NCBI GenBank assembly: GCA_048886685.1
Contig: JBHLKM010000001.1
Span: forward strand, 320,001-384,000
DNA from: Candidatus Hodarchaeota archaeon
Lineage (GTDB): Archaea > Asgardarchaeota > Lokiarchaeia > Sigyniarchaeales > SOKP01
Length of the DNA stretch: 64,000 bases
Direction of reading: 5' to 3'
Part shown: positions 1 to 64,000 of the stretch, one piece after another
Layout: the number at the start of each line of letters is the position of its first letter
Position numbering within the stretch: the first letter of the stretch is position 1
Program-made: the position numbers and the translations under genes
Notes under the pieces: generated by a model
The model's database searches: none
What the model saw: the letters and a program-made list of their open reading frames with translations, nothing else
What the model was told of the DNA's origin: nothing

Positions 1-3000
1 TTTCAAAGTAGCGACTATACCTGCTTTAGCTATACTTACAGTGTTATGTAGAATAATTCCTTGGCTAATAAATGTGTGATTTGGTTCAACTGTTATATCA
101 TAAACCCATGGTGTATAATTCTTTCCCTTATTTTGAATACACTCAATTTTCTTAATTCTATCCCAACAAATATCTGACTCTAAGAAGGAAGTTAAATAGT
201 TAATTTCTTCTTCAATTTCTTTCATTTTAGTTTTAAGAGAGGAAATGATCTCTAATCTAAATTTATCCCTCTGTTTTTTATTATATCCTCCTCTTTCATA
301 ATAATCAATACTACTGCGATTAAGGCTAGCGATTTGAGCTAAAGTTTCCTGAGAATAGCCAGTTTTATTCCTAATTTCTTTAATATCAAGATTGTTATCA
401 AGTATTTTTATTACTTCTAATAATTTATCTTTGATAAGATTTAGATCTTTTTGAAGAACATTGCGAGTGATTCCATGATTTTCTTTTAAATGTCGATGGA
501 AATATCCATCATAAGTAATGGCTAAGTTATGTTTAAGATTAATAATCATTTCTGTTATTGAAGTTGGAAATATATCATGATGATGTGTTTTGGGTTTATC
601 AGGCTTAATTAGATTTCTGATTTTTTTAATTCTATGATCATCATCTTGAACGATCTCTTCATAGAATTGAATTAATGACTGTGCACGAATATAGACTTTA
701 TATGAATCATTATACTTATCATAAGTAATTCGGGAATGAATTCCTAATTTTAAGAGCGAATCTTGATAATCAACACATAAACCTTTAGAAGCAGTTCGAT
801 AGCATATCGCTGTAGATTCTACACTTCCATCACCTTTAAAAGCACTAATCAAGAATTCCTTGATTATATTACGACTGCTTGATAATATTTTATTTGGTAT
901 ACGTTTAAATTTTGATAATATTATAACTTCTGGAAAATTCTCTATCATCCATTCATATAAATTAATTGATGAATATCTTAGTGTTTTTAATCCATCATCC
1001 CTTTCATTTATAGAAGGTTCAATATTGAATATATCTTCCATCAATTCATAGAAATCTTTAAGTAAAACGTCATCCATATTTGAAAAGCCTATTTCTGATC
1101 CAGAGCCTCTATAACTATGGCCTTCACTAACTAAATATCCAATTATTCGACTTAATTTAGAATCTAAATATCTTGGAAGGGTTAATTTCTTAGCTAGAGG
1201 ATGATTTGATTTAATTATTTCATTTAATTCTATAATATCACTTGAATTTGGCAAATATTTCGGTATAGGGATGAAATCGTCTTTAACACAATCTTTTGCG
1301 TTGATACAGTTTAATTTACCTTCTCGAAACGCGAAAATTGGGTGTTCAGGTGTAACTATTATTGCTCTTCCATTAGTAAATGTAATCTTATAAAAATATT
1401 CAGGAGCTTTATGACGACTTACTCGATCTACATTAGTTTTAAATATTTTCTTGAAGTCAGTTGTGAAAAGCTTTAAATCATTAAAGCATAAAATTTCACA
1501 ATCTTTTCCTAATATTATTTTATCTTTATTTTGTTCCATTAACTTATTGATGAATTTTCCAATAACAATTCGTTTACCATTCACACTTAAGATTTCAGTG
1601 TTGTAATGGTAAGATTGCTGTTCCATCGCTTCGTGAAGTGCTGAGCGATCTGCTGTATCCATTTTGTCGAATTCGTCAATAGCCGCAACTCCTCCGTTGG
1701 CTAAAACTACAACACCAGCCTCAAGATTCATTTGTCCTGTATCACTCTCCTTTATTACAGCTGCTGTAAGGCCAACACCTGTTGAACCCTTACCAGAGGT
1801 ATATAATCCTCTTGGAGAAACTCCGACTGATCCTTTTAATATTTCACTATTATGGACGATGATATTACCATTCGCTATAATAAAGTGACCATCATCAGTT
1901 CCTATGTCATAAACCAATGTTTCTTCATTGATTACGTTAATTTCCTCAATTTTATCCCAGAAAATATCTGATTCAGTTAACTTTTTCAACCAGATTAGAT
2001 CGTTACTATACTCTTTATTTTTACATCTATATAGATTTTCGAATTTGGTTGTAATTTTTTTAAGATATAACCTACCAGCTCGTTGTCTTTGAGTTTTACC
2101 GCGAAGTTCTGCTAAAAAAGCTCGCTCATTAGAACCTCTTCTCGCTACAATTTCGAGATCATTTGAAATCCTCTGTAAGATATTACCAAAATTAGGTATA
2201 ATGTCCTTTTTTTGATATCTTGTTCTCGAACATGCAATATCTATAGCTATATCGAGGCGGTCTTGTTTTTCTGTTGATAAAAATCCTATTCTTTCATTGA
2301 ATTTGATTACTTCTTCTCCTGTTAGAATTATTTCATAATAGATATTTCCTTCATATTGTCCTGATTGAATGGTTTTAGTATTAATTGTACTAAAAATCCC
2401 AAAAGTACTTAACATATCTGATATTGAATATGCCAATAGTTTACTTGCCGTAGTGGCAGAAATAAATAGAGCTTCATTTTCAATATAACTATCTCCTGTA
2501 AAATAAGCAGAAAGTAAGTTACAACGAAAATCTGATGGAGCAGATAATAAAATACTAGGGAATTTTTTATTTTGAGCATGATTTCCAAATAAACTGTTAA
2601 ACCAATATCGTAGGCTAGCATTATGAATTTGGATAGAATCATCATAATCGTAATATAAAGCTCTACCAAAAATATCTATAAGATCGTTTTGAAGCACAGT
2701 TATTATTTCTTCATTAGTGTTTGAAATTCTTATACTATTTTGAGGTGTATCCCCTTCTGCGAGATAAAATCCAATAATTCTTCCAAGTTCTTCATTAAAT
2801 TTAATCATTCTTGGAACCCAAGTATTATCATATTTCCTCCTTATCCAATCTTCATCTGGTATTGAATCAAGATCTCTCAGATATGATAAAAATGTTCCTT
2901 CAGTAATATTTGAAATTCTAGCTGCACTACTAAGAGAAATTCCATCATTCAAATATAATTGAACCTGTTCACGTATTATTTTGGCGCTGACTAAATCCTC

Positions 3001-4512
3001 TTTATTAAAAAATACACTTATATCAATCCAATTACAATTATCTCCAAAATCTAAATTTCTCGCTATGGGTAGATATAAATTGTTACATTTTTCAAAAAGA
3101 TCATTACCATCAATTAATCTTAATTCACCATTTATTAATGTAGTAAATGAATGATTTGGAGTTGTAATAATAATACGCCCAGATTGTGTTTTAATCTGGA
3201 AAAGAATATTAGTCTTATGTCTGCTTACTTCATTAATTCTAGAGATTTGAGATTTTAGAGTATTTAGATTCATTGAATATGTATATATTGGATTATTATT
3301 TAATAATTTAAGGATTTCTGTATCTCCTTTTAAAATTACGTCAAAATGGTTTTTATCAAGAAGTCCATCTACAAATTCTCCTATTTTTTCAGTATTCCAC
3401 ATTGTTCCTGTTGATGTTTCGGTTCCAATATATATTTTTTCAGAACTATAAACACTTTTCCCAGTACCAGGATCACCTACCACAAGAAAATGAATATCTC
3501 CTCGTTTATAGCCACCACCTGGTTTTTGTCTTCTTGTTCCTCCAAAGAGACTCAAAGCGCATGCCATTTTTAATTGTTCCCGACCATATATACTGGGGCT
3601 AATTGATCGTGCAATTTTTTTTTGAATCATTGGTTCTTTTGATAAATCTTCAATTCTCTGTTTATCTTCTTTTGATAATTCTATAATATCTTCAATTTTA
3701 TCTTCGGGATCTATGAAGTTGACATCAACAAAAGTTTTGAATAACGTAGAATTGTAACTCTTTGTTGATTGAGCCAAAACAGATCTAAATACGCCCATTA
3801 CTTTTAATCTGTCTCCTGGTTTAACTGTATCAACTAAATTATGGGTTAAAATTGCTTGGACCGATCTTGGTATTCTCCCAGGTGGCAAATCTTCGGGGAT
3901 TTCCTGGATCATAATGCTTTGCCAATCAATAAATTCTGAATTTTTTGATATTAGTCTAAAATCTGATTGAGCTTTAGCTTTACAACGTTTATTAATACAA
4001 AAATTTGGCCACTTAATTCTTGAAGTTAGTTGAATAACTTCAAATTGACTCCCGCATAGTGCACATTCGAAAGTAGCTTTGACCAATTTAGGTCTAATGG
4101 TTGAACTTCTAACCAAAATTCCTTTTGACCAAACAAGATTATCGATATTTTTGGCTCTTAGACTTCTTAAAGATACAAATAAGGGTGATTTTTCATCTTT
4201 AGTTGTAATTCTTACAAAATAATCTTGATCACTTAATACTGTTCCCTGAAATTTTAAAATATTTTTAAATGCCTCTACAGCATCTTCTAACAAGGTTTCA
4301 GGATCCTTTTTGAGTTTCTCTGCAATTTGGGGGTCAAATGCTAATAAATCCTCATAAAAGATAATTAAAGTATTTCCTCCCTTTGAAAAAGTATCGTTAA
4401 TTTGGTCTAAATATTTATATTCCCCTGGTTTTTCTTGAAATAGGCGATAAAAATCTTCAAACTTCTGAATTTTGTTTACTGGTATTGTAGGGTTAGTAAG
4501 TGGGGTAGTCGT
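1..4512 (-). CDS. mcm: MCM replicative helicase, 3' end outside window, two inteins; probable non-canonical ACG start
   Basis: Absent from the ORF track because there is no stop in the window. Translation gives RGDIHFLVVGDPGTGK (Walker A), YTSGKGSTGVGLTAAV, IDEFDKM, LHEAMEQQ, TVSIAKAGIVATLK. An in-frame TGA at 4519-4521 bounds the 5' end. Confidence 0.97.
43..1614 (-). mobile_element. Intein 2 in MCM (524 aa) at AMEQQ|T, with LAGLIDADG endonuclease and XRE-type HTH
   Basis: Starts SYHYNTEIL and ends VYDITVEPNHTFISQGIILHN, followed by extein Thr. Blocks LSRIIGYLVSEGH and FLISAFKGDGSV. Confidence 0.93.
1849..3456 (-). mobile_element. Intein 1 in MCM (536 aa) at the Walker A site GDPGTGK|S, with LAGLIDADG homing endonuclease
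   Basis: Starts SVYSSEKIYIG and ends VYDIGTDDGHFIIANGNIIVHN, followed by extein Ser. LAGLIDADG-like blocks ELGRIIGFYLAEGD and LLSAYFTGDS. Confidence 0.93.
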
Positions 4513-4683
4513 ATTAAATCACTTCATTTTTGATTATTCGAATATTTAATTTAATTACTTTTTGTTATTTTAATACTGATATTAAGGGATAGGTTATTAA
4601 ACAGTGAATAAATCAAAAAATTTAAAAAATATATGAGAGAAGAGATTTAGTAATGCCTTTTTTAAAGAATCGGATTTGTTTTT

Positions 4684-7600
4684 TTACCCATCTTTTAGTT
4701 TTTGCAAAGTGCTGCATATAATTGGATCCTGACTCATTTCACATCGAATTTTTAACAGCGAAATTACTCTTTTTCTAGTTTTTTCATCTTCGTACATTGC
4801 TGTACGACCTAAAATTAAAGCAATTGACCGCTGAATTTCAATCGAACCTTCATCGCTTAAGTTTTTCAAAAGTTTTGATAATATTTGATTTATTCCTATT
4901 TCTTGAATAATTTTAACAAGACTATTGATTGTACTAGTTCTTACTTCTTTTATATTATCGCCCAATAATTCAATGAGTTCATCAAAAATCTCATTAACCT
5001 GATTACTATAAATATTTAACAAATTAGCTGAAGCTTCTCTAACCTTAAGATCTTCGCTTTTTAAGCATTTGATTAAAATTTTAAAGGGTAAGTATGTTTT
5101 ATCAACTTCTTTTATTTTGGATAAAATGATTAATGCAGATCTGAGAACCCAACTTTGTTCACTACTTAGTAAGGATACAAGTTTCTCAATGATATTCTTT
5201 TTATCTTCAATATATTCAATTATTCTACCTAAACTCGAAACAGCCGCTTCTCTGACAATCCATTCTTCATCTTTTAAACCTGTATTTATTAAGGCATCAG
5301 CCACTGTCAAGGGATCTCTATATCCAATAATTCCAAGTATTTTCATATTTGTTTCACGGATGAAAGAATCAGAATCTGATAAATGATCAATTATAGTCTT
5401 TACAGGTACGATTTCTGGTGACACAGTAGCAATTTCTAACAATGATTTGAAAAGTGCAATCTGTACAGATGATTCTTGTTGATTTATAGAGTTTAAGAAT
5501 TCAGATATTAATGGTTTTATAAAAGTAGAATCCTTTTTAGCTATAGTTGAAATTAATTTTGATGTTTCCTTTTTTATTTGTTTGTTTTGATCTTTTTGTA
5601 ATATGTTAAAAATAGGTTTAATATCAATGTTCCTAGGTATTTCATCAACTAATCCATCCAAAGCAGCAATTGCATTTAATTTGATATCGTTATTGTCATT
5701 TTCTAAGAATCTAATTAATTTCTGAATTAGGTTAATGGGTTCATTTCTACCAATTTTAATAATAGTTTTAGCAACTATCCCTTTTGTTATATACCCAGAA
5801 ATATCAGGAATCTTTATTAAATTTTGAATTACTAATTCTGGATTATTGGTATAATTTTCAACTAAAATATTTGAGATATTTGACTTTAATTGTTCATTCT
5901 CAAATTTAATAAATATTAATAAAGTTGTCAAGATTTTTTCAGGCTCATATTTCCATAATCTCCCAAGTAGAGTTAAGGTGGTATTTAATATTTCAAAATT
6001 ATTTGGGTCGATATTATTTATTATCTCATCCAAATCTAGTTGATTTGGTTCCTCTTCATAGTATCTCATAAGTGCCAAGATTGCCGAGTTTCTAACGTTT
6101 TCATCATAATCAGTTATTCCTTCAAAGAGTGGTAAAAAGGGAATTTTATTTTTCTTAAATTTACCAACCCTTCCTAAAATATCAAAAATTGAAGCTCTTA
6201 CTAAACTTGAAGGATCCTTCATTAAAGGGATTATTTTTGATACAATTTTTTCATTGAATCCAACTTTAGCTAGATTATCTAAATTCTTTATAGCTATAGC
6301 TCTTATTTCATCGTTAGAACTAAAGATTTTATCTATAATAATTACTTCAGGAAGGTCAATTGAAGCTTCCGCAAAGATTTTAAGAATTTCGATTTGAATT
6401 TTACTATTCGGATCATCTATTAATTTTTGTATATCTAATTCAGTAATTAATTTTTTATCCATTTTTAATAATCTTGAAAATAATTTTAATGCTAATAATT
6501 TCACTCTCCACTCTGTATCATTAAGTAAGTTAAGAACTGTGTCTTTAGGAATTTTTTCAACAAGTTCATTACCAGCGTTGATCAATGATTTTAATACAGG
6601 GATATTTTTTTCATAGTTAGGGGATTCTAAAGATTCGATTATCCATGGTAGTATGATATTTGGAGCATCTCGTTCGAGTTGCTCTAAAATTTGATAACAT
6701 ATTCTTCTTGAATTGTAATTGGTATCACAAATTCCATCCATTATTGAATTTTTAAACTTCCAGTTATTTAAATCTATTTCTGATTTAAGTGGTATTCTTT
6801 CAAACATTAATAATATTGTCTCTTGTGCATGTCTTCTAATATCAGGATCAGGATTTTTAATGAAATTAAATAATGGAATAGGATCAAAAGTTTGTCCAGA
6901 TTCAGATATCTTTGAGTACTTAATATTTCTTAAAAATGTACTTTTCTGAGCTAAAAAGAAATAGGAAGTAAATATTATTAGGACAATTTCCTCTATGACT
7001 GCAGCCCAAGCAAACATTAAATGGTCTGATACTATTTGACTGGTAATTTTCCATAAGTTAAAAGTATAAAATAACTTATTCGGATTTACAATTAAAAAAT
7101 TAACAAGAACATTAATGCCTATAGCCGCCATTAAATAAGCAGCAAAGTATATATCAATCCCTCGATACTTTATTTTCCTTCCCCAAAAACGAGTAAAGTA
7201 ACCAATTATCCCAAAAAATAGAGTAACAAAGACAAAAGCAGAGGACATTGTTGATATCGCTAATTTGCCTGTAAAAAAGAAAGCAATAGTTTGAAATAAA
7301 GAAATCCACGCCCATACAAATACAAATAACATTAATCCTAACCCTATATACGGAACTGGATCTGAAAGAAATTGTTTCATCCCTCTTTTATTGTCTTCAA
7401 AATTCAGAAAAATATATCTATTGATAGAAGGGATGTGATAATAGAAATTGGATATTCCTGCTATATATCCTTTTGAACCGTAAAAAGTCAGTATCATTAA
7501 CGGATATATCAGCATCCAACTTATCCACATCATTATAAATGGCAATCCCGCCAGAGATAATAAAATGGGTGGAAGGATGAATATAGAGATGTAAAATAAG

Positions 7601-8031
7601 GAGGCAAGTAACACTGCAATTGTTTTTTTTTTGAATCTATTAATCAATTTTAAGCTAATAATTCTGTGAAAAGGCGTTAATCCCTCATCAGTTTCTTTAC
7701 TTAGAGCAATGAAAAGAAAGTCTATTAGAGGATAAGTTGTTATGTATATTAAACAAGAGGCAAATGGAATTAGCAAAACTAAAGGATGAATATCCGGTGG
7801 AGTTATTTCCCATAACTCTGGTGTTTTTACAGCAAAAATGAAGCCTACAGCAACAACTACCAAAACAGCTAAACTAAAAATAAAACCATAAATTATGCAT
7901 TGAAGTCTATCTTTATTACGAAATTCTCCTTTTTTTACTAAAGCAACCTGTCGATAAATAAGATAAAATCCAATAACGAAAAATGTTAGAAAAATTATTA
8001 TTAGGATAATTTCTATAATCAAAATTTTCAC
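4684..8031 (-). CDS. Polytopic membrane protein with long C-terminal HEAT-repeat solenoid
   Basis: About 360 N-terminal aa with many hydrophobic segments, then repeated HEAT motifs (LNDTEWRVKLLA, MKDPSSLVRAS, LKDEEWIVREAA, LGDNIKEVRTS). Confidence 0.85.
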   Translation of the reverse strand: MKILIIEIILIIIFLTFFVIGFYLIYRQVALVKKGEFRNKDRLQCIIYGFIFSLAVLVVVAVGFIFAVKTPELWEITPPDIHPLVLLIPFASCLIYITTYPLIDFLFIALSKETDEGLTPFHRIISLKLINRFKKKTIAVLLASLFYISIFILPPILLSLAGLPFIMMWISWMLIYPLMILTFYGSKGYIAGISNFYYHIPSINRYIFLNFEDNKRGMKQFLSDPVPYIGLGLMLFVFVWAWISLFQTIAFFFTGKLAISTMSSAFVFVTLFFGIIGYFTRFWGRKIKYRGIDIYFAAYLMAAIGINVLVNFLIVNPNKLFYTFNLWKITSQIVSDHLMFAWAAVIEEIVLIIFTSYFFLAQKSTFLRNIKYSKISESGQTFDPIPLFNFIKNPDPDIRRHAQETILLMFERIPLKSEIDLNNWKFKNSIMDGICDTNYNSRRICYQILEQLERDAPNIILPWIIESLESPNYEKNIPVLKSLINAGNELVEKIPKDTVLNLLNDTEWRVKLLALKLFSRLLKMDKKLITELDIQKLIDDPNSKIQIEILKIFAEASIDLPEVIIIDKIFSSNDEIRAIAIKNLDNLAKVGFNEKIVSKIIPLMKDPSSLVRASIFDILGRVGKFKKNKIPFLPLFEGITDYDENVRNSAILALMRYYEEEPNQLDLDEIINNIDPNNFEILNTTLTLLGRLWKYEPEKILTTLLIFIKFENEQLKSNISNILVENYTNNPELVIQNLIKIPDISGYITKGIVAKTIIKIGRNEPINLIQKLIRFLENDNNDIKLNAIAALDGLVDEIPRNIDIKPIFNILQKDQNKQIKKETSKLISTIAKKDSTFIKPLISEFLNSINQQESSVQIALFKSLLEIATVSPEIVPVKTIIDHLSDSDSFIRETNMKILGIIGYRDPLTVADALINTGLKDEEWIVREAAVSSLGRIIEYIEDKKNIIEKLVSLLSSEQSWVLRSALIILSKIKEVDKTYLPFKILIKCLKSEDLKVREASANLLNIYSNQVNEIFDELIELLGDNIKEVRTSTINSLVKIIQEIGINQILSKLLKNLSDEGSIEIQRSIALILGRTAMYEDEKTRKRVISLLKIRCEMSQDPIICSTLQKLKDG

Positions 8032-8126
8032 AAACTTTTATAGAATATTAATAAATTAATACTAAGTTTATTTCTCTTGTATTACGTTTGTATAATATAT
8101 AAAGTTTTTATAATTTAATAAATCTG

Positions 8127-8699
8127 GTGAGAAAATTATTGGAAACCATTGAAGAACTCTTTACAAATTCCCTAAGTAGAATAAATTTCATGTTTAAAAA
8201 CGAAAAAATCACTACTATATGCATTAAAAGTTATAACGGGTTTACCTTATTAGGCGAATCTTTCGGACCTTACGAGAAAGGGAAAAAATATAAATTAAAG
8301 TTGTTTTCTGCTATACCTTTTATTGAAAATGATATTTTAGAGATAATACAATCAGAAAAATGTGATAATGTCGATGTTCAAAGATATGCTATTAGTGAAA
8401 GAGATGATCAAAAATTAATTCAACCAGTAGATAATTTTTTCTTGAATAAAATTAAGGAATTCAAGCAGTTCATGGTAGATGATATTAAGAAGAAAAAAAT
8501 ACCCCAGATTAATCTAGAACGTTATAATTCATATTCATTAAATATTGTTGATAATCGGTTGTTAAAATTATTGAAGTTAGCAAAAACGGAATTGTCTCTG
8601 GATGATGAAAGAAGATTAACAATTTCTGAGAAGTTGCTTTTTGAACTGTTGTTTAATCTCATTAAACATTGGAGGAATTTTTTTATAAACTCAAAATAA
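8127..8699 (+). CDS. gins23: GINS complex subunit, Gins23 (Psf2/Psf3-like); start possibly TTG 8139
   Basis: B-then-A domain order: FGPYEKG beta domain, then helical domain with RLLKLLKLA and LTISEKLLF...W. Lies near mcm. Confidence 0.72.
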   Translation: MRKLLETIEELFTNSLSRINFMFKNEKITTICIKSYNGFTLLGESFGPYEKGKKYKLKLFSAIPFIENDILEIIQSEKCDNVDVQRYAISERDDQKLIQPVDNFFLNKIKEFKQFMVDDIKKKKIPQINLERYNSYSLNIVDNRLLKLLKLAKTELSLDDERRLTISEKLLFELLFNLIKHWRNFFINSK

Positions 8700-8731
8700 A
8701 ATGTGAGTTTTTCAGAGTTTAATTTAATTTT

Positions 8732-9409
8732 TTAGACTTTAGACATTTTAAATTCATTAGTTCCATACTTTTTAAAATAGGCTTCAATTTTTGAGATAAT
8801 AGTCTTATCAGGATTAAGATATGGTATTAGATCTATAGCATTACTCATTGCGTGATATGGTACACCTTTTTCTCTTACCGCAATTTCCACACTTTTCTTA
8901 TCTTCTCTTAATTCATTTCTATTAGTAAGACTAATTGCTGCAATGATTGATACATCAATTTGATTTAATTTATCAATAGTTTCAATTAAAGATCCTCCTG
9001 TAGTTGTAACATCTTCCAAAATAATAATCTTTCCCCGAGGTTTTCCCAAGAAAAATTTATCTTTTGGATCGCCATGCTCTTTTGGTTTAGCTCGCCCCAT
9101 TGATAATATATATGAACGTGTATTATAATCAGGTTGTTCTTTTGCCCATTTAAATTGACAAATAATTCCGAGCTTAGTAGCACCCTCTGGCACTCCATAA
9201 AAGCAATCAGGCTTTAAACCTAAATTTTTTATAAATGCGATAATAAAATTTGATAAAACATCAATTGAGTGTACATCTTGAGCAACATTTCTCCAATTTA
9301 CGTACCAGTATGAATGCCTACCAGATTTTAAAATTAAAGGTTCTTTGAAGAATCCAACTACATTTTGGCTTATTATGAATTTGTAAAAATCATCTCTATT
9401 CCATTTCAT
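8732..9409 (-). CDS. pyrE: Orotate phosphoribosyltransferase-like protein
   Basis: LKSGRHSYWY, KEHG and PRPP loop IILEDVTTTGGS. Confidence 0.85.
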   Translation of the reverse strand: MKWNRDDFYKFIISQNVVGFFKEPLILKSGRHSYWYVNWRNVAQDVHSIDVLSNFIIAFIKNLGLKPDCFYGVPEGATKLGIICQFKWAKEQPDYNTRSYILSMGRAKPKEHGDPKDKFFLGKPRGKIIILEDVTTTGGSLIETIDKLNQIDVSIIAAISLTNRNELREDKKSVEIAVREKGVPYHAMSNAIDLIPYLNPDKTIISKIEAYFKKYGTNEFKMSKV

Positions 9410-9432
9410 ATAAAATCAAGTTCTTCTTTTTT

Positions 9433-9825
9433 TTAAGTTATAAGATTATTAAGAATTCTTTTTGCGCTTGCTGCTATTGTCTTATTAATGTTTTTAGTGA
9501 GATTTTCTATTATTGGTTCTATTGGTTTTATTGCTCCTATGTTAGTTTCTGAGAGTTCTTCAAAGGAAGAGAGGAGGGAAATAATAGAATCGTTAGTAGA
9601 ATCCTCGAAAGTTTCTTTTATTCTAGGAATAGCTATATTGTTTAATATATCATCAAGATAATTGGAAATTTCCTTCTCTACATTTGGATCTCGATAACTT
9701 TTTAGTTTGCTTCGCATGTCTTCCACAAATTTCAAGGGTAATTCAATTGGCCAATCCAGTATTTTTTCCTTATCGATTAATTGGACAATGCCCCCATCTT
9801 TTTTATGAAAAATTTTTATATCCAA
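9433..9825 (-). CDS. Hypothetical helical protein coupled to top6A; start may be ATA 9819
   Basis: 130-aa ORF overlapping the top6A stop; HEAT-like C-terminal helices. Confidence 0.7.
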   Translation of the reverse strand: MDIKIFHKKDGGIVQLIDKEKILDWPIELPLKFVEDMRSKLKSYRDPNVEKEISNYLDDILNNIAIPRIKETFEDSTNDSIISLLSSFEELSETNIGAIKPIEPIIENLTKNINKTIAASAKRILNNLIT

Positions 9826-11003
9826 TCACCTGTAGTTAATTTTTCTGGTAAATAATCATCTGTTAAAAATTTGAAACCATGAGATGCAAAGGCTTGGATT
9901 TCTGCTTTTTCTTTCTTTTTCAGAGCTAATTTTAGATCTAATTCCCAAGCTTTATTAATTTTTACGAAATCCTCTTGTAAAAGATCTTTTGTTCGTTTTT
10001 CATCTTGTTTATTCATTTTTATCCTAGCTTCTGTCGGAATTTTATATTTATCTAAATCTCGAGTCAAGACTCCAAGAAGTTTAATATTTGGAGTAGCAAG
10101 GAAAGGTGATTCATAACTCAATCTTTTGGAACCTCTTAAATAAACAGAGTGAATGTAATGTCCATAAGGATCACTATCAACTAAAGTAAAAGTTGGTAAA
10201 TTGAGCTCTTTATTTAACCTTTTCAAAAACATACGAGTAGCTACATTTCCAACTCCTTGAGCTGTTATCAAAATACAAGGATATTTTCGCCAAAATCGTG
10301 CCTCGGAAAGTCGCATCATCGCGGCATTTTTTTCAATTACTAAAATAAATTCAGCATCCGATTCAATTATTTCTATTTGATCTAAGAATGGAGATATTGT
10401 CCAACCGCCACTACCTTGGCCTTCTAGATCAATAATATCTGTTTGATCTCTTATTCTTAATCTACCAACACATGAACCTCTTGGAGCTGCGACAATATGA
10501 GTAGAATTTCTAGTAGTGTACAACATTGTGGCAACATCTTCAATACTTTTATCACTGTTTTTTTGCTCCTTGAATAGATTTACATCAGTATAAAAGACTT
10601 CTCTTTTTGTAGCATGAAGATTTTCGTTTAGAAGTTCTGTTACAACTTCAAGAATTCTCATTAAGCGCGTTATATCTGCAACACTAGTCAGGGTATGAAA
10701 TTGTTTCTCCATAATTTGTTTTCCAAGTAATAATAGATCATTTTCTTCATCCCATCTAATATTTGAACTTGATCTTGAAGGTAGCTGAATCGAAGGTCTT
10801 CCTGTCGTATAAATTTTAGTTAGCACATCATCTACTAATTTATACAACCTTGATAGTACTTCTTTTCTATTTAAGTCATCGATCTTTACAGCATCCACTG
10901 GAAATTCGACTTCCTTTTTCACTTGCCCTTTATCTATGTAATCATTGAATAAATCCTTAGCTGCTTTTAAATCAAAATTTTTCATTTTTTGTTTTTGAGA
11001 CAT
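9816..11003 (-). CDS. top6A: DNA topoisomerase VI subunit A
   Basis: ATKREVFY catalytic Tyr motif, ILVIEK, DSDPYG toprim motif, KAEIQA. Confidence 0.97.
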   Translation of the reverse strand: MSQKQKMKNFDLKAAKDLFNDYIDKGQVKKEVEFPVDAVKIDDLNRKEVLSRLYKLVDDVLTKIYTTGRPSIQLPSRSSSNIRWDEENDLLLLGKQIMEKQFHTLTSVADITRLMRILEVVTELLNENLHATKREVFYTDVNLFKEQKNSDKSIEDVATMLYTTRNSTHIVAAPRGSCVGRLRIRDQTDIIDLEGQGSGGWTISPFLDQIEIIESDAEFILVIEKNAAMMRLSEARFWRKYPCILITAQGVGNVATRMFLKRLNKELNLPTFTLVDSDPYGHYIHSVYLRGSKRLSYESPFLATPNIKLLGVLTRDLDKYKIPTEARIKMNKQDEKRTKDLLQEDFVKINKAWELDLKLALKKKEKAEIQAFASHGFKFLTDDYLPEKLTTGDWI

Positions 11004-11018
11004 ATATTTCGCCTTGTT

Positions 11019-14000
11019 TTATTTTAATTTCCATTGTTTCCTACCCATTTTTATATCAACTAAAACCTCTCCCTTCCGCTCCAATTCTTTGAGTTTAAGT
11101 TGAAGATACCTCGCATCCATCATGTCTTTTATTTTTAACTTAAAAATAAGATGTTTTATAGTTTGCCATTCGTATGTTAACACATTTAGTATTCTATCAG
11201 TGGTTATAATTGGTAGCGTAGTTTGAGTTGATTTTGGTTTTGAAGGTGTCGGTCGGGGTTTGATGCTTACAGGTTTTTGCTTTACTGCAACTTTGACTAG
11301 TTTAGGTTTTGCTGTAATGATTTCTGATACTTTAGGTTTAGGTACTTCTGGTTTATGCGAAATTTTTTCAACTGTAAAAGATTCTAATATTTTTTCAATT
11401 ATCTCATTTTTCCTTGCTTTAGAATGTATTCTAATTTCTTTTTGTTCGCAATATTCCTTTAGTTCTTTGATTGTCCAATTATTTAAAGTCTTTTTAGAAA
11501 TTGTTTCTTTCTCGACAATAGGTTTCTTTATAGGGGATACTTCTTTTATTACAATAGGTTCTTCCTTCACTTCTTTTTCTACTTCTACTTTTTCAATCTC
11601 AGGCTTTTCAGGTCCCTCTATCTCAAGTTTTTCAGGCTCCTTTATCTCGGGTTTTTCAAGCATCAATTCAGGTTCAATCATAGGGACTGGTTTTTTTCCA
11701 ATTGCGCCCTTCATCAAATTTATGATTTCTTCAAGTTTGAGTTCAGATTTATATTTACTCTCTCCTTTGGATGCGATATTATAAACACTTTCTGCAAAAA
11801 TGGGGATATATTTTTCAATCAAACTAGCTCTTTTTTCAGTTTGACGAAGACTTGCTTTTCTATTAAGATATATCCTTAATCTTCGCCCTATTGATTCAAG
11901 GCAGAATTTTATTTCTTTGATTAAATCCTCATCATCAGCTAATGCATTTTTCGATTGAGATTTGAACATAAGATGTACAAATGGTCCAGAAACATTCACC
12001 AGTAATTTTATTGGTCCTTTTGGTAAGCCATTATCATAAGTTTCAAGTTTATAATTTTTCCAATTTACTGATTGAACTGCTTTCGTTATAGCGCAATCTG
12101 CACTGTCCCTTAATTTAGGAGTTCTATTCACAAATCTGGATAATACATCTCTAGAACGTTTTGGAACTTCAATATTTCTTGAATGTGCCATAACAGCCTC
12201 TACCACATAGGCCAATCCTTTTCCGCTTGTGGGTGCTCTAGTTTCTGCTGCTACAAAATCATCATCTTTTCCATAACTTTCAATAAAATATTCAAATACT
12301 TGTTGATAGCTATCTATTGAATCCTCTTCAGTAAAGACTATAAGATCATTAATTGATTGCTGAATTTGGGAGGATTCTAATTTTTCATCGACTATATCAA
12401 TAGTTCCTATTATCTCAGAACTCAAATTGACAATTTCTTCTGAATCTACTGAAATATCATTAATTATTTCAGTACTAATTTTAGGATCTTCATCTAATAA
12501 AGTTTTTTTCTTATCTTCAATTATTATATCCCCCGTTTGACTTAATATTTCTATTGGTTCATCAAAATTATCAATACCCTGAGAAATTTTTAATCCTATT
12601 TCCTTTATCAATGTATTTTCTAATATTGATTCACCTACAGGAATCGCTGTGTCTGTGGGAGGCGCCATGTATTTCATTGATTTAAAAGCAAGAAAAAGAG
12701 AGTTAAATTGTTCCTTTGTTAACTCAATTGGTTTTGCTTTAGAGATTTGAACTTTCTGAACTAAATCTTCAAATTCATTTCTATTTTTAATCTTTTTAAG
12801 TTCCAATAAACCACTTTTATTTAAGGCTAATAGCCCGTTTAATTCAAGTTTAATCTTTTCCTTTTCTTCACTAATTTCATCTATATTTTTCAACAATTTT
12901 TTAATTTCTTTTTCATAATTTTTTCGTTCTTTAATTGTCTCAACCTTTTCAATGTATTTATTTAGGGTTTTTATTTCTTTATTAATTTTTTCATGGTTTT
13001 TCTCATTTTTTGTATAGGTGGAGATTAAATCCCAATATTTCTCTTTAAGCTCCTCAGAAGTTATTTGGTATATTATTAATTTGTCCCTCATTTTGGTAGA
13101 ACGACCGTAAACTCTTTTTTCCATTACAAGATAATAAACTTGTTCAGTTTTTTTCTTAATTTTACTTACAAACCCATCCTTAAGGATTAGAAGATTAAAT
13201 TTATCCTGGAGATCCTTTTCAGCCATATCAATAATTTCCTTAGCTGTTTTTGAACTAATTCGTACAAAATTATCTTTTAGGAATGCTGAAAGGGATTTAT
13301 TTTCTGATTTAGCAACTAAATCTTGGAGATCACCAATATTAACTGATGATGGATGAGGTTTTGCATATTTTGGTTCTTTTGGAAAAGCAGAAGCTAGACG
13401 GCGATAAATTTTTTCTTTACCATCGGGATCGATGTAGATTACTGTGATATGTGGGTTCATAAAGGCGGTTTCTTCAATATATTTTTCAACATACCCTTTA
13501 ACATATTTAACATTTAAGTAATTCAACTTTACGTAAGTCCCATGTAAGAATGGACTGTCAATATCAGTTGGATGTATTAGATATTTCTTTTCGTTCTTAG
13601 ATGTGGTAAAAAATTCATTAACTGTAGCATAAACATTTTCAGAGGACTTAGAGACTGCAACAATGGGTCTACCAGTAGTATTTTGAGCATCGCTAAAGGC
13701 GCTTGGGGCTCCAAATCCTTGGCTACCTCTTGTTTGTTTTAATTCCATTGATTTTGATGAGGCAAGATACCTTCCAAATTTTCTCAAATCGATTTTTGAC
13801 ATCCCGGTTCCATTATCAAAAATCTCAAATGTATAACTCATTACATTTTTCTGACTTATCTCTGAGGTTAAGAGTGATGGCGCTTCATATTCTCTTATAC
13901 GTACTATAACAATAGGTTCTACATCAATAATATTTTCAACAGGTTTAATGATTTCTTGCATATCATCGATGATTCTTTGTACTTCTTCTTCTATCTCCAA

Positions 14001-14411
14001 CTCATTTTCATTACTTATTTCCCCAGATTCCTCTTCCTTTATTTCTGGTTCTATTATAATAGGTTCTTCTGAATCCTGTGTCTCAATACCTAATTCTTGC
14101 ATTAATGTGTGTTTAGCTTCATTGTCTAAATGTTGCGTCTTTTTTTCCTCCTTTGCTGCTTCAACAATAGAAAATTTTTCTAAAAATAGTTCTTGATCCA
14201 AAGAAAACTTAATTTTTGAATCTGGTTTTTCTAATTCTCTCCATTGGAAACTTTCGATGGCATCAAGCGCATTATCTATAAATTCTGCACAATATTGAAC
14301 GTGCTTCCAATACCCAAACTCAAAACCAACTAATTGGGTACGCTTTCGCATATATTCTGCTATTGTACCTTGCTTTATTTTGCCTTCTTCTTTTGTTGTA
14401 ATTTTTAACAC
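11019..14411 (-). CDS. top6B: DNA topoisomerase VI subunit B, expanded (1130 aa), with C-terminal SAP/HeH-like and winged-helix domains
   Basis: GHKL motifs EFIDNALDA, DNGTG, TRGSQGFG; also KPHP, RFVNRTP, WKNYKL, FKSQSK. Adjacent to top6A. Confidence 0.95.
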   Translation of the reverse strand: MLKITTKEEGKIKQGTIAEYMRKRTQLVGFEFGYWKHVQYCAEFIDNALDAIESFQWRELEKPDSKIKFSLDQELFLEKFSIVEAAKEEKKTQHLDNEAKHTLMQELGIETQDSEEPIIIEPEIKEEESGEISNENELEIEEEVQRIIDDMQEIIKPVENIIDVEPIVIVRIREYEAPSLLTSEISQKNVMSYTFEIFDNGTGMSKIDLRKFGRYLASSKSMELKQTRGSQGFGAPSAFSDAQNTTGRPIVAVSKSSENVYATVNEFFTTSKNEKKYLIHPTDIDSPFLHGTYVKLNYLNVKYVKGYVEKYIEETAFMNPHITVIYIDPDGKEKIYRRLASAFPKEPKYAKPHPSSVNIGDLQDLVAKSENKSLSAFLKDNFVRISSKTAKEIIDMAEKDLQDKFNLLILKDGFVSKIKKKTEQVYYLVMEKRVYGRSTKMRDKLIIYQITSEELKEKYWDLISTYTKNEKNHEKINKEIKTLNKYIEKVETIKERKNYEKEIKKLLKNIDEISEEKEKIKLELNGLLALNKSGLLELKKIKNRNEFEDLVQKVQISKAKPIELTKEQFNSLFLAFKSMKYMAPPTDTAIPVGESILENTLIKEIGLKISQGIDNFDEPIEILSQTGDIIIEDKKKTLLDEDPKISTEIINDISVDSEEIVNLSSEIIGTIDIVDEKLESSQIQQSINDLIVFTEEDSIDSYQQVFEYFIESYGKDDDFVAAETRAPTSGKGLAYVVEAVMAHSRNIEVPKRSRDVLSRFVNRTPKLRDSADCAITKAVQSVNWKNYKLETYDNGLPKGPIKLLVNVSGPFVHLMFKSQSKNALADDEDLIKEIKFCLESIGRRLRIYLNRKASLRQTEKRASLIEKYIPIFAESVYNIASKGESKYKSELKLEEIINLMKGAIGKKPVPMIEPELMLEKPEIKEPEKLEIEGPEKPEIEKVEVEKEVKEEPIVIKEVSPIKKPIVEKETISKKTLNNWTIKELKEYCEQKEIRIHSKARKNEIIEKILESFTVEKISHKPEVPKPKVSEIITAKPKLVKVAVKQKPVSIKPRPTPSKPKSTQTTLPIITTDRILNVLTYEWQTIKHLIFKLKIKDMMDARYLQLKLKELERKGEVLVDIKMGRKQWKLK

Positions 14412-14655
14412 GCTCTTGTTCTTTTATCTCATTAATCTTTTAAACTAAATAATTATATAAATACGTTTAGTGATCATTTTTTGTCATATTGTAACAAATA
14501 TAAACTAAACATCTTGGTCTTTTACAAACTGTAGAATCTTCACTTACTTCTTCACTTTTTACTGTAATTAAATTAGTATTTAAATATTTTCCTTAAATAG
14601 AAAATTAAAACAGAAATTTAATTACTAATAAGCAAGAAATTAGAAACTTTAGGTA

Positions 14656-15945
14656 TTAATCGGATTTAGAATCTTTAATTTTTTCAGCTTCTAAAGCAAC
14701 ATCAAGAATTTTAGATGCGATATATCTTTTAGTGTTTCTCTCAACATGAGTAATATGTTTTTTGTTATCTATAATATATACTTCGTTGTATTTGCTGCTA
14801 AATCCAATATCTTCTCTACCGATATCATTTGCAACAATCAAATCTACTTCAGATTTCTTAAGTCTATTATATGCTCTGTTTATTAATTCTGTTCTGGAAA
14901 CGTTTGATTCCGCTTTGAATGCAACGATAAATAAATTATAATCCTTTTTTCTTGCTACATTTATGATTTTTGGTGTGAGCTTCATATTAAGTTGTATCTC
15001 TTCTACATTGTCAGAAGAAATCTTACCTTCAATACATTCTATTGGTTTGTAATCACTAATAGCAGCAGCAGATATAAAAAAGTCATAACTTTTATATGAG
15101 ATTTCATCTTTGACAGCTTTAATAAAGTCTTCAGTAGATATAACGTGAATCGTTTCAATATATTCAGGGAGTTTAGCTCTACATTCTCCTGCAATTAATA
15201 TTACTTCAGCACCTCTAGCAGCAGCTTCTTTTGCTATTTCTATTCCCATTTTTCCAGATGACTTATTTGAAACGAATCGAACAGAATCAATGGCTTCTCT
15301 AGTTGGTCCAGCAGTGATTAGCACTTTTTTGCCTTCATAATCTTTTTTAGTAACCAAAATATCAATGACTCTATCAATAATATCATCAATTCGGGCAATT
15401 TTTGCTTTTCCCTCTGAAATTCTTGGTCTTAAAATCTCCACTCCGCATTCTCTCAATTTACTTTCATTTTCTTTAAGAATTGGATGTTTGTACATACTCT
15501 CGTGCATTGCTGGTACAATAACAATAGGTATAGAAGACCCAAATGCGGTTGATGTGACTGTTGTTACAGGGGTATCATCAATACCACAAGCTATTTTTGA
15601 GATCGTATTTGCTGTAGCAGGACAAATTAAAATAATATCTGCCTTTCCCACAGTTTTTGGTCTATCACCCGCTAGATAAATATGTTCAACTGCTCCAGTC
15701 AAATTAGTAATTACTTTATTTCCTGTTGCCCATTCCATTAATGAAGGATTTAATAGTTCTGTTGCTGCCTTTGACATAACACAAATCACTTCAGCACCTA
15801 ACCTCATAAGTTCTCGTGCTACTATTGGGGAGGATATAACTGCAACTGAGCCAGTTAAACACATACAAACAGTCTTTCCTCTTAAAATAGTCCCCTTACT
15901 TTCTACTATATCCTTAGAAGGATGTTGAAAATTATTTTTTTTCAT
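14656..15945 (-). CDS. coaBC: Bifunctional phosphopantothenoylcysteine decarboxylase/synthetase
   Basis: TGSVA, PATANTISK, PAMH, ITAGPTREAIDSVRFVSNKSSGKMG, AAISDY, FKAE, IVAND. Confidence 0.96.
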   Translation of the reverse strand: MKKNNFQHPSKDIVESKGTILRGKTVCMCLTGSVAVISSPIVARELMRLGAEVICVMSKAATELLNPSLMEWATGNKVITNLTGAVEHIYLAGDRPKTVGKADIILICPATANTISKIACGIDDTPVTTVTSTAFGSSIPIVIVPAMHESMYKHPILKENESKLRECGVEILRPRISEGKAKIARIDDIIDRVIDILVTKKDYEGKKVLITAGPTREAIDSVRFVSNKSSGKMGIEIAKEAAARGAEVILIAGECRAKLPEYIETIHVISTEDFIKAVKDEISYKSYDFFISAAAISDYKPIECIEGKISSDNVEEIQLNMKLTPKIINVARKKDYNLFIVAFKAESNVSRTELINRAYNRLKKSEVDLIVANDIGREDIGFSSKYNEVYIIDNKKHITHVERNTKRYIASKILDVALEAEKIKDSKSD

Positions 15946-16547
15946 TTTTTTGAGAATTTTATTATCTATTTCTCAATTTAACTTTCAGAATCTATTAAAG
16001 ATAAAATTTATGCAAAATAAAAAGATATTCATATAAAAAAAATAAGTATCTATTATTCCTTTGCTAAGATTTTAATAAAATTAGAATAGATATTAATTTT
16101 CTCTGATCTCTATATTTCTAATTATTTTAGTGGATTTTAAATATTTTAAGCGCAATTATAATACAATTTTTCACAAAATTGATTGATAAGTAATGCAAAA
16201 GATATGTGATCTACATATTCATATTGAACTACTACTATCTAAAGGCAAGTAGCTTCTTCTTTCCTTAAGAATTGCTGATTAATCAGTCTTACATTCTCTC
16301 TAAAAGCAAACCCCGTAGTTCCTACGGTTCTATCATTATTTTTAATGATCTTGATATGGTTCTTCTTCAAAATTTCTATACCTTTACTTCGAATATTAAT
16401 AGAAGCATTAATTTGGGAGGGAAGAAATAACTTTGAAGGTATATCTGAAGATTTAGTCAATGCAATAAATAGAATTAGGGAATAAAATTTTTGGTTTGTA
16501 CTTGGGTATGATGCAAATTGTGGAAAGTTTCAATTTAATGCCTAAAA

Positions 16548-18902
16548 CTATACTTTGATAATTTCATCAATAATCATTAGATTCAAATTCAATTTCAAGG
16601 CAAAATCTTGGAATTTTTTAAATTTTTCTGGTTTAATAGATAATAATGCTTCAAAGTGTAATATGTTCGAGAATTTTTGACCGTAATAAGTCTTTTTAAT
16701 TTCAGAGATGTTATATCGTGGTCCATTACCATCATTAAATCTTACTATTCGGGTTGATTCAAATTCTTCTTTCCTAATCTTTAAAATCTTATCAGCATAT
16801 TTAAAAAATTGAGTGTTCCTTAATTTCTTTAAGTCAAAAATCTTGGTACTTCCAAGATCCCGTTTATTTAAAATTTCTTTTATAAATAGATGGGTTCTAT
16901 TTAAGAATTCTGTTCTAAATTCATTTAAATTCATATCTGGATGAAGAATATCTTTTGAGATTTCTGAATAAGGTAAGGTTAATCCATTTAATTCATTAGT
17001 TAAACCTAGTAATATAAGGATTTGATCAGATTTGCTTTCAAAATCTGACTTTATTTCTTCAAAAATATATTCCTTCTCTTTAAAAATAAAATTAAATAGA
17101 AATTCTCTAAAGGCTTGAACGAATTGAGTATAATTAGGGATAAATGATTTATTTTCGTTATTGGTAATTATTTCATTAGCGTGAAATGGACTCATTTCTT
17201 TATTAATTACGGCTCTTACAAGGGATAAAGGATAATATCCTTCTATAAAGGTCATACCTTTCGCAACACTTATAATGGCATCTTTGAAAGAACATTTAGT
17301 GATAATATTAACTATTTTAATTATATTGCTTTCAATTTTAACTGGAGTTTTCTTACAATAACAAAGATCAAATGGTTTTAGATCATGAAATAAGGGATTA
17401 TTTTGATCCGGTATAATTATTTGAGAACCGTAGGCATTCACAATACTACCTTGAATTGGTTTGTTAGCTAGGTCCCATTCAATGATAATAACATCCTCAG
17501 AATATTTCTGTTCATCCTCATAGCTAAATTCAATATTTTTTGTTAGTAAAGAGAATCCATCAATTGGATTAATTAAATTATCAGAATCTCCCCAAAATTG
17601 GGTTTTATAATAATTTACATCCTGAAAAGTACTTATATCGTCCAAAAACAGTTCCTTCATAATAAAATAATTAATACCAATTTCGGAAGACTTGATAGTT
17701 TGTTCATTTAGCCCAAAAAAGCCAATACGAGATATTATGTAACTGTATACAGGTTTTTCTAAATTATCATCAAGGTGGTTTACAATATATGCATTTCTTT
17801 TTTTTCTAAATTCTCCATTTGTTTTTTTTATATTATATTTTTCTATTAGTAATTTCAAAAAGGCAAATTTTTTCAAATATAATTTTTTTTCAAGATGTTT
17901 TATTTCTGTTTTGTATTTCTTATATTCACTAAGAAACTTATCTTTAGGAATTTCTATAATCTGAAATTGCCTTTTCAATAGCTTTAATTTATCAATTAAA
18001 CAAAAACTATCAATTTCAGACAAAAAATAATTTAATAATTTACTTTTTAATGAATTTAGTTGATCTTGGGTAAAGATTCCCTTAAAATTGGGATTATACT
18101 TAATTAATTCCCTATTATTCTTTTTAATAAGATAGATTGAAAAGTAATTCTCATTAAAATAAGAACTATTAACCAATTTCTTTAGTTTATCAAAATAGGG
18201 AGCAATAAATGAAACATTTCTAAAATTTAGAATAGAATCAATTGATTCAATAATTCTAAGGATGTTAAAAAATGAATATTCATGAATAACATTTAAAAAT
18301 TTTTTAAATCCTATGTTCACAATTTCATCGAATTTAAAGATATCTTTAGAGCCATTTTCATATCCATGTTTTAAGAACTCAAAAAATTCAATAAATAAAT
18401 TATTCTCGGTTGCAATCGTTAAATAATCCTTTATAGCAGATTCATTTTCAAATTGACTAATAATTGCCTTTTTCAAATAGTTGAGTGCTTCAACACAATT
18501 ATTGTTCTCAATACAATTATTGGCTAATAATTGATAATTTTTACCCTTTTTTTTAGAGCCAAAATCATCAGATGTAAGATTATATCCCTCCATGTTCTTT
18601 AATATTTTCTCAGAATGTTGTTTATTAATGATTGAGAGCAATTTAATAAAATGGACACAGATTTTTTTATCCTTCTCTGAATGAATCAAGAAAAGAGGGC
18701 AATCGTGAAAAATTTCATTTTTTTTCTCATTTATTATAAGGTGATATTCACGGTCATTATCCAAGATAATGCTTCTGATCTTTAGTGGATCTTCTCGTAA
18801 ATAGAAAACATTTATCTTATTTCTAGGAAATTTAAGAGTTTTTTGATAGAGGTTTAAGCCAAATTTATCGATTATTAAACTTGAAGTTGATTTAGTTGTC
18901 AT
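16548..18902 (-). CDS. SWIM-type zinc finger protein (784 aa)
   Basis: N-terminal HDCP-x12-CVH variant of the SWIM motif; third gene of the MoxR-VWA operon. Confidence 0.7.
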   Translation of the reverse strand: MTTKSTSSLIIDKFGLNLYQKTLKFPRNKINVFYLREDPLKIRSIILDNDREYHLIINEKKNEIFHDCPLFLIHSEKDKKICVHFIKLLSIINKQHSEKILKNMEGYNLTSDDFGSKKKGKNYQLLANNCIENNNCVEALNYLKKAIISQFENESAIKDYLTIATENNLFIEFFEFLKHGYENGSKDIFKFDEIVNIGFKKFLNVIHEYSFFNILRIIESIDSILNFRNVSFIAPYFDKLKKLVNSSYFNENYFSIYLIKKNNRELIKYNPNFKGIFTQDQLNSLKSKLLNYFLSEIDSFCLIDKLKLLKRQFQIIEIPKDKFLSEYKKYKTEIKHLEKKLYLKKFAFLKLLIEKYNIKKTNGEFRKKRNAYIVNHLDDNLEKPVYSYIISRIGFFGLNEQTIKSSEIGINYFIMKELFLDDISTFQDVNYYKTQFWGDSDNLINPIDGFSLLTKNIEFSYEDEQKYSEDVIIIEWDLANKPIQGSIVNAYGSQIIIPDQNNPLFHDLKPFDLCYCKKTPVKIESNIIKIVNIITKCSFKDAIISVAKGMTFIEGYYPLSLVRAVINKEMSPFHANEIITNNENKSFIPNYTQFVQAFREFLFNFIFKEKEYIFEEIKSDFESKSDQILILLGLTNELNGLTLPYSEISKDILHPDMNLNEFRTEFLNRTHLFIKEILNKRDLGSTKIFDLKKLRNTQFFKYADKILKIRKEEFESTRIVRFNDGNGPRYNISEIKKTYYGQKFSNILHFEALLSIKPEKFKKFQDFALKLNLNLMIIDEIIKV

Positions 18903-18909
18903 TTTAATA

Positions 18910-21399
18910 TTAAAATCTTGACTTAATTATTTCTGAGATTAATTTGGGAAATTCATTCCAATCTTTTATAGTTAGTAATTGCCCTCCTACAACTTTTATC
19001 ATTTTATTCGCTTCCTTTAAGTTGTAAGAGGTTTCAGGACAAACTAGAATGAAGTCTACTCCTTGAGACCTCATTATCCTAAATTCTTGTAGGGCATCTT
19101 GAAGATCAAAGATTTCAGCATCTGTAAACAAAACATTTAATTTTTCTCGTGAATAGGAATGCTCTTTAAATTGTTTATTTGCCCACTCAAGAGCACTTTG
19201 TATTTTAGTCCCTCCTCGGGCAGATACTGAAAGTAACTCATCAGCTAATTTATCTAGATCGATTTTTTGATTAAGTTCTTTTAATACATGTGTGTTAGAT
19301 TCAAAAAATGTAATTCCTAGTTCATCCTTACGTAATCCATAACACAGCATAGTCACACAAATAGCCATGTATGCAAGTTTTTCTCCAGTCATACTGCCTG
19401 AAATATCGAGCTCAAAACATGCTGTTCTGAGACCCTTAGCAGTTTCAAAGACGAAAAAATCATCATATTCAATATGGTCTAATTTTTTCCCTTTCTCTAA
19501 TATATTATAAATTGTTTCTTCAAGGTCTATATTTTCAAAATCATCCCCGATTGAAAAGGGTCTTACTATATTTATTGGAATAGGACCGGTTGTGGAGCTG
19601 CCTAAACGCGCCCGTGAATAATAAATTCCTAATTCAATCAAAACTTTCTTTGCTAATTCTTTTACTTTTTGTTTAGCAATTTCAGGCAATCTTGTTCTAT
19701 GCATAAACCATTGTTTAAGTAAGTTTTCCCCACCACCCGCAGAAAGGCAAGATATCATTTTGTCTTGTGCTTCCTTACCACCGATTTGTTGAGCTTCTTT
19801 TAATGCATCACTTAAATTGAAATTACCTATTGCTCCTAAAGCTTCTCTATTATCAGAGGCTAAAGCACTAGCGATTAAATCTCTAAATCTCTCTGGGTTT
19901 AATTGATCTTTGATCTGATTCATTAGGTTACTTAGACGCTGAAAGTCTGCAGCTTTTTTATCCACTAATTTTTTTAGTAACTGATAATTCGGTTCAATTA
20001 ATTCATAAATATCTTCTTCACTCATCTGGAGTTTCTTGCCAATTTTTTTTATATCTCCTGATTGTGGATTTAATCCAATCTTTCTCAGAAATTCAGTCGC
20101 ATTTTTTAATTGATAAGGAGCTTCACAAGATTCTAAAGTTAACGCAGTTAATTCAGGAAGAGTTTGTGCTATTTTTTGACTGCAATGTAAATTTTGACAA
20201 CTATTCGAGAGTTGTTGAAGTTGATGCGAGAGGGATTTAAAAGCTTCAAATTTCTTATTTTGATGCATTGCCTCTTTTATTGCATTTTTAAGTGCTTGAT
20301 TGAACAGAGAATTCCATGATTTATTTGCAAATGCACCTTTAGTTAAAGATTCAAGTGAAAGATTCTTTTTGAAATCATCATTTTGTTGATTAATTTTATC
20401 AAGCAATGAATTTCTAAGGTTAGTGCCATAATATTGATCTAGCGAGTTTGCTAAATTAAAATTATGCTCAAATGAAGAACTTTGTAGAGAGTTATTTAAA
20501 ATATCATCTAAATTAAAATTTGGTGCTTCTCCTAATGTTTTAGCGGCATTAAACAATTGGTCTAAATTTTGAATTTGATTTTTTAAATCATTTTTTAATT
20601 TTTGTAAGGAATCTTTAGAGATTGCGTTTGTTTTGTCAAGAAATTTAATGGTTTGAATTAAATCTTCCAACTTGTTTGATTTAATTAACTCATCTAAGTC
20701 CATAGAAATATCTTGATTAGCAAGTGCTTTACTTGTTAATTTCTCCCAAGATCGTTTGGAGCTTTCTTGAATTAAATCATTTAAACCCAGTGAATTGCCT
20801 GCTCTTAAATCCTTAGGATCCAGAGAATTAATTCTTTGAACTAGCTTTTTTTGTGCCTCCTCAAGTAATTTATTAAAGGAATTTATTTCCTCTTTATATA
20901 ATTCAGAATCATCATTAAAAAAATTTAACGCAGCTTCTATTAGAGTTTCATTTCTCCTTTGGTTTAATGTTTCCATAAATTGTTCCATTTCTTCGATCAT
21001 GTTAGTATCTATAGATTTAGACAACTCGATTTCATCGATTAAATCTTGTAACCTATCTAATTCTGATTTTACTTCTTCATTTACAGTATTATCTTCAATT
21101 TCAATCATTTCGTTGTCATTAAAGAAAGATTTCATGATATTTTTTTTATAATTTGGAAATAAGACCTCAAAAGCAATTTCTTTTGCCAAGTTTTGATTAT
21201 CTGGAAATGATGTAACAGCACTAATTTCAATATAGTCATTTGGAGTTATAGAACCCTTACGATAATATCGAGAAATTATTAATTTAGGGATTGATAAAAC
21301 TTGTCTTGAAGATGGAATCTGAACGATATCTGGGTGGTTTCTCATCCTTCTAATAAATTCTACCGCAAATTCACATGGATTCTCAGGAAAAATCCCCAA
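18910..21399 (-). CDS. VWA (MIDAS) domain protein, CoxE-like partner of MoxR
   Basis: C-terminal IDLEETI, DISGSM (MIDAS), GGTKI, FTDAE. Confidence 0.88.
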   Translation of the reverse strand: MGIFPENPCEFAVEFIRRMRNHPDIVQIPSSRQVLSIPKLIISRYYRKGSITPNDYIEISAVTSFPDNQNLAKEIAFEVLFPNYKKNIMKSFFNDNEMIEIEDNTVNEEVKSELDRLQDLIDEIELSKSIDTNMIEEMEQFMETLNQRRNETLIEAALNFFNDDSELYKEEINSFNKLLEEAQKKLVQRINSLDPKDLRAGNSLGLNDLIQESSKRSWEKLTSKALANQDISMDLDELIKSNKLEDLIQTIKFLDKTNAISKDSLQKLKNDLKNQIQNLDQLFNAAKTLGEAPNFNLDDILNNSLQSSSFEHNFNLANSLDQYYGTNLRNSLLDKINQQNDDFKKNLSLESLTKGAFANKSWNSLFNQALKNAIKEAMHQNKKFEAFKSLSHQLQQLSNSCQNLHCSQKIAQTLPELTALTLESCEAPYQLKNATEFLRKIGLNPQSGDIKKIGKKLQMSEEDIYELIEPNYQLLKKLVDKKAADFQRLSNLMNQIKDQLNPERFRDLIASALASDNREALGAIGNFNLSDALKEAQQIGGKEAQDKMISCLSAGGGENLLKQWFMHRTRLPEIAKQKVKELAKKVLIELGIYYSRARLGSSTTGPIPINIVRPFSIGDDFENIDLEETIYNILEKGKKLDHIEYDDFFVFETAKGLRTACFELDISGSMTGEKLAYMAICVTMLCYGLRKDELGITFFESNTHVLKELNQKIDLDKLADELLSVSARGGTKIQSALEWANKQFKEHSYSREKLNVLFTDAEIFDLQDALQEFRIMRSQGVDFILVCPETSYNLKEANKMIKVVGGQLLTIKDWNEFPKLISEIIKSRF

Positions 21400-21403
21400 A
21401 AAT

Positions 21404-22345
21404 TTACCCCCCTAAAGTTTTATGTATTATGTTTTCAATTACATTTTCAACTTTTACACCAGGTTTAGGCTTGATACTCCCTAATAGCACATTTTTTGCA
21501 ATCTCAGAAAGATAAACATATATAGATTCTTTTTCTTTTATGTTCTTATCTTTTTCAATCTGTCTTCTTCTTCCTAGTAATTTAGCCATTGCAATTCCCG
21601 CTCTTATTGATGCGGGGATTTCAATGTCAACCTTATTTTGCCTAGTTTCTTTTATAACAGAATAAATTAATTCTAATTCAGATTCTTCTACAATAAAATG
21701 TTCTGGTAAATTTAATCTTATAATATCTAACTCCGTTGATTTATCAGGATAAGTTAGTTTAATCCAAACTTTTATTCTATCTTTTAATGCTTCAGATAAG
21801 CGGTGTGTTCCTGATAATTCTTCAGGATTCATTGCACATATAAAAAAGAAATCTCTATCTGCTTTTATCCTCCCTAAATGGGGAATTCCGATGGAAGCTT
21901 CTTCTAATGGTTCTAACAAAGTATTTTGAGAATATTCTGTGGCACGGTTAATTTCATTTGCAAGGAATGTCCCACCTTCTAGCATAGCATTCAATAATGG
22001 TCCAGGATTAAATGCTTCTAGTACAAAACCTTTTTTTAACGTGATTGCTGGATCAAACGATCCAACGAAATGTGAAGGTTTGATGCTTTCATCCATAGTC
22101 ATCCAATTGAAACTTTTGTTTTTGTTTTCTTTTGCTCTGAGACTCGCAAAGTATCTACATAAAATAGTCTTTCCGACGCCAGGAGGACCTACCAATGCTG
22201 GAAATAGACCAGTTGCTTCTGCATCTCTTAATAATTCAAGTGCTTTACCGTACTGACCTGATAGTACAATATCAATTTGTACTTCGGAAATATCTTTTAT
22301 AAGGTGTTGACTGAATAATTCCTCAAACTTTTGTTTATTTATCAT
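21404..22345 (-). CDS. MoxR-family AAA+ ATPase
   Basis: GPPGVGKT, FLANEINR, AMNPEE, LSEALKDR, ASIR lid motif. Confidence 0.92.
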   Translation of the reverse strand: MINKQKFEELFSQHLIKDISEVQIDIVLSGQYGKALELLRDAEATGLFPALVGPPGVGKTILCRYFASLRAKENKNKSFNWMTMDESIKPSHFVGSFDPAITLKKGFVLEAFNPGPLLNAMLEGGTFLANEINRATEYSQNTLLEPLEEASIGIPHLGRIKADRDFFFICAMNPEELSGTHRLSEALKDRIKVWIKLTYPDKSTELDIIRLNLPEHFIVEESELELIYSVIKETRQNKVDIEIPASIRAGIAMAKLLGRRRQIEKDKNIKEKESIYVYLSEIAKNVLLGSIKPKPGVKVENVIENIIHKTLGG

Positions 22346-22506
22346 CTTTAAATCTATAAAGCATTTTGAATTAGTTAATGATTTTCTTACATGAATATTA
22401 AGTGTTTGTTAATATAAAACTTTAAAGTTAATAATTAAAAGATATTATATTTTCTTAATTAGATTGATTGAGGTTTAATAAAATCCTAAAAAAGATTTGT
22501 CTTATT

Positions 22507-23343
22507 ATGATCCCGCCTTATTTTGATGAGAAGAATTTTATTTTATATCACAGTGATGCCATCGAATTATTAAATCAATTTGAAAGCGATAAATTTGATT
22601 TGATTTATGTTGATCCTCCCTACTTCCTTTCAAATGATGGTATAACTTGTCAATCAGGGAAAATGGTATCCGTTAATAAAGGTACTTGGGATAAATCCAA
22701 GGGATTTGAGGAAGATGTACAGTTCATAGACTCCTGGTTGAAAGCGTGTAGAAGTGTATTAAAAGAGAATGGGAGTATCTGGGTTTCCGGTACTTTACAC
22801 AATATATATAAAGTGGGATATCTATTGGAAAAAAATGATTATGACATAATTAATGATGTCATAATGTATAAACCCAATGCGCCTCCTAATTTATCATGCA
22901 AATATTTCACGCATAGCCATGAGGTCATTTTATGGGCTCGAAAGTCGAGAAACTCTGAACACACCTTTAATTATGAGAAAATGAAATTTTGGAATAACCC
23001 TAAAGATAAACTAAAAAATAAAGATAAACAAATGCGTAGTGTTTGGTCAATTCCTTTAATCCCCAAGGAAGAAAAAGTTTTTGGTAAACATCCAACCCAA
23101 AAACCGTTAGAATTGTTAAATAGAATAATTTCATCCTCTTCAAATGAAGGTGATTGGGTATTGGATCCCTTTGTAGGATCTGGTACTACAGGGATAGTAT
23201 GTAGTATTTTAAATCGAAAATTCATTGGGATCGATTCAAATAAAGAATATTTGGATGTAGCAATTAAAAGGTTTAAAGATCCAAGAAAAGGAAGCCAATT
23301 ATATTCTCCCAAAACTAAAAATCATTTAATGAAATTTATTTAA
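22507..23343 (+). CDS. Beta-class adenine DNA methyltransferase, DpnA/M2.DpnII-like (probably GATC), orphan
   Basis: DPPYFLSNDGITCQSGKMVSVNKGTWD, KHPTQKP, DPFVGSGTTG. ATG 22507 preferred over TTG 22468. Confidence 0.9.
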   Translation: MIPPYFDEKNFILYHSDAIELLNQFESDKFDLIYVDPPYFLSNDGITCQSGKMVSVNKGTWDKSKGFEEDVQFIDSWLKACRSVLKENGSIWVSGTLHNIYKVGYLLEKNDYDIINDVIMYKPNAPPNLSCKYFTHSHEVILWARKSRNSEHTFNYEKMKFWNNPKDKLKNKDKQMRSVWSIPLIPKEEKVFGKHPTQKPLELLNRIISSSSNEGDWVLDPFVGSGTTGIVCSILNRKFIGIDSNKEYLDVAIKRFKDPRKGSQLYSPKTKNHLMKFI

Positions 23344-23452
23344 ATCTTTTAAATTCTAACATTTCTTTGAAAATATATAATGAAAATTCTTATTAAATAA
23401 GACAGTTATATTTTTAATTAAACTAAAGAATTGATAATTTTTAGGGATATAT

Positions 23453-25831
23453 ATGCAATTAGACCAAAGATCTTTATCAGATTATAAAGAACGCACATTA
23501 AGAATGAAAAATAAGCTAACAAAAGCACCACATGAAATATGTGTAGAAAGAGCGAGATTTTTTACAGAATCCTATAAAAAAACTAAAGGAGAAAATCCCA
23601 TTATTAGATTTGCAAAAGCCATGGATAACTATTTAACTAATATGACAATAAAAATATGGGAAGATGAATATATAGTCGGAAATAGATGTACAAAATATGT
23701 AGGAACTCCCATGTATCCTGAAGCCCGAATAGATACAATTGAACAAGATATTGATAATTACGATACTCGTCCTATCCAAAAACTTTTCTTAACAAACCAA
23801 GAAAGAGAATTTATAAAAGAAGAACTAATCCCTTATTGGAAAAATGAAGAAATTACTGTACAAGAACGATTTCAATCTTATTTAAGCCCAGATGTAAAAG
23901 ACATTATGGAAAAGCTTTTGTTTGCTGTAGATGTGGAGCTCTCTAGTGGAATTGGTCATTTTTTTCCAGGTCATGAAAATATATTAAAAAGTGGGATAGA
24001 TGGATTAATTGAAAAAACAAGGAGAAGCTTGGGCAAAAACTCTAATGATTTAGATAAAAATGCTTTTTTGGAATCGGTTATCATTCTATTGAAAGCTGTC
24101 AAAAAATTAATACGGAGATTTTCAAGTTTAGCGAGAGAAATGGGTAATAAAGAAAATAATCCCGCCCGTCAAGAAGAACTTTATGAAATCTCTAGAATTT
24201 GCGATAATATTTCAAGTAAACCTCCAAAAAGTTTTGAAGAAGCTTTACAATTAATTTATTTTACTCATATAATATGTGGTTTAGAAGATGGTGGTTTTGC
24301 TATTTCGGTGGGACGGTTGGATCACTATCTATATCCTTATTATTTATTAGATAAAAAGAAAGGAAAGATTACCAGAGAAAAAGTTCAGTTTCTTATAGAA
24401 TGTTTTTTCATCAAACTCTCTACATTATGGAATTATGTTATTTCAAAAGGAGTGGTGGCAGTAGAAGGTCCTCCCATTGCTCAAAATGTAGTAATTGGAG
24501 GATTAGATCGTAAAGGACACGACGCTACAAATGAATTATCATTGATTATTTTAGATGCTTATACTCACATTAAATCCGTACAACCGACTTTTTGTGTTAG
24601 AATTCATAAAGATACATCCGAAGATTTTCTTATGAAAGTTGGAGAATCTATAAAAAGTGGTACTAGCATTGCTCTACTTAATGACCAAGTGATGATCCCC
24701 GGTCTTATTAATCGCGGTTTTACTATTGAAGATGCTCGAGAATATGCACCAATAGGATGCGTTGAGCCTCAACACCCTTATAAATCATTTGGTTCGACAA
24801 ACGCTAATCAATTTAATGTAGTGAAATGCTTAGAATTAGCATTAAATAATGGGATTGATATGATCTCTCGAAAAGAATATGGAGTTAAAATGGATAAAAA
24901 TATTAATTCTTATGAGAATCTTTGGGAAGCATTTAAGGATCAGGTAAGATATTTCATTGAATATATGGTAAAAATCATGCATTTTCTTGATAAATCAATT
25001 GCTGAACTTACCCCTCAACCATTTTTATCTGCTACTATAGATGATTGTATAGAACGTGGATTAGATATTACTAAAGGAGGAGCAATTTATAATTTTACAG
25101 GTCCTCAACTGATTGGTTTAGCTACAATCGCAGATAGTCTTGCTGTAATTAAAAAAGTTGTTTTTGAAGATAAACTACTTTCATTTGAAGATATAGTTCT
25201 GATGCTAAGAAAAAATTTCAAAGGTGTTTATCAAGGCAGAAAAGGAACTGAATGGCGGGAGTTTTTCATAAATAAAGTTCCAAAATTTGGTAATGACAAC
25301 AATTATGTTGATCAAATAGCCGTTGATGTCGCAAGATTTTATTGTGAAGAAATTTCTAAATATTCCAACTATCGAGGAGGGAAATATAATCCTGGAATAT
25401 ATTCCACAACTTTCCATTTAGCATTTGGTGTTTTTACAGGAGCTTCAGCTGATGGTAGAAGAAAGACAGAACCCCTTTCAAATGGCCTTTGTCCTACAAG
25501 TGGTATGGACGAAAATGGCCCCACGGCTATTCTCAATTCTATTAAAAAGCTTGATAATGGATTAATGAGTAATGGTAATTCATTAATTCTATCTTTTCAT
25601 CCGAATACATTAAAATTGAATATTTTAATTCCACTAATTAGAACTTTTTTTGAGCCTGAAGGTGGTTATCAAATCCAATTTAATGTTGTGGGAAAAAAGA
25701 CTTTATGTAATGCTCAAGAAGATCCGGATAGTTATAGAGGGCTTGTTGTAAGAATTGCAGGATATTCAGTGTATTTTACTGAGTTATCAAAAAGTGCGCA
25801 AGATGAAATTATTGCTCGAACTGAATATTAA
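23453..25831 (+). CDS. Glycyl radical enzyme (PFL2-like), substrate unknown
   Basis: GRLDHYL, GCVEP Cys loop, C-terminal VVRIAGYS Gly-radical motif. Confidence 0.93.
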   Translation: MQLDQRSLSDYKERTLRMKNKLTKAPHEICVERARFFTESYKKTKGENPIIRFAKAMDNYLTNMTIKIWEDEYIVGNRCTKYVGTPMYPEARIDTIEQDIDNYDTRPIQKLFLTNQEREFIKEELIPYWKNEEITVQERFQSYLSPDVKDIMEKLLFAVDVELSSGIGHFFPGHENILKSGIDGLIEKTRRSLGKNSNDLDKNAFLESVIILLKAVKKLIRRFSSLAREMGNKENNPARQEELYEISRICDNISSKPPKSFEEALQLIYFTHIICGLEDGGFAISVGRLDHYLYPYYLLDKKKGKITREKVQFLIECFFIKLSTLWNYVISKGVVAVEGPPIAQNVVIGGLDRKGHDATNELSLIILDAYTHIKSVQPTFCVRIHKDTSEDFLMKVGESIKSGTSIALLNDQVMIPGLINRGFTIEDAREYAPIGCVEPQHPYKSFGSTNANQFNVVKCLELALNNGIDMISRKEYGVKMDKNINSYENLWEAFKDQVRYFIEYMVKIMHFLDKSIAELTPQPFLSATIDDCIERGLDITKGGAIYNFTGPQLIGLATIADSLAVIKKVVFEDKLLSFEDIVLMLRKNFKGVYQGRKGTEWREFFINKVPKFGNDNNYVDQIAVDVARFYCEEISKYSNYRGGKYNPGIYSTTFHLAFGVFTGASADGRRKTEPLSNGLCPTSGMDENGPTAILNSIKKLDNGLMSNGNSLILSFHPNTLKLNILIPLIRTFFEPEGGYQIQFNVVGKKTLCNAQEDPDSYRGLVVRIAGYSVYFTELSKSAQDEIIARTEY

Positions 25832-25917
25832 TCACTTAATTTTTAAACATTGATTAAAAATAATAAAAAATTTTAGTTATCTTGATTTTAAAATTATAAA
25901 TATTAATATTATTAAAC

Positions 25918-26019
25918 GGGCCTGTAGATCAGTGGAAGATCGCTTGATATCATTAAGCAAAACGCTTAATAACATGATTCGCATTCAAGAGGTCACGGGT
26001 TCAATTCCCGTCAGGTCCA
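25918..26019 (+). tRNA. tRNA-Ala(CGC) with 30-nt non-canonical intron (about 25949-25978)
   Basis: Acceptor GGGCCTG/CAGGTCC with G3.U70; D stem GATC/GATC; anticodon stem CTTGA/TCAAG with loop TTCGCAT after intron removal; T arm ACGGG-TTCAATT-CCCGT. Confidence 0.93.
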
Positions 26020-26142
26020 TTTAATTTAGTCGAATTAATTTATGAAGAAAGCAAAATCAACAGCTACAATTTGAATAAATATTATAAAGTTATCAAATAT
26101 TATGCATTGTTATATTAATATACCTTCTAATTAGAATTTAAA

Positions 26143-28743
26143 ATGACACAAGAAACAGTTTTTCCAAAAAGATTCAATTTTAAAGAAGTTCAAAAAAAGT
26201 GGATAAAATTTTGGAAAGAAGAGAAAATATACGCATTTGACGTCAATAATAAGGCTGAAGTATTTTCAATCGATACGCCTCCTCCTTTTGTAAGCGGGGA
26301 TCTTCATATGGGACACATTTTAAATCATTCATGGATTGATTTTGTGGCAAGATATCATAAGATGAAAGGAGATAATGTTTATTTTCCTCAAGGTTTTGAT
26401 TGCCATGGACTCCCTGTAGAACTCGCTGTTCAAAAGGAATATGGGATTTCTCAGCATCAGAGGGATGAATTCCTCGAAAAATGTGTTGAATGGGTCGATA
26501 ATAACATTGAAAATATGAGGAGACAATTTGATGATTTGGGATATTCCGCTGATTGGGATTATACATATCGAACTATGAATGATGATTATAAATTTAAAGT
26601 TCAATTATCACTATTATTCTTTTATGAAAAGGGATGGTTGTACCGTGAGAAATTCCCTACACATTTCTGTGTTAACTGTGAAACATCTGTTGCAAAAGCG
26701 GAAGTGGGTTATCAAGAAGAACAAGGACAATTATGGTATATTAAATTACCAATTGTTGGGAGGGAAAATGAATTTATAACGATAGCAACAACAAGACCTG
26801 AATATATGGAAGCCTGTGTTGCCGTTATGGTTCACCCAAATGATGAAAGGTATTATGATCTTTCTGCTGCTGAAATAGAAATACCTTTCACTGACCGAAC
26901 TGTTCGAGTTTATATGGATAGTATAGTTGATATGAATTTTGGTACAGGAATTGTTTATGTTTGTACTTATGGCGATGAAATGGATATAAATTGGAAATTG
27001 AATTATAATCTTGATGAAATACAGATCTTCACGGAAGATGGTCATATGAATGAAAATTCTAAATACCAGGGTCTAACTATTCTTGAAGCTCGAGAAGAAA
27101 TTGTAAAAGATCTTGATAAAATAGGATTGATCGAAAAAATAGAAGATTATGAGCATAGTATCATTGTTCACACAGAACGTTCATCTTGTCGAAAGCCAAT
27201 TGAATATTTACCTGTATATCAGTGGTTTATCAATGTAAGGGATTTTACTGGAGATATAATTGAATCTGCTGAAAAAATGAAATGGTATCCGGAAAAACAG
27301 AAACAGAGATTAATAGATTGGGCAGGAGGATTAGATTGGAACTGGGTTATTTCACGTCAGCGTGTTTTTGGAACTCCTATCCCCTTTTGGTACTGTAAAG
27401 ATTGTAATGAAATCATACCACCGAAAAGAGAAGACCTACCATTAGATCCTGTAAAAGTTCAACCCCCAATTAAAGAATGCCCGGAATGTAAAAGTAAAAA
27501 CATTATAGGGGAAAAAGACGTTTGTGATTGTTGGATTGATTCGAGTATAACTCCTTTAGAAATTGCTAAATGGAAAGAAGATGAAAATTTTTTTAAGAAG
27601 ACGTACCTATATGCAAAAACTCATCGACCACAAGGATATGAGATTATTCGAACTTGGTTATTTTATACATTGTTCCGATGTAAAAAATTGACAGGAAAAG
27701 ATCCTTTTTATGAGGTAATGATAAACGGAATGGTAGCTGGTCCAGATGGTCGTCATATGTCAAAAAGTCTTGGAAATTCTGTTTCACCAGATGAAGTTAT
27801 GCCAAATTTTGGTGCAGATGCAATTAGATATTGGGCAGCTATGGGTTCTTTAGGAGACGATTATCCATTTGAATTTAATTGGATAAATCTTCAATCTCAA
27901 CAGCCAATTTCCATTGAAACTATTTCAAAAGAAAAAGAGAATCTACCTGAAAATAAATTTAATAAAAAATATGGAATAAGATATGAACAATTAATAGGTG
28001 CATCAAGATTTGTAACAAAAATATGGAACGCTTTCAGATTTTTATTTCTAAATCTAACTAAGATTGAAATAAAAGAACTTACTCTTGATTCTAACGAATT
28101 ATCTGAAATTGACAGTTATTTTTTTTCTGAATTTAATAAGAATTTGGAATTGATCACAAAAAATCTAGATAATTATAATTGGCATGAAGCTATGATGACC
28201 TATCGTTCTTTCTTTTGGAATGAAATTTGCGATAACTACATTGAAGCAATAAAATACAAGTTTTATGTCGATAACCTTAACATCAGAGAAATATCCTTAA
28301 GAAATGCATTGAATTTGTTTTATAAATTAGTTATTATTTCTGCTATTACAATGCCTTTCATTTCTGAAGAAATATATTCTATAATTTATAAAAATTTTAG
28401 AAACGTGAAATCAATACATTTAGAGAATTGGCCAACTCCTTACCAAGATATCCCTGAGGAGCTAATTGAAAGAGGGAAATTTGGAATTGAAATTATTAAA
28501 ATTCTAAGAATGAATAAATCAAAACTTCAAATACCACTAAACCAAGATATAAGAAAAGTTATTATTTTCTCTGACAAGTCGAATTTAGAAAAGATTAAGA
28601 ATCTTAAAAAAGATATCAAAAATACTATTAGAATAGAGAATTTAGAGTTAATCGAGAAAGCTAAGGAGACGTCTATTAAAGAACAACCAATTTTAACAGA
28701 AAAGGTTGAAGATTTAAATCTTACTATCCATTTCTATAATTGA
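26143..28743 (+). CDS. valS: Valyl-tRNA synthetase, archaeal type
   Basis: IDTPPP, HMGH, IATTRPE, WVISRQR, HMSKS (KMSKS variant). Confidence 0.96.
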   Translation: MTQETVFPKRFNFKEVQKKWIKFWKEEKIYAFDVNNKAEVFSIDTPPPFVSGDLHMGHILNHSWIDFVARYHKMKGDNVYFPQGFDCHGLPVELAVQKEYGISQHQRDEFLEKCVEWVDNNIENMRRQFDDLGYSADWDYTYRTMNDDYKFKVQLSLLFFYEKGWLYREKFPTHFCVNCETSVAKAEVGYQEEQGQLWYIKLPIVGRENEFITIATTRPEYMEACVAVMVHPNDERYYDLSAAEIEIPFTDRTVRVYMDSIVDMNFGTGIVYVCTYGDEMDINWKLNYNLDEIQIFTEDGHMNENSKYQGLTILEAREEIVKDLDKIGLIEKIEDYEHSIIVHTERSSCRKPIEYLPVYQWFINVRDFTGDIIESAEKMKWYPEKQKQRLIDWAGGLDWNWVISRQRVFGTPIPFWYCKDCNEIIPPKREDLPLDPVKVQPPIKECPECKSKNIIGEKDVCDCWIDSSITPLEIAKWKEDENFFKKTYLYAKTHRPQGYEIIRTWLFYTLFRCKKLTGKDPFYEVMINGMVAGPDGRHMSKSLGNSVSPDEVMPNFGADAIRYWAAMGSLGDDYPFEFNWINLQSQQPISIETISKEKENLPENKFNKKYGIRYEQLIGASRFVTKIWNAFRFLFLNLTKIEIKELTLDSNELSEIDSYFFSEFNKNLELITKNLDNYNWHEAMMTYRSFFWNEICDNYIEAIKYKFYVDNLNIREISLRNALNLFYKLVIISAITMPFISEEIYSIIYKNFRNVKSIHLENWPTPYQDIPEELIERGKFGIEIIKILRMNKSKLQIPLNQDIRKVIIFSDKSNLEKIKNLKKDIKNTIRIENLELIEKAKETSIKEQPILTEKVEDLNLTIHFYN

Positions 28744-28756
28744 GGTACTTTATTTA

Positions 28757-29608
28757 TCAATCTTCTTGTTCTATATTTTCTTGCTCTTTAGTTTCCTCAA
28801 TTTGTTCATTTTTTGATTGTTCTTCAATTGGTTGTTCTTCAATTCCTAACTGAGTAACCATTGCTAGTTTTAGCTGATGTTTATCTTTTGGTAATCCGAA
28901 CATATCAGCATATTTATCTGTTGTTGTTAATTCATGAGTTCTCCCTTTTTTTACAGCATCTATAAAACCATTATCGATAAGATAATTTATGTGTTCATAG
29001 GCTCCTGTTCCTCTCAATTTAATAACAGTTGATTTTAAAATGGGTTGCTTTAAAGCAATTACCGTTAACGTTCGAAGATAACGCTCTGCTATTGCACCAC
29101 CTTTAGCAAATTTAGATACTTTTTCTGTATATTCTGGTTTAATTTGCATTTGGTATCTGTCTCCTATTTGCGCAATTACTAATGCTGTTGAACGGTCGAG
29201 ATAGTCAAATGCAACTTCATTGATTAGTTCTTCTACTTCTTTTTTAGAAAATTCTAATTTATTAGATAATTCCTCTATAGTTAAAGGTCTACCAGCAGCA
29301 TATAAAGAGGCTTCGATTAAATTTCTATGGAATTCTCTCATTTTTTCTTCGAATGATTGCTCTTCAGTAATATCTTCTTCTAATGTTTCAATTTCAATTC
29401 TTTCTTCTAAATTTTCCATAGTTCGTTCTATAATTTCAGATTTTTCTTCTTGAGTTTCATCTGTGATAAATTCCTCGGATTCTACCTCATTTTCATTAAT
29501 CTTGTTCGATTCAATTTCTTCATTTGGGAGTTTTTCAGAGTCTTCTACTATTTCCTCTATCAAATCGTCCTCTTGTGCTTCTTTGAGTTCTTTATCAAAA
29601 CTATTCAT
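28757..29608 (-). CDS. scpB: ScpB (kite subunit) with long acidic N-terminal extension
   Basis: IEASLYAAGRPL, LRTLTVIALKQPI, IKLRG, TTDKYADMFGL; downstream of smc-scpA. Confidence 0.93.
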   Translation of the reverse strand: MNSFDKELKEAQEDDLIEEIVEDSEKLPNEEIESNKINENEVESEEFITDETQEEKSEIIERTMENLEERIEIETLEEDITEEQSFEEKMREFHRNLIEASLYAAGRPLTIEELSNKLEFSKKEVEELINEVAFDYLDRSTALVIAQIGDRYQMQIKPEYTEKVSKFAKGGAIAERYLRTLTVIALKQPILKSTVIKLRGTGAYEHINYLIDNGFIDAVKKGRTHELTTTDKYADMFGLPKDKHQLKLAMVTQLGIEEQPIEEQSKNEQIEETKEQENIEQED

Positions 29609-29638
29609 CTTTTCTCACGGATTTTTTATAATTATCTT

Positions 29639-30637
29639 TTATTTAATATCTACTGAAATGTCTCTGAAGTCTTCATCTTGAGCCAAAGTTAATTTATTTC
29701 CTGTGGAAAGAAACATTAGCGCTAAAAACATTCTTACGAGAGCAAATTTTCTGCCTATACTAGTCTCTTCTTCATCTTTTATTATATTTGTTAAATCATA
29801 GAAACTAGTATCCTTGTTGTTTAAATTTATTGTACCCTTAATCCTATTATACCATGATTCGTGTAATTCTTCAACGGTTTGTTCTCTCCCACTAATATGT
29901 TTTAATAATTCTTTTGGTAATTGGGCTTTAGATCTCATTTGGATTTTTTGTTGTTTTAATTCTTCCCGTCTCATTCTCCTTCTTCTTAGTTTTTCTTTAT
30001 TTTGCATTACTTCTATAATTGCTGATCGCATTGCATCAAATAACTCCTCTTTTGTTGCTATTTGCATCTTGGGTTGTATTGGTTGTGGTAATGCTTTTGG
30101 AATTGATCTTGAATGCCTTTGCCGAAATTTTTCTAGTTCTTCTTTTTTTTGAATTTGCTCTTCTTCCCTTATAATACTTGAGATTTTATAATGATGCAAA
30201 TTTGCTGATGTTTTCAGTGCAATACCAGAAATCTTATAATTTATTAATTCTTCATGAAGCATCTTATCAAAAAATTCATCAACTAAACTAGCTAAACCAT
30301 AAAAAGCTATTTCCGATTCTTTAGCTAATTCTGTGTCTAATAGGCTTGAAAATGGCGGTTTTTGCCAAAATTTCAAGTTTATTTTTTCTTTTCTTAATAA
30401 CGCGAGATCTTCATCCTCATCAAAACCAGCTACTAATTCTTCTTCCAATTCTTCGACTTCTTGGGATCGATCAATGAATTCAGGATGTGAAACTATTTTT
30501 TGTAATAATTCAATAATATCATTCTTTTTTGATTTAGACGGGATCTTTATATTATTTTTATTAGCAAACTCTCTTAATTGTTTCACAGTCCATTCATTAA
30601 AATTATATCCCTCACTGGAGTTCGGTTCTTTAGAAAT
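29639..30637 (-). CDS. scpA: ScpA kleisin with N-terminal SAP/HeH-like domain; probable ATT start at 30637
   Basis: INYKISGIAL..A.L...K N-kleisin helix; C-terminal VRMFLALMFL...LAQDEDFRDI winged helix; lies between smc and scpB. The frame is open upstream of the GTG at 30586 as far as TGA 30646. Confidence 0.88.
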   Translation of the reverse strand: MSKEPNSSEGYNFNEWTVKQLREFANKNNIKIPSKSKKNDIIELLQKIVSHPEFIDRSQEVEELEEELVAGFDEDEDLALLRKEKINLKFWQKPPFSSLLDTELAKESEIAFYGLASLVDEFFDKMLHEELINYKISGIALKTSANLHHYKISSIIREEEQIQKKEELEKFRQRHSRSIPKALPQPIQPKMQIATKEELFDAMRSAIIEVMQNKEKLRRRRMRREELKQQKIQMRSKAQLPKELLKHISGREQTVEELHESWYNRIKGTINLNNKDTSFYDLTNIIKDEEETSIGRKFALVRMFLALMFLSTGNKLTLAQDEDFRDISVDIK

Positions 30638-30654
30638 TTTATTTCACCTTTTCT

Positions 30655-33600
30655 TTAATTTTCAGTAACTGTTGGTTCAATATCTTCAAGTTCTAAAAGT
30701 CTCTTCGCCTCTTCCTCTAAATCTACGCTAAAGATATCCGTTATACCACTTTGCTGCATAGAAACGCCATAAATTCTGTCTGAATTTACGATATTCTCCT
30801 CTCTATGGCTAATGACCAAGAATTGCGCTTGACTGGAAAATTCCTTTATAACCATCGAAGTTCTATGTACATTGGGACCATCCAAGGCCGCATCGATCTC
30901 GTCCATAATATAGAACGGCGCGGGATAGAACTCCTGCACGGCAAAGATGAACGAGAGCGCCACAAGAGTTTTTTCACCCCCACTTAAAATTTCGAGGCTT
31001 GAAATTTTTTTCCCGCGCGGTCGAGCTTCGATGCTGATACCACCTTCGAAGGGCTTATCGGGACGGTCTAAAATCATTTTAGCAGAACCACCAGGAGAAA
31101 GTTTTTGAAATATCCGAGAGAATTCTCGATTAATTTCATGATAAGCTTTCATGAATGTACGTGTTTTTTCTAATTCAATTTTATCTATGGCATCGAGGAT
31201 TGATTTTCTTTCCCTTTGGATGGTTTGTCTTCGCATATCAATCTCATCAAATCTTTCCTTTACAGTATCATATTGTTCAATTGCTTTCAAATTAACTGGT
31301 TCAAGAGTTTTTTTATTATTAATTACTTCTACAATTTCAGATTGCAATTCTGGTTCCGAAAGATCCTCTGTAACAGGAGGTAGTGAGCCATATTCTTTAG
31401 AACGTTGAAATAAAGTTTCTATTTGATCCGCACAAATGATCTTTTTGGATTCAAAACTGTTCTTCTTTGAATTTTCCATTGATTGATCTGATTTTAAATC
31501 TGTAATAGTCTTTTGGTATTGCTTTTGTTTCTTCCAAGATTCATCTTTTTCTTGAGTATAATTATCGATCTCCTCCTGTTTTGCATCCTTTTTCCCATTT
31601 TCAGTTTCTAATTCACTTTTAAAATTTTCTAGTTCTTTCATTACAGATTCTATTTGATTTTCAGTATCAATGATTTCTTGATTTAATTCAAGAATTTTTT
31701 GTTCTCTTTCTTTATTCTTATTTAACTCATTTAATCTTTTTTGATGTTTTTGTTGATCCTTATTAAATTTGTTTAATTTCTTTTGGGCGGCTTTTTGTGC
31801 TTCTACTTCTTTAGTTTTCTCACCCCTTAAGGAATCTATTACACTTTGTTTTTGGTCAACATTTACTTGGATCTTATCAACTTCAGAGTTAAGTTCATCT
31901 ACGTTTTTTAGACAAACTTCAACATCATTTTTTGCTTCAATATTCTCTTTTTTAATGTCTTCAATTGAGTTAATGATTCTCATTACGTTTTCAAGTGCGC
32001 GTAGGCGGTCCATGATGTCTTCTAATTCTAGATTTTTTCCTTCGATCTGTTTCTGAATGTTTTCACTTATTTCCCAGAATTTTTCTTTCTGTGAAGTAAG
32101 ATCGTTAATTTCATTTTGAAATGAAGTTTGTTCTTCATGTAATTTTTCAATACTTTCTTCTGTATTAATAATTAAATTTTTCTTTTCTTCGATTGAATTG
32201 TTTATTGTTTGAATATTTTCCTCAATTTCTGATAAATTTTCGAATAAATTCTGAATTCCATGTAATTCCTGCAGATTTTCTCTTAATTTTTCTAATTCTG
32301 CTTGTTCTTTTTCAATGTCCTCTTGAATTTTAGAGATATCATCCCAGTAAGTATCTTTTAGCTCCTCTAATTTCTTTATTTCTTCATCTAATTCTTTAAT
32401 TTCTTTTTCCCTTTCGTTAATTAATTCGTTTCTTTCATTTATTTCTTCTTCAGCTTTTTTAATTCTATCAAGTATCTCTTGATTTCTTTTATTTATTTCT
32501 TCGAGTCTTCGATTAAAAGCAGAAAGATTTTCAGAATCGTGTCTTTTTTGAAGGTTGGCCTCTGTTAATCTTTTCTCAGTGAGATTAAAATCATCCATCT
32601 GAGAGTTTATGTTTTCCGAAATTTCATCAAGTTGTTTGTATAATTCTTGACTCTTTGACATGGTTAGCTTTCTTAAGGATAGGTAAACGTTCTCAAGAAT
32701 TTCCATAAGATCTTGAACAAAATTATCGAAAGTAGTAGTTGAAGCTTGAACTTCTACGTCAGCAGACTCCTTCACTCTCTCAATTAATTGCCCTATTGTG
32801 TCATCAGCATTATCAGTAAATAATTTTAAAGTTTCCATAATAGATTTTAGCATTTCTGTCATTTCTGTAGCTTGTTCTGTAGTATCCCCTATTTCCTCAA
32901 CAGTTCTCATTATATCTACAAGATCTAAAACGAATTTCTTAAAATCTTCAGCTGAAGTCTCAATTGCCTCTGCATTTGATTGCTGTATATTACTTTTTAT
33001 GGATTCAACGGAGATATTAATATTTTGAGTGAGCATGTTTAAAATCTGCAGAATCCCAGTAATATCTGTTGTATTTTTTTCATATTCAGCTTCAGAAGAT
33101 TCAATTTTTTTTAATATACTCTCTTTTTCTTTGGTAAGATCTTCTAAACGTCTTTGAATGTTCATATTTTTATTATTAAACTTTTCGAGATCTTTTTCAA
33201 TATCTAAAATGCTTTTATTCAAAGTAGATACTTGTAAATCTAAATTATTTTTCTCTCGCTCTAATTTAGTTGATTCTTTTGTAAATATTTTCAACTCAGT
33301 ATTAATATTTTCTATCTTTCCCTTGTTGTCATTGATTTCGGAGTCTAAAGAATATTTTTTCATCCGCAGCAATTCTAAATTTTGCTCATTTTTTTTGTAA
33401 ATTGAATTTTGTTCTCTTAATTGTCCTCTTAAATCATTTATTGTTTTGGTTCTATTCTCATTTTCTTTTAATAAATCTTTAACAGCATCCTCTGTATCTT
33501 TACCTTTACTCAATTCCTGAATTCTTTTCTCAATAGAAGTTTTTTTATCATTTAGATTATGAATATTATTGTTATTCATATTAATCTCAGTATTTAATGA

Positions 33601-35109
33601 AGATAAATTAGATTGTAGATTTAATAGTTTTGAATTTAGCTGGTTTTTCTCCTCTTGAATTGAAGTGATTTTATTCTCGAGAGCTTTTTGGTTTTGATTT
33701 TCTTCTACAATTTTAGCTTTTAGGTTATCTATCTGCTTTCTAATTTCGTTTTCTTCCTTTTTTGTATTTTTAATAGCTTCATCAATACTTTCTGCATCTT
33801 TTTTTAGTTTTGCTAACTCAGTTTCTAATTTTATTTTTTTATCTTCATTCTTTTTAATATTATCTTTAAGGACTTTAATTTGAGCTTTATTAGAAGATAT
33901 ATTTTGTTGTATTTTGGAGATTTCTGCATTAAACTGTGATTTTTCTTCCTCATTATCTCTAATTTTTGTATCTATTTCAGCCTGAGTTTGTTGTCTTTTT
34001 TCTATTTCTTTTTTGGCCTGTTCAATGATATTTTCACATTCAGATATATCATTTAAAGCGCTTTCTATCAATGAATCGATGCTTTGATCTTCTTCAAGAA
34101 TCATCTGTAGATTTTCTAAATTTTTAATTTCCTGGGTGAGTTTTTCAATTGATTTTCTGGCGAGGTTTGAAGTGGTTTGGCTGGAAGAGATTTTTGTTTT
34201 TAATTGTGTAATATTCTCATTAATTTCCTCTCTTTCTTTCTCTTTTTCATTTATATTTTTTTGAATGTTATCCATTACGAGTGACTCTTGTTTAAGTAAA
34301 GCCTCTTGTCTACTAATTTTTTCTTTTAATTCTTCAATAATTTTTAAAGAATTTTCTATTTTCTTTTCTAGATCATCTTCTTCTTCTCTTAACTTCGAAA
34401 TTTTTAGTGCTATCAATTGTGAATTTAAAAAATTAATTTTTTCATCTAATTCCTTCCACGCTAGAGCATCATTTTTCTCTTTTTCAACTTTTTTTAGTTG
34501 GGAGGAAACTTCTTTAAAAATTGCTTCAAATTGTCCTAAATCTCTCTCTGCTTTTTCCAATTCCTTTAGTGTTGCATCTTTCATTTCATCATACTTTTGA
34601 AGTCCGATTAGATCCTCAATGAAAAATCTACGTTCTTCTGTATTCATATGTGTTAATTCAACTATCTTACCTTGCAGAACAAACTGATTGCTACCATCAG
34701 GATCAATATTTGCTGCGGCTAAAGCGTTAAGAATTTGCTGACGCGTGGTGTTTTTTCCATTCATTTTGTATCCACCCCCACCACCTCTCTTTATTGTACG
34801 GGTGATTTCAAATGTGTCAGTCCCTCCAGGAAATACATTATCAGAATTATCAAAATACATTGTTACTGATGCTCTTTGTGACGGGTTTTTCCCTCTAGAA
34901 CCTGCAAAAATTAGATCTTCTAAACTCTTAGCCCTCATTGTTTTTTTACTTAACCTCCCTAAGGCGAAGCAAAGAGCATCTATGATATTAGATTTACCTG
35001 CACCATTAGGCCCTACTATGCATGTAAAACCACTTGAAAGTTTGATTGTTACTGTGCGATCTCCAAATGACTTAAAACCAGTCATCGAAATTTTTTTAAT
35101 GTAAGTCAT
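30655..35109 (-). CDS. smc: Smc ATPase (1484 aa) with atypical central domain
   Basis: GFKSF, GPNGAGKSN, VLQG (Q-loop), PVNLKA, LSGGEK, MDEIDAALD, VISH; long coiled coils. Confidence 0.96.
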   Translation of the reverse strand: MTYIKKISMTGFKSFGDRTVTIKLSSGFTCIVGPNGAGKSNIIDALCFALGRLSKKTMRAKSLEDLIFAGSRGKNPSQRASVTMYFDNSDNVFPGGTDTFEITRTIKRGGGGGYKMNGKNTTRQQILNALAAANIDPDGSNQFVLQGKIVELTHMNTEERRFFIEDLIGLQKYDEMKDATLKELEKAERDLGQFEAIFKEVSSQLKKVEKEKNDALAWKELDEKINFLNSQLIALKISKLREEEDDLEKKIENSLKIIEELKEKISRQEALLKQESLVMDNIQKNINEKEKEREEINENITQLKTKISSSQTTSNLARKSIEKLTQEIKNLENLQMILEEDQSIDSLIESALNDISECENIIEQAKKEIEKRQQTQAEIDTKIRDNEEEKSQFNAEISKIQQNISSNKAQIKVLKDNIKKNEDKKIKLETELAKLKKDAESIDEAIKNTKKEENEIRKQIDNLKAKIVEENQNQKALENKITSIQEEKNQLNSKLLNLQSNLSSLNTEINMNNNNIHNLNDKKTSIEKRIQELSKGKDTEDAVKDLLKENENRTKTINDLRGQLREQNSIYKKNEQNLELLRMKKYSLDSEINDNKGKIENINTELKIFTKESTKLEREKNNLDLQVSTLNKSILDIEKDLEKFNNKNMNIQRRLEDLTKEKESILKKIESSEAEYEKNTTDITGILQILNMLTQNINISVESIKSNIQQSNAEAIETSAEDFKKFVLDLVDIMRTVEEIGDTTEQATEMTEMLKSIMETLKLFTDNADDTIGQLIERVKESADVEVQASTTTFDNFVQDLMEILENVYLSLRKLTMSKSQELYKQLDEISENINSQMDDFNLTEKRLTEANLQKRHDSENLSAFNRRLEEINKRNQEILDRIKKAEEEINERNELINEREKEIKELDEEIKKLEELKDTYWDDISKIQEDIEKEQAELEKLRENLQELHGIQNLFENLSEIEENIQTINNSIEEKKNLIINTEESIEKLHEEQTSFQNEINDLTSQKEKFWEISENIQKQIEGKNLELEDIMDRLRALENVMRIINSIEDIKKENIEAKNDVEVCLKNVDELNSEVDKIQVNVDQKQSVIDSLRGEKTKEVEAQKAAQKKLNKFNKDQQKHQKRLNELNKNKEREQKILELNQEIIDTENQIESVMKELENFKSELETENGKKDAKQEEIDNYTQEKDESWKKQKQYQKTITDLKSDQSMENSKKNSFESKKIICADQIETLFQRSKEYGSLPPVTEDLSEPELQSEIVEVINNKKTLEPVNLKAIEQYDTVKERFDEIDMRRQTIQRERKSILDAIDKIELEKTRTFMKAYHEINREFSRIFQKLSPGGSAKMILDRPDKPFEGGISIEARPRGKKISSLEILSGGEKTLVALSFIFAVQEFYPAPFYIMDEIDAALDGPNVHRTSMVIKEFSSQAQFLVISHREENIVNSDRIYGVSMQQSGITDIFSVDLEEEAKRLLELEDIEPTVTEN

Positions 35110-35235
35110 TTTTACCTTTACGTTTCCATCTTTAATATAAAAAATAGAGTAATTACCAATATATATATGATACGCATGGCGAATATATAAAAAAATCTAA
35201 CGTCTTTTTTCGATTCTGATAAATATACGAAAAGG

Positions 35236-36429
35236 TTAGTAATTATCAAACAAGGTATCTATAATTGCTTTTAATTGATTAGGGCTTATTACCATGAAGT
35301 AAGAGTCTGTATTTGTAGTATTATCTAAGAAATGAGGCTTTTTTATTCGTAACGCCTTTTTCGAGAGTCTTAGTATTCCAATATTTAATAATTCTTTAAT
35401 TAAGTTCTGGAATTCGTTTACATTTTTCTCATATTCTAAAGATTCACAAGATATATAATATAATTCTTCTAATTCCTTTAAAGAAACGTAATAATTTATC
35501 TTACTAATGAAATAATTTGAAAGATTATCCAAAAATATTATAGTTAAAAAATCCTCTTCAGAAATGTAATTTAAGATACTAAACTCATCATGAATTTGCA
35601 TTTGATCAAAATGAGTTTGACAAAGTTCTATTAGTTCACAATTTTTAATAATTTGTTTATTTTTTAATATTGGATATAGATCTCGAAGAATTTCAATTCC
35701 TTTTCCTGGAACAGGAACATACTGTTCACAGACTAAATCTGTTATATATTTAATTAATTCCTCATCCACCGTATGTGAAATTGTTAATAAAGTTCGTTGT
35801 TTTAAGATAGAATATAATTCCTTGTATGTGAAATAATTCAACTTTTTTTTTAAATCGAACTCAGATAATAAATCAATTGTTATAGGCCGCAAAATTTTAT
35901 TTATTGTATATATGGAAGTAATGTTTATTTCTTTCCCAATATGCAAAAATTTCTTAAATATTTCAGGTTTCAAATATTCTACATTTGTAAAAACAAAAAA
36001 AAGATTATTATCGATTTTTCTGCATAATAATTTAAATACATTCCATAAATGTGATAGGTTTGAATTTAAGAGGGAGTCATAGTTAATATTGAACTTATGC
36101 ATATTTAATAATTCTGTTAATATTGAGAATATCAATTCTTCGAAATTTTTTTCTTTGCAATCAATATAAATTTTATGAATATCAATATTATCTTCATTTT
36201 GTAGTGATAGATCATTGATTACTTTATTCACAATTGCTTTTTTCCCAATTCCATTAATGCCTTGATATAAAATATTGAGATTGAACTCATCAGATATTGA
36301 ATCACGCAAAATAGAAATTAATGAGTTCTGTTCTTTCTTACGGTACAACAATTGAGGGGGGATATAATTCGGGTCAAATAAAGCTTTAGGTCCAACAAAA
36401 TTTTGACTAATATCTAGTTTAAATGTCAT
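35236..36429 (-). CDS. Degenerate Cdc6/Orc1-family AAA+ protein
   Basis: LFDPNYIPPQLLYR, YQGINGIGKK (altered Walker A), YIDC, YTYKELYSILKQR, C-terminal winged helix (LKELEELY...C...LLNIGIL). Confidence 0.8.
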   Translation of the reverse strand: MTFKLDISQNFVGPKALFDPNYIPPQLLYRKKEQNSLISILRDSISDEFNLNILYQGINGIGKKAIVNKVINDLSLQNEDNIDIHKIYIDCKEKNFEELIFSILTELLNMHKFNINYDSLLNSNLSHLWNVFKLLCRKIDNNLFFVFTNVEYLKPEIFKKFLHIGKEINITSIYTINKILRPITIDLLSEFDLKKKLNYFTYKELYSILKQRTLLTISHTVDEELIKYITDLVCEQYVPVPGKGIEILRDLYPILKNKQIIKNCELIELCQTHFDQMQIHDEFSILNYISEEDFLTIIFLDNLSNYFISKINYYVSLKELEELYYISCESLEYEKNVNEFQNLIKELLNIGILRLSKKALRIKKPHFLDNTTNTDSYFMVISPNQLKAIIDTLFDNY

Positions 36430-36561
36430 GATTATGAGATTTTTTTATATTTTTTTTATATAAATATATTTAAACCCCACCCAGAGAGAGGTCACTAGAA
36501 GTAAAAATAAATAAACTACTAAATTAAAATTGAAAAAATTTTCTACCCTTTAGTAGAAACT

Positions 36562-37518
36562 TCATTCAAAACTTTCCAATAAATTTTTCAGGTTATCAGC
36601 TAAAATGGGTAAGTATTCATAAGACTTGTTTTTTACATTTTTATTTAAACAAAGCGTAACCAAATAAAATCGAGTATTGTTAATATCTAGTTTTCTAAGA
36701 AAAATTATACCTTCTTTTTGAGACTCTGAGCGTTCTTGTGAAAATTCGATATTAGTTACAATATCGACAGTGCTTATATCCCATTCCTCTAATTTTTCTA
36801 ATGCTTGAGTTAATCTTGGGGCTACAGACTCACATATCTTCTGATAATCATCATCTGTAGATCTGCTGGCAATTATAAAACAATTTTGGTCTAACAAAAG
36901 TGTAGAGCTATTGTATGTTTTGCTCATGTAGTCCTTTAGTAGAGTTTGAAACATATTAGACTTATAAGTAGCATAAAAAGCACCATCAGAAAAAGCTTTT
37001 AATAAGGTTGGAGCATCATAAATTGAAGTTCTAAAAATAGAATATTTTATATCTTTAATAATTGATGAGATTTTTGATTCAAAAAAGGATATATTTTCCA
37101 ATATTTCCTTCCTTTTTTTAATATCTGGGTCACATTTGTGTAATAATATTAAGAATTGAAAATTGTCAGGATGGGAATCTGTAGTAATAGCTACGATATC
37201 TTTTAGAAAAATTAATGATTCTTCAAATTTTTCAGGTACTTGTATATCTATAACATAAAATATTGATTGCATATCAGTAAAATATTTGCTTTTATCACCT
37301 AAGTATATTTTTCTATAACTTTTTTGGCCTCCCAAATCCCAACGGATAAGTGAAATTCCTAATAAGGAGTTAGTATGAACAGTTCTTTTAGCTTTTATGG
37401 TAGGTTTAACAGTTGGTAATAAACTAAACTTTTTATCTAATAATAGCAGAATCGATGTTTTGCCCCCGTTTTCTAACCCGCAAAAAAGGATCTTTTTAAG
37501 TTCTTTAGATTTGCTCAT
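36562..37518 (-). CDS. Small GTPase (Arf/Rag-like) with C-terminal roadblock/longin-like domain
   Basis: GLENGGKTS, PT, WDLGGQ, HKCD, TSIY; about 130-aa alpha/beta tail. Confidence 0.88.
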   Translation of the reverse strand: MSKSKELKKILFCGLENGGKTSILLLLDKKFSLLPTVKPTIKAKRTVHTNSLLGISLIRWDLGGQKSYRKIYLGDKSKYFTDMQSIFYVIDIQVPEKFEESLIFLKDIVAITTDSHPDNFQFLILLHKCDPDIKKRKEILENISFFESKISSIIKDIKYSIFRTSIYDAPTLLKAFSDGAFYATYKSNMFQTLLKDYMSKTYNSSTLLLDQNCFIIASRSTDDDYQKICESVAPRLTQALEKLEEWDISTVDIVTNIEFSQERSESQKEGIIFLRKLDINNTRFYLVTLCLNKNVKNKSYEYLPILADNLKNLLESFE

Positions 37519-37548
37519 TTAAATATACTGGGTGATATTTAATTGCTC

Positions 37549-38364
37549 CTAATTATTTATTATTTTGACATTTATTTTATTCTTATCTACTTTTTCTCCT
37601 AGTCGAATTTTTCTCATCTTATTTGGAAAAGATAAATCAATATCATCAGAAATAACGCCACTTGAATTTATTGGCCCTTCTACAATCTTCAACTTAGAAG
37701 GAGAAATGCTTCCTTTATGAAAAGAAATGATTTTGCTGTTTCCAATAAATTTTCTTTTCAAATAACTGCCAAAACTATTACAAGCTACAACAGGTACTCG
37801 ATTTTCAAGTGCGCGTGCCTTTAAATATATTTCCCAATTACTCATTCCGTCTTCTCTGATTTGGGTAGGTGAGAATAGAATATTTGCCCCATTTTCTACA
37901 GCTAATCTGGGTGTTTCGAAGAAAGCCATATCAAAACAAATTAAAATAGCAAAATTGTATTGGTTTATTGTAAATATTTTTAATGTATTACCTGGTTCGA
38001 ACTGTTCCTGTTCATACGCATAAAGATGAATTTTTTCTTGACGTCCTATTTCATCTCCGTTTTCATCAAAGAAATAGCATGTAATGGTTGGATTTTTTAA
38101 ATTATTTCTTTTTTCCCAAATACCTCCTGAGAGTATTTTTATGTTGTATTCTTTTGCTAAGTTTTTAATAAAATTGTAATCATTTCCTCTTTCCTTTTGA
38201 ATATTTTTTACTGGATTTTTAAAGTATGGAACCCATCTTTCAGGTAAACATACAATATCATATTTATGACTTTTTTCTAATAATCTTTTTAAAAGGATCT
38301 CAATTTCTAAATAGCATTTATTTCTTTCTTGAAAAATTTGTGGCTGAATGCAAGCTACTCTCAT
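37549..38364 (-). CDS. Carbon-nitrogen hydrolase (nitrilase superfamily)
   Basis: Catalytic triad in LPE, EKIHL and ICFD; also ARALEN. Confidence 0.92.
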   Translation of the reverse strand: MRVACIQPQIFQERNKCYLEIEILLKRLLEKSHKYDIVCLPERWVPYFKNPVKNIQKERGNDYNFIKNLAKEYNIKILSGGIWEKRNNLKNPTITCYFFDENGDEIGRQEKIHLYAYEQEQFEPGNTLKIFTINQYNFAILICFDMAFFETPRLAVENGANILFSPTQIREDGMSNWEIYLKARALENRVPVVACNSFGSYLKRKFIGNSKIISFHKGSISPSKLKIVEGPINSSGVISDDIDLSFPNKMRKIRLGEKVDKNKINVKIINN

Positions 38365-39140
38365 TCCCTAATTAAACTCCGAGTCGATTTATTATTAATC
38401 TCATCAATAATGTCAAACAATTCGTTTAAATTAGAAATTTCATAATCTGGCTTTTGAGGTCCTTTAATATTCGAATCTACATGAAAAAGGTCATATTTTC
38501 CTCCTCTATGAAGATATACACTAAATATGTTACTTAAATTTGCTGGAACAATATCTTTATCAATTCTATCTCCTATATATATTGCTTCTTGACCTTTAAC
38601 ACCAAATTTCTTTAACCAGTAATTAAAAAGTTCTGGGTTTGGTTTTTTAATCCCAATTTCATCGGAAATTACAACCAAATCAATTAAATCATCGATTTTA
38701 AGCCTTAAAATTTTTTCATATTGTTTAATTGGGATTCCGTCTGTAATAATTGCTGTTTTTATTGATAATTTTCTTAATCTCTCTAAACATTCCTTAACAT
38801 CGTCATATAATTGAATTGAATCAACTTTTTCTTGATGATATGCCATAACTGCCGAAGCTATATATTTATAACGGCTATTATATGATATGTATTCTACCTC
38901 GTCTCTCATTTGGTTCAATCTTCGAATAAAGTAATTATAATGTTTCGAAGAATTTGAACCATACTCACTTACGATTTCTCTGATTATCTGAATTGCTTTA
39001 TCTCTATCCATTTTTAAACCTAAGCGAATCATTGCGTCTATTCCTTTAATTCTCGCTCTTTCTGACAAGCCTGTTGAGTCAAATAAACAATCATCCAGAT
39101 CAAATCCAATTAATTTTATAGAATTCATTGTCACAGTCAA
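38361..39140 (-). CDS. HAD-superfamily hydrolase, archaeal type
   Basis: FDLDDCL, ITDG, KKPNP, IGDRIDKDI. Confidence 0.92.
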   Translation of the reverse strand: MTVTMNSIKLIGFDLDDCLFDSTGLSERARIKGIDAMIRLGLKMDRDKAIQIIREIVSEYGSNSSKHYNYFIRRLNQMRDEVEYISYNSRYKYIASAVMAYHQEKVDSIQLYDDVKECLERLRKLSIKTAIITDGIPIKQYEKILRLKIDDLIDLVVISDEIGIKKPNPELFNYWLKKFGVKGQEAIYIGDRIDKDIVPANLSNIFSVYLHRGGKYDLFHVDSNIKGPQKPDYEISNLNELFDIIDEINNKSTRSLIRE

Positions 39141-39336
39141 TTATTCTCTTAAATTTATAAAACTAACGTATGTTTGTTGTTTATAATAACCATCTAAAGA
39201 TATTAGAGGTTAAGTAAAGATAGATTTATTTAACTTTAATAATATATAATCTTTAATATTAATTTGTTTAGATTTAACATTATCAAATTAGCTGTTCTGC
39301 TTATAAATTAAAAAATTCATGATGGAGATTCATTAA

Positions 39337-40446
39337 TTGAAAACAGCTGTATCATTATCTTATTTCCATAGAAAAATTGGACCGTTAGTATTTTTTTCTT
39401 ACCCTAAAAATACTTTAGATAAGGAATTATCGGTTAAAATAGCTAATATTATGGATCAACAATATAATGAAGGATTTTTTACACATTCATTTGAAAACTT
39501 AAAATCGATGAATTACTACTTTGAAATTCATTCTGATTGGGCACGTGGAAATAAAGAAATGTTAATGATTTCTATAATATTAGATCAACAAATTTCGGCA
39601 GAAGTAGAAGAAATTTTATCAAGTTTGTGTGCAGAATTTTCGGAAAGATTACAATCAAACGAGGAAATATACACAGCCTTCTATATAAAAGATTTGAATA
39701 GCTTTGATGACAATGATAAAGAAATTATAATCAAGAATGAAGCATTAATAGAAGCGTGGGTAAATGGTTTATACTGGGCGATAGTTGAATACACATGGGA
39801 AAAAACCGAAGAGGAAAAAATAGCAGTCCTATTAAATGATAAATATTTTTTTGAAACATTAGAAAAATTATCAAATGGTCCAATTACTTTAGAATGGCTA
39901 AGAGAATGGTTTATCGAAGAGTTTCCAGAAAAAGATTTAGATGAAATTATCGATACGCTAGTTGATAAACAATTTATATTTATAAATCAAATTGGGTTGG
40001 TTGAAAAATATGTACTTCTATTGAAGGAAGTTAATACTGAGAGAATACCGCCTGATAGTGTGATTGAATATATTGATGACAAACCAGAATTAATAGATTT
40101 ACTCCTCCCTAAAGTTCAGGAATACTTCAGTGAGTATGAAAAAAAAACAGAGGAGGAAATAAAACAAGACAGTTTTATCTTATTTAAAATAATGGCAGAC
40201 TCTAAGAAATATAATGTTCTTTCCGAATTAAGAAATGGGTTAATTTCAAAGGATAAATTACCAAAGTTAGTTTCAAAAAAGTCACTTGATTCTTTAATGG
40301 AAAATATAGAATTTCTTAAGAAGTATGATGTAATAGAAGAATTGAATTATGATAATGAAACATATATTGTATTAAAAACAAATCTTCAAATAACCACCAC
40401 CTTTCCAGAATGGATGAGAAAGTTGTTACCAAAAGAAATGGAATGA
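39337..40446 (+). CDS. Asgard-type protein with N-terminal uDENN/longin-like domain and probable winged-helix repeats
   Basis: SYFHRKIGP and FEIHSDWARGNKEMLMISII resemble longin/uDENN motifs; the C-terminal half has helix-helix-beta-hairpin patterns. Confidence 0.6.
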   Translation: MKTAVSLSYFHRKIGPLVFFSYPKNTLDKELSVKIANIMDQQYNEGFFTHSFENLKSMNYYFEIHSDWARGNKEMLMISIILDQQISAEVEEILSSLCAEFSERLQSNEEIYTAFYIKDLNSFDDNDKEIIIKNEALIEAWVNGLYWAIVEYTWEKTEEEKIAVLLNDKYFFETLEKLSNGPITLEWLREWFIEEFPEKDLDEIIDTLVDKQFIFINQIGLVEKYVLLLKEVNTERIPPDSVIEYIDDKPELIDLLLPKVQEYFSEYEKKTEEEIKQDSFILFKIMADSKKYNVLSELRNGLISKDKLPKLVSKKSLDSLMENIEFLKKYDVIEELNYDNETYIVLKTNLQITTTFPEWMRKLLPKEME

Positions 40447-40491
40447 AATTTATGATATTTCATTAGAAATTAATAAAATTACCAGTTTACA

Positions 40492-40749
40492 ATGCTTAAT
40501 GGAGAAGAGTCCAAAGAAGATTTAAAAAACCTTTTAGGATACATGGGAATTGAAATATTATTTGCTATTGATAAAGGAGCAAAAAATTTTGAAACAATTA
40601 AATTATTTTCAGGATTACCAATTTCATGTGTTAAAGGAAGAATTCCTGTATTACTTGAATTAAATCTAATTAAGATAGTAAAGAAAGAGCATTTTTTGAC
40701 AGAGAAGGGACTCAAATTAAAAAATCAGTTAGAATTAGATTCAAATTAG
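40492..40749 (+). CDS. Small winged-helix protein
   Basis: EILFAI...FETIKLFSGLP..CVKGRIPVLLELNLI...FLTEKG pattern. Confidence 0.7.
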   Translation: MLNGEESKEDLKNLLGYMGIEILFAIDKGAKNFETIKLFSGLPISCVKGRIPVLLELNLIKIVKKEHFLTEKGLKLKNQLELDSN

Positions 40750-40781
40750 TTGAGTATTGGAATATAACTCTTAAATTTTAG

Positions 40782-40863
40782 GAGAAAAAATCAGATTGGG
40801 GCGACAAGAATCATCACTAAGAGCATTAGTTCTTATTGTCATAAGCTCATCATATTTCTTCTC
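40782..40863 (-). ncRNA. Box C/D guide sRNA (predicted target 23S rRNA G2251, E. coli numbering)
   Basis: Box C ATGATGA (40853-40847), C' GTGATGA (40817-40811), box D CTGA (40794-40791), 9-bp terminal stem GAGAAGAAA/TTTTTTCTC; D guide ...TGTCGCCCCAAT. Confidence 0.8.
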
Positions 40864-40916
40864 GTGTTATAATAGTTTTTATTCTTTAATTTTTTTACGA
40901 TTAAGAAATCTTCTAA

Positions 40917-41393
40917 TTAATTATCTTTATGATTTTGATTCAATGTTTCTCGCTTCAAATCTCTAAATTTGTTTTCATAATAACCAGGTCTCTTAAAACC
41001 TCCATGTTTATCAATAAATTCTTTTAAACCGCCTTCTTTTAGGATTTGATTTTTATAAGAAGTATATTCACTAACAGATATTTCTTTACGCTTTACTAAA
41101 TAATCTAAAATACCTAGTGCTTCTTCTGTTGTAGTACATCTTCTTATGAAGTCTATGGCTCCCGGGTTTATTAATTCTCTTGGATGGCGATTATTAGAAT
41201 TTAAATTACGTGGGTCAATATTGGTCTTGATTGAATTGATTTTAATTAATTTCTTTTTTTCAGTTATTTCTGTTATTAAATGGGGAAAATTTTTATTAAA
41301 TTCATTTTTGTCATATGTTATTGTTAAACCATTTTCTTCCTTAATAATTGGCTTTTTAGTTTCTTTTTTCTCATCGATTTTATTATTTTCCAT
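40917..41393 (-). CDS. DUF2095-like archaeal protein
   Basis: EFNKNFPHL..E, PGAIDFIRRCTTTEEALGILDYL.KRKEIS, PGYY. Confidence 0.78.
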   Translation of the reverse strand: MENNKIDEKKETKKPIIKEENGLTITYDKNEFNKNFPHLITEITEKKKLIKINSIKTNIDPRNLNSNNRHPRELINPGAIDFIRRCTTTEEALGILDYLVKRKEISVSEYTSYKNQILKEGGLKEFIDKHGGFKRPGYYENKFRDLKRETLNQNHKDN

Positions 41394-41599
41394 TAAGACA
41401 TTCCTTTATTCAAAAATTATTGAATAAGAAATAATTAAACAATATAATAAAATTATTGTTTAAAATGGAAAATGGAATTATTTATCATAAACTAGATTAA
41501 TGAGAATATGAATGCATATTATCAAAATTATTTGACCATAAAAGTAATAAAATATGCTTATTTTTAATTAATAACAATTTATAGATGTGTTAACTAAAT

Positions 41600-42184
41600 A
41601 TGAAGTCTGGATACCGGTACGTGAAAGAAACTTTTGAGAAGCACGAGAAAGGATATCAAACACCGTATTGGCAGCGTGGTATTGAATATAGAAAAGGGAA
41701 ATCTATTCAAAGGGTTGAAAAACCGACTAAAATTCACCGAGCAAGAGAATTGGGATATAAAGCTAAACAAGGATATATAGTTGTAAGAACTAAGATTCGA
41801 AAAGGAGGAATGCATAAAATCCGTCCAAAGCGAGGCAGAAAACCGAGGGCATTGGGTGTTTCTAAATACACAACAGGAAAGAATCTTCAATGGATTGCTG
41901 AAGAAAGAGTTCAAAGAAAGTATCCAAACTTGCAAATATTAAACTCATACAAAATTTATGCCGATGGTCAACACTGGTACTACGAAGTTATTTTAGTGGA
42001 TCCAAATCATCCTGTGATCAAATCTGATCCAAAAATTAATTGGATTTGTGAATCTCAACATAAAAAAAGGGTAACTCGGGGATTAACCTCCGCTGGAAAG
42101 AGAGCAAGGGGTTTACATAAAAAAGGATGGGGATCTGAAAAATCAAGGCCAAGTATTCGAGCTAATAAAGGACGGGGTAAATAG
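41600..42184 (+). CDS. rpl15e: 50S ribosomal protein L15e
   Basis: RARELGYKAKQG, IAEERV, LNSY, YEVILVDPNHP, RGLTSAGK. Confidence 0.98.
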   Translation: MKSGYRYVKETFEKHEKGYQTPYWQRGIEYRKGKSIQRVEKPTKIHRARELGYKAKQGYIVVRTKIRKGGMHKIRPKRGRKPRALGVSKYTTGKNLQWIAEERVQRKYPNLQILNSYKIYADGQHWYYEVILVDPNHPVIKSDPKINWICESQHKKRVTRGLTSAGKRARGLHKKGWGSEKSRPSIRANKGRGK

Positions 42185-42309
42185 CCTTATTCATCTTTAT
42201 ACTTTTAAATTAAGTTTGGCTATAATAGGTCAAATTTCTAAAGTAAAATTATTCTCTTGTCCATATTTGAAGAACTCTATCTTAGATTTAATAAGGGAAT
42301 AAAATAGAG

Positions 42310-42413
42310 CGGACCCGGCAGGATTCGAACCTGCGACATTCAGATTAGAAGTCTGACGCCCTATTTACTCGGCTATTATAAGGAAAAAAGCCACCAGGCT
42401 AGGCTACGAGTCC
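42310..42413 (-). tRNA. tRNA-Arg(TCT) with 29-nt D-loop intron (about 42365-42393)
   Basis: Acceptor GGACTCG/CGGGTCC; anticodon arm TCAGA-CTTCTAA-TCTGA; T arm GCAGG-TTCGAAT-CCTGC. Removing the intron gives D arm GCCT-AGCCTGGATA-GGGC. Confidence 0.93.
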
Positions 42414-42746
42414 TTTTTTAAATTATTAAGATTTAGAATCATATATTATCTTTAAGTTTTATTACACCGAATCCCCGTTAACTTAGAATTAAAAAGTGAT
42501 TGAAAAAGTAAGTTTAACCTAAAAATAAAGATATGGTGTTTAATCTCAAAATCTAAAACGTTTTTTAACATGGAACTTCACTCAATCCTTAAGCGCTATT
42601 ATGTCCGTTGAAAAAAGCTAAAATATATTTACTTAATTAATAAATTATTAATATATTTCTTTTAATAATTGTAATTCTTAAATTAAATTTAAGACCTATG
42701 ATGAATTTAATATCTTGAAGAAGTAAGTTAAAGGTGAATATCAACC

Positions 42747-43469
42747 TTGCTCAAGAAAAAGCTTTATATACATCAAAACATTCCATATGTTTTTAATTGG
42801 AATAAGGAGCACCATAAACAGAAATTTTCTCAAATAACAGCTAATCGGATTGAATTGAATAAACTTAAGGAATATTTTGGGTTAGTTTATAAAGGTATTA
42901 TACCAAATAACTTATTTAATTCTGGAATTTTTCCTAGAGTTTCACAATTTAAAATAAAAGGGATAAAAACTGTTTTTATTAGAAGCTTTAGTAAAAAATT
43001 AATTAGATCTGGAAAGATACAATATTATGATTCAAATTCTAAGTTATCTCAATATGTTCAAAGAGTTTTTGACAATTATAAAGTAAATAAAATTAATAGA
43101 ATCCCTGGTCACGAACCAGTTTTAAAGAACATTCTCATTAAAGACAAAGATTCAATAGCAATTGAAGTTCCCATTTGGAATAAAATAAAAGGTAGGGTGA
43201 TTACGGGACATATTGATTTACTCCAAGTTAAAAATGATTTAATAAAAGTAATTGATTACAAACCAGAAGGAAATTTTTTACTCTCATTACCTCAAGTAGC
43301 GATGTATGGACATTTATTGAAATCTAAATTAAACATTGAAAATATTAAATGTATTTCTTTCAATAAGGATGAGGCTTGGGAATATGATCCTAGTATTTTG
43401 GTGGCAGAAATAAAGGATTATTTGATTTTTCATCAAATAAATCAAAGACCATGGGAAAATTATTTATAA
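42747..43469 (+). CDS. PD-(D/E)xK nuclease-family protein (RecB/Cas4-like C-terminal motifs)
   Basis: IEVPIW, ITGHIDLL, VIDYKP, PQVAMY. Confidence 0.8.
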   Translation: MLKKKLYIHQNIPYVFNWNKEHHKQKFSQITANRIELNKLKEYFGLVYKGIIPNNLFNSGIFPRVSQFKIKGIKTVFIRSFSKKLIRSGKIQYYDSNSKLSQYVQRVFDNYKVNKINRIPGHEPVLKNILIKDKDSIAIEVPIWNKIKGRVITGHIDLLQVKNDLIKVIDYKPEGNFLLSLPQVAMYGHLLKSKLNIENIKCISFNKDEAWEYDPSILVAEIKDYLIFHQINQRPWENYL

Positions 43470-43480
43470 AAATATTTGAG

Positions 43481-43756
43481 TTAAAGATTTTTTTCTTTTG
43501 CTTTAGAAGCCTCGAGTTCTTCTTTAGATTTTAAATAACCTTTTAATAAGAGATAACATAAAAACAGAGCGATAAATTCCACAATTAAACTAAAAAATGT
43601 TATTGCTATCCCATTAAACTCTAAATATCTTAGAAAGATTGCAACCCAAAGACCAGAAGATGCTAAAATAAAAACTATAAAACCTCTTATGATATCCATA
43701 AAAGAATTTTTTATGTAACCTAACTCTTTCCTAATCCAAGTAAATATTGAAGACAT
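43481..43756 (-). CDS. Small membrane protein (2 TM)
   Basis: Two hydrophobic segments; ATG start. Confidence 0.7.
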   Translation of the reverse strand: MSSIFTWIRKELGYIKNSFMDIIRGFIVFILASSGLWVAIFLRYLEFNGIAITFFSLIVEFIALFLCYLLLKGYLKSKEELEASKAKEKNL

Positions 43757-43864
43757 AAGAAATAATACTTGTGTTCTGATAATTCTTTAAGTAAATTAAA
43801 TAAAGAATATTTTAATATCTTTCTTATTTTGAAATAAAATCTCTTTAAAGCAATTTCAGGATAT

Positions 43865-46060
43865 TTATTTCATTTTAAACTTAGAATATAATGCCTTATC
43901 TAATAAAATCCCAATTTTTTTAGCAATTTGTGTAGCAATTTCGTATCTTTCACCGTCAAGAAGATCTGGTCTATTCCCACTTACTCTTTTACTTAAAACA
44001 TCAGTACTTATATCACTTACAATTTTTTTAATTTTCTCGAAATCAGGTAATTTAATTTTTGGATCAAAGGTCTTGATTTTTTCAACTGCAAAATCAAAAA
44101 ATTGACTAATTAAATCAATTGGATCCCCTCTAAGTTCGCTATGTAGTTTAATATTTTCAGTAGCGGTTTTCGAATCTTTTTCTTGCCAATATAATTGATT
44201 CGGATTGATTCCAGGACTGTTGATCCTCATAAGAGAGCTAGTTATTCTCCTTTCAATCCAATTTAAAGTGTTTAATTCTTGCCGCTCGCGTAATTTCTTA
44301 GCTTCTACTTCCTTTTCTTTTTCCTTTGCTTCAATCTTTTGTTCTACTTCTGCTTTTCGTAATCGCTCAAATTTTTCTAATCTTTTTATTATATCAAAAC
44401 CAATACAGTAAGAGATTGGTGAAATTAAATCAGGCTTTAACTTTAAAGATGTTATATCTCTATATATCTCGCCATCATTATTTTTCAATTGGGAAATTCC
44501 CTCTTTTAAAGATATTTCAATTAATCGAGCTAAAATAAATCCATTAACCAAGAATGGCTGATTGGATGCATTTAAAACTATTACCAGCTCTTCTTGCCGC
44601 TTCTTTAATCTTTCTATTATTAATTCTTCTAATTTAATCTTTACCCATTCTTCTGAATCTGTAGTACTAACTATTTTTTTTATTGCTAATAGGTATAATG
44701 ATCTATCATTTGAAACTTTGGAATAGAGTTCAATGATTCTACTAAGTTGTCTTAAAATTTTTGATAAAATATAGAAGAATATATCTTTCACTATTTTATT
44801 GAGTATATCTTCAAATTCAAGGATAAATAAAATATGGGAATAATTTTTTAAATTCAATTCCTCTAAGAACACTTTATCAATAACTTGTTTCTTTTTGGAA
44901 TAACCTAGATTGATTTTTCTGTCATTTATTGACATAATATCAAGTTTTTTTATATTATATCTGATCATTTTTCTTTTAACTTCTTCAGATATTTTATTAT
45001 CCAAGTTTGAGAGATAGAGAATATTAAAAACTCCATATTTCTTCAATATATAAATTATTTCATCAAAACTGCACTCGTTTAAACACTGTAAATAATATAT
45101 AAAATCATTTGGATTTTTTTTCAGTTTTTCGATTAATTCAGATTTTAAAAAAAGAAGTAATTTTTCTTCAAATTGGTCATAATTGATTTTCTCATTAAGT
45201 GCTTCTTCAATCCTTTTGATTAAAGCTTTTTTGATATTATTTGCTTCTCTAAAGGCTTTTAATCCCGGGATAGAAATAGGAAAACATTCAAAATTAAAAT
45301 CCACAACTTTCCTTTTTATCATTCTAACCGGCATTGCCTCAATTTGTAATTCTTTATAAGATTTAAATTCAAAATCTTGGCGAATTATATTAATCATTCG
45401 ATCTAGTGTTGCTAATTCTATAAATTTATCCTCCTTTTCTTCTAGTTCTAGCTTTTTTTCTATATCTACGGAGATTTCTTTGAACGCAGAGCTGTCTTCT
45501 AGAATCTCCTTTTTAGTTTCATTTGTAAGGCCTATTAGATCACCAATTAAATCATAAAAATAAAATGGAGGATAATTAAGAATTATTTCCTGCAATTCTT
45601 TTTCAATTTGATTCTCAATCTCTTTTATCATCTTTTCTTTTTGTAATTCTTGGAGATCTGTTTTTCTGACCTCAATGAGAAATGAAAGAAATCTATTTTC
45701 AAGATCTATTATCTTATTAAGAAGGCTTATTTCTAAAGAAAAAGAATTTTTTAATAGAGTTCCAACTTCCTCAATTAATATACCCTTTTCAGATAATTCT
45801 AGCTTTCTCGTTGAATCAAATGTAAATTTATTTGAATCTATTATGTTTTGTACTTTAAGACCTAAATTATGATATATATGAACGGTTGCTGTTGCTATCA
45901 ATAAATCTTTAAAATTTGTATCTTGACTGGTTAGTTCAAAGATTTTAATCCTATCTGCTTCTCTTTTAAAATGAGAGATTATTAAATCAACTGTTTGAAA
46001 AAATCTGAATGTACTTTCTACTGCTGTAGTTTTTCTTTTTACCCCACTTATCATAGTCAT
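43865..46060 (-). CDS. Large helical hypothetical protein
   Basis: Long ORF. ATG 46060 forms an ATGA overlap with the upstream stop, so it is preferred over 46069. Confidence 0.85.
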   Translation of the reverse strand: MTMISGVKRKTTAVESTFRFFQTVDLIISHFKREADRIKIFELTSQDTNFKDLLIATATVHIYHNLGLKVQNIIDSNKFTFDSTRKLELSEKGILIEEVGTLLKNSFSLEISLLNKIIDLENRFLSFLIEVRKTDLQELQKEKMIKEIENQIEKELQEIILNYPPFYFYDLIGDLIGLTNETKKEILEDSSAFKEISVDIEKKLELEEKEDKFIELATLDRMINIIRQDFEFKSYKELQIEAMPVRMIKRKVVDFNFECFPISIPGLKAFREANNIKKALIKRIEEALNEKINYDQFEEKLLLFLKSELIEKLKKNPNDFIYYLQCLNECSFDEIIYILKKYGVFNILYLSNLDNKISEEVKRKMIRYNIKKLDIMSINDRKINLGYSKKKQVIDKVFLEELNLKNYSHILFILEFEDILNKIVKDIFFYILSKILRQLSRIIELYSKVSNDRSLYLLAIKKIVSTTDSEEWVKIKLEELIIERLKKRQEELVIVLNASNQPFLVNGFILARLIEISLKEGISQLKNNDGEIYRDITSLKLKPDLISPISYCIGFDIIKRLEKFERLRKAEVEQKIEAKEKEKEVEAKKLRERQELNTLNWIERRITSSLMRINSPGINPNQLYWQEKDSKTATENIKLHSELRGDPIDLISQFFDFAVEKIKTFDPKIKLPDFEKIKKIVSDISTDVLSKRVSGNRPDLLDGERYEIATQIAKKIGILLDKALYSKFKMK

Positions 46061-48357
46061 TTCATCCATTCTCTATAGACTTCTTTAAAATTATCTGACA
46101 ATTCAAATCTTACATTATTATGCCAAAACTTAAAATCTATAACATGAAAAAGATCTCCCTTAAATAATTCCTTTTCTTCATTTGTTAGATTATGTTTTAA
46201 AATCAATGTAAGAGGCCTTGGAACAAGCTTTGAAAAATATTTTAGATCCATATTTTTAATATAATTATAGAAAGTTACTTTATCATTAATTTTGAAGAAT
46301 TCAATAGGTATCAATTTCTCTTTTTGAAAACTTTTTAAAATAAGTTCATTTTTGACTTTATCTTTAACATATTTTGGAAATTCTTCATTAATTCCTATGC
46401 TTAATTCATATTGTTTATAAAACTCAAGAAGGTAGTTTTTTTCCTCAGGAGTAGCTACTTTTGCAACATAAGAATCTAAGAATTCTAAAAATTTCTCATG
46501 TTTCTGTTCATTTCGTTCTCGTTCTTCAAGATATTGTAAAAAGTCATGATAAATCTCAGTTAAAGCCCAATCTCTCTTATTTTCAATTTTTAAGAATTTC
46601 TTAGTATAATCGACGATCCACTGTAAAACATAAGACTTCCATTCTAAATTAATCCCTCCAATTCTCTTCTCTAGAAAACGATGAAATTTATTTGCAAAAC
46701 TAACAGGATCTGTTACATCATTACCTGTTTCATCTTTAATATAACGATTGATTGTCGAATGTCTTAAGATATAACTTAAAAGATAATTCAGTTCGTTTGA
46801 AAACCTTTTAAATTTATCTATATGTATTCTAATCACATTAATATCACCTTCCATCTGGACTTCAGCAAATGAAACTAAATCTTCAATTTTCAGATGGATG
46901 TTATCAAAGAATGATTCAACATTATTATTAACTAATCTATTAAACTGTTCTACTAGTTTTTGCTCATTAAAGTGAATATTTTTTCTTAAAGTTATTGCCT
47001 CGATTTCAATTTGATTTAAAAGGTCTTCTTGAAACTTTTCTATTAGTCTAATACCTAATATTTTTGCGGGTTTTTGTTCTTCATTAAATTGTTGTTTAAG
47101 TTTCTCGATTAATTCACTTGTTAATGTTATCAAGCGACGAAGGGAAAGATAATCCGGAAGAGATATTTTTATTAAATCTAAACTTTTCTTGTTAATTTCA
47201 GAGAAATAGTTAAAAACAGATCTTAATTCTGCAACTCTTATTTTTTCCTTTTGAATAACTGTCTGTTTGATAAATCCAATCGCAATATTACACATCTCTT
47301 CAAAATTTTTATCTTCTAATTTTCCTTTATTAACAATAAATTGTTTAAATTTCATTAAAATGTCAATTAAATCTCCCATTTCTCCAGAAGTGAGAAACAT
47401 GTTTGAATATTCTAAAAATTTATTTAAATACCCTTCTATAGTTAGTAAAATATTATTACATTTAGCAACTAACCATTCTCCTGTGTGAGGTTCCGTAAGA
47501 CTATCGATTTCTATTCTGATAAGATTAATCAAGTATTTAATTATTTCATCCTGAAATTCGTCTAAAGTACCAGTATTTGCTAAATTCATAAGACTTGTTC
47601 CAAGATTTAAGGTTTTATCGATAATAAAATTAGCACTAGGTTCAGATATTGAATATTTGAGATGTTCTATTGCTTGTTGCCCCTCGAAAGGTGTCTTAAT
47701 TTTTTCAAATTTGGAATCTAATAAATTTATCTCAAGTGGTCTTTTATTCCATAAAATATCAACATTAGATGTAATTTTTGCATATGGATTTAACATTTCT
47801 TTTTCCGTTGGGAGTGAGGTACTTAACCCGATTAATTTCTTATTCCATTTATCTTCAATTAGTTCTCCAAAAAGTTTTTTACTAAATCTCGAAGCAAATT
47901 TATCATAGAAATGTTGTCTATTAATATTCGTAAATTCTGGGCGATCTGCAAATTCTTCAACTTCATAAAATAATTTACTTATATTATTTATAGAGCTTCT
48001 TGATTTATGGACATCTAAATACCCTGTTTCTGGTTTTAAAGCTAGAAGCAAACTTTCGCATTCTTTAAACTTTCCTGGTATAAAAATCATCGATTTGGGA
48101 TAAATATTTGTTTTTGCGCTTTCTTCATCTAAATTATATAAATCAAATTCAATACTGAACACTTCTGCTCCAGTATAATCTCTCAATATGGCATTATACA
48201 TTGTTAAAAATTGAATTACCTCTCTTGAGAGTTCATTAACTTTATTTCTTGTTAATCTTCCAGGGCCAATTACATCCCCCGCTACAAAATCATTTGGAGA
48301 TGAATATCCAAATATTAAAGAAAATTGATAATTTATAGATTCTCGAGTAGTTATCAT
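46057..48357 (-). CDS. Large helical hypothetical protein (766 aa)
   Basis: Long ORF with no recognised motif. Confidence 0.85.
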   Translation of the reverse strand: MITTRESINYQFSLIFGYSSPNDFVAGDVIGPGRLTRNKVNELSREVIQFLTMYNAILRDYTGAEVFSIEFDLYNLDEESAKTNIYPKSMIFIPGKFKECESLLLALKPETGYLDVHKSRSSINNISKLFYEVEEFADRPEFTNINRQHFYDKFASRFSKKLFGELIEDKWNKKLIGLSTSLPTEKEMLNPYAKITSNVDILWNKRPLEINLLDSKFEKIKTPFEGQQAIEHLKYSISEPSANFIIDKTLNLGTSLMNLANTGTLDEFQDEIIKYLINLIRIEIDSLTEPHTGEWLVAKCNNILLTIEGYLNKFLEYSNMFLTSGEMGDLIDILMKFKQFIVNKGKLEDKNFEEMCNIAIGFIKQTVIQKEKIRVAELRSVFNYFSEINKKSLDLIKISLPDYLSLRRLITLTSELIEKLKQQFNEEQKPAKILGIRLIEKFQEDLLNQIEIEAITLRKNIHFNEQKLVEQFNRLVNNNVESFFDNIHLKIEDLVSFAEVQMEGDINVIRIHIDKFKRFSNELNYLLSYILRHSTINRYIKDETGNDVTDPVSFANKFHRFLEKRIGGINLEWKSYVLQWIVDYTKKFLKIENKRDWALTEIYHDFLQYLEERERNEQKHEKFLEFLDSYVAKVATPEEKNYLLEFYKQYELSIGINEEFPKYVKDKVKNELILKSFQKEKLIPIEFFKINDKVTFYNYIKNMDLKYFSKLVPRPLTLILKHNLTNEEKELFKGDLFHVIDFKFWHNNVRFELSDNFKEVYREWMK

Positions 48358-48648
48358 AATTTAATATCAATAGAGCTTAGTTGATAAATAAATAAAACTT
48401 CAGTATTAATTATTTTTGCACAATACTTCTTATATTTTTAAGAGTTGCCTTAAATATTTTTAAGTTTATATAATATTAAAATTTACTTTTGAGTAGATTG
48501 TTGTTATAAAACGTAGAATTCTTGAATGGATTGCGCTTTAGAATCTCTTTTCGCATTGAAATATAAAAATAAAAATATAATAAGTAAAATTATTATTATA
48601 AATATAACAATCAATATTAATTCCTTTAAGCAATAAAGGTGGAGACTC

Positions 48649-49053
48649 ATACAATTCGGATCTGATTTAGGAATAAACCAAGAAGATATCGAGAAAATTA
48701 GTCCTCAAATTACATTTATAACTTCTAATGCAGATATAGAAGCTATAGCGCTCGTAAGTTCTGAAGGTTATCAAATAGCATTTTCAGCGTTACCCCAATA
48801 TCATGTTGATGGTGATCAATTTTGTGGACTTGCTAGTGCCTTATTAATGACTGGGAGATCAACAATTCAAACTTTATTTCAAGAGGATTTAAGTGAGGTT
48901 ATTGTAAGAGCAGAAAATGGCTATATTGTAATTACCAATGCCGGACGTTTAGTGATTGTTTGTGCTGGAACGATAATAGATACGTTGATGAAAACTGTAA
49001 AAGTTATGCGAATCGCTGCTAAAAATTTATATAAAGTATTCGAAAATAGGTAA
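48649..49053 (+). CDS. Roadblock/LAMTOR-like protein (about 134 aa); probable ATA start
   Basis: The frame is open from TAA 48634-48636. The roadblock motif DIEAIALVSSEGYQIA...FCGLASALL lies upstream of the first ATG (48847); VIVRAENGYIVI lies downstream. Confidence 0.85.
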   Translation: MQFGSDLGINQEDIEKISPQITFITSNADIEAIALVSSEGYQIAFSALPQYHVDGDQFCGLASALLMTGRSTIQTLFQEDLSEVIVRAENGYIVITNAGRLVIVCAGTIIDTLMKTVKVMRIAAKNLYKVFENR

Positions 49054-49184
49054 AACTTTTGTATTACTTTTTCTAAATAATTTAAATGAAAATACGTTTG
49101 ACATTTCTATAAATCAGATTTTCATTAATAAATAATATCAAAAGAAAATAGTTAAGTTTTTAAACTATACAATAAAATAACCAC

Positions 49185-49355
49185 TATATTAAATTTTCTA
49201 TTCAATAATCAATCATGACACTTGCTAAAAACCTTGCTTGGTGTTGGCAGTGGCCTTGGCGTTGGCGATAACGCCTTTACATTGGATAAAATTTAATTAA
49301 AACAAACTTTTTTTCATACCTTAGTTTTTACTAAGATTAAAAAGTCCTTTTTAAT
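49185..49355 (+). promoter_or_regulatory. Putative trpB2 leader/attenuator region
   Basis: TATA-like TATATTAA 49185-49192; hairpin GGCGTTG-GCGA-TAACGCC 49258-49275; T7 tract 49308-49314; hairpin CTTAGT-TTTT-ACTAAG 49320-49335; inverted repeat ATTAAAAAG-tc-CTTTTTAAT 49336-49355. Confidence 0.65.
49215..49271 (+). CDS. Putative Trp-rich leader peptide MTLAKNLAWCWQWPWRWR
   Basis: ATG...TAA ORF of 18 codons with five TGG codons, directly upstream of trpB2. Confidence 0.85.
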   Translation: MTLAKNLAWCWQWPWRWR

Positions 49356-49432
49356 TTGCATTAAACTATTGAATTCCGATATTTTAATGACACACATTTA
49401 ATGTATGAAAATAATTATATGTGGTAAATAAA

Positions 49433-50836
49433 ATGGTAGATTATTTCAAAGCACGGATTTTATTAGAACCAAATGAGGTTCCTAAGGAATGGGTAAATAT
49501 TGTGCCGGATTTGCCTGCGCCTATGACGCCTTTAGTCAACCCTATGGATGGGAAACCTGCCCCGCCTGAAATGGCTTTTGCAATTTTTCCAAAAGAATGT
49601 GTGTTGCAGGAAGTATCTCAAGAAGAAACGATACCCATCCCTAATGAGGTAAGAGAGATATTCGTAAGTACTTACAGACCAACTCCTCTTCATCGCGCTT
49701 TAAGGTTGGAAAAACAGTTAGGAATAGAAGGAGATGATATAAAAATATTCTATAAGAATGAATCCGTATCTCCTACAGGATCACATAAGCCTAATACTGC
49801 TATTGCTCAAGCATATTATGCCAAGAAGGATGGATTAGAAGAGTTAGTCACTGAAACTGGTGCTGGCCAATGGGGTTCAGGTTTAGCGTATGGATGTAAT
49901 TTATTTGATATCAAATGTACAGTTTATATGGTGAGAGCAAGTTTCTTCCAAAAACCAGGTAGAAAAATTTTGATGAGGTCGTATAATGCCGAAGTTCATG
50001 CTAGTCCTTCAAACTTAACCGAATCAGGAAAAATGTTTGTAGAAAAAGATCCAGATCACCCAGGTAGTCTAGGAATTGCGATTTCTGAAGCAGTTGAACA
50101 CAGTTTAGGCAAGGAGAAGAGTAGATATTCCTTAGGAAGCGTAGTAAATTTTGTACTACTGCATCAAACAATTGTTGGACAAGAAGCAAAGATCCAATTA
50201 GAAAAGGTAGGGATTAAAAAGCCTGATGTTGTAATTGGATGTATGGGGGGTGGATCTAACTTCGCTGGTTTAATGATTCCATTCGCTAAGGATAAATTGA
50301 ATGGAATTAGTCCAGAAATTGAAATAATAGGAGTAGAACCACGTGCATGTCCTAGCGTATGCAAAGGTGAGTATCGATGGGATTTTGGAGATACTTCAAT
50401 GAAAGGGCCAATTGTAAAAATGCACACTCTCGGTCATACCTTTATTCCAAGCCCGATTCATGCTGGTGGATTAAGGTACCATGGAATTGCTCCAATTGTT
50501 TCAATATTATACAACAATAAAGTAATGTCAGCTGTAATGCATCATCAAACTGAAATTATTGAAGCAGCATTACAATTTGCACAAGCAGAAGGAATTCTTG
50601 CTGCTCCCGAAACAGCACATGCAGTTAAGGAAGCAATCGATCAAGCTTTAAAAGCCAAGGAGGAGAAAGAAAAGAAAGTCATTCTATTTAATTTTAGCGG
50701 TCATGGATTTTTTGATTTATTAGCTTATAAAAGTTACATGACGGGTGAATTAGAAGATTACGAGTTACCGACAGAAGAAATCCAAAGAGCCTTAGCTTCC
50801 GACGAAATGCCAAAAATTGATGAGTCTCAATTCTAA
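49433..50836 (+). CDS. trpB2: Tryptophan synthase beta chain, TrpB2 type
   Basis: YRPTPLHRA, SPTGSHKPNTA (PLP Lys), TETGAGQWG, GGGSN, IHAGGLRYHG, FNFSGHG. Start is ATG 49433 or GTG 49421. Confidence 0.96.
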   Translation: MVDYFKARILLEPNEVPKEWVNIVPDLPAPMTPLVNPMDGKPAPPEMAFAIFPKECVLQEVSQEETIPIPNEVREIFVSTYRPTPLHRALRLEKQLGIEGDDIKIFYKNESVSPTGSHKPNTAIAQAYYAKKDGLEELVTETGAGQWGSGLAYGCNLFDIKCTVYMVRASFFQKPGRKILMRSYNAEVHASPSNLTESGKMFVEKDPDHPGSLGIAISEAVEHSLGKEKSRYSLGSVVNFVLLHQTIVGQEAKIQLEKVGIKKPDVVIGCMGGGSNFAGLMIPFAKDKLNGISPEIEIIGVEPRACPSVCKGEYRWDFGDTSMKGPIVKMHTLGHTFIPSPIHAGGLRYHGIAPIVSILYNNKVMSAVMHHQTEIIEAALQFAQAEGILAAPETAHAVKEAIDQALKAKEEKEKKVILFNFSGHGFFDLLAYKSYMTGELEDYELPTEEIQRALASDEMPKIDESQF

Positions 50837-50850
50837 ATTATTATAAATTT

Positions 50851-50866
50851 ATTTTTTTTTTCTTTT
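50851..50866 (+). terminator. Oligo-T archaeal terminator after trpB2
   Basis: T10 run about 15 nt after the stop codon. Confidence 0.55.
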
Positions 50867-50938
50867 AATATTGATTTAGAGAAAATCTTAAAATTTAGGG
50901 ATACTTTAAATATTAAAATTTCAAGAGATTGGTACTTA

Positions 50939-52006
50939 TTGAACCCCTTTTCATTTATTATTATTTGTTTCTTCTATTTTTATGGTTTTATCCTTTTCTA
51001 TATCACTTATCTAACAAAAAAAAAAAGCGAGAAAAGAGCTTTTATCAATAATCTCGCAAACTCTATTATACTCATAACTTCTATTACAATTAATTTATTA
51101 ATTATCTATTATAGAAATCCGAGTAATACTAGTTTTATTGCTTTCCCTTTTGATATTTTAATGCTTATATTTATTTTTTTATTTATCCCAGTTTTTTCTT
51201 TTTTTGTAATTAAGGAAAAGAGAAAAATTGAAAATGGCAGAATACCTCATGAAGAATTTAAATCAAAATCGAAAATTTTACCATTAAAATATGATATATA
51301 TAGAAAAATGACTCATTTAGTTGTATTGGGGATAATATTTTTCTATTTTACCTTAGGTTTTTTAGTTCAGAATGTTTTTAAATATATTTCAGAACTGTTA
51401 CCTAACTTTTTTATTGAAATGTTTGATATGGGTGATGATATAATGGTTTTTACTCAAAATTTAGTAGTTTTTTTAGTTGGCGTCTCTTTAATTGGATTAT
51501 TAACAGCAGATTTTACTAGAGTCCTTCAGCCAAAATATTATCCTTTAAAACCAGTAAATCAAATACTTAAAGAAAAAGAATTATATATGCGATTAGGACC
51601 TCATATTTCAATGAGTATTGGTTGTTTTTCTATAATCCTTTTATATGGTCTTATTCAACCAGTAGGGCCTCTGATAATCTGTACTTCAATGGCCATGGCT
51701 GTTTTTGGAGATACAGCATCGAATTTATTTGGTCGAACGTTAGGAAAAAGAAAAATTCGCGAAACGGAAAAAACTTATGAAGGTTTACTTGCTGGAGTCA
51801 TAATTGCATTCATCTCTGGATTTATAGTATTAATAATCCTTAAAGATTTTTATTCACCTAAGAACTTTGGATTAATTTTTTTACCATTATTAGGAGCTAT
51901 AATCCTTGGTTTTATAGATTACCTAGATCTTGAAATAGATGATAATTTATCTTATAATTTCATTCTATCAACTGTTTTATTTTTTTGTTCACTTCTTCTC
52001 TTCTAA
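50939..52006 (+). CDS. CTP-dependent polyprenol/dolichol/diacylglycerol kinase-family membrane protein
   Basis: RKMTH, GDTASNLFGR..G, KTYEG, IDDNL; multiple TM segments. Confidence 0.82.
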   Translation: MNPFSFIIICFFYFYGFILFYITYLTKKKSEKRAFINNLANSIILITSITINLLIIYYRNPSNTSFIAFPFDILMLIFIFLFIPVFSFFVIKEKRKIENGRIPHEEFKSKSKILPLKYDIYRKMTHLVVLGIIFFYFTLGFLVQNVFKYISELLPNFFIEMFDMGDDIMVFTQNLVVFLVGVSLIGLLTADFTRVLQPKYYPLKPVNQILKEKELYMRLGPHISMSIGCFSIILLYGLIQPVGPLIICTSMAMAVFGDTASNLFGRTLGKRKIRETEKTYEGLLAGVIIAFISGFIVLIILKDFYSPKNFGLIFLPLLGAIILGFIDYLDLEIDDNLSYNFILSTVLFFCSLLLF

Positions 52007-52049
52007 TTTAATTTTAACAAAAGCTTTTTCAATTAAGCTGATTTAATTT

Positions 52050-52559
52050 ATGAAAATGATGGAAGAAAAATTAAAAATCGATAAAATTTCTAAGGGAACA
52101 GTTATCGATCATATTGATGCAGGATATGCTTTAACAATTCTTGGCCTCACTGGCCTTGATGAAACTAAGAATTTAATAACTATAGGTGTTAATGTCTCTT
52201 CTAAAAAATATCAAACAAAAGATATAATCAAAATCGAAAACGTATTTTTAAATGAAACTCAAATGCAACAAATTTCGATACTATCCCCAAACGCCAGTAT
52301 TTCCTTAATTGAAAATTATAAAGTTATTGAAAAGAAGAAGGTGAAAATTCCAGAGATTATTAAAAAACTTATACTTTGTGTTAATCAAACCTGTATTTCA
52401 AATTCAGATGAACCTATTGATTCAGAGTTCTTAGTTTTAGAAGAAAAACCTTTAAAAATCCAATGTGCCTATTGTGAGCGGATATACAAACTAGAAGAAA
52501 TCGTGTTCACATCCAAAGAAAAAAAGGAAAAAGTAGTAAAACAAACTATCAAATTATAG
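52050..52559 (+). CDS. pyrI: Aspartate carbamoyltransferase regulatory chain
   Basis: GTVIDHI, KDIIKIE, Zn ligands CVNQTC and CAYC. Confidence 0.95.
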   Translation: MKMMEEKLKIDKISKGTVIDHIDAGYALTILGLTGLDETKNLITIGVNVSSKKYQTKDIIKIENVFLNETQMQQISILSPNASISLIENYKVIEKKKVKIPEIIKKLILCVNQTCISNSDEPIDSEFLVLEEKPLKIQCAYCERIYKLEEIVFTSKEKKEKVVKQTIKL

Positions 52560-52740
52560 TCTCTTTCAATACTAAATGATAATGAAGATTTCAATTTCGA
52601 CCATTTTAGTAGAATAAACCTAAAGAGTACTGTATAATTCCCTAAAATGATATTTTAAAGATATAACCTCTTATCCTCTATTATTTAAATACTTTAAACT
52701 CTTTAATCCAGATAATCTTTAAAGTAAGTGTTGTAATATT

Positions 52741-52848
52741 ATTCCCAGTTTTTGAAAGTTTATATATAGCTGATAGATATAAGAGGATCGTCAGGTCTTA
52801 CCCCATCTAATCTAAATACAGCTATAAAATTAAGTTTCTACTGGGAAT
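52741..52848. repeat. Long imperfect inverted repeat
   Basis: Nested pairs ATTCCCAGT/ACTGGGAAT, TATAGCTG/CAGCTATA, TAGAT/ATCTA, AAGA/TCTT. Confidence 0.6.
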
Positions 52849-52850
52849 GT

Positions 52851-52928
52851 ATTTATAAATTAGAAGAAATTGTATTTAAATCTAAAGAAAAAAAGGAAAA
52901 TATTGTAAAACAAAGAATTCAGTTATGA
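52851..52928 (+). pseudogene. Diverged second copy of the pyrI 3' end
   Basis: IYKLEEIVFKSKEKKENIVKQRIQL* versus pyrI IYKLEEIVFTSKEKKEKVVKQTIKL* (52482-52559); 20 of 25 aa identical. Confidence 0.85.
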
Positions 52929-52946
52929 GATTGTGTTAAATCATTT

Positions 52947-53387
52947 TTAAATAAATATTTCTAAAATTGAAGAGAAATCAGGAATGAAGAAAAGAAGAGT
53001 GTGAGTAAGTACACCTCCAATCATAAATAAAAAGAAAAATATCCCTATTCCTGGCAATATGACATTTTTCCATGTCCACTCTTCCTTGTCATATTCAAAT
53101 TTTAAAATAAAATTATTTACAATGAAAGGGAATATAAACCACCACGTTAACATCCATAAAAATAAAAACCATCCAATTAATCCAAATAATAATCTTCCGA
53201 TAATGGCACTTAGAAAACCGGTTATTGCACGTATCCAGTATAGTTTTGTTTCTTTTTCTAGTCGAAGATCTAAATCTTTAGTTGCCTTCTTTTCTACTTT
53301 AATTGATTTATTTTGGAGTTCTTTCTTTTTCTCCTTTATTAACTTTTGCCTTCTTTTTTTAATATCTACTCTCTTGCGCTTTCCCAT
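52947..53387 (-). CDS. EMC6/Rab5ip-like small membrane protein
   Basis: Basic N-terminus, then LYWIRAITG motif and three TM helices ending GIGIFFFLFM..GVLTHTL. Confidence 0.55.
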   Translation of the reverse strand: MGKRKRVDIKKRRQKLIKEKKKELQNKSIKVEKKATKDLDLRLEKETKLYWIRAITGFLSAIIGRLLFGLIGWFLFLWMLTWWFIFPFIVNNFILKFEYDKEEWTWKNVILPGIGIFFFLFMIGGVLTHTLLFFIPDFSSILEIFI

Positions 53388-53461
53388 AATTATTAATATA
53401 AATATTATTTACTATAAAAATAATTATATAACTCGATAAACTAAAAATTAGACAAGACATT

Positions 53462-55519
53462 ATGAATATCACAATGGAATTTTCCAATTTTGATGTATTC
53501 GCCATTGTTAAAGAATTGGATACAATACTAAGAAATGGTTCGATTTCTAATATATATGAAGTTCAAGATTTATTAATTTTAAAAATAAATACGAATTTTG
53601 GGAAAAAAAATTTAATCATTAAAAAAGATTCACGGATTAATATAACGGAATATAATTATCCTATCCCTTCATTCCCCAGTCAATATATTAGAGCCTTGAG
53701 AAAGTTCTTAAAAAATAGACAGATAATAGGGGTTTCTCAATACAAACTTGACAGAATTATAATAATAGAATTAACTAATAGAGACGAAGGAACTTGGAAA
53801 TTTGTGATTGAGTTATTTAATAAGGGAAATTTTTTACTTCTTGATCAAAATGACATTATTATCATTGCCAAAAAATATCGGAAATTTAAGGATCGCACTA
53901 TACTTGCAAAGAACGAATATATTTTTCCTACTTCTCAAAAAAGAGATTTTTTCTCGATTAACAGGGAGGATTTCGAAGCATTATTTAAATTATCTGAAAG
54001 GGAAGTTGTAAGAGACATATCGAGAAAACTAAAGTTATCTGGTTTATATAGTGAAGAATTATGTAAAAGAGCAAGATTAAATAAGAAAAAGCTTGGTAAA
54101 GATCTAAGTGAAGCAGATTTTAACAATTTATACGAATCTTTCAAGGGAATAAGAAATCAGCTCTTGTTTGGTTCGATAGACGCTCATATCATATTAGATC
54201 AACAAGGAAATGAAGTTACTGTTTTACCCTTTGAAACTAAGATTTTTGAAGATTATGAAAAAGTAAGATATTCTAGTTTTAACGAAGCTGTCGATGATTT
54301 TTATTCAAAAATTGACTTTGAGTCTATTAAAATCCCTAAAGATCGAAAAATAGAAGATCAGATCAGATCTCAGGAGAAGATATTAAAAAATCAACAAGAT
54401 TATCTTGAAGAACTTAGAAAGAAAAAGAAAAAATACTATACAATAGGAGATTTTCTATATGCTAATTTCAATAAATTTGAAAAGTTGTTATCTGTTATTT
54501 TGGATGCGAGAAAAAAGGGATACCCTTGGGATGAAATTAACGATAAATTGCAGCAAGCAAAGATTGATAGATTAGATGGAGCGGAGTTTTTTGACAAAAT
54601 CTTACCTGCAATGAATCAAGTTTTAATAAAAGTTAATGGGAATGACGTTTATATAGATTTAAGAAAAAGTTTTGGAGAAAACGCAAATATAATTTATATG
54701 AAAGGGAAAAAAGCAGAAAAAAAAATAAAAGGAACAATTAAAGCAATTAAAGATACGAAAGAAAAAATAGAAAAATTAGTACATAAAAAGGAAGCAATAG
54801 ATACTGGTATTGATTTCTTGATTAGAAAACCAAAAAAAAAATGGTATGAAAAATTTAGATGGTTCAATTCATCCGATGGATTTTTAATTATTGGTGGAAG
54901 AGATGCTACGTCTAATGAAATAATCTTCAAAAAACATCTAGCCACTAATGATTTAGTATTCCATACAAGCTTTCCTGGTTCTCCTTTAGCTGTGATTAAA
55001 AATCCAAATAATCAGGTAATCACACCTGAAACTATTAATGAAACCGCAGAATTTGTTGCTAGTTATTCGCGAGCATGGAAAGAGAATTGGGGTGTAGTAG
55101 ATGTTTTTTATGTAGAACCTACCCAAATAACAAAAACACCACCTTCAGGAGAATATTTACAGAAAGGTTCATTTATCATTTCAGGGAAAAAGAACCTAAT
55201 AAAGAATGCAAAAACAGAATTAACGATTGGATTGAAATTTGCTGAGTTAAATGACAGATCAAATAAAGAAAGGCAAGTTTTCTATCCTAAAATAATTTGT
55301 GGTCCTGAAAAAGCAATCAAAAAGCAAACAAATCATACAATAACTATTGTACCATCTAAATCAAGTAGTTTAACAGCAGGTAATTTAGCTAAGGAAATAA
55401 AATCTTATTATCTTAATAATGTAGATAAAGATCTAAAAAAATGGGTAGAAATATTATCTTTAGACGAAATACTTTTGTTTCTTCCTAGTGGATTGTCTAT
55501 GATAAAAAAAGATGCTTAA
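53462..55519 (+). CDS. rqcH: Rqc2/NEMF (NFACT) ribosome quality-control protein
   Basis: FSNFDV, LRKFL, DRII, IELFNKGN, KKKWYEKFRWF.SSDGFLIIGGRDATSNE, GEYLQKGSF. Confidence 0.93.
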   Translation: MNITMEFSNFDVFAIVKELDTILRNGSISNIYEVQDLLILKINTNFGKKNLIIKKDSRINITEYNYPIPSFPSQYIRALRKFLKNRQIIGVSQYKLDRIIIIELTNRDEGTWKFVIELFNKGNFLLLDQNDIIIIAKKYRKFKDRTILAKNEYIFPTSQKRDFFSINREDFEALFKLSEREVVRDISRKLKLSGLYSEELCKRARLNKKKLGKDLSEADFNNLYESFKGIRNQLLFGSIDAHIILDQQGNEVTVLPFETKIFEDYEKVRYSSFNEAVDDFYSKIDFESIKIPKDRKIEDQIRSQEKILKNQQDYLEELRKKKKKYYTIGDFLYANFNKFEKLLSVILDARKKGYPWDEINDKLQQAKIDRLDGAEFFDKILPAMNQVLIKVNGNDVYIDLRKSFGENANIIYMKGKKAEKKIKGTIKAIKDTKEKIEKLVHKKEAIDTGIDFLIRKPKKKWYEKFRWFNSSDGFLIIGGRDATSNEIIFKKHLATNDLVFHTSFPGSPLAVIKNPNNQVITPETINETAEFVASYSRAWKENWGVVDVFYVEPTQITKTPPSGEYLQKGSFIISGKKNLIKNAKTELTIGLKFAELNDRSNKERQVFYPKIICGPEKAIKKQTNHTITIVPSKSSSLTAGNLAKEIKSYYLNNVDKDLKKWVEILSLDEILLFLPSGLSMIKKDA

Positions 55520-56259
55520 AGAAGACTTTGCCATTTCTTTATTTTAGGAATATTTTTATAATTGTCAAATAAAATACCATTAATACCTAAAGTAATCAAG
55601 GATTTAATTTTATTTATTGGGTTTTCGCTTCTAAGAAAATCCCAAGATAAAGATATAATCTTGTTTTTACGACACTTTTCAATAAATTCTTGCGAAATTA
55701 AGCTCGATCTTAAACTAATCATGTCAATTTTCAAGATCGTACTTTTGTCATTACTTAACTCTAGAAATTCTGTCAGTGATAATCCTTGTCCCTTTGTAAT
55801 ATTATAACACATTTTATTCTGAGGAAATTTTTTTTTAAATTCCAATAAATCCATTAAATATTTCCCACTAATAATGCAATCTTCTAATAGATCATTTTCT
55901 ATAATTAATTTAACAATATCATCAATCAAGCTCTTTTCTTTTAATTCAATCATAAATTTAGTTTTTCCTTTTAGTTCATTGAAAACCTCAGATAATAAGG
56001 GAATAAAAGATAAATTAACTTTTGTCCTAAAATTTAATATTTCTTTATGAGTAAGCTCCTTTACTAATCCCATGCCATTAGTAGTCCTTTTTAAAGTAGG
56101 ATCATGTATTACTATGAGTTTTTCATCTTTAGTTTTTCGAACATCAAGTTCAATACAGTCTGCACCATACTCTATCGCTTTTTTGAAAGCTAGGATTGTA
56201 TTTTCGTCATAAGATACACTAGTACCTCTATGTCCGATAAAAAGAAAGTCTTGAATCAT
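55516..56259 (-). CDS. Glycerophosphodiester phosphodiesterase
   Basis: IGHRG, ENT, IELDV..TKD...IVIHD, IELK. Confidence 0.92.
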   Translation of the reverse strand: MIQDFLFIGHRGTSVSYDENTILAFKKAIEYGADCIELDVRKTKDEKLIVIHDPTLKRTTNGMGLVKELTHKEILNFRTKVNLSFIPLLSEVFNELKGKTKFMIELKEKSLIDDIVKLIIENDLLEDCIISGKYLMDLLEFKKKFPQNKMCYNITKGQGLSLTEFLELSNDKSTILKIDMISLRSSLISQEFIEKCRKNKIISLSWDFLRSENPINKIKSLITLGINGILFDNYKNIPKIKKWQSLL

Positions 56260-56273
56260 TATTTCTTAAGTTG

Positions 56274-56702
56274 TTATAATTCTTGGACTATATATAAATA
56301 GATTATAATCACTAATAATCCAATAAATGATAAAGCAAATACCCAAAGATTTAATATTGTTTGCATTAAAGAAAGAGCGATGAGTAATAATAATTCTTTC
56401 CAGTCTAATGGTTTACCCGTTAATTCTTTATAATTTCCAACACTAATCATTATGAAAAGAAAAAATAAAAGAATTGTAATCACTTTTATCAAAAAATCTA
56501 ACATATCAAATAAAATATTGATATTAGTAAAAATGGAAATTTCTAGTATTACAAATATTATATTAAAAAAAAGCGAAATAATGTAAAAAATTATACTGAG
56601 AACACAAGCAATAATAACTGTTCTATAAGCAAATTTGTCATCAGATCTTCTTTTAATCTTTAATTTCTGCTCTTTTATTTGATCTTTAGGAACTTTTGAC
56701 AT
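56274..56702 (-). CDS. Hypothetical membrane protein
   Basis: About four hydrophobic segments. Confidence 0.75.
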   Translation of the reverse strand: MSKVPKDQIKEQKLKIKRRSDDKFAYRTVIIACVLSIIFYIISLFFNIIFVILEISIFTNINILFDMLDFLIKVITILLFFLFIMISVGNYKELTGKPLDWKELLLLIALSLMQTILNLWVFALSFIGLLVIIIYLYIVQEL

Positions 56703-56703
56703 A

Positions 56704-57501
56704 CTAACTTCTCAATCTTTCAACTTTCTCTTTTAATTTAATAATTTTATAGATGTAGTACCCGAAGAAAATTCCAATTACACTAAATGCTATTATTGAC
56801 AAAATGATAAGAATTAAGTCTATTAATATCAGTTCTTCTTCAATCGGTTCTTTAATATTAATAATAATAATTTCGCTTTTTATAATACCTTGAGGGTAAG
56901 CAGGATTTTCTCCATAGGTTATGTTAAATGCATAACTCTCATAATCGAGTATTGAATCTTCACTTTCTCCATTTGTATTGTTTTGTCCAATTGGAAAAGA
57001 AAATTCATAAATAGATATATCTCCTTTTAATTTCGCCGCACCGTCACCATCATATCGTGTATCATTCAAAAACAAGCTGTTATTAATGTAATAATCAAGA
57101 TAAATAAAATCATTAGCACTTATATTCGTAAACTGAACAAATTTCGCATCAATAAAATCTTCTAAGCTTTCTGAAGAACTATTGGAAACTAAAATCCCTA
57201 TAAATTCAGTATCATTATGATATCCTGAAAATAAATCAAGTTGTAATGATATAAAAAGTTCTTGGTTAGTTTGCATAACCCATAGATCTATTGGTAAATC
57301 TGTAAGATTAATTTGAGTTTTAAACGATTTATTCCATTCACCTATAGAATCATCAATATTCCCATCAATAATAGGAGCTTGCCCAAATTCGGGATTAATT
57401 TCTACTGCGGCACCATAACTACTAATTATGTAAAAAGATGATACTATAGAAATATTTACCAGTAGAATCCACAATAATACAAAAAATGCTATTTTCCTCA
57501 A
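56704..57501 (-). CDS. Cell-surface protein with DOMON/CBM9-like domain, signal peptide and C-terminal TM anchor
   Basis: APIIDGNID..EW, YEFSFP, many NxS/T sequons. Confidence 0.65.
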   Translation of the reverse strand: MRKIAFFVLLWILLVNISIVSSFYIISSYGAAVEINPEFGQAPIIDGNIDDSIGEWNKSFKTQINLTDLPIDLWVMQTNQELFISLQLDLFSGYHNDTEFIGILVSNSSSESLEDFIDAKFVQFTNISANDFIYLDYYINNSLFLNDTRYDGDGAAKLKGDISIYEFSFPIGQNNTNGESEDSILDYESYAFNITYGENPAYPQGIIKSEIIIINIKEPIEEELILIDLILIILSIIAFSVIGIFFGYYIYKIIKLKEKVERLRS

Positions 57502-57675
57502 GGTGAATAAGCCATTTATTTTTAATTTGCTATATCATTAGTTTTGTTTAATATTAAAATTGATAATTAAAATTTAATTTAATATTTTTCCTTACTTTAT
57601 TCTATAATATTCAATTTTTACATCAATACAAATTATCAAAAAAAATGTGAAGAAATAACTCAGTTTTAACATAAT

Positions 57676-58125
57676 TTAAGTTAAATATTTTGGAAGCAAA
57701 ACAACACAATTGAATTTATTAAGATAAGTAATAATATAATTAATCAAATTTTTAATTTCATGTTTGGCTTCAGATTGATTATTATTACTATACTCGATAA
57801 ATGGTTTTGGTCCAATAGCTACAAGAGCGCCGGTTAAATCTTTTTCTCTCTTTATAAAAAACCAAAATGGTTTTTTTTTTTCATTATCCTTAACTATTAA
57901 CAACATCCAAGGATTTAATGTCCAATCTTTCTCATCTGGATCAATCACTTTTTCTATGGCTTTATGAGTAATATATTTTCTAGACATCTTTATTGACTTA
58001 ATAAGGGCATTAAAAAAGCTTCTTTTTATTTTCAGGTAGCCCCCAAAATAAGCTTTGGCATCAAATAATTCCAATATTTGGTCAGTTCCATCTGATAATT
58101 TAAGAAATATTTTCCAGGGTTCCAT
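57676..58125 (-). CDS. Hypothetical protein
   Basis: 149-aa ORF in the RNase P operon. Confidence 0.75.
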   Translation of the reverse strand: MEPWKIFLKLSDGTDQILELFDAKAYFGGYLKIKRSFFNALIKSIKMSRKYITHKAIEKVIDPDEKDWTLNPWMLLIVKDNEKKKPFWFFIKREKDLTGALVAIGPKPFIEYSNNNQSEAKHEIKNLINYIITYLNKFNCVVLLPKYLT

Positions 58126-58127
58126 AA

Positions 58128-58568
58128 TTAAGAGTCTCCGCTGTTCTTTAATCTTACTTCTTCAATTTTTATTTCTTTAAATATATTTTTAATCTTTTCT
58201 AATGAATTCCTTAAATCCTTTTTTTTACTGTCAGAAATGCCTAAATTTAGATAACATTCATAATAGATGTGCCTTTTAATCTTTAAAAAGCCGGATGTAT
58301 GGATAACTTGAAATTTCTGAAGTATTTTTGATATTTCTTTTAGTATGTTTTTAGATAATTTAATACCATATAAACTAATCTTAATGACTTTTTCTTTCTT
58401 TATGGGGTAAATTGATAGTTTTATAGAATTTTCAATAGAGGATTGGATGATTAATAAATTATTGTAATCTTTTAAGTTTTTAAATTTCGAGAGAGAAATT
58501 CTTGGGTTAGTATTCAAAAAATCCTCTAATTGTTGAATATACGCATCTGTTATATTTAAACTATCCAT
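58128..58568 (-). CDS. Hypothetical protein (possible ACT/ferredoxin-like fold at C-terminus)
   Basis: 146-aa ORF with VIHTSG...YYECYL. Confidence 0.7.
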   Translation of the reverse strand: MDSLNITDAYIQQLEDFLNTNPRISLSKFKNLKDYNNLLIIQSSIENSIKLSIYPIKKEKVIKISLYGIKLSKNILKEISKILQKFQVIHTSGFLKIKRHIYYECYLNLGISDSKKKDLRNSLEKIKNIFKEIKIEEVRLKNSGDS

Positions 58569-58588
58569 TCTATATACAAATGATATTA

Positions 58589-58939
58589 TTAATCTATTTT
58601 ATTCTTTTTTATGATGGGGCTTTTTTTTTTTAATGATTTTATAGTACCAGAAGTCTTTAATGGAGATAAAATAACTCTTTTTCCATTTATTTCCTGAACA
58701 AGGGTTAATGCTGTAATAATTACCTCTTTAGTTTCATGAGAGAATCTTATAATTGCATAATTCTCTGTTAAATTTAAATCAACTAGCCATAATCCAATTT
58801 TATTTGCTTCTTTCATCCCAAAATAATGCCATATTGACTGCCATACAGATTTAAGAATAACATTTTGATCTAGAGATAGGTCTGATTCCTTTATTATTTT
58901 GAACATAATGTATCTTTGCCTTTCTTTTTTAGTGATAAT
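58589..58939 (-). CDS. rnp2: RNase P protein Pop5/Rpp14; probable ATT start
   Basis: The conserved ERQRYIMF motif begins upstream of the ATG at 58906; also YFG, AIIR, KTSGTIKSL. Next to Rpp30. Confidence 0.88.
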   Translation of the reverse strand: MITKKERQRYIMFKIIKESDLSLDQNVILKSVWQSIWHYFGMKEANKIGLWLVDLNLTENYAIIRFSHETKEVIITALTLVQEINGKRVILSPLKTSGTIKSLKKKSPIIKKNKID

Positions 58940-58969
58940 AAATCTCCTCTTAAGTTAATTAAAAATTTA

Positions 58970-59641
58970 TTAGCATTTATAAATTTTTTCTATTAGCATT
59001 TTTGGATTTGTAATATAAGCTTTTTTTGCTATATTTATAGGAATTTCTAAAAGTGAGTTACAGATGCTTATTAATGCTCTTGGATGTCTGTAATCAAATA
59101 AATTCATAAAGTTTCCACTGATTATATAATTAGCTTTTGATTTTAGTGCTATATGGATGAATTTATATAAAGTTCTAAAGTTTTTTGATTGAATTGTTTT
59201 ATTATTCACCATTATTGGTGCCAAAGAAAATTCTATAAAAATATTATTCTGCTTAGTTAAAGAAATTACCCCAGAGGTAAGTGTTTTTATAATTTCTGGA
59301 TCAGAAAAAGAAACAATATCAACTCTTGAATCTTTCGAACACTGCAATTGTACCTCTCTATTCAGAGATTCTATTGATAGTATATCTCTAAAATTGTTAA
59401 ATTTTTTTATTTTTTTCTTAAATTCTTCAATAGTTTTTACTCGTAAATTAATTCGGAAATATACATTAACATTTGATTTATTTTCTATTTTTTGTCTAAT
59501 ATCTATAGGAACTTTTTCAATGTCATTCTTTGGTTCTAAAATTATATTTTTTATACCTAATTCTCTACAAAATTCTAATCTCTTTTTAACTTCATCAATA
59601 TTTTTTATATCTACAGGCAGTCTTGATTCAAAATATGACAA
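58970..59641 (-). CDS. rnp3: RNase P protein Rpp30
   Basis: DSRVDIV, IFIEFSL, YIISG...RHPRAL; adjacent to Pop5. Confidence 0.85.
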   Translation of the reverse strand: MSYFESRLPVDIKNIDEVKKRLEFCRELGIKNIILEPKNDIEKVPIDIRQKIENKSNVNVYFRINLRVKTIEEFKKKIKKFNNFRDILSIESLNREVQLQCSKDSRVDIVSFSDPEIIKTLTSGVISLTKQNNIFIEFSLAPIMVNNKTIQSKNFRTLYKFIHIALKSKANYIISGNFMNLFDYRHPRALISICNSLLEIPINIAKKAYITNPKMLIEKIYKC

Positions 59642-59759
59642 TAAGGTATTTACCTCAAAAAAATGTTTTACATTATATAATTAATCTAGGGTCTCTGAAA
59701 ATAAAAAAATTTTATTATAAATAAATATTTAAAATGGTGATTTTTCGAAAAAAAGGGGT

Positions 59760-61055
59760 GTGTATTTGATTAAAAGAAGAAAGCTCTCAGAAGTAAGAAA
59801 AAAGATTGATGATGGGACTGCTGTCGTATTCACAGTGCAAGAATTATTAAATCTAATTAGGAATGATGAAGAAGTTAAGTTTGAGGATGTTGACGTAATA
59901 ACAACAGCAACAAAAGCTCTTATGAGTGGAATTATGGGAATTTTTTCATTCCGATTAACACCACCTAAAACTTTGCGAAAATTTACGAAAGTGAGTATGA
60001 ATGGAATCCCTTGTTTTCCTGGTCCTTGTCCAAATGAATACTTGGGCATAGTAGATTTGATAGTCTATGGAACAGCTCAAAGTGAGACAGTAGAAAATTA
60101 TTGTGGTGGTTCATTGTTTAGAGAGCTTGTGGAAGGAAAGAATATAAAAATCCTAGCAAAGAGTGCTGAAGGTGAAACTGTGAAGAGTGATATGACTTTA
60201 GAAGATATGCAATTTGCTAAATTAATGGGCACTAGACAGTCTATTAAAAATTACAATGCAATGATTAACTGTGAAACATATGAAGTAAATACTATTTTTT
60301 CTTGTCTTCCATTTAACCCCGATAATTCAGAAATTACTTTTTCTGGATGTGGTGCTTTAAATCCTTTTCAGAATGATCCTGAGTTTGAATCTTTCGGTGT
60401 TGGTTCACCAATTCTGGTAAATGGAAATATTGGTTACCTTGTTGGACCTGGTACTCGTAATTATATTGCTAAGCCTAATATGATGACAATAGCAGCTTTT
60501 AAGGGGATGAAACCGGAATTTATGGGTGCTTTTAAAACTTCTTATGGGTTAGAGCCGATATGTAGTTTAGCCCTTCCTATCCCCATATTAAATGAGAATA
60601 TCTTTAACAATCTCGTAAAATCTGATAGAGATGTTAAATTGAATATATTAAGTTTGATAGGTAGAGAAAAAGTAGGAGAAATTACCTATGGGGACGTTTG
60701 GGATAATAATTTCAGAATGAAGTTTAATCCTGAAGTATGTAAAAGATGTGATAAATGTGATGTTATTGATAAATGCCCAACAGACGCATTTATTATCAAT
60801 AACGGCATTATTACCGGAGTAGATCGATTACGCTGTTTTAATTGTGGTAATTGTGCTATTTTATGTCCAGAAGCCTTTGAATTGGATTTGAAATCAATTA
60901 AATTTGAAGAAAAGGAAATACCAGTTGTTTTAAGACAATCAGATAGAAATGGAGCAATAATTTTAGCTGAACAATTGAAATCTATGATCCTTAGCGGAGA
61001 ATTTCCTTTAAAAAAACCGATTAGTAAATTAAAATTTGCTAAAGAGGTAAAATAA
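59760..61055 (+). CDS. DUF39 / methanogenesis marker 16-like metalloprotein with 4Fe-4S ferredoxin domain
   Basis: DVDVITTAT, GPCPNE, TFSGCGALNP.QNDP, GPGTR, CKRCDKC..CP and CFNCGNC..CP, RQSDR. Confidence 0.85.
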   Translation: MYLIKRRKLSEVRKKIDDGTAVVFTVQELLNLIRNDEEVKFEDVDVITTATKALMSGIMGIFSFRLTPPKTLRKFTKVSMNGIPCFPGPCPNEYLGIVDLIVYGTAQSETVENYCGGSLFRELVEGKNIKILAKSAEGETVKSDMTLEDMQFAKLMGTRQSIKNYNAMINCETYEVNTIFSCLPFNPDNSEITFSGCGALNPFQNDPEFESFGVGSPILVNGNIGYLVGPGTRNYIAKPNMMTIAAFKGMKPEFMGAFKTSYGLEPICSLALPIPILNENIFNNLVKSDRDVKLNILSLIGREKVGEITYGDVWDNNFRMKFNPEVCKRCDKCDVIDKCPTDAFIINNGIITGVDRLRCFNCGNCAILCPEAFELDLKSIKFEEKEIPVVLRQSDRNGAIILAEQLKSMILSGEFPLKKPISKLKFAKEVK

Positions 61056-61229
61056 GAAACATTTTATAGGCAAGATAAAAACAGGAAGATAGGGGAATGT
61101 TAATTATTGGATTTTGCTTACTATAATTCAATTATTAACCTCTACTTGATACTTTCTAACATAGATATCTTTGATATTATCGGATTTATCGGTAAAAAAG
61201 TTTATCTTTAATTTGTAATTTAGAGAATT

Positions 61230-62963
61230 ATGAGTAATCAAATATTGAATGGTGGAGATTTAACGGTTAAATCCCTCTTAAAAGCGGGAGTTTCAAAAAT
61301 ATTTGGGTTAGTTGGTGGTGAATTATTAAAAATTTATGATGCAATAGAACGTTGGGGTCGAGAACAGGGCATTGACACAGTTATGGTAAGACATGAACAG
61401 GCAGGAGGACATATGGCAGACGCGTGGGCTAGATCCACTGGAGAAATTGGGGTTTGTTTAGGAACTGTTGGACCTGGAGTAACTCACCTTGTCCCTGCCG
61501 TAGCCACCGCTAATGCTGATTCTATTCCTTTATTAGTTATTGGGGCTCAGATAGGTAGGATGTTTGAAGATACTGGTATTCTACAAGGAGGAATTGATCA
61601 AATAGCTTTAATGAAACCCATAACAAAAGCTCAAATCCAAGTAGAAGAACCTTATGAGATCCCTAAAGCTCTTCAAAAAGCAATAAGAATTGCTTTATCT
61701 GGAAGAAGAGGGCCCGTATACATGGAATTTAGGGAAACTGCTTTGGTTAGAAACGCAACTGAGGATGCCAATAAAGAAATTTTAAATCCTGAAAAATATA
61801 GACCTATTAATAGACCAAATAGTGGGCCGGAAGATATTAAACAAGCAGTTGAAATCTTAAAAAGCGCTAAAAGACCATTAATCGTGGCTGGTGGTGGTGT
61901 AATTGCTTCAGAAGCTTCAAAGGAATTAATACTACTATCCGAAACCTATGTCATACCTTCAGGAACTACAATTAACGGGATAGGATCAATCGGAAGCGAC
62001 AAAAAAACCTTTTTAGATTCCTATTTGATTAATGCCTCATATCGTACAGCTGCATCTGAAGCAGATGTGGTTTTATCACTTGGTTGTAAATGGGATTATT
62101 CAATATTTTATGGAACAAAACCTCTCTGGAATCAAGATCAAAAAGTAATTCAAATTGACATTGATCCTAATGAAATTGGTAAAAACAGATCAATCGAGCT
62201 AGGTATTATTGGCGATTGTAAAGCAGTTCTCAATCAACTATTACATGAAATGGAGGAAAACCTTCCAAAAAACAAAATAACGGAATGGACAGAATGGAAT
62301 AATTATTTACAAGAAATTAGGCAAAATCAATTAACCTCAAATCTAAAATTACTTGATTCCAAAAAATCACCAATGAAACCAGAAAGACTTGTGTATGAAT
62401 TGTTTGATTATGTTCCAGAAGATACACAAATAGTACTAGACGGAGGTGATATTGTAATTTTTTCCTACAAATTTATAAACCATAAACCAAGGTCGCCTAG
62501 ATCAACATTTTTCCCAATATCAATGGGTCATCTAGGAATTGGTATTCCTTATTCGATTGCAGTTAAATTGGCAAAACCAGATAAACTTGTAGTGTGTTTA
62601 TCCGGAGATGGAAGTTTTTTATTCAATGTACAGGAATTAGAAACGGCAGTAAGATTAAATTTACCAATAATCGTTGTCATTGCTAATAATTGTGCATGGG
62701 GGATGATAAAAAGTAACCAAAAAAGAGGTTATGGAAAAAGGTATTGCGATGTAGATTTTCCTCCAATAAATTATTCTGAAATAGCCAAAGGTTTTGGGTG
62801 CTATGGAGAAAAGATTAAAAAACCAGAGGAAATTAAGCATGCAGTACGACGAGCTATAGATTCCAAGAAGCCAGCAGTCATAGATGTTGATATTTCATTT
62901 GAAACCCCCACTCCAATGAGGTTTTTAGCTCAATATAAAAAGAATATGGGACTTTATGGATAG
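61230..62963 (+). CDS. Thiamine-diphosphate-dependent enzyme (acetolactate synthase / 2-hydroxyacyl-CoA lyase-like)
   Basis: VRHEQ, GPG, GRRGPV, GDGSF...NN. Confidence 0.92.
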   Translation: MSNQILNGGDLTVKSLLKAGVSKIFGLVGGELLKIYDAIERWGREQGIDTVMVRHEQAGGHMADAWARSTGEIGVCLGTVGPGVTHLVPAVATANADSIPLLVIGAQIGRMFEDTGILQGGIDQIALMKPITKAQIQVEEPYEIPKALQKAIRIALSGRRGPVYMEFRETALVRNATEDANKEILNPEKYRPINRPNSGPEDIKQAVEILKSAKRPLIVAGGGVIASEASKELILLSETYVIPSGTTINGIGSIGSDKKTFLDSYLINASYRTAASEADVVLSLGCKWDYSIFYGTKPLWNQDQKVIQIDIDPNEIGKNRSIELGIIGDCKAVLNQLLHEMEENLPKNKITEWTEWNNYLQEIRQNQLTSNLKLLDSKKSPMKPERLVYELFDYVPEDTQIVLDGGDIVIFSYKFINHKPRSPRSTFFPISMGHLGIGIPYSIAVKLAKPDKLVVCLSGDGSFLFNVQELETAVRLNLPIIVVIANNCAWGMIKSNQKRGYGKRYCDVDFPPINYSEIAKGFGCYGEKIKKPEEIKHAVRRAIDSKKPAVIDVDISFETPTPMRFLAQYKKNMGLYG

Positions 62964-63006
62964 TATATATTATATAAAATAATGTATCTAGAAAAGAGAT
63001 GGAATT

Positions 63007-63801
63007 ATGAATGAAAATTTTTTAGAAGGAAAAGTAGCCCTGGTTACAGGTGCGGGTAGTGGATTTGGGCGCGAAATGGCTCTTGCATTCGCAAGTAAAG
63101 GGGCAAGCTTGGTTCTAAATGATATTGATTTTGAAGCTATTAAAGAAACTCGTGAGATGGTTTTAAAATTATTTAATGTTGATATCTTACTAGCAGAAGC
63201 AGACATTTCTAATGAGGAACAAGTTGATGCTATGAGAAGCAACGTTTTTCAAAAATTTGATAATGTATTTCTTTTGGTAAATAATGCGGGAATAAGAGGG
63301 GGATCATCATCCTTAAAAACTAAGACTAAGGATTATAACCGGATTATGGATGTAAATGTGAAAGGTGCATGGAATGTAACGAAATCTTTTTATAGAAAAA
63401 TGGCCAAACAAAAATTTAAGCCAGTTACTGGAAAAATTATTAATATAACTTCATGTGCGGGTACAGAATGTGGTTTAAATCCTTTTATTGGTATGTACAG
63501 TGTAAGTAAAGCGGCTCTTATTGCCTTTACGAAACTCTGGGCTCTTGAATTAGGGCCAAATAACATTACGGTGAATGCAATTTGTCCTGGTATTTTTCTT
63601 ACACCAATATACAATAATGATCCTGAATTTATTAGAGAATGGATAAAACTTAGAAATATCAAGCTCCCTTTAGACAAGATTGGAGAAGCTAGCCAGGTTG
63701 CCGACGTTGCATTATTCTTAGCATCTCCAGCTTCTGATTATATTACAGGTCAAAATATTATTATTGATGGAGGAATGACCATTTCTATCAATAAATTATA
63801 A
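63007..63801 (+). CDS. Short-chain dehydrogenase/reductase
   Basis: TGAGSGFG, NNAG, YSVSK, VNAICPG. Confidence 0.95.
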   Translation: MNENFLEGKVALVTGAGSGFGREMALAFASKGASLVLNDIDFEAIKETREMVLKLFNVDILLAEADISNEEQVDAMRSNVFQKFDNVFLLVNNAGIRGGSSSLKTKTKDYNRIMDVNVKGAWNVTKSFYRKMAKQKFKPVTGKIINITSCAGTECGLNPFIGMYSVSKAALIAFTKLWALELGPNNITVNAICPGIFLTPIYNNDPEFIREWIKLRNIKLPLDKIGEASQVADVALFLASPASDYITGQNIIIDGGMTISINKL

Positions 63802-63870
63802 TCACACATTTCTCCTAAATTTTGAAGTTAAAATGTTAATAAACTCTTGATTTGTATTTAGAAGATTCAC

Positions 63871-64000
63871 CTAAGATATTTTTTCACATTCTTCATTAAT
63901 AACTTTCATAGTTACGTTGAAATCCTGCCACCAGTCTTGACCTTGTTGAGCAACCAACATTGGATCTATTTTTCGAGTGTCTAAACATCTTATTTCTTCT
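63871..64000 (-). CDS. 3' end of a hypothetical protein entering from the right edge
   Basis: Open frame ...EEIRCLDTRKIDPMLVAQQGQDWWQDFNVTMKVINEECEKIS* ending at TAG 63871. Confidence 0.6.
   Translation of the reverse strand, partial: EEIRCLDTRKIDPMLVAQQGQDWWQDFNVTMKVINEECEKIS

Follow-up and report, generated by a model that had tools for sequence, protein, structure and literature searches.

The window, by which we mean the whole 64,000-nt stretch of DNA that was analysed, carries on its minus strand the genes smc, scpA and scpB and, apart from these, top6B with top6A directly 3′ of it (Table 1). The scpA product scored 18.6 bits against Pfam SMC_ScpA, which is below the cut-off of 24.6 bits, and its assignment as the kleisin ScpA rests on the gene order smc-scpA-scpB; its orthologues are named kleisin family by JGI. 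The neighbouring ScpB has a very acidic, Glu-rich N-terminal extension of approximately 95 residues (window 29324–29608, minus strand), and its C-terminal tail is acidic as well. Topoisomerase VI subunit B was recognized by its GHKL ATPase and transducer domains together with the adjacent top6A. At 1130 aa, this Top6B is about twice the usual length and has large insertions upstream of the tail.

Table 1. Features of the smc-scpA-scpB and top6 loci and further carriers of the module. Positions are those of the window unless a contig or locus is named.
Feature	Position	Strand	Details
top6A	9816..11003	(-)	Directly 3′ of top6B; TOP6A-Spo11_Toprim 194.8 bits, TP6A_N 65.1 bits
top6B	11019..14411	(-)	1130 aa; Topo-VIb_trans 98.3 bits, HATPase_c_3 21.9 bits
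Terminal winged helix-turn-helix of Top6B	11022..11237	(-)	Last 72 aa, structured from approximately residue 13
HeH module of Top6B C-terminal tail	11370..11489	(-)	aa 975–1014 of the 1130-aa ORF
scpB	28757..29608	(-)	Pfam SMC_ScpB 116.5 bits
scpA (kleisin) CDS	29639..30637	(-)	332 aa with table-11 starts; between smc and scpB
Acidic low-complexity linker, HeH module to kleisin N-terminal domain of ScpA	30380..30484	(-)	From the translation; net charge of the ScpA N-terminal region −6
HeH module of ScpA	30485..30604	(-)	40 aa; residues 12–51 counted from the ATT start
Proposed ATT start of scpA	30635..30637	(-)	Aligned codon in same-genus orthologues
Shine-Dalgarno-like GGTGA	30644..30648	(-)	6 nt 5′ of the ATT; contains the in-frame stop (TGA) that delimits the ORF
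smc	30655..35109	(-)	Pfam SMC_N 127 bits; stop codon lies 17 nt 5′ of the ATT that starts scpA
1DGelX-type gelsolin, third carrier	G000 contig 2, 161808–162983 = L001:3809–4966	(-)	386 aa
GIFT-like HeH protein, genus g14	L088:1483–2772	(-)	
GIFT-like HeH protein, genus g14	L091:349–1623	(+)	
GIFT-like HeH protein, genus g14	L093		

A module shared by ScpA and Top6B

A preliminary description of this DNA had claimed that one and the same module is appended to ScpA and Top6B, and this claim was borne out, positions included. The F..L stretch of ScpA occupies 30503–30601 on the minus strand and its Top6B counterpart lies at approximately 11385–11486; by BLASTP, the two modules aligned without gaps over 32 residues, 15 of them identical and 24 positive (E = 2e-9). 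The charged, low-complexity linkers that had been described at both modules are also seen in both translations, in ScpA as an acidic stretch on the C-terminal side of the module, and in Top6B as a Glu/Lys/Pro-rich linker before it and a Pro/Lys-rich one after it. An HMM built from the two copies, which the preliminary description had proposed as a check, was run genome-wide against the 28,521 stop-to-stop frames of the 4.4-Mb genome, where it retrieved both copies and a single further significant carrier, a gelsolin-type protein (E = 2e-6). The recovery of so few frames indicates that the resemblance between the ScpA and Top6B modules is not due to chance.

Within the genus, the module was kept in all genomes with a full-length ScpA match, with 75–85% identity among the seven same-genus ScpA rows of our module alignment (alignment A1, 31 modules), and it was conserved in all same-genus Top6B sequences examined. 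One same-genus Top6B tail (G020:C112:2294–3479) is broken by three TAA codons and may represent a pseudogene or an assembly error.

Domain class and predicted fold

The ScpA module matched Pfam Ish1 at 27.1 bits (cut-off 26.6), followed by Rho_N at 21.2 bits and HeH at 21.0 bits. When Rho_N was searched against the six-frame translation of the genome, it scored 25.5 bits on ScpA and 28.5 bits on Top6B, both above the cut-off of 24.9, while hmmscan of the whole Top6B gave 22.6 bits for Rho_N, below the cut-off, such that Top6B taken alone is borderline. Pfam LEM (PF03020) gave no match at E ≤ 1 on either protein, and we therefore ruled out a LEM domain proper. Comparison of the module profile with PDB sequences yielded marginal matches only, the best full-length one being 2out (FluMu gp35/HI1506; E = 0.007); matches to R2D2 and tubulin-like entries were dismissed because they covered only one helix.

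An AF2 model of the module, computed with alignment A1 as input, consisted of a helix at residues 7–16, an extended segment at 17–26 and a second helix at 27–39, with a mean pLDDT of 85.5. The best Foldseek matches of this model were SAP-type domains, namely the C-terminal domains of CDNF/MANF, the Tho1 SAP domain (1h1j), 1zrj, 4uzw, 2do1 and the Rho N-terminus. From 1h1j onward, these superposed with query TM-scores of 0.75–0.84 and an rmsd of 1.0–1.6 Å, at Foldseek E-values of 0.5–6, a 40-residue query being too short for significance; the best SAP superpositions, among them the S/MAR-DNA-binding Tho1 SAP domain, reached TM 0.80–0.84 with an rmsd of 1.4–1.6. In the alignment, L10, I19 and K27 were invariant and T6 and I30 almost so. 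On the strength of the Pfam matches and the modelled fold, we conclude that these 40 residues form a genuine helix-extension-helix domain belonging to the SAP/HeH/Rho_N/Ish1 clan (hereafter the HeH module). The earlier assignment to this type thus holds, and of the domains that had been named for comparison, Rho_N and SAP are the ones that the module resembles and LEM is not.

The Top6B tail ends in a further domain, a winged helix-turn-helix preceded by more than 100 low-complexity residues. Its AF2 model (pLDDT 87) had the order H-H-H-E-E, and Foldseek matched it to NolR, HlyU, SmtB, Z-alpha and Sso10a with probabilities of 0.99–1.00 and E-values of 0.009–0.1. All families of the order that were examined have this terminal domain on Top6B.

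The start codon of scpA

The extent of the ScpA module depends on where translation begins. We found no in-frame ATG, GTG or TTG in scpA upstream of the module. A GTG at 30586 lies inside it, and a start there would cost the module its six N-terminal residues, among them the conserved Trp-Thr; the preliminary description was right that the ScpA copy is truncated if this codon is used. This genome alone has GTG here; across the 15 same-genus orthologues compared, the Val is otherwise encoded by GTA, GTT or GTC. At the position of the proposed ATT start, the 15 same-genus orthologues have ATT (eight), ATA (five), ATC (one) or ATG (one), always followed by TCN (Ser), and 14 of the 15 loci show the arrangement GGTGA-N6-ATH, with GGTAG at the remaining one. 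Comparable spacing is found for the strong Shine-Dalgarno sequence of Pyrococcus abyssi aEF1A (PMC6237735). The scpA of genus g12, which belongs to the same family, begins at the corresponding position with a canonical ATG-TCN and continues into the same module, and two public ScpA orthologues (P0115 and P0118) have an ATG start and two tandem modules.

Over the seven codons upstream of the GTG, variation by codon position amounted to 4/2/5 variable columns, and so small a number of sites cannot demonstrate purifying selection. That this stretch is translated is instead argued from its conserved amino acids, from the ATG found in g12 and from the spacing of the Shine-Dalgarno-like element. Synthesis of ScpA by read-through from smc was rejected, as smc is in a different frame and the TGA at 30644–30646 bounds the scpA frame. 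From these comparisons, the most likely start of scpA is the ATT at 30637–30635, giving a protein of 332 aa, and we regard a near-cognate start as secure for genus g1 only, with support from the ATG of g12. Genomes of g14 have ATT, GTA or GTT at the corresponding codon; L080 and L085 read GTA or GTT there, and no canonical start lies upstream of the conserved HeH module.

Public gene calls for ScpA range from 269 to 347 aa, and many of them (269–292 aa) are too short to contain the module, probably on account of the ATT/ATA/ATC gene start. With ScpA called short in this way, annotation pipelines and domain censuses undercount the module. A near-cognate start may also serve to tune the Smc:ScpA ratio.

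Further carriers

The third carrier in this genome is a gelsolin-type protein whose N-terminal domain scored 21.0 bits against Pfam Gelsolin, exactly the cut-off, and matched the Thor ProGel structure 7c2f_B with an E-value of 1.5e-5; by this N-terminal gelsolin domain it has the 1DGelX architecture of Asgard gelsolins. Its C-terminus is the same module (HeH, 27.8 bits). The gelsolin-HeH protein is kept in at least 12 same-genus genomes, and some genomes of the genus encode a paralogue, not found in this genome, whose module is approximately 50% identical to that of ScpA. Some gelsolin-type carriers are already labelled by NCBI as “HeH/LEM domain-containing” or “Rho termination factor N-terminal domain-containing.”

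In genus g14, the gelsolin ends in two tandem HeH modules, and a C-terminal HeH module is also found on proteins of 420–430 aa with an IFT52-GIFT/ABC_transp_aux-like N-terminal domain. Weaker copies occur on NOV_C proteins of the same genus, and a Rho_N-plus-SWIM-like protein in the genome studied here contains a more distant relative of the module.

Distribution of the module and of the two fusions

The module profile was positive in 121 of the 129 genomes of family f1, with one to eight copies each. In the sister families of the order, module matches were seen in 1 of 14, 0 of 1 and 1 of 4 genomes, all of them weak, and in a sample of the phylum outside family f1, 1 of 97 genomes had a match at E ≤ 1e-5. 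By these counts, the module subfamily is restricted to a single Loki-type family. Neither the two-sequence seed HMM nor a 42-module HMM found the module in ScpA or Top6B of the sister families at E < 0.05, which indicates that it is truly missing there rather than merely diverged beyond the reach of BLAST, in keeping with the earlier statement that canonical ScpA and Top6B lack it.

Within the order, ScpA and Top6B both carry the module in genera g1, g14 and g16, and neither carries it in g13, where ScpA begins with ATG and a CPYCG...HKC zinc knuckle. We had first read g13 as a sign that the two fusions co-vary, a notion that was overturned by g12, in which the module is present on ScpA and absent from Top6B.

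What stands at the ScpA N-terminus in relatives is varied. Several sister genera (g2, g8, g9 and g10) have Lys-rich tails with a net charge of +20 to +32, while the N-termini are near neutral or acidic in g5, g11, f3 and f4, for which a general rule of a basic tail replaced by HeH fails. A CPYCG-x11-HKC zinc knuckle followed by Lys/Pro-rich sequence occupies the HeH position in L101–L104 (g13) and L016 (f2, g10). It is suggestive only, but the ScpA module may be positionally equivalent to other nucleic-acid-binding appendages in relatives.

The Top6B linkers of sister families are rich in K/S/T/P. Where family f1 has the HeH module, the Top6B tails of family f2 (L029–L034) show a “PK(S/P)V..(V/I)DD(I/F)I”-like motif, for example “PKSVxKVDDII,” which may be what is left of helix 2 or may have no relation to it.

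Relationships among modules and viral relatives

We compared 73 modules over 40 columns in a tree of low resolution, in which support values were not inspected. The tree contained one clade per carrier; the ScpA modules adjoined those of the gelsolin paralogue, then Top6B, then GIFT, and the main gelsolin clade adjoined modules from prophages. This arrangement looks like independent gain of the module by several carriers.

A scan of viral contigs with the module profile returned 41 loci, and the 11 that were read out encode small proteins of 88–136 aa with the module at the C-terminus. Most of the 11 lie on low-GC contigs of the size of a prophage, and these contigs we take to be bacterial prophages. 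Prophage modules were up to 62–67% identical to the module profile, whose first row is ScpA, over approximately 30 residues, and the ScpA and Top6B copies, at 47% identity to each other, fall below these closest prophage matches. Given prophage matches of up to 67%, an identity of 47% is ordinary for the subfamily and by itself implies no special link between ScpA and Top6B. The module may have been taken from a virus; its route into Asgard archaea is only a guess.

Discussion

Our preferred reading, which we consider reasonably probable, is that the module is a mobile tether, probably binding dsDNA, that was added independently to several unrelated proteins of one Loki-type family. One HeH subfamily would have multiplied in a single Loki-type (Promethearchaeota) family through separate grafts onto flexible ends, namely the N-terminus of ScpA, the C-terminal tail of Top6B, the C-terminus of the 1DGelX gelsolin (in one or two copies) and, in one genus, a GIFT-domain protein. 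Each module would then be a small, sequence-unspecific and perhaps AT-preferring dsDNA anchor on a flexible charged leash and would locally increase the affinity of its carrier for DNA. In Smc-ScpAB, the N-domain of the kleisin binds the Smc neck. The ScpA module lies approximately 35 acidic residues ahead of this N-domain, and a position just before the neck-binding domain would place it beside the Smc neck and head, close to the DNA clamped on the heads. In Top6B, the module lies between the transducer and the terminal winged helix and may work with the latter as a two-part DNA-binding tail, and the gelsolin module would join an actin regulator to DNA. What the analysis supports directly is the identity of the domain, its fold, its distribution, the independent gains and the ATT start; that DNA is the ligand, and what this means for the carriers, is inferred.

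Helix-extension-helix domains and their relatives may bind protein instead, as LEM domains do with BAF and the SAP-like domain of MANF does with BiP. We consider it unlikely that the module is an adaptor of this kind, docking its carriers on one lineage-specific partner, for instance a protein of the nucleoid or a scaffold of the membrane or cytoskeleton. Such a role would suit the CDNF/MANF domains at the top of the Foldseek results, which are bound to BiP in those entries, the Trp/Met-Thr-Val-Lys-x-Leu face that is conserved across otherwise unrelated carriers, and the modules of Top6B and gelsolin, whose net charge is low (only about +1 each). However, no candidate partner was found, and DNA-binding SAP/HeH domains typically have basic residues where K24, R/K26 and K27 are conserved here, in the extension and at the beginning of helix 2. 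The Lys-rich tails and the zinc knuckle at the same position of ScpA in relatives likewise point to nucleic acid.

The preliminary description had gone further and read the module as a targeting tag shared by condensin and Topo VI. A common ligand of the ScpA and Top6B modules is likely, and would most simply be DNA, but a tag dedicated to bringing both enzymes to the same DNA feature or chromatin partner, thereby coupling compaction with decatenation, seems to us distinctly unlikely. The joint presence of the module in g1, g14 and g16 and its joint absence in g13 would fit a dedicated tag, as would the proximity of the two genes, which lie approximately 19 kb apart in the window and approximately 20–28 kb apart on one contig in several relatives. 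Set against this are genus g12, the same subfamily on gelsolin and GIFT-like proteins, the grouping of ScpA modules with those of the gelsolin paralogue rather than those of Top6B, and the prophage modules, which are closer to the profile than the ScpA and Top6B copies are to each other.

A bolder extension, which we regard as a long shot, is that the HeH modules form a common nucleoid-docking system for the SMC complex, Topo VI and the gelsolin-type actin regulator, joined in one genus by the GIFT-domain protein. If this were true, the Asgard actin cytoskeleton would be physically linked to DNA, actin-assisted chromosome positioning would be possible, and the modules would be prokaryotic precursors of the HeH/LEM domains that tether chromatin at the nuclear envelope in eukaryotes. 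Lastly, Rho_N is among the best Pfam matches and similar modules abound in prophage proteins, yet we consider it highly improbable that the ligand of the module is RNA or single-stranded nucleic acid, or that domain shuffling from a mobile element left it as a near-neutral passenger without a role in its carriers, given that the HeH sub-domain of Rho is not its main RNA-binding element and that the within-genus conservation of the ScpA module and its presence in nearly the whole family argue for selection.

HeH, SAP and LEM domains are familiar above all as the parts by which nuclear proteins of eukaryotes are tethered to chromatin. Here a prokaryotic relative has spread, within a single family among the archaea closest to eukaryotes, onto a kleisin, the main decatenase and an actin regulator. 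Should the independently grafted modules bind DNA, as our preferred reading has it, they would offer a simple handle on how the Smc complex and Topo VI are held on DNA, hint at a link between actin and DNA, and suggest that the accretion of domains on chromosomal proteins predates eukaryogenesis. Most noteworthy are the fusion of gelsolin to HeH and the conservation of a near-cognate start codon in scpA.

Comparison with known systems

Our literature search found no paper joining Asgard archaea with “helix-extension-helix.” As far as their available text goes, papers on Asgard archaea, “SAP domain” and topoisomerase VI do not describe these module architectures, and the HeH module is not mentioned in the accessible portions of two surveys of Topo VI.

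The module is like the SAP, HeH, LEM-like, Rho_N and Ish1 domains (PF02037, PF12949, PF07498 and PF10281; Tho1 SAP, 1h1j and 4uzw) in its size of approximately 35–40 residues, its two helices with an extended segment, its hydrophobic pattern L..(Y/F)....I....K..(I/L)I and its basic residues at the start of helix 2; in that clan, too, flexible linkers attach the domain to larger chromosomal proteins. Unlike the known SAP/HeH carriers, the proteins described here are a prokaryotic kleisin, a Top6B and a gelsolin, and DNA binding by their modules is a prediction. The closest sequence relatives outside the family are the prophage HeH proteins (FluMu gp35/HI1506, 2out, and proteins of approximately 90–135 aa from low-GC prophages), which similarly bear the module at the C-terminus on a flexible tail but are small, stand-alone proteins of bacterial viruses rather than fusions to cellular enzymes.

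The placement of an extra domain after the transducer of Top6B recalls the C-terminal DNA-binding appendages of type II topoisomerases. The Top6B of Methanosarcina mazei has an Ig-like C-terminal domain (CTD) and the CTD of plant Top6B binds RHL1/BIN4 (PMC9665070; PMC11302465), and Brinkmeier et al. list a CTD as present in Asgard TopoVIB. The tail described here differs from an Ig-like CTD in consisting of a long low-complexity linker, an HeH module (in f1 only) and a terminal winged helix that is found order-wide. The gelsolin of the Loki-type family resembles the Thorarchaeal 1DGelX gelsolin (PMC7444086) in that it begins with one gelsolin domain, with a further region behind it. Akil et al. 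give domain X of 1DGelX as a predicted coiled coil and do not mention HeH in the text consulted (PMC7444086), whereas in the Loki-type family one or two HeH modules form the end of the protein. What we describe is a known domain type in new architectures, confined to one family.

Follow-up and report, generated by a model that had tools for sequence, protein, structure and literature searches.

A hinge-less condensin-type Smc with an internally duplicated helical apex in one order of Asgard archaea

The window analysed here, a stretch of 64,000 nucleotides, belongs to an Asgard genome of 4.4 Mb (100% complete, 47 contigs), and close homologues carry the taxon labels Promethearchaeota or Lokiarchaeota. 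Its minus strand encodes, in the order smc, scpA, scpB, an operon with the following features, given in window positions:

30655..35109, minus strand: smc, open reading frame for a condensin-type, hinge-less Smc of 1484 aa
34600..35109, minus strand: N-terminal head half (aa 1-170) with Walker A and Q-loop, from the sequence and Pfam SMC_N
33301..34182, minus strand: N-strand distal arm (aa 310-603), three in-register repeats of ~98 aa (hhalign, full length: N1/N2 E 4.5e-13, N2/N3 E 7.9e-16)
32632..33078, minus strand: helical apex module at the hinge position (aa 678-826), acidic, net charge -14, from alignments, an AlphaFold hairpin, and a charge count
32899..33063, minus strand: apex unit 1 (aa 683-737), ascending helix, period 3.67
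32851..32898, minus strand: tip turn (aa 738-753), variable, with insertions of up to 7 aa, from the alignment and a helix break at model residues 103-107
32686..32850, minus strand: apex unit 2 (aa 754-808), descending helix, period 3.66
31525..32364, minus strand: C-strand distal arm (aa 916-1195), three repeats of ~90 aa (hhalign C1/C2 E 1.3e-15; self-diagonals at 90 and 180)
30700..31152, minus strand: C-terminal head half with signature LSGGEK, Walker B/D-loop, and H-loop, conserved in 64 full-length homologues
29639..30637, minus strand: scpA, kleisin (hhalign 99.8% to canonical Asgard ScpA)
28757..29608, minus strand: scpB, kite protein with an acidic N-terminal extension (PF04079 E 1e-33; TIGR00281 above cut-off)

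The Smc protein scored 608 bits against TIGR02168, above the cut-off of 567, and 618 against TIGR02169, below the cut-off of 729. Its split ABC ATPase head is complete, with Walker A, Q-loop, signature, Walker B/D-loop, and H-loop, and the canonical head motifs read by an earlier note on this DNA were borne out by the sequence and by Pfam SMC_N. The condensin-type smc-scpA-scpB operon described in that note also held: ScpA, which scored weakly in Pfam, aligned to canonical Asgard ScpA over 215 columns (E 1.7e-28) with both conserved terminal domains present, and ScpB matched its families as listed above. The scpA gene did not adjoin smc in ~10 of the 55 loci having downstream sequence, and the physical binding of ScpB to ScpA has been doubted for some archaea (PMC7055376).

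In the known complexes, the SMC hinge normally joins two Smc molecules. For the segment 32640-33075 (minus strand; aa 679-824), the earlier note had reported neither a hinge signature nor a CxxC motif in the Smc centre, and motif inspection, Pfam, and an Asgard hinge profile all agreed. No GR.TFLPL-like motif, Gx6Gx3GG, or CxxC was found by inspection of the sequence between the heads; cysteines occurred there at positions 358, 1066, and 1226 only, which does not make the zinc hook of Rad50 and ASRP, and the apex contained three Gly and zero Pro. Pfam gave no SMC_hinge match in the Smc at E up to 1, and none in 32 homologous apices. A profile built from 30 Asgard hinges, which as a positive control detected a divergent SMC5/6-like hinge at 88.9%, found nothing in 26 Smcs of the hinge-less type, the profile-profile comparison reaching at most 0.4%; the hinge-profile scan of the apex suggested earlier was likewise without a match. 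The AlphaFold model of the apex contained no strands, and solved hinge structures aligned to it through their coiled coils only. Homology to canonical Smc covered ~aa 1-290 and ~1200 to the end, and the region between is new. This Smc does not have the alpha/beta hinge of Smc-ScpAB. That the apex is a hinge diverged past recognition is largely refuted and very improbable: among the hinge-bearing relatives, those closest in the best tree do score weakly for the hinge (Pfam E 1e-6 to 1e-11 vs ~1e-32 elsewhere), but the profile ceiling, the lack of predicted strands, the coiled-coil-only structural alignments, and the stop of canonical homology near aa 290 with its restart near aa 1200 all count against it.

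The two units of the apex start at aa 683 and 754, 71 apart, and align gap-free with 13 of 55 residues identical; the earlier description of two such 55-aa units sharing T.N, two Ser, and F..FV.DL..I...V was confirmed in the sequence and by hhalign. In the single sequence, the unit-unit score of 69 exceeded those of all 1000 shuffles (maximum, 51) but lay below the best self-matches of the Smc's own coiled coil (96, 86, and 83), and a profile test was therefore needed. Profiles of unit 1 and unit 2 from 45 homologues matched at 98.6% (hhalign E 6e-16), and unit-versus-flank controls reached at most 1.4%. For the single apex, AlphaFold predicted two helices joined by a short turn near aa 742-746, which make a plain hairpin (pLDDT, 79.9; pTM, 0.44; 45 sequences); the apex pLDDT in the Smc model was 61-78. 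The all-helical, internally duplicated apex proposed from the letters alone was thus upheld by predicted helices without strands and by the profile match. Internal duplication often yields pseudo-symmetric single-chain bundles, and the confidence of the apex model is modest, so each 55-aa unit might instead break into two short helices and form an intramolecular four-helix cap whose surface makes the dimer contact. We consider this improbable, since the AlphaFold helices run continuously through both units, which contain no Pro or conserved Gly and keep the 3.67 period throughout.

In composition, the apex differed from its flanks. The hydrophobic fraction was 0.37-0.40 in the apex versus 0.21-0.26 in the flanks, charged residues were at roughly half of the flank level on the N side, and the helical period was 3.67 (11-residue, hendecad) versus 3.5 in the flanks. 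The hydrophobic face, as measured, exceeds the width needed by two helices; wide hendecad stripes typically occur in bundles with more than two helices. Net charge ranged from -11 to -22 in Smc apices, compared with -12 to +15 in canonical hinge windows. Order-wide mean conservation was 0.56-0.59 in the apex and 0.43-0.64 in the arms, a difference so slight that conservation was not weighed as strong evidence.

A Foldseek search with the apex hairpin gave no significant match, with chemoreceptor rows on top at E 0.03. The chemoreceptor cytoplasmic domain is a long helical hairpin that dimerises as a parallel four-helix bundle, and it is at most an analogue of the apex: its Gly-rich tip is not present there, the apex tip is variable, MCPsignal (PF00015) was not among the Pfam matches of the 32 apices, and the PDB sequence match had an E of about 0.5. 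Structural searching of the apex model returned the Smc arm structures 5xg2 and 5nnv; RecN and the MukB hinge were absent among the structural matches listed, an absence that does not exclude a relationship, and the apex sequence gave no match to RecN. An atlas feature search returned nothing at 0.9, and an atlas shape search returned one unnamed cluster (TM, 0.83). An ESMFold2 homodimer prediction of the apex scored 0.00 and carries no weight either way.

The length and make-up of the arms had been overlooked in the earlier note: they are ~95-190 aa longer per strand and, judging from their repeats, their distal parts are rebuilt from 98/90-aa cassettes. The distance from Walker A to the apex was 645-646 aa in all 64 full-length homologues, and that from the apex to the signature was 547-549 aa; the fold-back turn is the midpoint between the heads, and the arms of ~500 aa have the layout of a long antiparallel coiled coil. 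This constancy bears on a rejected explanation, an assembly artefact or frameshift, since the open frame and the lengths recur in dozens of genomes, single-contig ones included. A second length class, labelled Sigynarchaeota, comprised proteins of 1296-1299 aa with strands ~96 and 90 aa shorter, which equals one cassette. Burmann et al. reported a functional period of 91 aa for Smc arms, with natural modes of 341, 423, and 515 aa (PMC5344682). The step between the two length classes fits the 91-aa period whatever apex boundary is chosen, and the classes match the 423- and 515-aa modes, a match that depends on where the apex boundary is set. One cassette corresponds to one super-helical period, so that the head-to-tip phase would be kept.

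The apex module turned up in 105 of the 121 other genomes searched within the order, and a search of 7 genomes from other orders of the class did not find it. Among 1.84 billion proteins, the strong matches were hinge-less Smcs, fragments, and one non-SMC family, and the weak ones were unrelated helical proteins, such as a tape-measure-like protein. The hinge-less clade corresponds to the order of Promethearchaeum and includes P. syntrophicum MK-D1, recognised by its gene DSAG12_01461, and a 6.04-Mb single-contig genome. Other sampled Asgard Smcs were ~1190 aa long, and 12 of 13 tested had a Pfam hinge; in this survey of Asgard Smcs, which had been suggested earlier, the apex module was confined to one order. 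A second Smc of another Asgard family (L063:1089-4610; 1174 aa) had no Pfam hinge within the middle 400 aa at a threshold of E 0.001. In the head tree, the hinge-less Smcs formed one clade (100/100; stem, 0.58) among condensin-type Smcs and far from SMC5/6-like ones. In the best tree, the sister group of this clade (95/93) contained Lokiarchaeia Smcs that bear a hinge, and AU tests left the exact sister unfixed (p 0.30 and 0.06). Because all other clades tested bear hinges, hinge loss is a derived state that does not lie on the line leading to eukaryotes. The earlier note's claim of a particular bearing on SMC evolution near eukaryotes was therefore not sustained: the module is limited to one Lokiarchaeia order, and other sampled Asgard lineages are hinge-bearing. 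The nearest hinge-bearing relatives (L090-L092, L064) had weak hinges, with Pfam E of 1e-5 to 1e-11 versus ~1e-32 elsewhere, which suggests, from these sequences, that hinge decay preceded replacement.

No second condensin-type Smc was found in the source genome. As to a second hinge-bearing Smc of any kind, a possibility raised earlier, an SMC5/6-like one was found on contig C14, and none was of the condensin type. The SMC5/6-related operon on C14 (L010:9652-14321) encodes a hinge-bearing SMC of 1155 aa, a kleisin-like protein of 216 aa, and a kite-sized product of 178 aa, and its kleisin-like gene matched ScpA at 48.7% in hhalign. The partners of the hinge-less Smc are of the ScpA and ScpB type and are not the separate Nse4-like kleisin and Nse1/3-like kite of an SMC5/6-related complex. 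Pairing of the two SMC proteins in a heterodimer was rejected, as the hinge-less Smc offers no hinge for pairing and each has its own partner genes. Rad50 lies on contig C17 with Mre11-, HerA-, and NurA-like genes; the hinge-less smc locus had no Mre11 partner gene, its neighbours being scpA and scpB.

Of 60 near-complete genomes in the family, 8 had a strong canonical hinge, two of these as short stand-alone proteins. In the other 52, the source genome included, the hinge-less Smc is consequently the only condensin-type Smc detected. Supply of the hinge in trans was considered, and stand-alone hinge proteins occurred in only 2 of the 60 genomes; these proteins (L190:4219-4917 and L191:4524-5258; one genus) are 233-245 aa long and combine a strong SMC hinge (E 4e-28) with a short coil. 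An additional full-length hinge-bearing condensin-type Smc was present in MK-D1, in the 6.0-Mb genome, and in 6 family members, and the hinge-less one could therefore have another job there. The hinge-bearing condensin-type clade (L067, L077, L078, L096-L098, L103, and L104) covers part of the order, and an ScpB-like gene often follows, with no adjoining scpA. Van Hooff et al. described an MK-D1 smc-kleisin-kite cluster as condensin/cohesin-related, and the hinge is not mentioned. Since no kleisin-sized match lay beside the hinge-bearing condensin-type Smc of MK-D1 in the locus that was read, that cluster is probably the hinge-less Smc operon. One RNA run contained the MK-D1 operon in long flat contigs across genes, a pattern that cannot indicate transcription.

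The non-SMC family with strong apex matches, the DSAG12_01461 family, carries two apex modules in tandem, flanking coil, an apparently beta-rich region, and a Lys-rich tail. Its members (L056:2984-5746 in MK-D1; L053-L061) are uncharacterised proteins of 920-1290 aa, had no Pfam family above cut-off, and were found in family f2 only. AlphaFold modelled the tandem with higher confidence than the single hairpin (pLDDT, 87.6; pTM, 0.61; 16 sequences). The model aligned to all 188 of 188 residues of the up-down four-helix bundle 4uos, presumably a hendecad, right-handed design, over model residues 49-438 (rmsd, 3.4; Z, 13.8), although a Z of about 13 is a level that helical bundles reach through chance arrangement. 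Bundles of the b562 type aligned over residues 84-395, across both modules, and Foldseek with the tandem gave one helical match, which was uninformative. With the geometry deduced from aligned ranges and not from coordinates, the tandem modules are predicted to pack tip to tip as a four-helix bundle; the up-down-up-down topology brings the two tips together, which is the geometry required for an Smc dimer. This prediction is limited to a paralogous non-SMC protein, in which the covalent link favours packing.

Our main reading, to which we assign a probability of roughly 0.65, is that a working Smc-ScpAB had its hinge replaced by a new apex for dimerisation, and, with equal confidence, that two Smcs pair tip to tip through a four-helix bundle that closes the ring. 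Of the earlier note's dimerisation apex in a condensin-type complex, the complex and the helical apex stand, and dimerisation is the best reading of the hydrophobic pattern, the quantised arm length, and the predicted bundle of the tandem protein. Each Smc is modelled as folding back at ~aa 745 into an antiparallel coiled coil, in which the two 55-aa units would make a hairpin with hendecad period. The four-helix bundle formed by two such hairpins, lying side by side with their tips together, would then close the Smc-Smc-ScpA ring, a task that falls to the hinge in other Smcs. The conservation of the ancestral heads, head-proximal arm, and kleisin and kite suggests that ATP drives the rod-to-ring cycle and DNA translocation as it usually does. 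The parts that handle DNA may be the heads, the arms, and the kleisin, in line with segment-capture models, and an acidic tip without a toroid makes DNA binding or entry at the tip unlikely. The wider proposal, of a natural hinge-free SMC-kleisin motor that extrudes DNA loops with arms of whole super-helical periods and a rigid four-helix bundle neither opening nor binding DNA, is evenly balanced between true and false.

The wide hydrophobic face and the acidic charge indicate the need for a partner of some kind, and the non-SMC family that shares the module has a Lys-rich tail and could pair with it. The apex might thus bind something other than a second Smc, for example a tether in the cell envelope or a coiled-coil protein, be it the two-module one or another, leaving the Smc pair an open V held at the heads by ATP and ScpA. 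This is unlikely: the two-module family is found in f2 only, whereas the Smc apex spans the order, and an arm length fixed to one super-helical period is best explained by tied tips. Little different in probability, if slightly lower, is an antiparallel self-association with the tail-to-tail contacts of RecN, or an assembly into higher oligomers, that bridges distant DNA sites or forms chains in place of a single ring; the direct repeat does lend the hairpin a pseudo-symmetry allowing either orientation. RecN is an SMC-like ATPase with its dimer interface in apical helices (PMC4255302), but it is a bacterial repair protein with short arms and no kleisin or kite, and the long-armed Smc studied here comes with ScpB and an ScpA having both conserved ends. 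The fit of the tandem model to up-down-up-down bundles, which implies tips together, also favours the tip-to-tip dimer over an antiparallel one.

Compared with prokaryotic Smc-ScpAB (B. subtilis, Pyrococcus, and Thermococcus; TIGR02168/TIGR02169), the complex shares the head motifs, the head-proximal arm, ScpA, ScpB, the gene order, and an arm length on the ~91-aa periodic ladder. It differs in an acidic hendecad hairpin for the alpha/beta hinge, in 98/90-aa repeat arms, in being ~290 aa longer, and in an extra N-terminal Rho_N/LEM-like motif in the ScpA of this family. The Smc thus descends from Smc-ScpAB and would work like it, but lacks its hinge. Rad50, ASRP/ClsN/Sph, and LmuB are likewise hinge-free coiled-coil ABC ATPases, but most members have a CxxC zinc hook, and Rad50 lacks kleisins (PMC10586767, PMC9389158). 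In B. subtilis Smc(Zh), a Rad50 zinc hook in place of the hinge works, with the arm-length rule kept (PMC5344682); it is also a kleisin-bearing Smc with an unrelated tip and periodic arm length, but it is artificial and metal-dependent, and the replacement here is natural, order-wide, and cysteine-free. That the hinge fold is already replaceable in B. subtilis tempers the surprise, and the 98/90-aa cassettes are a natural counterpart of that engineered arm-length periodicity.

Reviews pair the SMC hinge with a kleisin, as against zinc-hook Rad50 without one (PMC10586767), and a hinge-less Smc with a kleisin breaks this pairing in nature. A literature search, with subscription journals outside its coverage, found no paper describing this hinge-less Smc. 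Loop-extrusion models disagree on whether the hinge admits or grips DNA. Models that treat the tip as just a joint would gain from a tip that is acidic and toroid-free in an Smc which, in many genomes, is the only one of condensin type. The proposed hinge-free loop-extruding motor, if true, would make hinge gating and hinge-DNA contact dispensable for the core SMC mechanism. The presence of the hinge-less Smc in the cultured P. syntrophicum MK-D1 offers a natural test of the purpose of the SMC hinge.

The scpA gene probably starts at an ATT codon (window 30637, minus strand). This codon follows a GGTGA Shine-Dalgarno motif at a distance of 6 nt, and the reading frame is closed by a stop codon a short way upstream; the ORF finder picks a GTG at 30586. 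Among loci L114-L188, 43 of 49 had no in-frame ATG before the conserved N-terminal motif, and 39 of those 43 had ATT, ATA, or ATC at the start place. The ScpA N-terminus (window 30497-30600, minus strand) contains a helix-extension-helix motif, with Rho_N and Ish1 above Pfam cut-offs and an HeH/LEM match. This Rho_N/LEM/SAP-like N-terminus is shared in the family of the source genome, ScpA of family f2 having a Lys-rich N-terminus instead, and one may speculate that the motif could contribute DNA binding. Directly upstream of smc is a divergent orc1/cdc6-like gene (window 35236-36429) that scores below family cut-offs and is likewise upstream in L193. Beyond it (window 36562-37518) lies a gene for a small GTPase of Rag/Arf-like type, which matches Gtr1_RagA at E 2e-22 and is extended at its C-terminus; it is typical of the eukaryotic signature proteins of Asgard archaea.

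Follow-up and report, generated by a model that had tools for sequence, protein, structure and literature searches.

The stretch of DNA analysed here (the ‘window’, 64,000 nucleotides, to which all positions refer) carries on its minus strand an smc-scpA-scpB operon, of which smc is the first gene.

30655..35109, minus strand: smc-like gene, 1484 aa (P0001), from the open reading frame and its translation; Pfam SMC_N, 127 bits
34600..35109, minus strand: N-terminal half of the head, aa 1-170, containing the Walker A motif GPNGAGKSN; Pfam SMC_N at aa 3-138, motif from the translation
30658..31248, minus strand: C-terminal head half, aa 1288-1484; SMC_N profile positions 95-219
29639..30586, minus strand: scpA-like gene for a kleisin of 315 aa that carries an N-terminal HeH/Rho_N-like module; weak Pfam SMC_ScpA match (E 0.0018) and Rho_N/HeH matches
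28757..29608, minus strand: scpB gene, 283 aa; Pfam SMC_ScpB, 116.5 bits

The C-terminal head half holds the signature motif LSGGEK and a Walker B motif, MDEIDAALD (both read from the translation), such that Walker A, signature motif and Walker B of a split SMC/ABC ATPase head are all present in P0001; in a search of the genome, SMC_N matched the N-terminal half with 130 bits and the C-terminal half with 106 bits. Genes for both the kleisin (ScpA) and the kite (ScpB) partner lie beside smc. Of 17 related loci retrieved, 15 have the scpA-like gene directly after smc, a position also kept in a sister class with a shorter Smc of 1290-1304 aa, and scpB follows scpA in relatives of both Smc length classes. 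P0001 exceeds the Smc of other Asgard families (1186-1237 aa) by ~280 aa; a sequence-only reading of the window had put the excess over a typical prokaryotic Smc at ~300 aa.

Judged from its sequence, the product is an SMC-family ATPase in which a hinge domain is not detectable: Pfam SMC_hinge (PF06470) gave no match at E<=1 in aa 600-900, and none in the search with the whole of P0001. The sole hinge match in the genome falls in a different gene, on contig 14, and the ~1200-aa Smc paralogues and orthologues score 26-111 bits against the same domain. The place of the hinge is taken by a predicted helical tip.

32698..33114, minus strand: helical tip in place of the hinge, aa 666-804; hhalign N5-H, E 1.6e-11, and the AF2 turn

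This tip comprises two similar ~68-aa helices, spaced 71 aa apart and flanking a turn at aa 741-746, in a region that AF2 models poorly (low pLDDT across aa 675-825); inspection of its sequence found no CxxC zinc hook. When the tip domain by itself was used as query against 1.84 billion representatives (a 50% representative set), just 36 clusters matched.

Between heads and tip, each arm-coding half of the gene resolves into tandem units: four in the N arm (aa 245-635, spacing 97/98/97) and four of exactly 90 aa each in the C arm (about aa 860-1219).

34084..34377, minus strand: N-arm unit N1, aa 245-342; hhalign N1-N3 E 1.7e-10, N1-N2 E 7e-9
33790..34083, minus strand: N-arm unit N2, aa 343-440, beginning SIDSLIE; hhalign N2-N3 E 6e-17
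33499..33789, minus strand: N-arm unit N3, aa 441-537, beginning SIDEAIK; hhalign and module tree
33205..33498, minus strand: N-arm unit N4, aa 538-635, beginning DTEDAVK; hhalign N3-N4 E 6e-12, preceded by a break at aa 535-538
32263..32532, minus strand: C-arm unit S0, aa 860-949; hhalign S0-S1 E 1.2e-11, terminal break at aa 949-952
31993..32262, minus strand: C-arm unit S1, aa 950-1039, containing W1012; hhalign S1-S2 E 2.6e-11, AF2 break at aa 1041
31723..31992, minus strand: C-arm unit S2, aa 1040-1129; hhalign S2-S3 E 6.2e-11
31453..31722, minus strand: C-arm unit S3, aa 1130-1219, containing W1192; hhalign and invariant columns

The landmarks from which this modular architecture had been proposed are found where they were said to be. 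The C-arm anchors ELKDTYW, SQKEKFW, GEKTKEV and QEKDESW lie at nt 32346, 32076, 31806 and 31536, with their last residues at aa 922, 1012, 1102 and 1192, in steps of 90 aa; the N-arm motifs SIDSLIE, SIDEAIK and DTEDAVK have their first residues at aa 343, 441 and 538 (nt 34083, 33789 and 33498), and the two aligned internal N-arm motifs start at aa 387 and 485, 98 apart. W1192 is invariant among the orthologues.

The periodicity could be mere heptad or compositional background of a sequence rich in E, K, N, I and L, with no true repeats. Uncorrected BLAST does let nearly all units match all others, 97-98 aa lies near 14 heptads, and windows compared across the arms score up to 106. Against this, lag 90, which is not a multiple of seven, tops the 250 lags in the C-arm autocorrelation (z 9.0), with lag 180 at z 5.9, ahead of the heptad lags; when measured against shuffles that keep the hydrophobic/polar pattern the two remain in the lead, lag 90 at z 5.1 and then lag 180 at z 4.3. 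N-arm lags 195 and 98 reach z 7.0 and 5.1, falling to 3.8 and 3.3 when the null preserves that pattern. The top 90-aa ungapped window at N-arm lag 98 (score 134) was equalled in 0 of 300 such shuffles, and that at C-arm lag 90 (score 100) in 1 of 300. These lags also come out on top in P0139 and in orthologues with as little as 42% identity, whilst no dominant long lag was found in 11 SMC-family proteins of relatives (~1155-1260 aa; nine of them ordinary ~1200-aa Smc).

Comparison of unit profiles built from 18 orthologues (hhalign) gave full-length alignments at offset 0, with E-values of 6e-17 for N2-N3, 6e-15 for C1-C2, 6e-12 for N3-N4 and 4e-8 for C2-C3. In-register pairs range from E 1e-17 to 1e-7 (scores 41-90), against a background of N-arm versus C-arm pairs that score <=30 at scattered offsets. 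Composition-corrected BLAST between units, for which P0001 was cut into units beforehand, also aligned them in register (N2-N3 E 4.7e-5, C1-C2 E 5e-4); self-BLAST of the whole protein returned the identity match only. Self-similarity well beyond heptad background, as the sequence-only reading had supposed, is confirmed by both the pattern-keeping shuffles and the profiles. Together with the comparison to ordinary Smc, whose arms lack any such lag, and with a sister clade that differs by exactly one unit per arm (see below), these results already refute an account in terms of heptads and composition alone, which we regard as highly improbable. Recurrent cross-arm lags had hinted at a single proto-unit for the N and C strands, an idea that gained no support from the cross-arm profiles.

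At the DNA level, similarity between units is weak (N2/N3 53%, background 38-41%) and TRF reported no 270- or 294-nt repeat, suggesting that the duplications are old; the case for common descent of the units is thus made from protein-level similarity within a low-complexity fold. Near-background DNA similarity would also be expected had the units come to resemble one another by convergence, under a periodic constraint such as regularly spaced contacts between the dimer's two arms, or with a partner or DNA (compare the actin sites of tropomyosin), and selection evidently does keep periodic features: the motifs at the joints and the Trp residues spaced 90 aa apart persist at 41% identity, and both are kept in the two length classes. 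Against convergence, the similarity is not limited to a few sites but spans whole units (N2 and N3 share 31.6% identity over 95 ungapped aa, profile E 6e-17). In trees, units of the two length classes also form one-to-one pairs (support 83-98%), as descent would predict, and N and C units are mutually dissimilar, though any arm-level constraint would be common to both. We therefore consider convergence unlikely, and favour tandem duplication.

The AF2 model of P0001 (pLDDT 77.5) is an all-helical hairpin, turning at aa 741-746 and interrupted at aa 335-343, 436-441, 535-538, 949-952 and 1041; the first of these breaks is where N1 terminates. The heptad pattern is continuous through the arms, with the register shifting by -1 near aa 340 and 541 in the N arm and near aa 950, 1041 and 1131 in the C arm, and on both the model and the heptad map helix breaks coincide with unit borders. 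Along either strand, some 207 residues separate the turn from the first joint. For the shorter class, AF2 likewise gives an all-helical hairpin (pLDDT 80.6), with two N-arm breaks rather than three. Both models are monomers with low pTM, computed from shallow input (18 and 10 sequences); from the P0001 model and the positions of the breaks, we infer that the strands pair with N-arm breaks opposite C-arm breaks.

Length variation among homologues follows the same units. No arm insertion or deletion was found across one order (41-91% identity), in a set of 18 orthologues at 41-82% identity, or among nine members of the sister clade, in which Sigynarchaeum-like Smc of 1290-1304 aa (the 1296-aa class) share the smc-scpA-scpB operon and the helical tip. 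Relative to the 1484-aa class, these proteins have one 97-aa N-arm block and one 90-aa C-arm block fewer. The corresponding alignment gaps (aa 492-591 in the N arm and aa 862-962 in the C arm, P0001 numbering) lie ~30 residues off exact physical partners, their placement within repeats being ambiguous. Complete homologues of intermediate length were found neither among the 36 tip-domain clusters nor in the ~320 Asgard genomes searched. Lengths are quantised rather than continuous, and the steps of ~188 aa that had been anticipated within Lokiarchaeia are borne out by the 97 + 90 aa that separate the sister clades. As each strand of the sister lineage is exactly one unit shorter, natural arm length would appear to move in the same ~90-residue steps that engineering of the Bacillus protein tolerates.

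The helical tip in place of the hinge also bears on length, and for this reason the ~280 aa by which P0001 exceeds ordinary Smc do not divide into whole 188-aa steps. Derivation of the long form from an ordinary Smc by 188-aa steps was considered and dropped; when profiles are aligned globally to ~1200-aa Smc, gaps in multiples of a heptad end up dispersed along the arms, such that an ‘extra’ unit cannot be singled out.

The direction of change is a separate matter. In a full-length tree (trait columns left out) the 1484-aa and 1296-aa classes are sister clades inside one hinge-less family, a topology that cannot polarise the change in unit number, and a tree of the heads only is a polytomy, with the contig-14 paralogue on a very long branch. 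Four units per strand might be ancestral, with the 1296-aa class arising by a paired deletion of one unit per arm through unequal crossing-over and no lengthening at all. In keeping with this, N3 is without a one-to-one partner in the 1296-aa class, the N-unit tree joining N2 with n2 (support 90; lower case denotes the shorter class) and leaving N3 outside, and n3 looks hybrid, its first half N3-like and its second half N4-like, as a crossover deletion would leave it. On the other hand, n2 is equally near N3 and N2 by hhalign (73.8 versus 79.1), S0, S1 and s0 collapse into a trichotomy for which a tree with S0 and S1 as sisters is equally likely, AU tests reject no alternative (p 0.07-0.53), the sister-clade topology gives no polarity, and four units would in any case still need an earlier duplication. 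We rate a paired deletion as a serious contender, at slightly less than even odds. The sequence-only reading had the arms lengthened by coordinated duplication in both strands; the coordinated change of one unit on both strands stands (the 97- and 90-aa blocks), but it may have run in either direction, since quarter-unit scores, module trees and AU tests fit gain in the long class and loss in the short class alike.

Synthesising these observations, we propose that P0001 is a hinge-less Smc-ScpAB subunit with a tandem-duplicated arm of four segments, in which length changes by whole units on both strands at once, a reading to which we give a probability of roughly 0.7. As the Smc subunit of an Smc-ScpA-ScpB complex it would end in an all-helical hairpin tip instead of an ordinary hinge, and its antiparallel coiled-coil arm would be a chain of four repeat-derived segments. 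On the C-terminal strand each segment would fall one residue short of 13 heptads (90 aa), and on the N-terminal strand it would comprise about 13 heptads plus a loop of 4-9 residues (97-98 aa); with the N-strand loops opposite the places where the C-strand register slips by one residue, three aligned joints would split the arm into ~13-nm rods. Tandem duplication inside each arm-coding half of the gene would have made the units before the order diverged, their number having since been fixed at four per strand in the 1484-aa class and three in its sister. Length would then change only by one whole unit, simultaneously on both strands, presumably because a whole unit preserves both the pairing of the strands and the rotational setting of the heads with respect to the tip. 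By the match of lengths, the unit would correspond to about the 91-aa functional period of Smc arms, or to one superhelical period of ~99 aa. In more general terms, and with somewhat less assurance, we think it probable that in the hinge-less Smc-ScpAB of Lokiarchaeia-type Asgard archaea the arm evolves by paired gain or loss of a ~90-residue unit, with aligned joints between units.

A close precedent comes from B. subtilis Smc, in which the arm lengths that function are spaced by a period of 91 aa, near the ~99-aa superhelical period (Burmann et al. 2017, Mol Cell, PMC5344682), a rule that the sequence-only reading had quoted correctly. The same work, which draws on engineered truncations, chimeras and length statistics, reports that natural SMC arms cluster in ~100-aa steps (modes 238, 341 and 515 aa; minor modes 163 and 423 aa) and that the Rad50 zinc hook, an unrelated dimerisation domain, can substitute for the Smc hinge (PMC5344682). 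In spacing, the step seen here (90 aa in the C arm, 97 aa in the N arm, with intermediates absent from our searches) agrees with the tuned-arm rule of about 91 aa. The earlier study differs in describing neither sequence repeats in the arms nor sister clades one repeat apart, the word ‘repeat’ being used there for tropomyosin and heptads only (PMC5344682). Mean arm length here is ~483-555 aa, depending on how the tip is delimited, and may or may not fall on the 515- or 423-aa mode. Literature searches turned up no description of repeats in SMC arms, nor of an Asgard Smc without a hinge.

With Smc-ScpAB of Bacillus subtilis and Pyrococcus, and with the ~1200-aa Asgard Smc, P0001 shares the split ABC-type head with its three motifs, a long, predicted helical arm that would double back on itself, and kleisin and kite genes directly downstream; it departs from them in having no detectable hinge domain, arms about 150-200 aa longer per strand and built of tandem units that are free of indels over an order, and a ScpA with an additional HeH/Rho_N-like module. 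Rad50/SbcC offers SMC-superfamily heads, long antiparallel coiled coils and a small non-hinge tip, but the tip here lacks the CxxC zinc hook, the partners are ScpA and ScpB rather than Mre11/SbcD, and by its heads P0001 belongs with Smc (SMC_N 127 bits). Tropomyosin, in which only whole-period deletions are tolerated (PMC5344682), similarly carries a long-range period atop its heptads; it is, however, a parallel dimer whose period, ~40 aa, is linked to the actin subunits, whereas the coil predicted here is antiparallel and intramolecular, with a 90-98-aa period and joints between units.

Finally, why SMC arm lengths are so sharply fixed is an open question of chromosome biology, for which the chief evidence to date has been an engineering screen in one bacterium along with length statistics. 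The hinge-less Smc described here appears to display the arm-length rule in evolution, through period-sized units, arms that stay free of indels despite long divergence, and a sole observed change that amounts to one unit on both strands; it does so in a lineage of the archaeal group nearest to eukaryotes, and in a protein that has dispensed with the hinge whilst retaining ScpA and ScpB. If correct, this would constitute direct, natural, sequence-level evidence for a whole-period rule of SMC arms, and the two length classes, as concrete constructs for structural and genetic work, would provide natural variants (3+3 and 4+4 units; ~67 and 80 nm) with which to probe the roles of arm length and phase in loop extrusion.

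The smc-like gene is a single open reading frame of 1484 amino acids (aa; residue numbers refer to its product), lying among minus-strand genes in a window with a G+C content of about 29%:

30655-35109, minus strand: smc-like gene, 1484 aa (ORF and translation)
32698-33114, minus strand: helical tip within it, aa 666-804 (hhalign and AlphaFold2)
29639-30586, minus strand: scpA-like gene directly downstream of smc (weak ScpA match)
28757-29608, minus strand: scpB, downstream of smc (Pfam, 116.5 bits)
35236-36429, minus strand: 397-aa protein directly upstream of smc, without a Pfam match, kept in the same position in many relatives (47-68% identity)
36562-37518, minus strand: RagA/Gtr1-like small GTPase upstream of smc, coming after the 397-aa protein in several relatives

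The RagA/Gtr1-like GTPase, the G+C content and the names carried by the nearest database proteins (Promethearchaeota/Lokiarchaeia) assign the window to a Loki-type Asgard archaeon. Walker A, the LSGGEK signature and Walker B are readable in the translated protein, and Pfam recognises an SMC_N head (127 bits) but no other specific domain. The hinge, a defining feature of Smc, is absent, with no ordinary SMC hinge at aa 666-804, but the heads and the neighbouring kleisin and kite genes are retained; we therefore treat the protein as a variant of Smc-ScpAB that lacks the hinge, not as an ordinary member. The kleisin carries an extra N-terminal HeH/LEM/Rho_N-like module (Pfam E ~1e-3), and the operon is kept in relatives, with scpA at 15/17 and scpB at 14/17 of the loci fetched, several of which stop at a contig edge.

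In place of the hinge sits a ‘tip’ of two alike helices of ~68 aa, set 71 aa apart (hhalign E 1.6e-11). It is rare: aa 640-860, used as a query, matched 36 clusters among 1.84 billion cluster representatives, in which the complete proteins are of 1464-1497 aa, plus one of 1296 aa with intact ends (P0139). Seven proteins of 920-1180 aa from this search (P0141, P0142, P0144, P0147, P0150, P0153 and P0156) have a weak tip match (22-29% identity) near the N-terminus and Lys-rich C-terminal tails resembling histone H1/HC2, with no SMC head; these may represent a relative of the tip that occurs on its own, or else a coiled-coil family unrelated to it.

The sequence-only reading had proposed that both arms consist of tandem modules, and all of the anchors it quoted are in place and in frame: its N-arm breaks begin at aa 343, 441 and 538, its C-arm anchors end at aa 922, 1012, 1102 and 1192 (a spacing of exactly 90 aa), and its two internal N-arm motifs lie 98 aa apart. 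By BLOSUM62 autocorrelation, lag 90 is the strongest in the C arm (aa 860-1290; z 9.0), and both it and lag 180 (z 5.9) are above or equal to the heptad lags 7 and 14 (90 is not divisible by 7); in the N arm, lags 195 (z 7.0) and 98 (z 5.1) are prominent. As the hydrophobic pattern itself supplies part of this signal, residues were also shuffled within hydrophobic and polar classes; against this pattern-keeping null, lags 90 and 180 still lead in the C arm, in that order (z 5.1 and 4.3), and lags 195 and 98 come second and third in the N arm (z 3.8 and 3.3), behind lag 35. The best ungapped 90-aa windows score 134 (lag 98) and 100 (lag 90), values matched in 0/300 and 1/300 such shuffles when each is represented by its highest score at any lag and position. 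Composition-corrected BLAST ranks neighbouring units in register highest (N2-N3, E 4.7e-5; C1-C2, 5e-4; N3-N4, 0.004). Given the same treatment, nine ordinary ~1200-aa Smc proteins and two divergent paralogues from relatives show short heptad lags only.

There are four N units (N1-N4, aa 245-635, spacing 97, 98 and 97) and four C units (aa 860-1219, spacing 90), the latter considered both in a break-based frame (S0-S3) and in that of the quoted anchors (C1-C3). The window protein was aligned with 17 orthologues from relatives (41-82% identity; 18 sequences), the alignment was cut into units, and pairs were compared by hhalign, with cross-arm pairs providing an internal coiled-coil background.

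Profile comparison of arm units (hhalign; E-values unless stated)
N arm, in register: N2-N3 6e-17; N3-N4 6e-12; N1-N3 1.7e-10; N1-N2 7e-9
C arm, in register, anchor frame: C1-C2 6e-15; C2-C3 4e-8; C1-C3 1.8e-7
C arm, in register, break-based frame: S0-S1, S1-S2 and S2-S3, about 1e-11
Cross-arm (N vs C), all pairs: score at most 30, offsets scattered

In-register pairs align over their full length at offset 0, so that self-similarity beyond the heptad background holds in profile comparison as well as in the pattern-keeping shuffles. Each orthologue tested has the same leading lags as the window protein, and no indel falls in either arm across the 17; their lengths differ only at the termini and by 1-2 residues near aa 743-747 and 903-912. 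At the DNA level the units barely exceed background (N2/N3 identity 53%, against 38-41%), and TRF reports no 270- or 294-nt repeat; the unit duplications are therefore old.

A map of the heptad register over the aligned orthologues has long unbroken stretches. One residue of register is lost twice in the N arm (near aa 340 and 541) and three times in the C arm (near aa 950, 1041 and 1131). A C unit is thus one residue short of 13 heptads, and successive N units are spaced by 14 heptads or by one residue less. Given aa 245-1275 and the alignment of 18 sequences, AlphaFold2 predicts an all-helical hairpin (pLDDT 77.5) turning at aa 741-746, with breaks at aa 335-343, 436-441 and 535-538 in the N strand and at aa 949-952 and 1041 in the C strand, plus a loop at aa 1240-1251. 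The distance from turn to first ‘joint’, or helix break between units, is about 207 residues on both strands (536.5 and 950.5), and the model suggests that N-arm joints lie opposite C-arm joints. Summed positions of facing breaks fall from 1487 to about 1480 and then 1470 toward the head, a fall that N-strand loops of 4-9 residues would take up. The joint motifs are conserved, as is a Trp at 90-aa spacing (W922, W1012 and W1192).

In a survey of 119 genomes from the class and 200 from the phylum, the long form (1470-1500 aa) occurs in two families within a single order, plus one copy elsewhere; where other Asgard families gave a match, their Smc measures 1186-1237 aa and has a Pfam hinge. The single outlier (G251:C70:1627-6036; about 1500 aa, 45% identity) is in an Asgard family, f25, whose Smc is otherwise ~1200-1220 aa, and could reflect transfer or mis-binning of the contig. 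Within the order that has the long form, several genomes hold both the hinge-less 1484-aa form and a hinged, ordinary ~1200-aa Smc (loci L027, L028, L032, L033, L036 and L037, in genomes G054, G032, G044, G029, G017 and G078), the latter having its own distant ScpB-like neighbour at 3/6 loci. The ordinary form has no match in the window's own genome at E<=1e-20; a second SMC-like gene there (G000 contig 14, L035:3935-7402, plus strand) encodes 1155 aa with a Pfam hinge (29.7 bits) and a weak head match (65 bits); its branch in the tree of heads is very long, and it may be an archaeal paralogue related to SMC5/6. A 1260-aa SMC-family protein from another family of the class (genome G008, L034:3995-7777, plus strand) has neither a Pfam hinge match nor a long-range arm repeat.

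The clade around P0139 consists of proteins of 1290-1304 aa that share 65-70% identity with it and are named Sigynarchaeota/Lokiarchaeota SMC. Their arms, too, are free of indels, and the gene of the member from Candidatus Sigynarchaeum springense lies in an smc-scpA-scpB operon. In three independent alignments this 1296-aa class lacks, relative to the window protein, 97 aa of the N arm, 90 aa of the C arm and 5 aa at the turn, each deficit being one block or nearly so by profile and MAFFT, and spread over several nearby gaps in the single-sequence alignment.

Gaps of the 1296-aa class in window-protein residues
hhalign, single sequence: N arm 506-608; C arm 829-961
hhalign, profile-profile: N arm 495-591; C arm 862-958
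MAFFT: N arm 492-588; C arm 873-962

The top C-arm lag of this class is again 90, its register map has two C-arm shifts, not three, and its AlphaFold2 model (pLDDT 80.6) has two N-arm loops, not three; once more, some 207 residues separate the first joint from the turn. Neither an intermediate length nor unequal unit numbers were seen in any complete homologue from the genome and tip-domain surveys. Lengths step by 97 + 90 aa instead of varying continuously, in line with the steps of about 188 aa that the sequence-only reading had proposed to look for.

That reading had also held that the arms were lengthened by a paired unit. In a full-length tree built without trait columns and rooted on ordinary Smc heads, the hinge-less family is one clade (support 100), within which the 1296-aa (100) and 1484-aa (90) classes are sisters, so that their topology favours neither direction. 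The unit trees join N1-n1, N2-n2, N4-n3, S2-s1 and S3-s2 (units of the shorter class in lower case) at 83-98% support, and N3 and either S0 or S1, each placed beside its neighbour, have no single counterpart; alternative groupings are not rejected by AU tests (p 0.07-0.53), and quarter-unit scores are compatible with crossover duplication as well as reciprocal deletion. Under either direction the four units must derive from earlier duplications, and the class step is one unit per strand.

The unit sizes match the 91-aa period of functional arm lengths in B. subtilis Smc, itself not far from the superhelical period of ~99 aa (Burmann et al. 2017, PMC5344682); one unit here may correspond to one superhelical turn. 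The same study gives modes of 238, 341 and 515 aa for natural prokaryotic arms, with minor ones at 163 and 423 aa, and shows the hinge to be replaceable by a Rad50 zinc hook. The mean arm here is ~483-555 aa, with the sister class one unit less, and the fit to the 515 and 423 modes varies with how the tip is delimited. Our literature search found no published description of sequence repeats in SMC arms or of a hinge-less Asgard Smc; Yoshinaga and Inagaki 2021 (PMC8665677) deal with Asgard SMC from a phylogenetic angle only. The repeats themselves are confirmed, and their interpretation as arms built from units, with a one-unit step between clades, is supported; to SMC specialists the finding is of solid interest.

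Follow-up and report, generated by a model that had tools for sequence, protein, structure and literature searches.

A candidate ribosome-read tryptophan attenuator upstream of trpB2 in an Asgard archaeon

A short open reading frame (ORF) ending in a cluster of tryptophan codons lies upstream of trpB2, which encodes a stand-alone tryptophan synthase beta, in the genome of this Asgard archaeon. The best explanation is a tryptophan attenuator that is read by the ribosome and suited to archaeal termination, a reading to which we assign a probability of roughly 0.6 without data on expression, 3' ends or ribosomes. That the ribosome senses charged tRNA-Trp through the leader is a functional inference made without ribosome data, and we consider it very likely. 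That conditional termination is the output, for which there are no 3'-end data, is only somewhat favoured. As shown by sequence comparison, the cassette evidently travels with Trp-synthesis genes, with a predicted transcription start about 25 nt before a short ORF ending in Trp codons, and this ORF appears to be under selection for translation.

The window, meaning the whole 64,000-nucleotide stretch that was analysed, contains the leader ORF (segment 1, the putative sensor) on its plus strand at 49215-49271, with the start ATG at 49215 and the stop TAA at 49269-49271. It has 18 codons, with Trp at codons 9, 11, 13, 15 and 17, just the five alternating Trp codons in nine that the earlier note on this DNA had described. 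Two other remarks in that note also hold. The ORF is a GC-rich island in AT-rich DNA (49% GC, against 23% in the intergenic region and 31% in the genome), and the distance to the tryptophan synthase beta gene, given as about 150-160 nt, measures 161 nt between the leader stop and the trpB2 ATG at 49433. Could such a cluster arise by chance? Among the 3,088 intergenic ATG-ORFs of the genome only the leader has at least three Trp in nine codons (it has five), and five in nine was never reached in 20,000 resamples of the intergenic region. The Trp cluster is not due to chance.

The leader region is bounded by trpB2 (49433-50836, plus strand), which scores above the TIGR01415 and PRK12391 cut-offs as a stand-alone tryptophan synthase beta of type 2, and by a Roadblock/LC7 gene that ends at 49053. 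The domain encoded by the latter gene (window 48637-49053) begins well 5' of the first ATG, GTG or TTG, and an SD-like GGTGGAG before the ATA at 48649 suggests an AUA start. TrpB2 makes Trp from indole and serine, a reaction of indole salvage. No trpA was found in the genome, and tblastn with the operon of a relative as query found no trpC, trpD, trpF or trpB1, only a trpE fragment (G000:C25:36113-36241; L108) and a frameshifted trpG (G000:C39:706-1288), which are remnants of a lost trp operon. Since the assembly is also rated 100% complete, TrpB2 is probably the sole route to Trp in this genome, via indole salvage. A covariance-model search of the same genome returned no second copy of the leader. 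Aragorn called a tRNA-Sec gene (G000:C1:221073-221165) and gave no clear call for tRNA-Trp in the genome.

The promoter element (49152-49164, plus strand) includes a TATA box, TTTTTAAA, at 49157-49164 that is conserved across relatives. Its TTT(T)TA core is kept in an alignment of 26 relatives and the promoter motif of the family peaks 55-61 nt 5' of the leader ATG. Given the conserved TATA box and the usual archaeal spacing, we infer a transcription start near 49187-49190. The earlier note had pointed to a TATA-like box about 25 nt before the ATG and had suggested from it that the ORF may be leaderless. The run exists (49185-49193), but the conserved element is the one about 58 nt upstream of the ATG, so the leaderless idea is probably wrong. 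More probably the ORF has a 5' UTR of about 25-28 nt. At the other end of the region a weak Shine-Dalgarno-like element with a conserved GGTAA precedes trpB2 (49421-49427, plus strand); the 3' end of the genome's 16S rRNA was read as evidence.

If the leader senses Trp, a Trp-rich ORF is expected upstream of orthologous trpB2 genes, and this is what is seen. The Trp-cluster leader precedes trpB2 at all 29 of the nearest relatives' loci. At 18 further loci from the order or class level, 15 have the leader, one has a truncated version and two (family f6) have none. It is present in 33 of 40 named GTDB records and lost in seven, although these records overlap partly with the genomes of the other counts. 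The leader also heads nine trp operons that begin with trpD, and a pattern search found five more; the reversed pattern, as a control, had no match in 133 genomes. The search across the phylum added trpB2 leaders in families f8, f9, f21, f23 and f27, bringing the leader-bearing Asgard families to eleven. Three other phylum-level matches (L147, L152 and L154) were discarded because they are located inside other genes. The non-redundant set comprises 76 leaders, found before trpB2, before trp operons and before one neighbouring gene. The relatives are not independent, so the counts describe the spread of the leader and are not equivalent to a p-value.

Some leaders are unusual. Long Trp leaders of 45-80 codons (L140, L141, L150, L151, L169, L170 and the operon leaders in L057 and L059) have in common an N-terminal G-L/F-x-L/I-T motif and a sequence resembling TGGACTGG. 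A mini-ORF in another frame, containing one Trp codon, overlaps the latter region, and some of the long leaders have no in-frame ATG. Possibly these involve two-tier re-initiation or frameshifting. At two loci a gene of about 90 amino acids without a Pfam match lies between the leader and trpD (L122:741-1013 and L124:2677-2940). At two others the leader is upstream of a gene for a GNAT-methyltransferase fusion that adjoins the trp operon (L052:5319-5396 and L053:2112-2189).

Is the leader translated? An open ATG is found in the Trp frame of 71 of the 76 leaders, compared with 2 and 9 in the other two frames. A stop follows within four codons of the Trp cluster, again in 71 of 76, although this is partly a rule of selection. 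The earlier note had also proposed looking for cognate-codon ORFs before other amino-acid biosynthesis genes. Cognate leaders do exist. In this genome a leader with a run of Ile codons (L112, G000:C12; relatives L181-L194) ends 135 nt before ileS, and leaders with runs of Leu codons precede leuS (L113, G000:C9) and leuA (L114, G000:C3). The ileS leader is present at 14 of 14 close loci and uses all three Ile codons; the leuS leader is present at 20 of 20 family loci with mixed synonymous codons. No cognate leader was found in this genome before valS, metS, cysS, both tyrS genes, trpS, the other ileS or the other leuS. A Cys-rich ORF before cysK was rejected as the tail of a longer ORF. On this comparative evidence the enriched amino acid of a leader follows the gene downstream.

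These observations bear on two alternatives in which the codons are not read for charged tRNA. Perhaps the product itself matters, either as an arrest peptide of the TnaC kind, with free L-Trp sensed inside the exit tunnel, or as a Trp-rich micropeptide with a function of its own. In keeping with this, W-Q-W-P-W is almost fixed within the family. However, leader length varies between about 11 and 65 codons, the N-termini are not conserved, the spacers between the Trp residues are lineage-specific, a frameshift after the Trp cluster is tolerated in three members (L006, L010 and L071), and the enriched residue tracks the downstream gene. The TnaC-type hallmark of residues conserved at a fixed distance from the stop is not met across lineages. 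The synonymous sites within the cluster are themselves frozen (CAG in 35 of 37, CCT in 33 of 37), which points to constraint at the RNA level: the codons and the RNA pairing matter, the peptide does not. A role for the peptide is thus very unlikely. What if the ORF is incidental, and the element is an untranslated RNA or DNA motif, either UGGC repeats recognised by a Trp-responsive protein or a T-box-like sensor of tRNA? The repeats are real, as C is the next base after 79% of the Trp codons, but pairing with the post-stop GCC explains them. The strict ATG frame bias, the unrelated sequences of the Ile and Leu leaders and the lack of a T-box match (none even at E 10) or any other Rfam match, including the Trp_leader models, leave this scarcely probable.

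Another indication that the leader is regulatory comes from the distribution of TrpY. In Methanothermobacter thermautotrophicus this protein binds DNA and controls trp genes at initiation in a Trp-dependent manner (PMC6737238). The present genome has no TrpY_fam match, and there are no TGTACA boxes in 49054-49432. TrpY was likewise not found in leader-bearing families f1 (0/45 and 0/35), f2 (0/14) and f27 (0/14), nor in f3, f4, f7, f8, f9, f21 and f23. Conversely, it is present in f6 (2/2), f12 (44/49), f13 (5/5), f24 (6/6) and f26 (3/3), all of them families in which we saw no leader. At the leaderless loci of f6 and f26 a divergent gene beginning Met-Trp matches TrpY_fam, and TGTACA boxes occur in L042 and L166, from Asgard families with trpY divergent from trpB2. 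A single genome, G055 (f5), has both leader and TrpY; in 10 of the 11 leader-bearing families TrpY was not found. In f14, f18, f20 and most of f10 the loci that were read had neither leader nor TrpY; in f14 and f20 trpB2 is inside an operon. In f9, where this query found no TrpY, locus L142 has a pair of TGTACA boxes upstream of trpB2, while its relative L141 has the leader. The survey used a single protein as query, without correction for the tree. With that qualification, leader and TrpY appear to be nearly mutually exclusive by family. The ATG frame bias, the cognate Ile and Leu leaders and this near-exclusion, together with conservation of the ORF, support the Trp-sensing translational leader that the earlier note had inferred, although its function remains an inference.

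From the end of the sensor onwards, all on the plus strand, the RNA has four parts. Hairpin H1 (49258-49275; 1:2-like) has the 7-bp stem and GCGA loop that the earlier note had drawn, spanning both the stop and the last Trp codon, but the GNRA character of the loop is not conserved across relatives. Its core pairs are 91-100% kept, with UA, UG and CG variants. Next is post-stop segment A (49277-49288; segment 2), with a conserved CAnnGG, which is a candidate switching strand. Without a ribosome it is predicted to pair back onto the Trp codons, and together with H1 this amounts to an expected 9 bp or so when the RNA is free. The U-rich linker (49289-49354) has tracts of U7, U5 and U5 (three U tracts are counted within 49289-49363) and is a candidate zone for termination by aCPSF1 (FttA); in this genome it is predicted to fold as an AU-rich hairpin. 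The T7 tract and two further inverted repeats that had been remarked on are indeed there (T7 at 49308-49314, repeats at about 49293-49354 and 49355-49399). The last part, hairpin H3 (49355-49399), is conserved, with invariant loop bases, a 3-nt bulge and three helices that have compensatory changes, and it is found before trpD operons too. Its role is unknown, candidates being a pause, a factor site or a terminator equivalent. In 47 aligned leaders H1, the back-pairing of segment A and H3 have 86.8% of cells paired and 35 two-sided changes, a pairing score above all 500 shuffles and all slid controls, although relatedness inflates it. No intrinsic terminator (a GC-rich hairpin plus a U run) was found downstream of the leader. 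The sole match is H1, a hairpin that would not survive a ribosome at the stop, and the sequence after H3 is A-rich.

How might the position of the ribosome change these structures? The archaeal ribosome has a footprint of 27 nt (PMC7261190). Folding was predicted with this footprint imposed at ribosome positions on the leader, and the contrast between stalled and stop states is partly inherent to the constraint. H1 is predicted to form when the RNA is free or the ribosome is stalled at the first Trp codons, and to melt once the ribosome occupies the stop or the last Trp codons. In full-length family leaders H1 alone switches, with H3, the U tract and the SD left unchanged, and mean U-tract accessibility across these leaders is the same in all ribosome states. 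For this genome neither equilibrium nor partial-transcript folding gave a state-dependent change downstream of segment A, and no bacterial-type terminator or antiterminator was found. This agrees with the earlier note, which could identify no classic antiterminator.

Switching is predicted in other leaders. The post-stop segment of the leuS, ileS and f2 trp leaders lies in a long stem with a U/C-rich loop and 10-17 bp expected, a figure that drops to 2-8 bp when a ribosome occupies the stop. In the ileS leader this is a 12-bp stem around a C/U-rich loop, and in the leuS leader a stem starting from the stop encloses the U tract. The f4 trp leaders also pair this segment far downstream, again around a U/C-rich loop, and much of the pairing is lost with a ribosome at the stop; for the GC-rich ones the predicted order is 1:2 (free), 2:3 (stalled) and 3:4 (stop) in three of four. 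Partial transcripts, cut just 3' of the H3 5' strand, are predicted to form a transient downstream pairing in 29 of 47 family leaders when stalled versus 8 of 47 at the stop. However, this genome is not among the 29. Two candidate 2:3 helices were considered. The first, between segment A and the H3 5' strand, has 13 G-C/A-U swaps at one pair, but its controls are only borderline and it does not hold up in genera further away. The second joins segment A to the H3 loop and is 85% paired, without covariation. Neither putative helix has convincing covariation. There is likewise no support for a small hairpin involving the GG of segment A.

The factor that would read such a switch is aCPSF1, a homologue of eukaryotic CPSF73/INTS11. 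Its gene is present in the genome, above cut-off. Of the family leaders 90% have at least two U4 tracts, a signal favoured by aCPSF1, the Loki enzyme included (PMC8716108). Among control windows the share is 44-55%, which reflects how common these tracts are in this AT-rich genome. The leader has both marks of an aCPSF1 terminator, at least two U4 tracts and an aCPSF1 gene in the genome. A Loki-aCPSF1 functions with U-tracts (PMC8716108), and FttA prefers U-rich RNA and contacts it from -20 to -36 behind the polymerase (PMC11616081). That contact region makes looping out of the U-rich zone a plausible block to FttA, although this is inferred, not shown.

The proposed attenuator would then work as follows. 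With charged tRNA-Trp plentiful, the ribosome would reach the stop and leave, and the post-stop segment would be covered or refolded onto the Trp codons (H1). The U-rich linker would be open to aCPSF1/FttA and transcription would end before trpB2. With tRNA-Trp uncharged, the ribosome would stall on the Trp codons and free the post-stop segment, which could then base-pair with sequence further downstream, looping out the U-rich zone. RNA polymerase would read into trpB2, and indole and serine would be salvaged to Trp. Several observations speak against this reading. Folding predicts no switch downstream of segment A in this genome and no change of mean U-tract accessibility in the family, the candidate 2:3 helices lack convincing covariation, and G055 has TrpY as well as the leader. 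Seven family members have no leader, and H3 persists with compensatory pairs in L074 despite the loss of the Trp codons. Such leader-loss variants (L074:1313-1477, L072 and L103) lack the Trp codons and keep H3 with compensatory pairs.

Other outputs are conceivable for a Trp-sensing leader. Simple re-initiation, which the earlier note had left possible, has the wrong sign for a cassette found at the head of biosynthetic operons as well. Perhaps the output is instead translation initiation of the downstream gene, with H3 and a small hairpin gating SD/30S access. These two hairpins are 10-75 nt before the downstream start, the small hairpin near that start contains the best Watson-Crick covarying column pair, and the absence of a bacterial-type terminator fits as well. 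We nevertheless consider this unlikely, without dismissing it, because predicted SD accessibility is almost equal in all ribosome states, the stop-to-start distance ranges from 47 to 436 nt and U4 tracts are enriched in leaders. Alternatively, a ribosome stalled near the 5' end might shield the mRNA from 5'-3' decay or cleavage and so raise trpB2 mRNA with no termination switch. This needs no alternative structure, which matches the null folding results, and aCPSF1 has endonuclease and 5'-3' exonuclease activities (PMC11616081). However, we give it little credence, as it leaves unexplained why the leuS, ileS, f2 and f4 leaders have a conserved post-stop pairing that disappears with a ribosome at the stop.

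How does the attenuator reading compare with known systems? Leader-peptide attenuation is regarded as bacterial, and the Asgard leaders resemble such ribosome-read amino-acid gauges. Like the E. coli trpL attenuator (Rfam Trp_leader, RF00513), the leader is a short ORF with Trp codons clustered just before the stop, upstream of Trp-synthesis genes, with a hairpin that joins the coding end to the post-stop segment and with parallel Ile and Leu leaders at cognate genes. It differs in its archaeal host, its alternating Trp codons (2-6), the lack of an Rfam match and, in this genome, the lack of a GC-rich intrinsic terminator with U tail and of a demonstrable antiterminator; the likely effector is aCPSF1 instead of intrinsic termination. 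In short, it is trpL-like in its sensor, not in an intrinsic terminator. In Rho-dependent tnaC of E. coli, a pyrimidine-rich stretch that follows the stop is open or closed to a termination factor according to where the ribosome is on the leader, and the Asgard leader would similarly gate access of a factor after the stop. However, TnaC detects free Trp by means of its nascent sequence and turns on catabolism, whereas the Asgard leader peptide is unconserved across lineages and its targets are biosynthetic. We found no published report of an archaeal leader-peptide attenuator, although literature coverage was incomplete and most subscription papers fell outside it. Termination by aCPSF1/FttA at U-tracts is known at transcript ends and inside operons, and the leader shares with it a zone rich in U4 tracts and an intact aCPSF1 gene in the genome; a ribosome-gated, amino-acid-dependent use in a 5' leader is not reported in the accessible portions of these papers (PMC8716108, PMC11616081, PMC10450193). 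The archaeal trp regulators that we found in print are the proteins TrpY and Tar (PMC6737238). The TrpY system resembles the leader in being a Trp-dependent control of trp genes in archaea, but it relies on a DNA-binding protein at initiation, and no TrpY was found in this leader-bearing genome. Whether many Asgard families have ribosome-read Trp, Leu and Ile attenuators, in which leader translation gates aCPSF1 cleavage-dependent termination and which have replaced TrpY lineage by lineage, is a proposition on which we are evenly balanced. If true, aCPSF1-gated attenuators would represent RNA-level control in place of the TrpY repressor.
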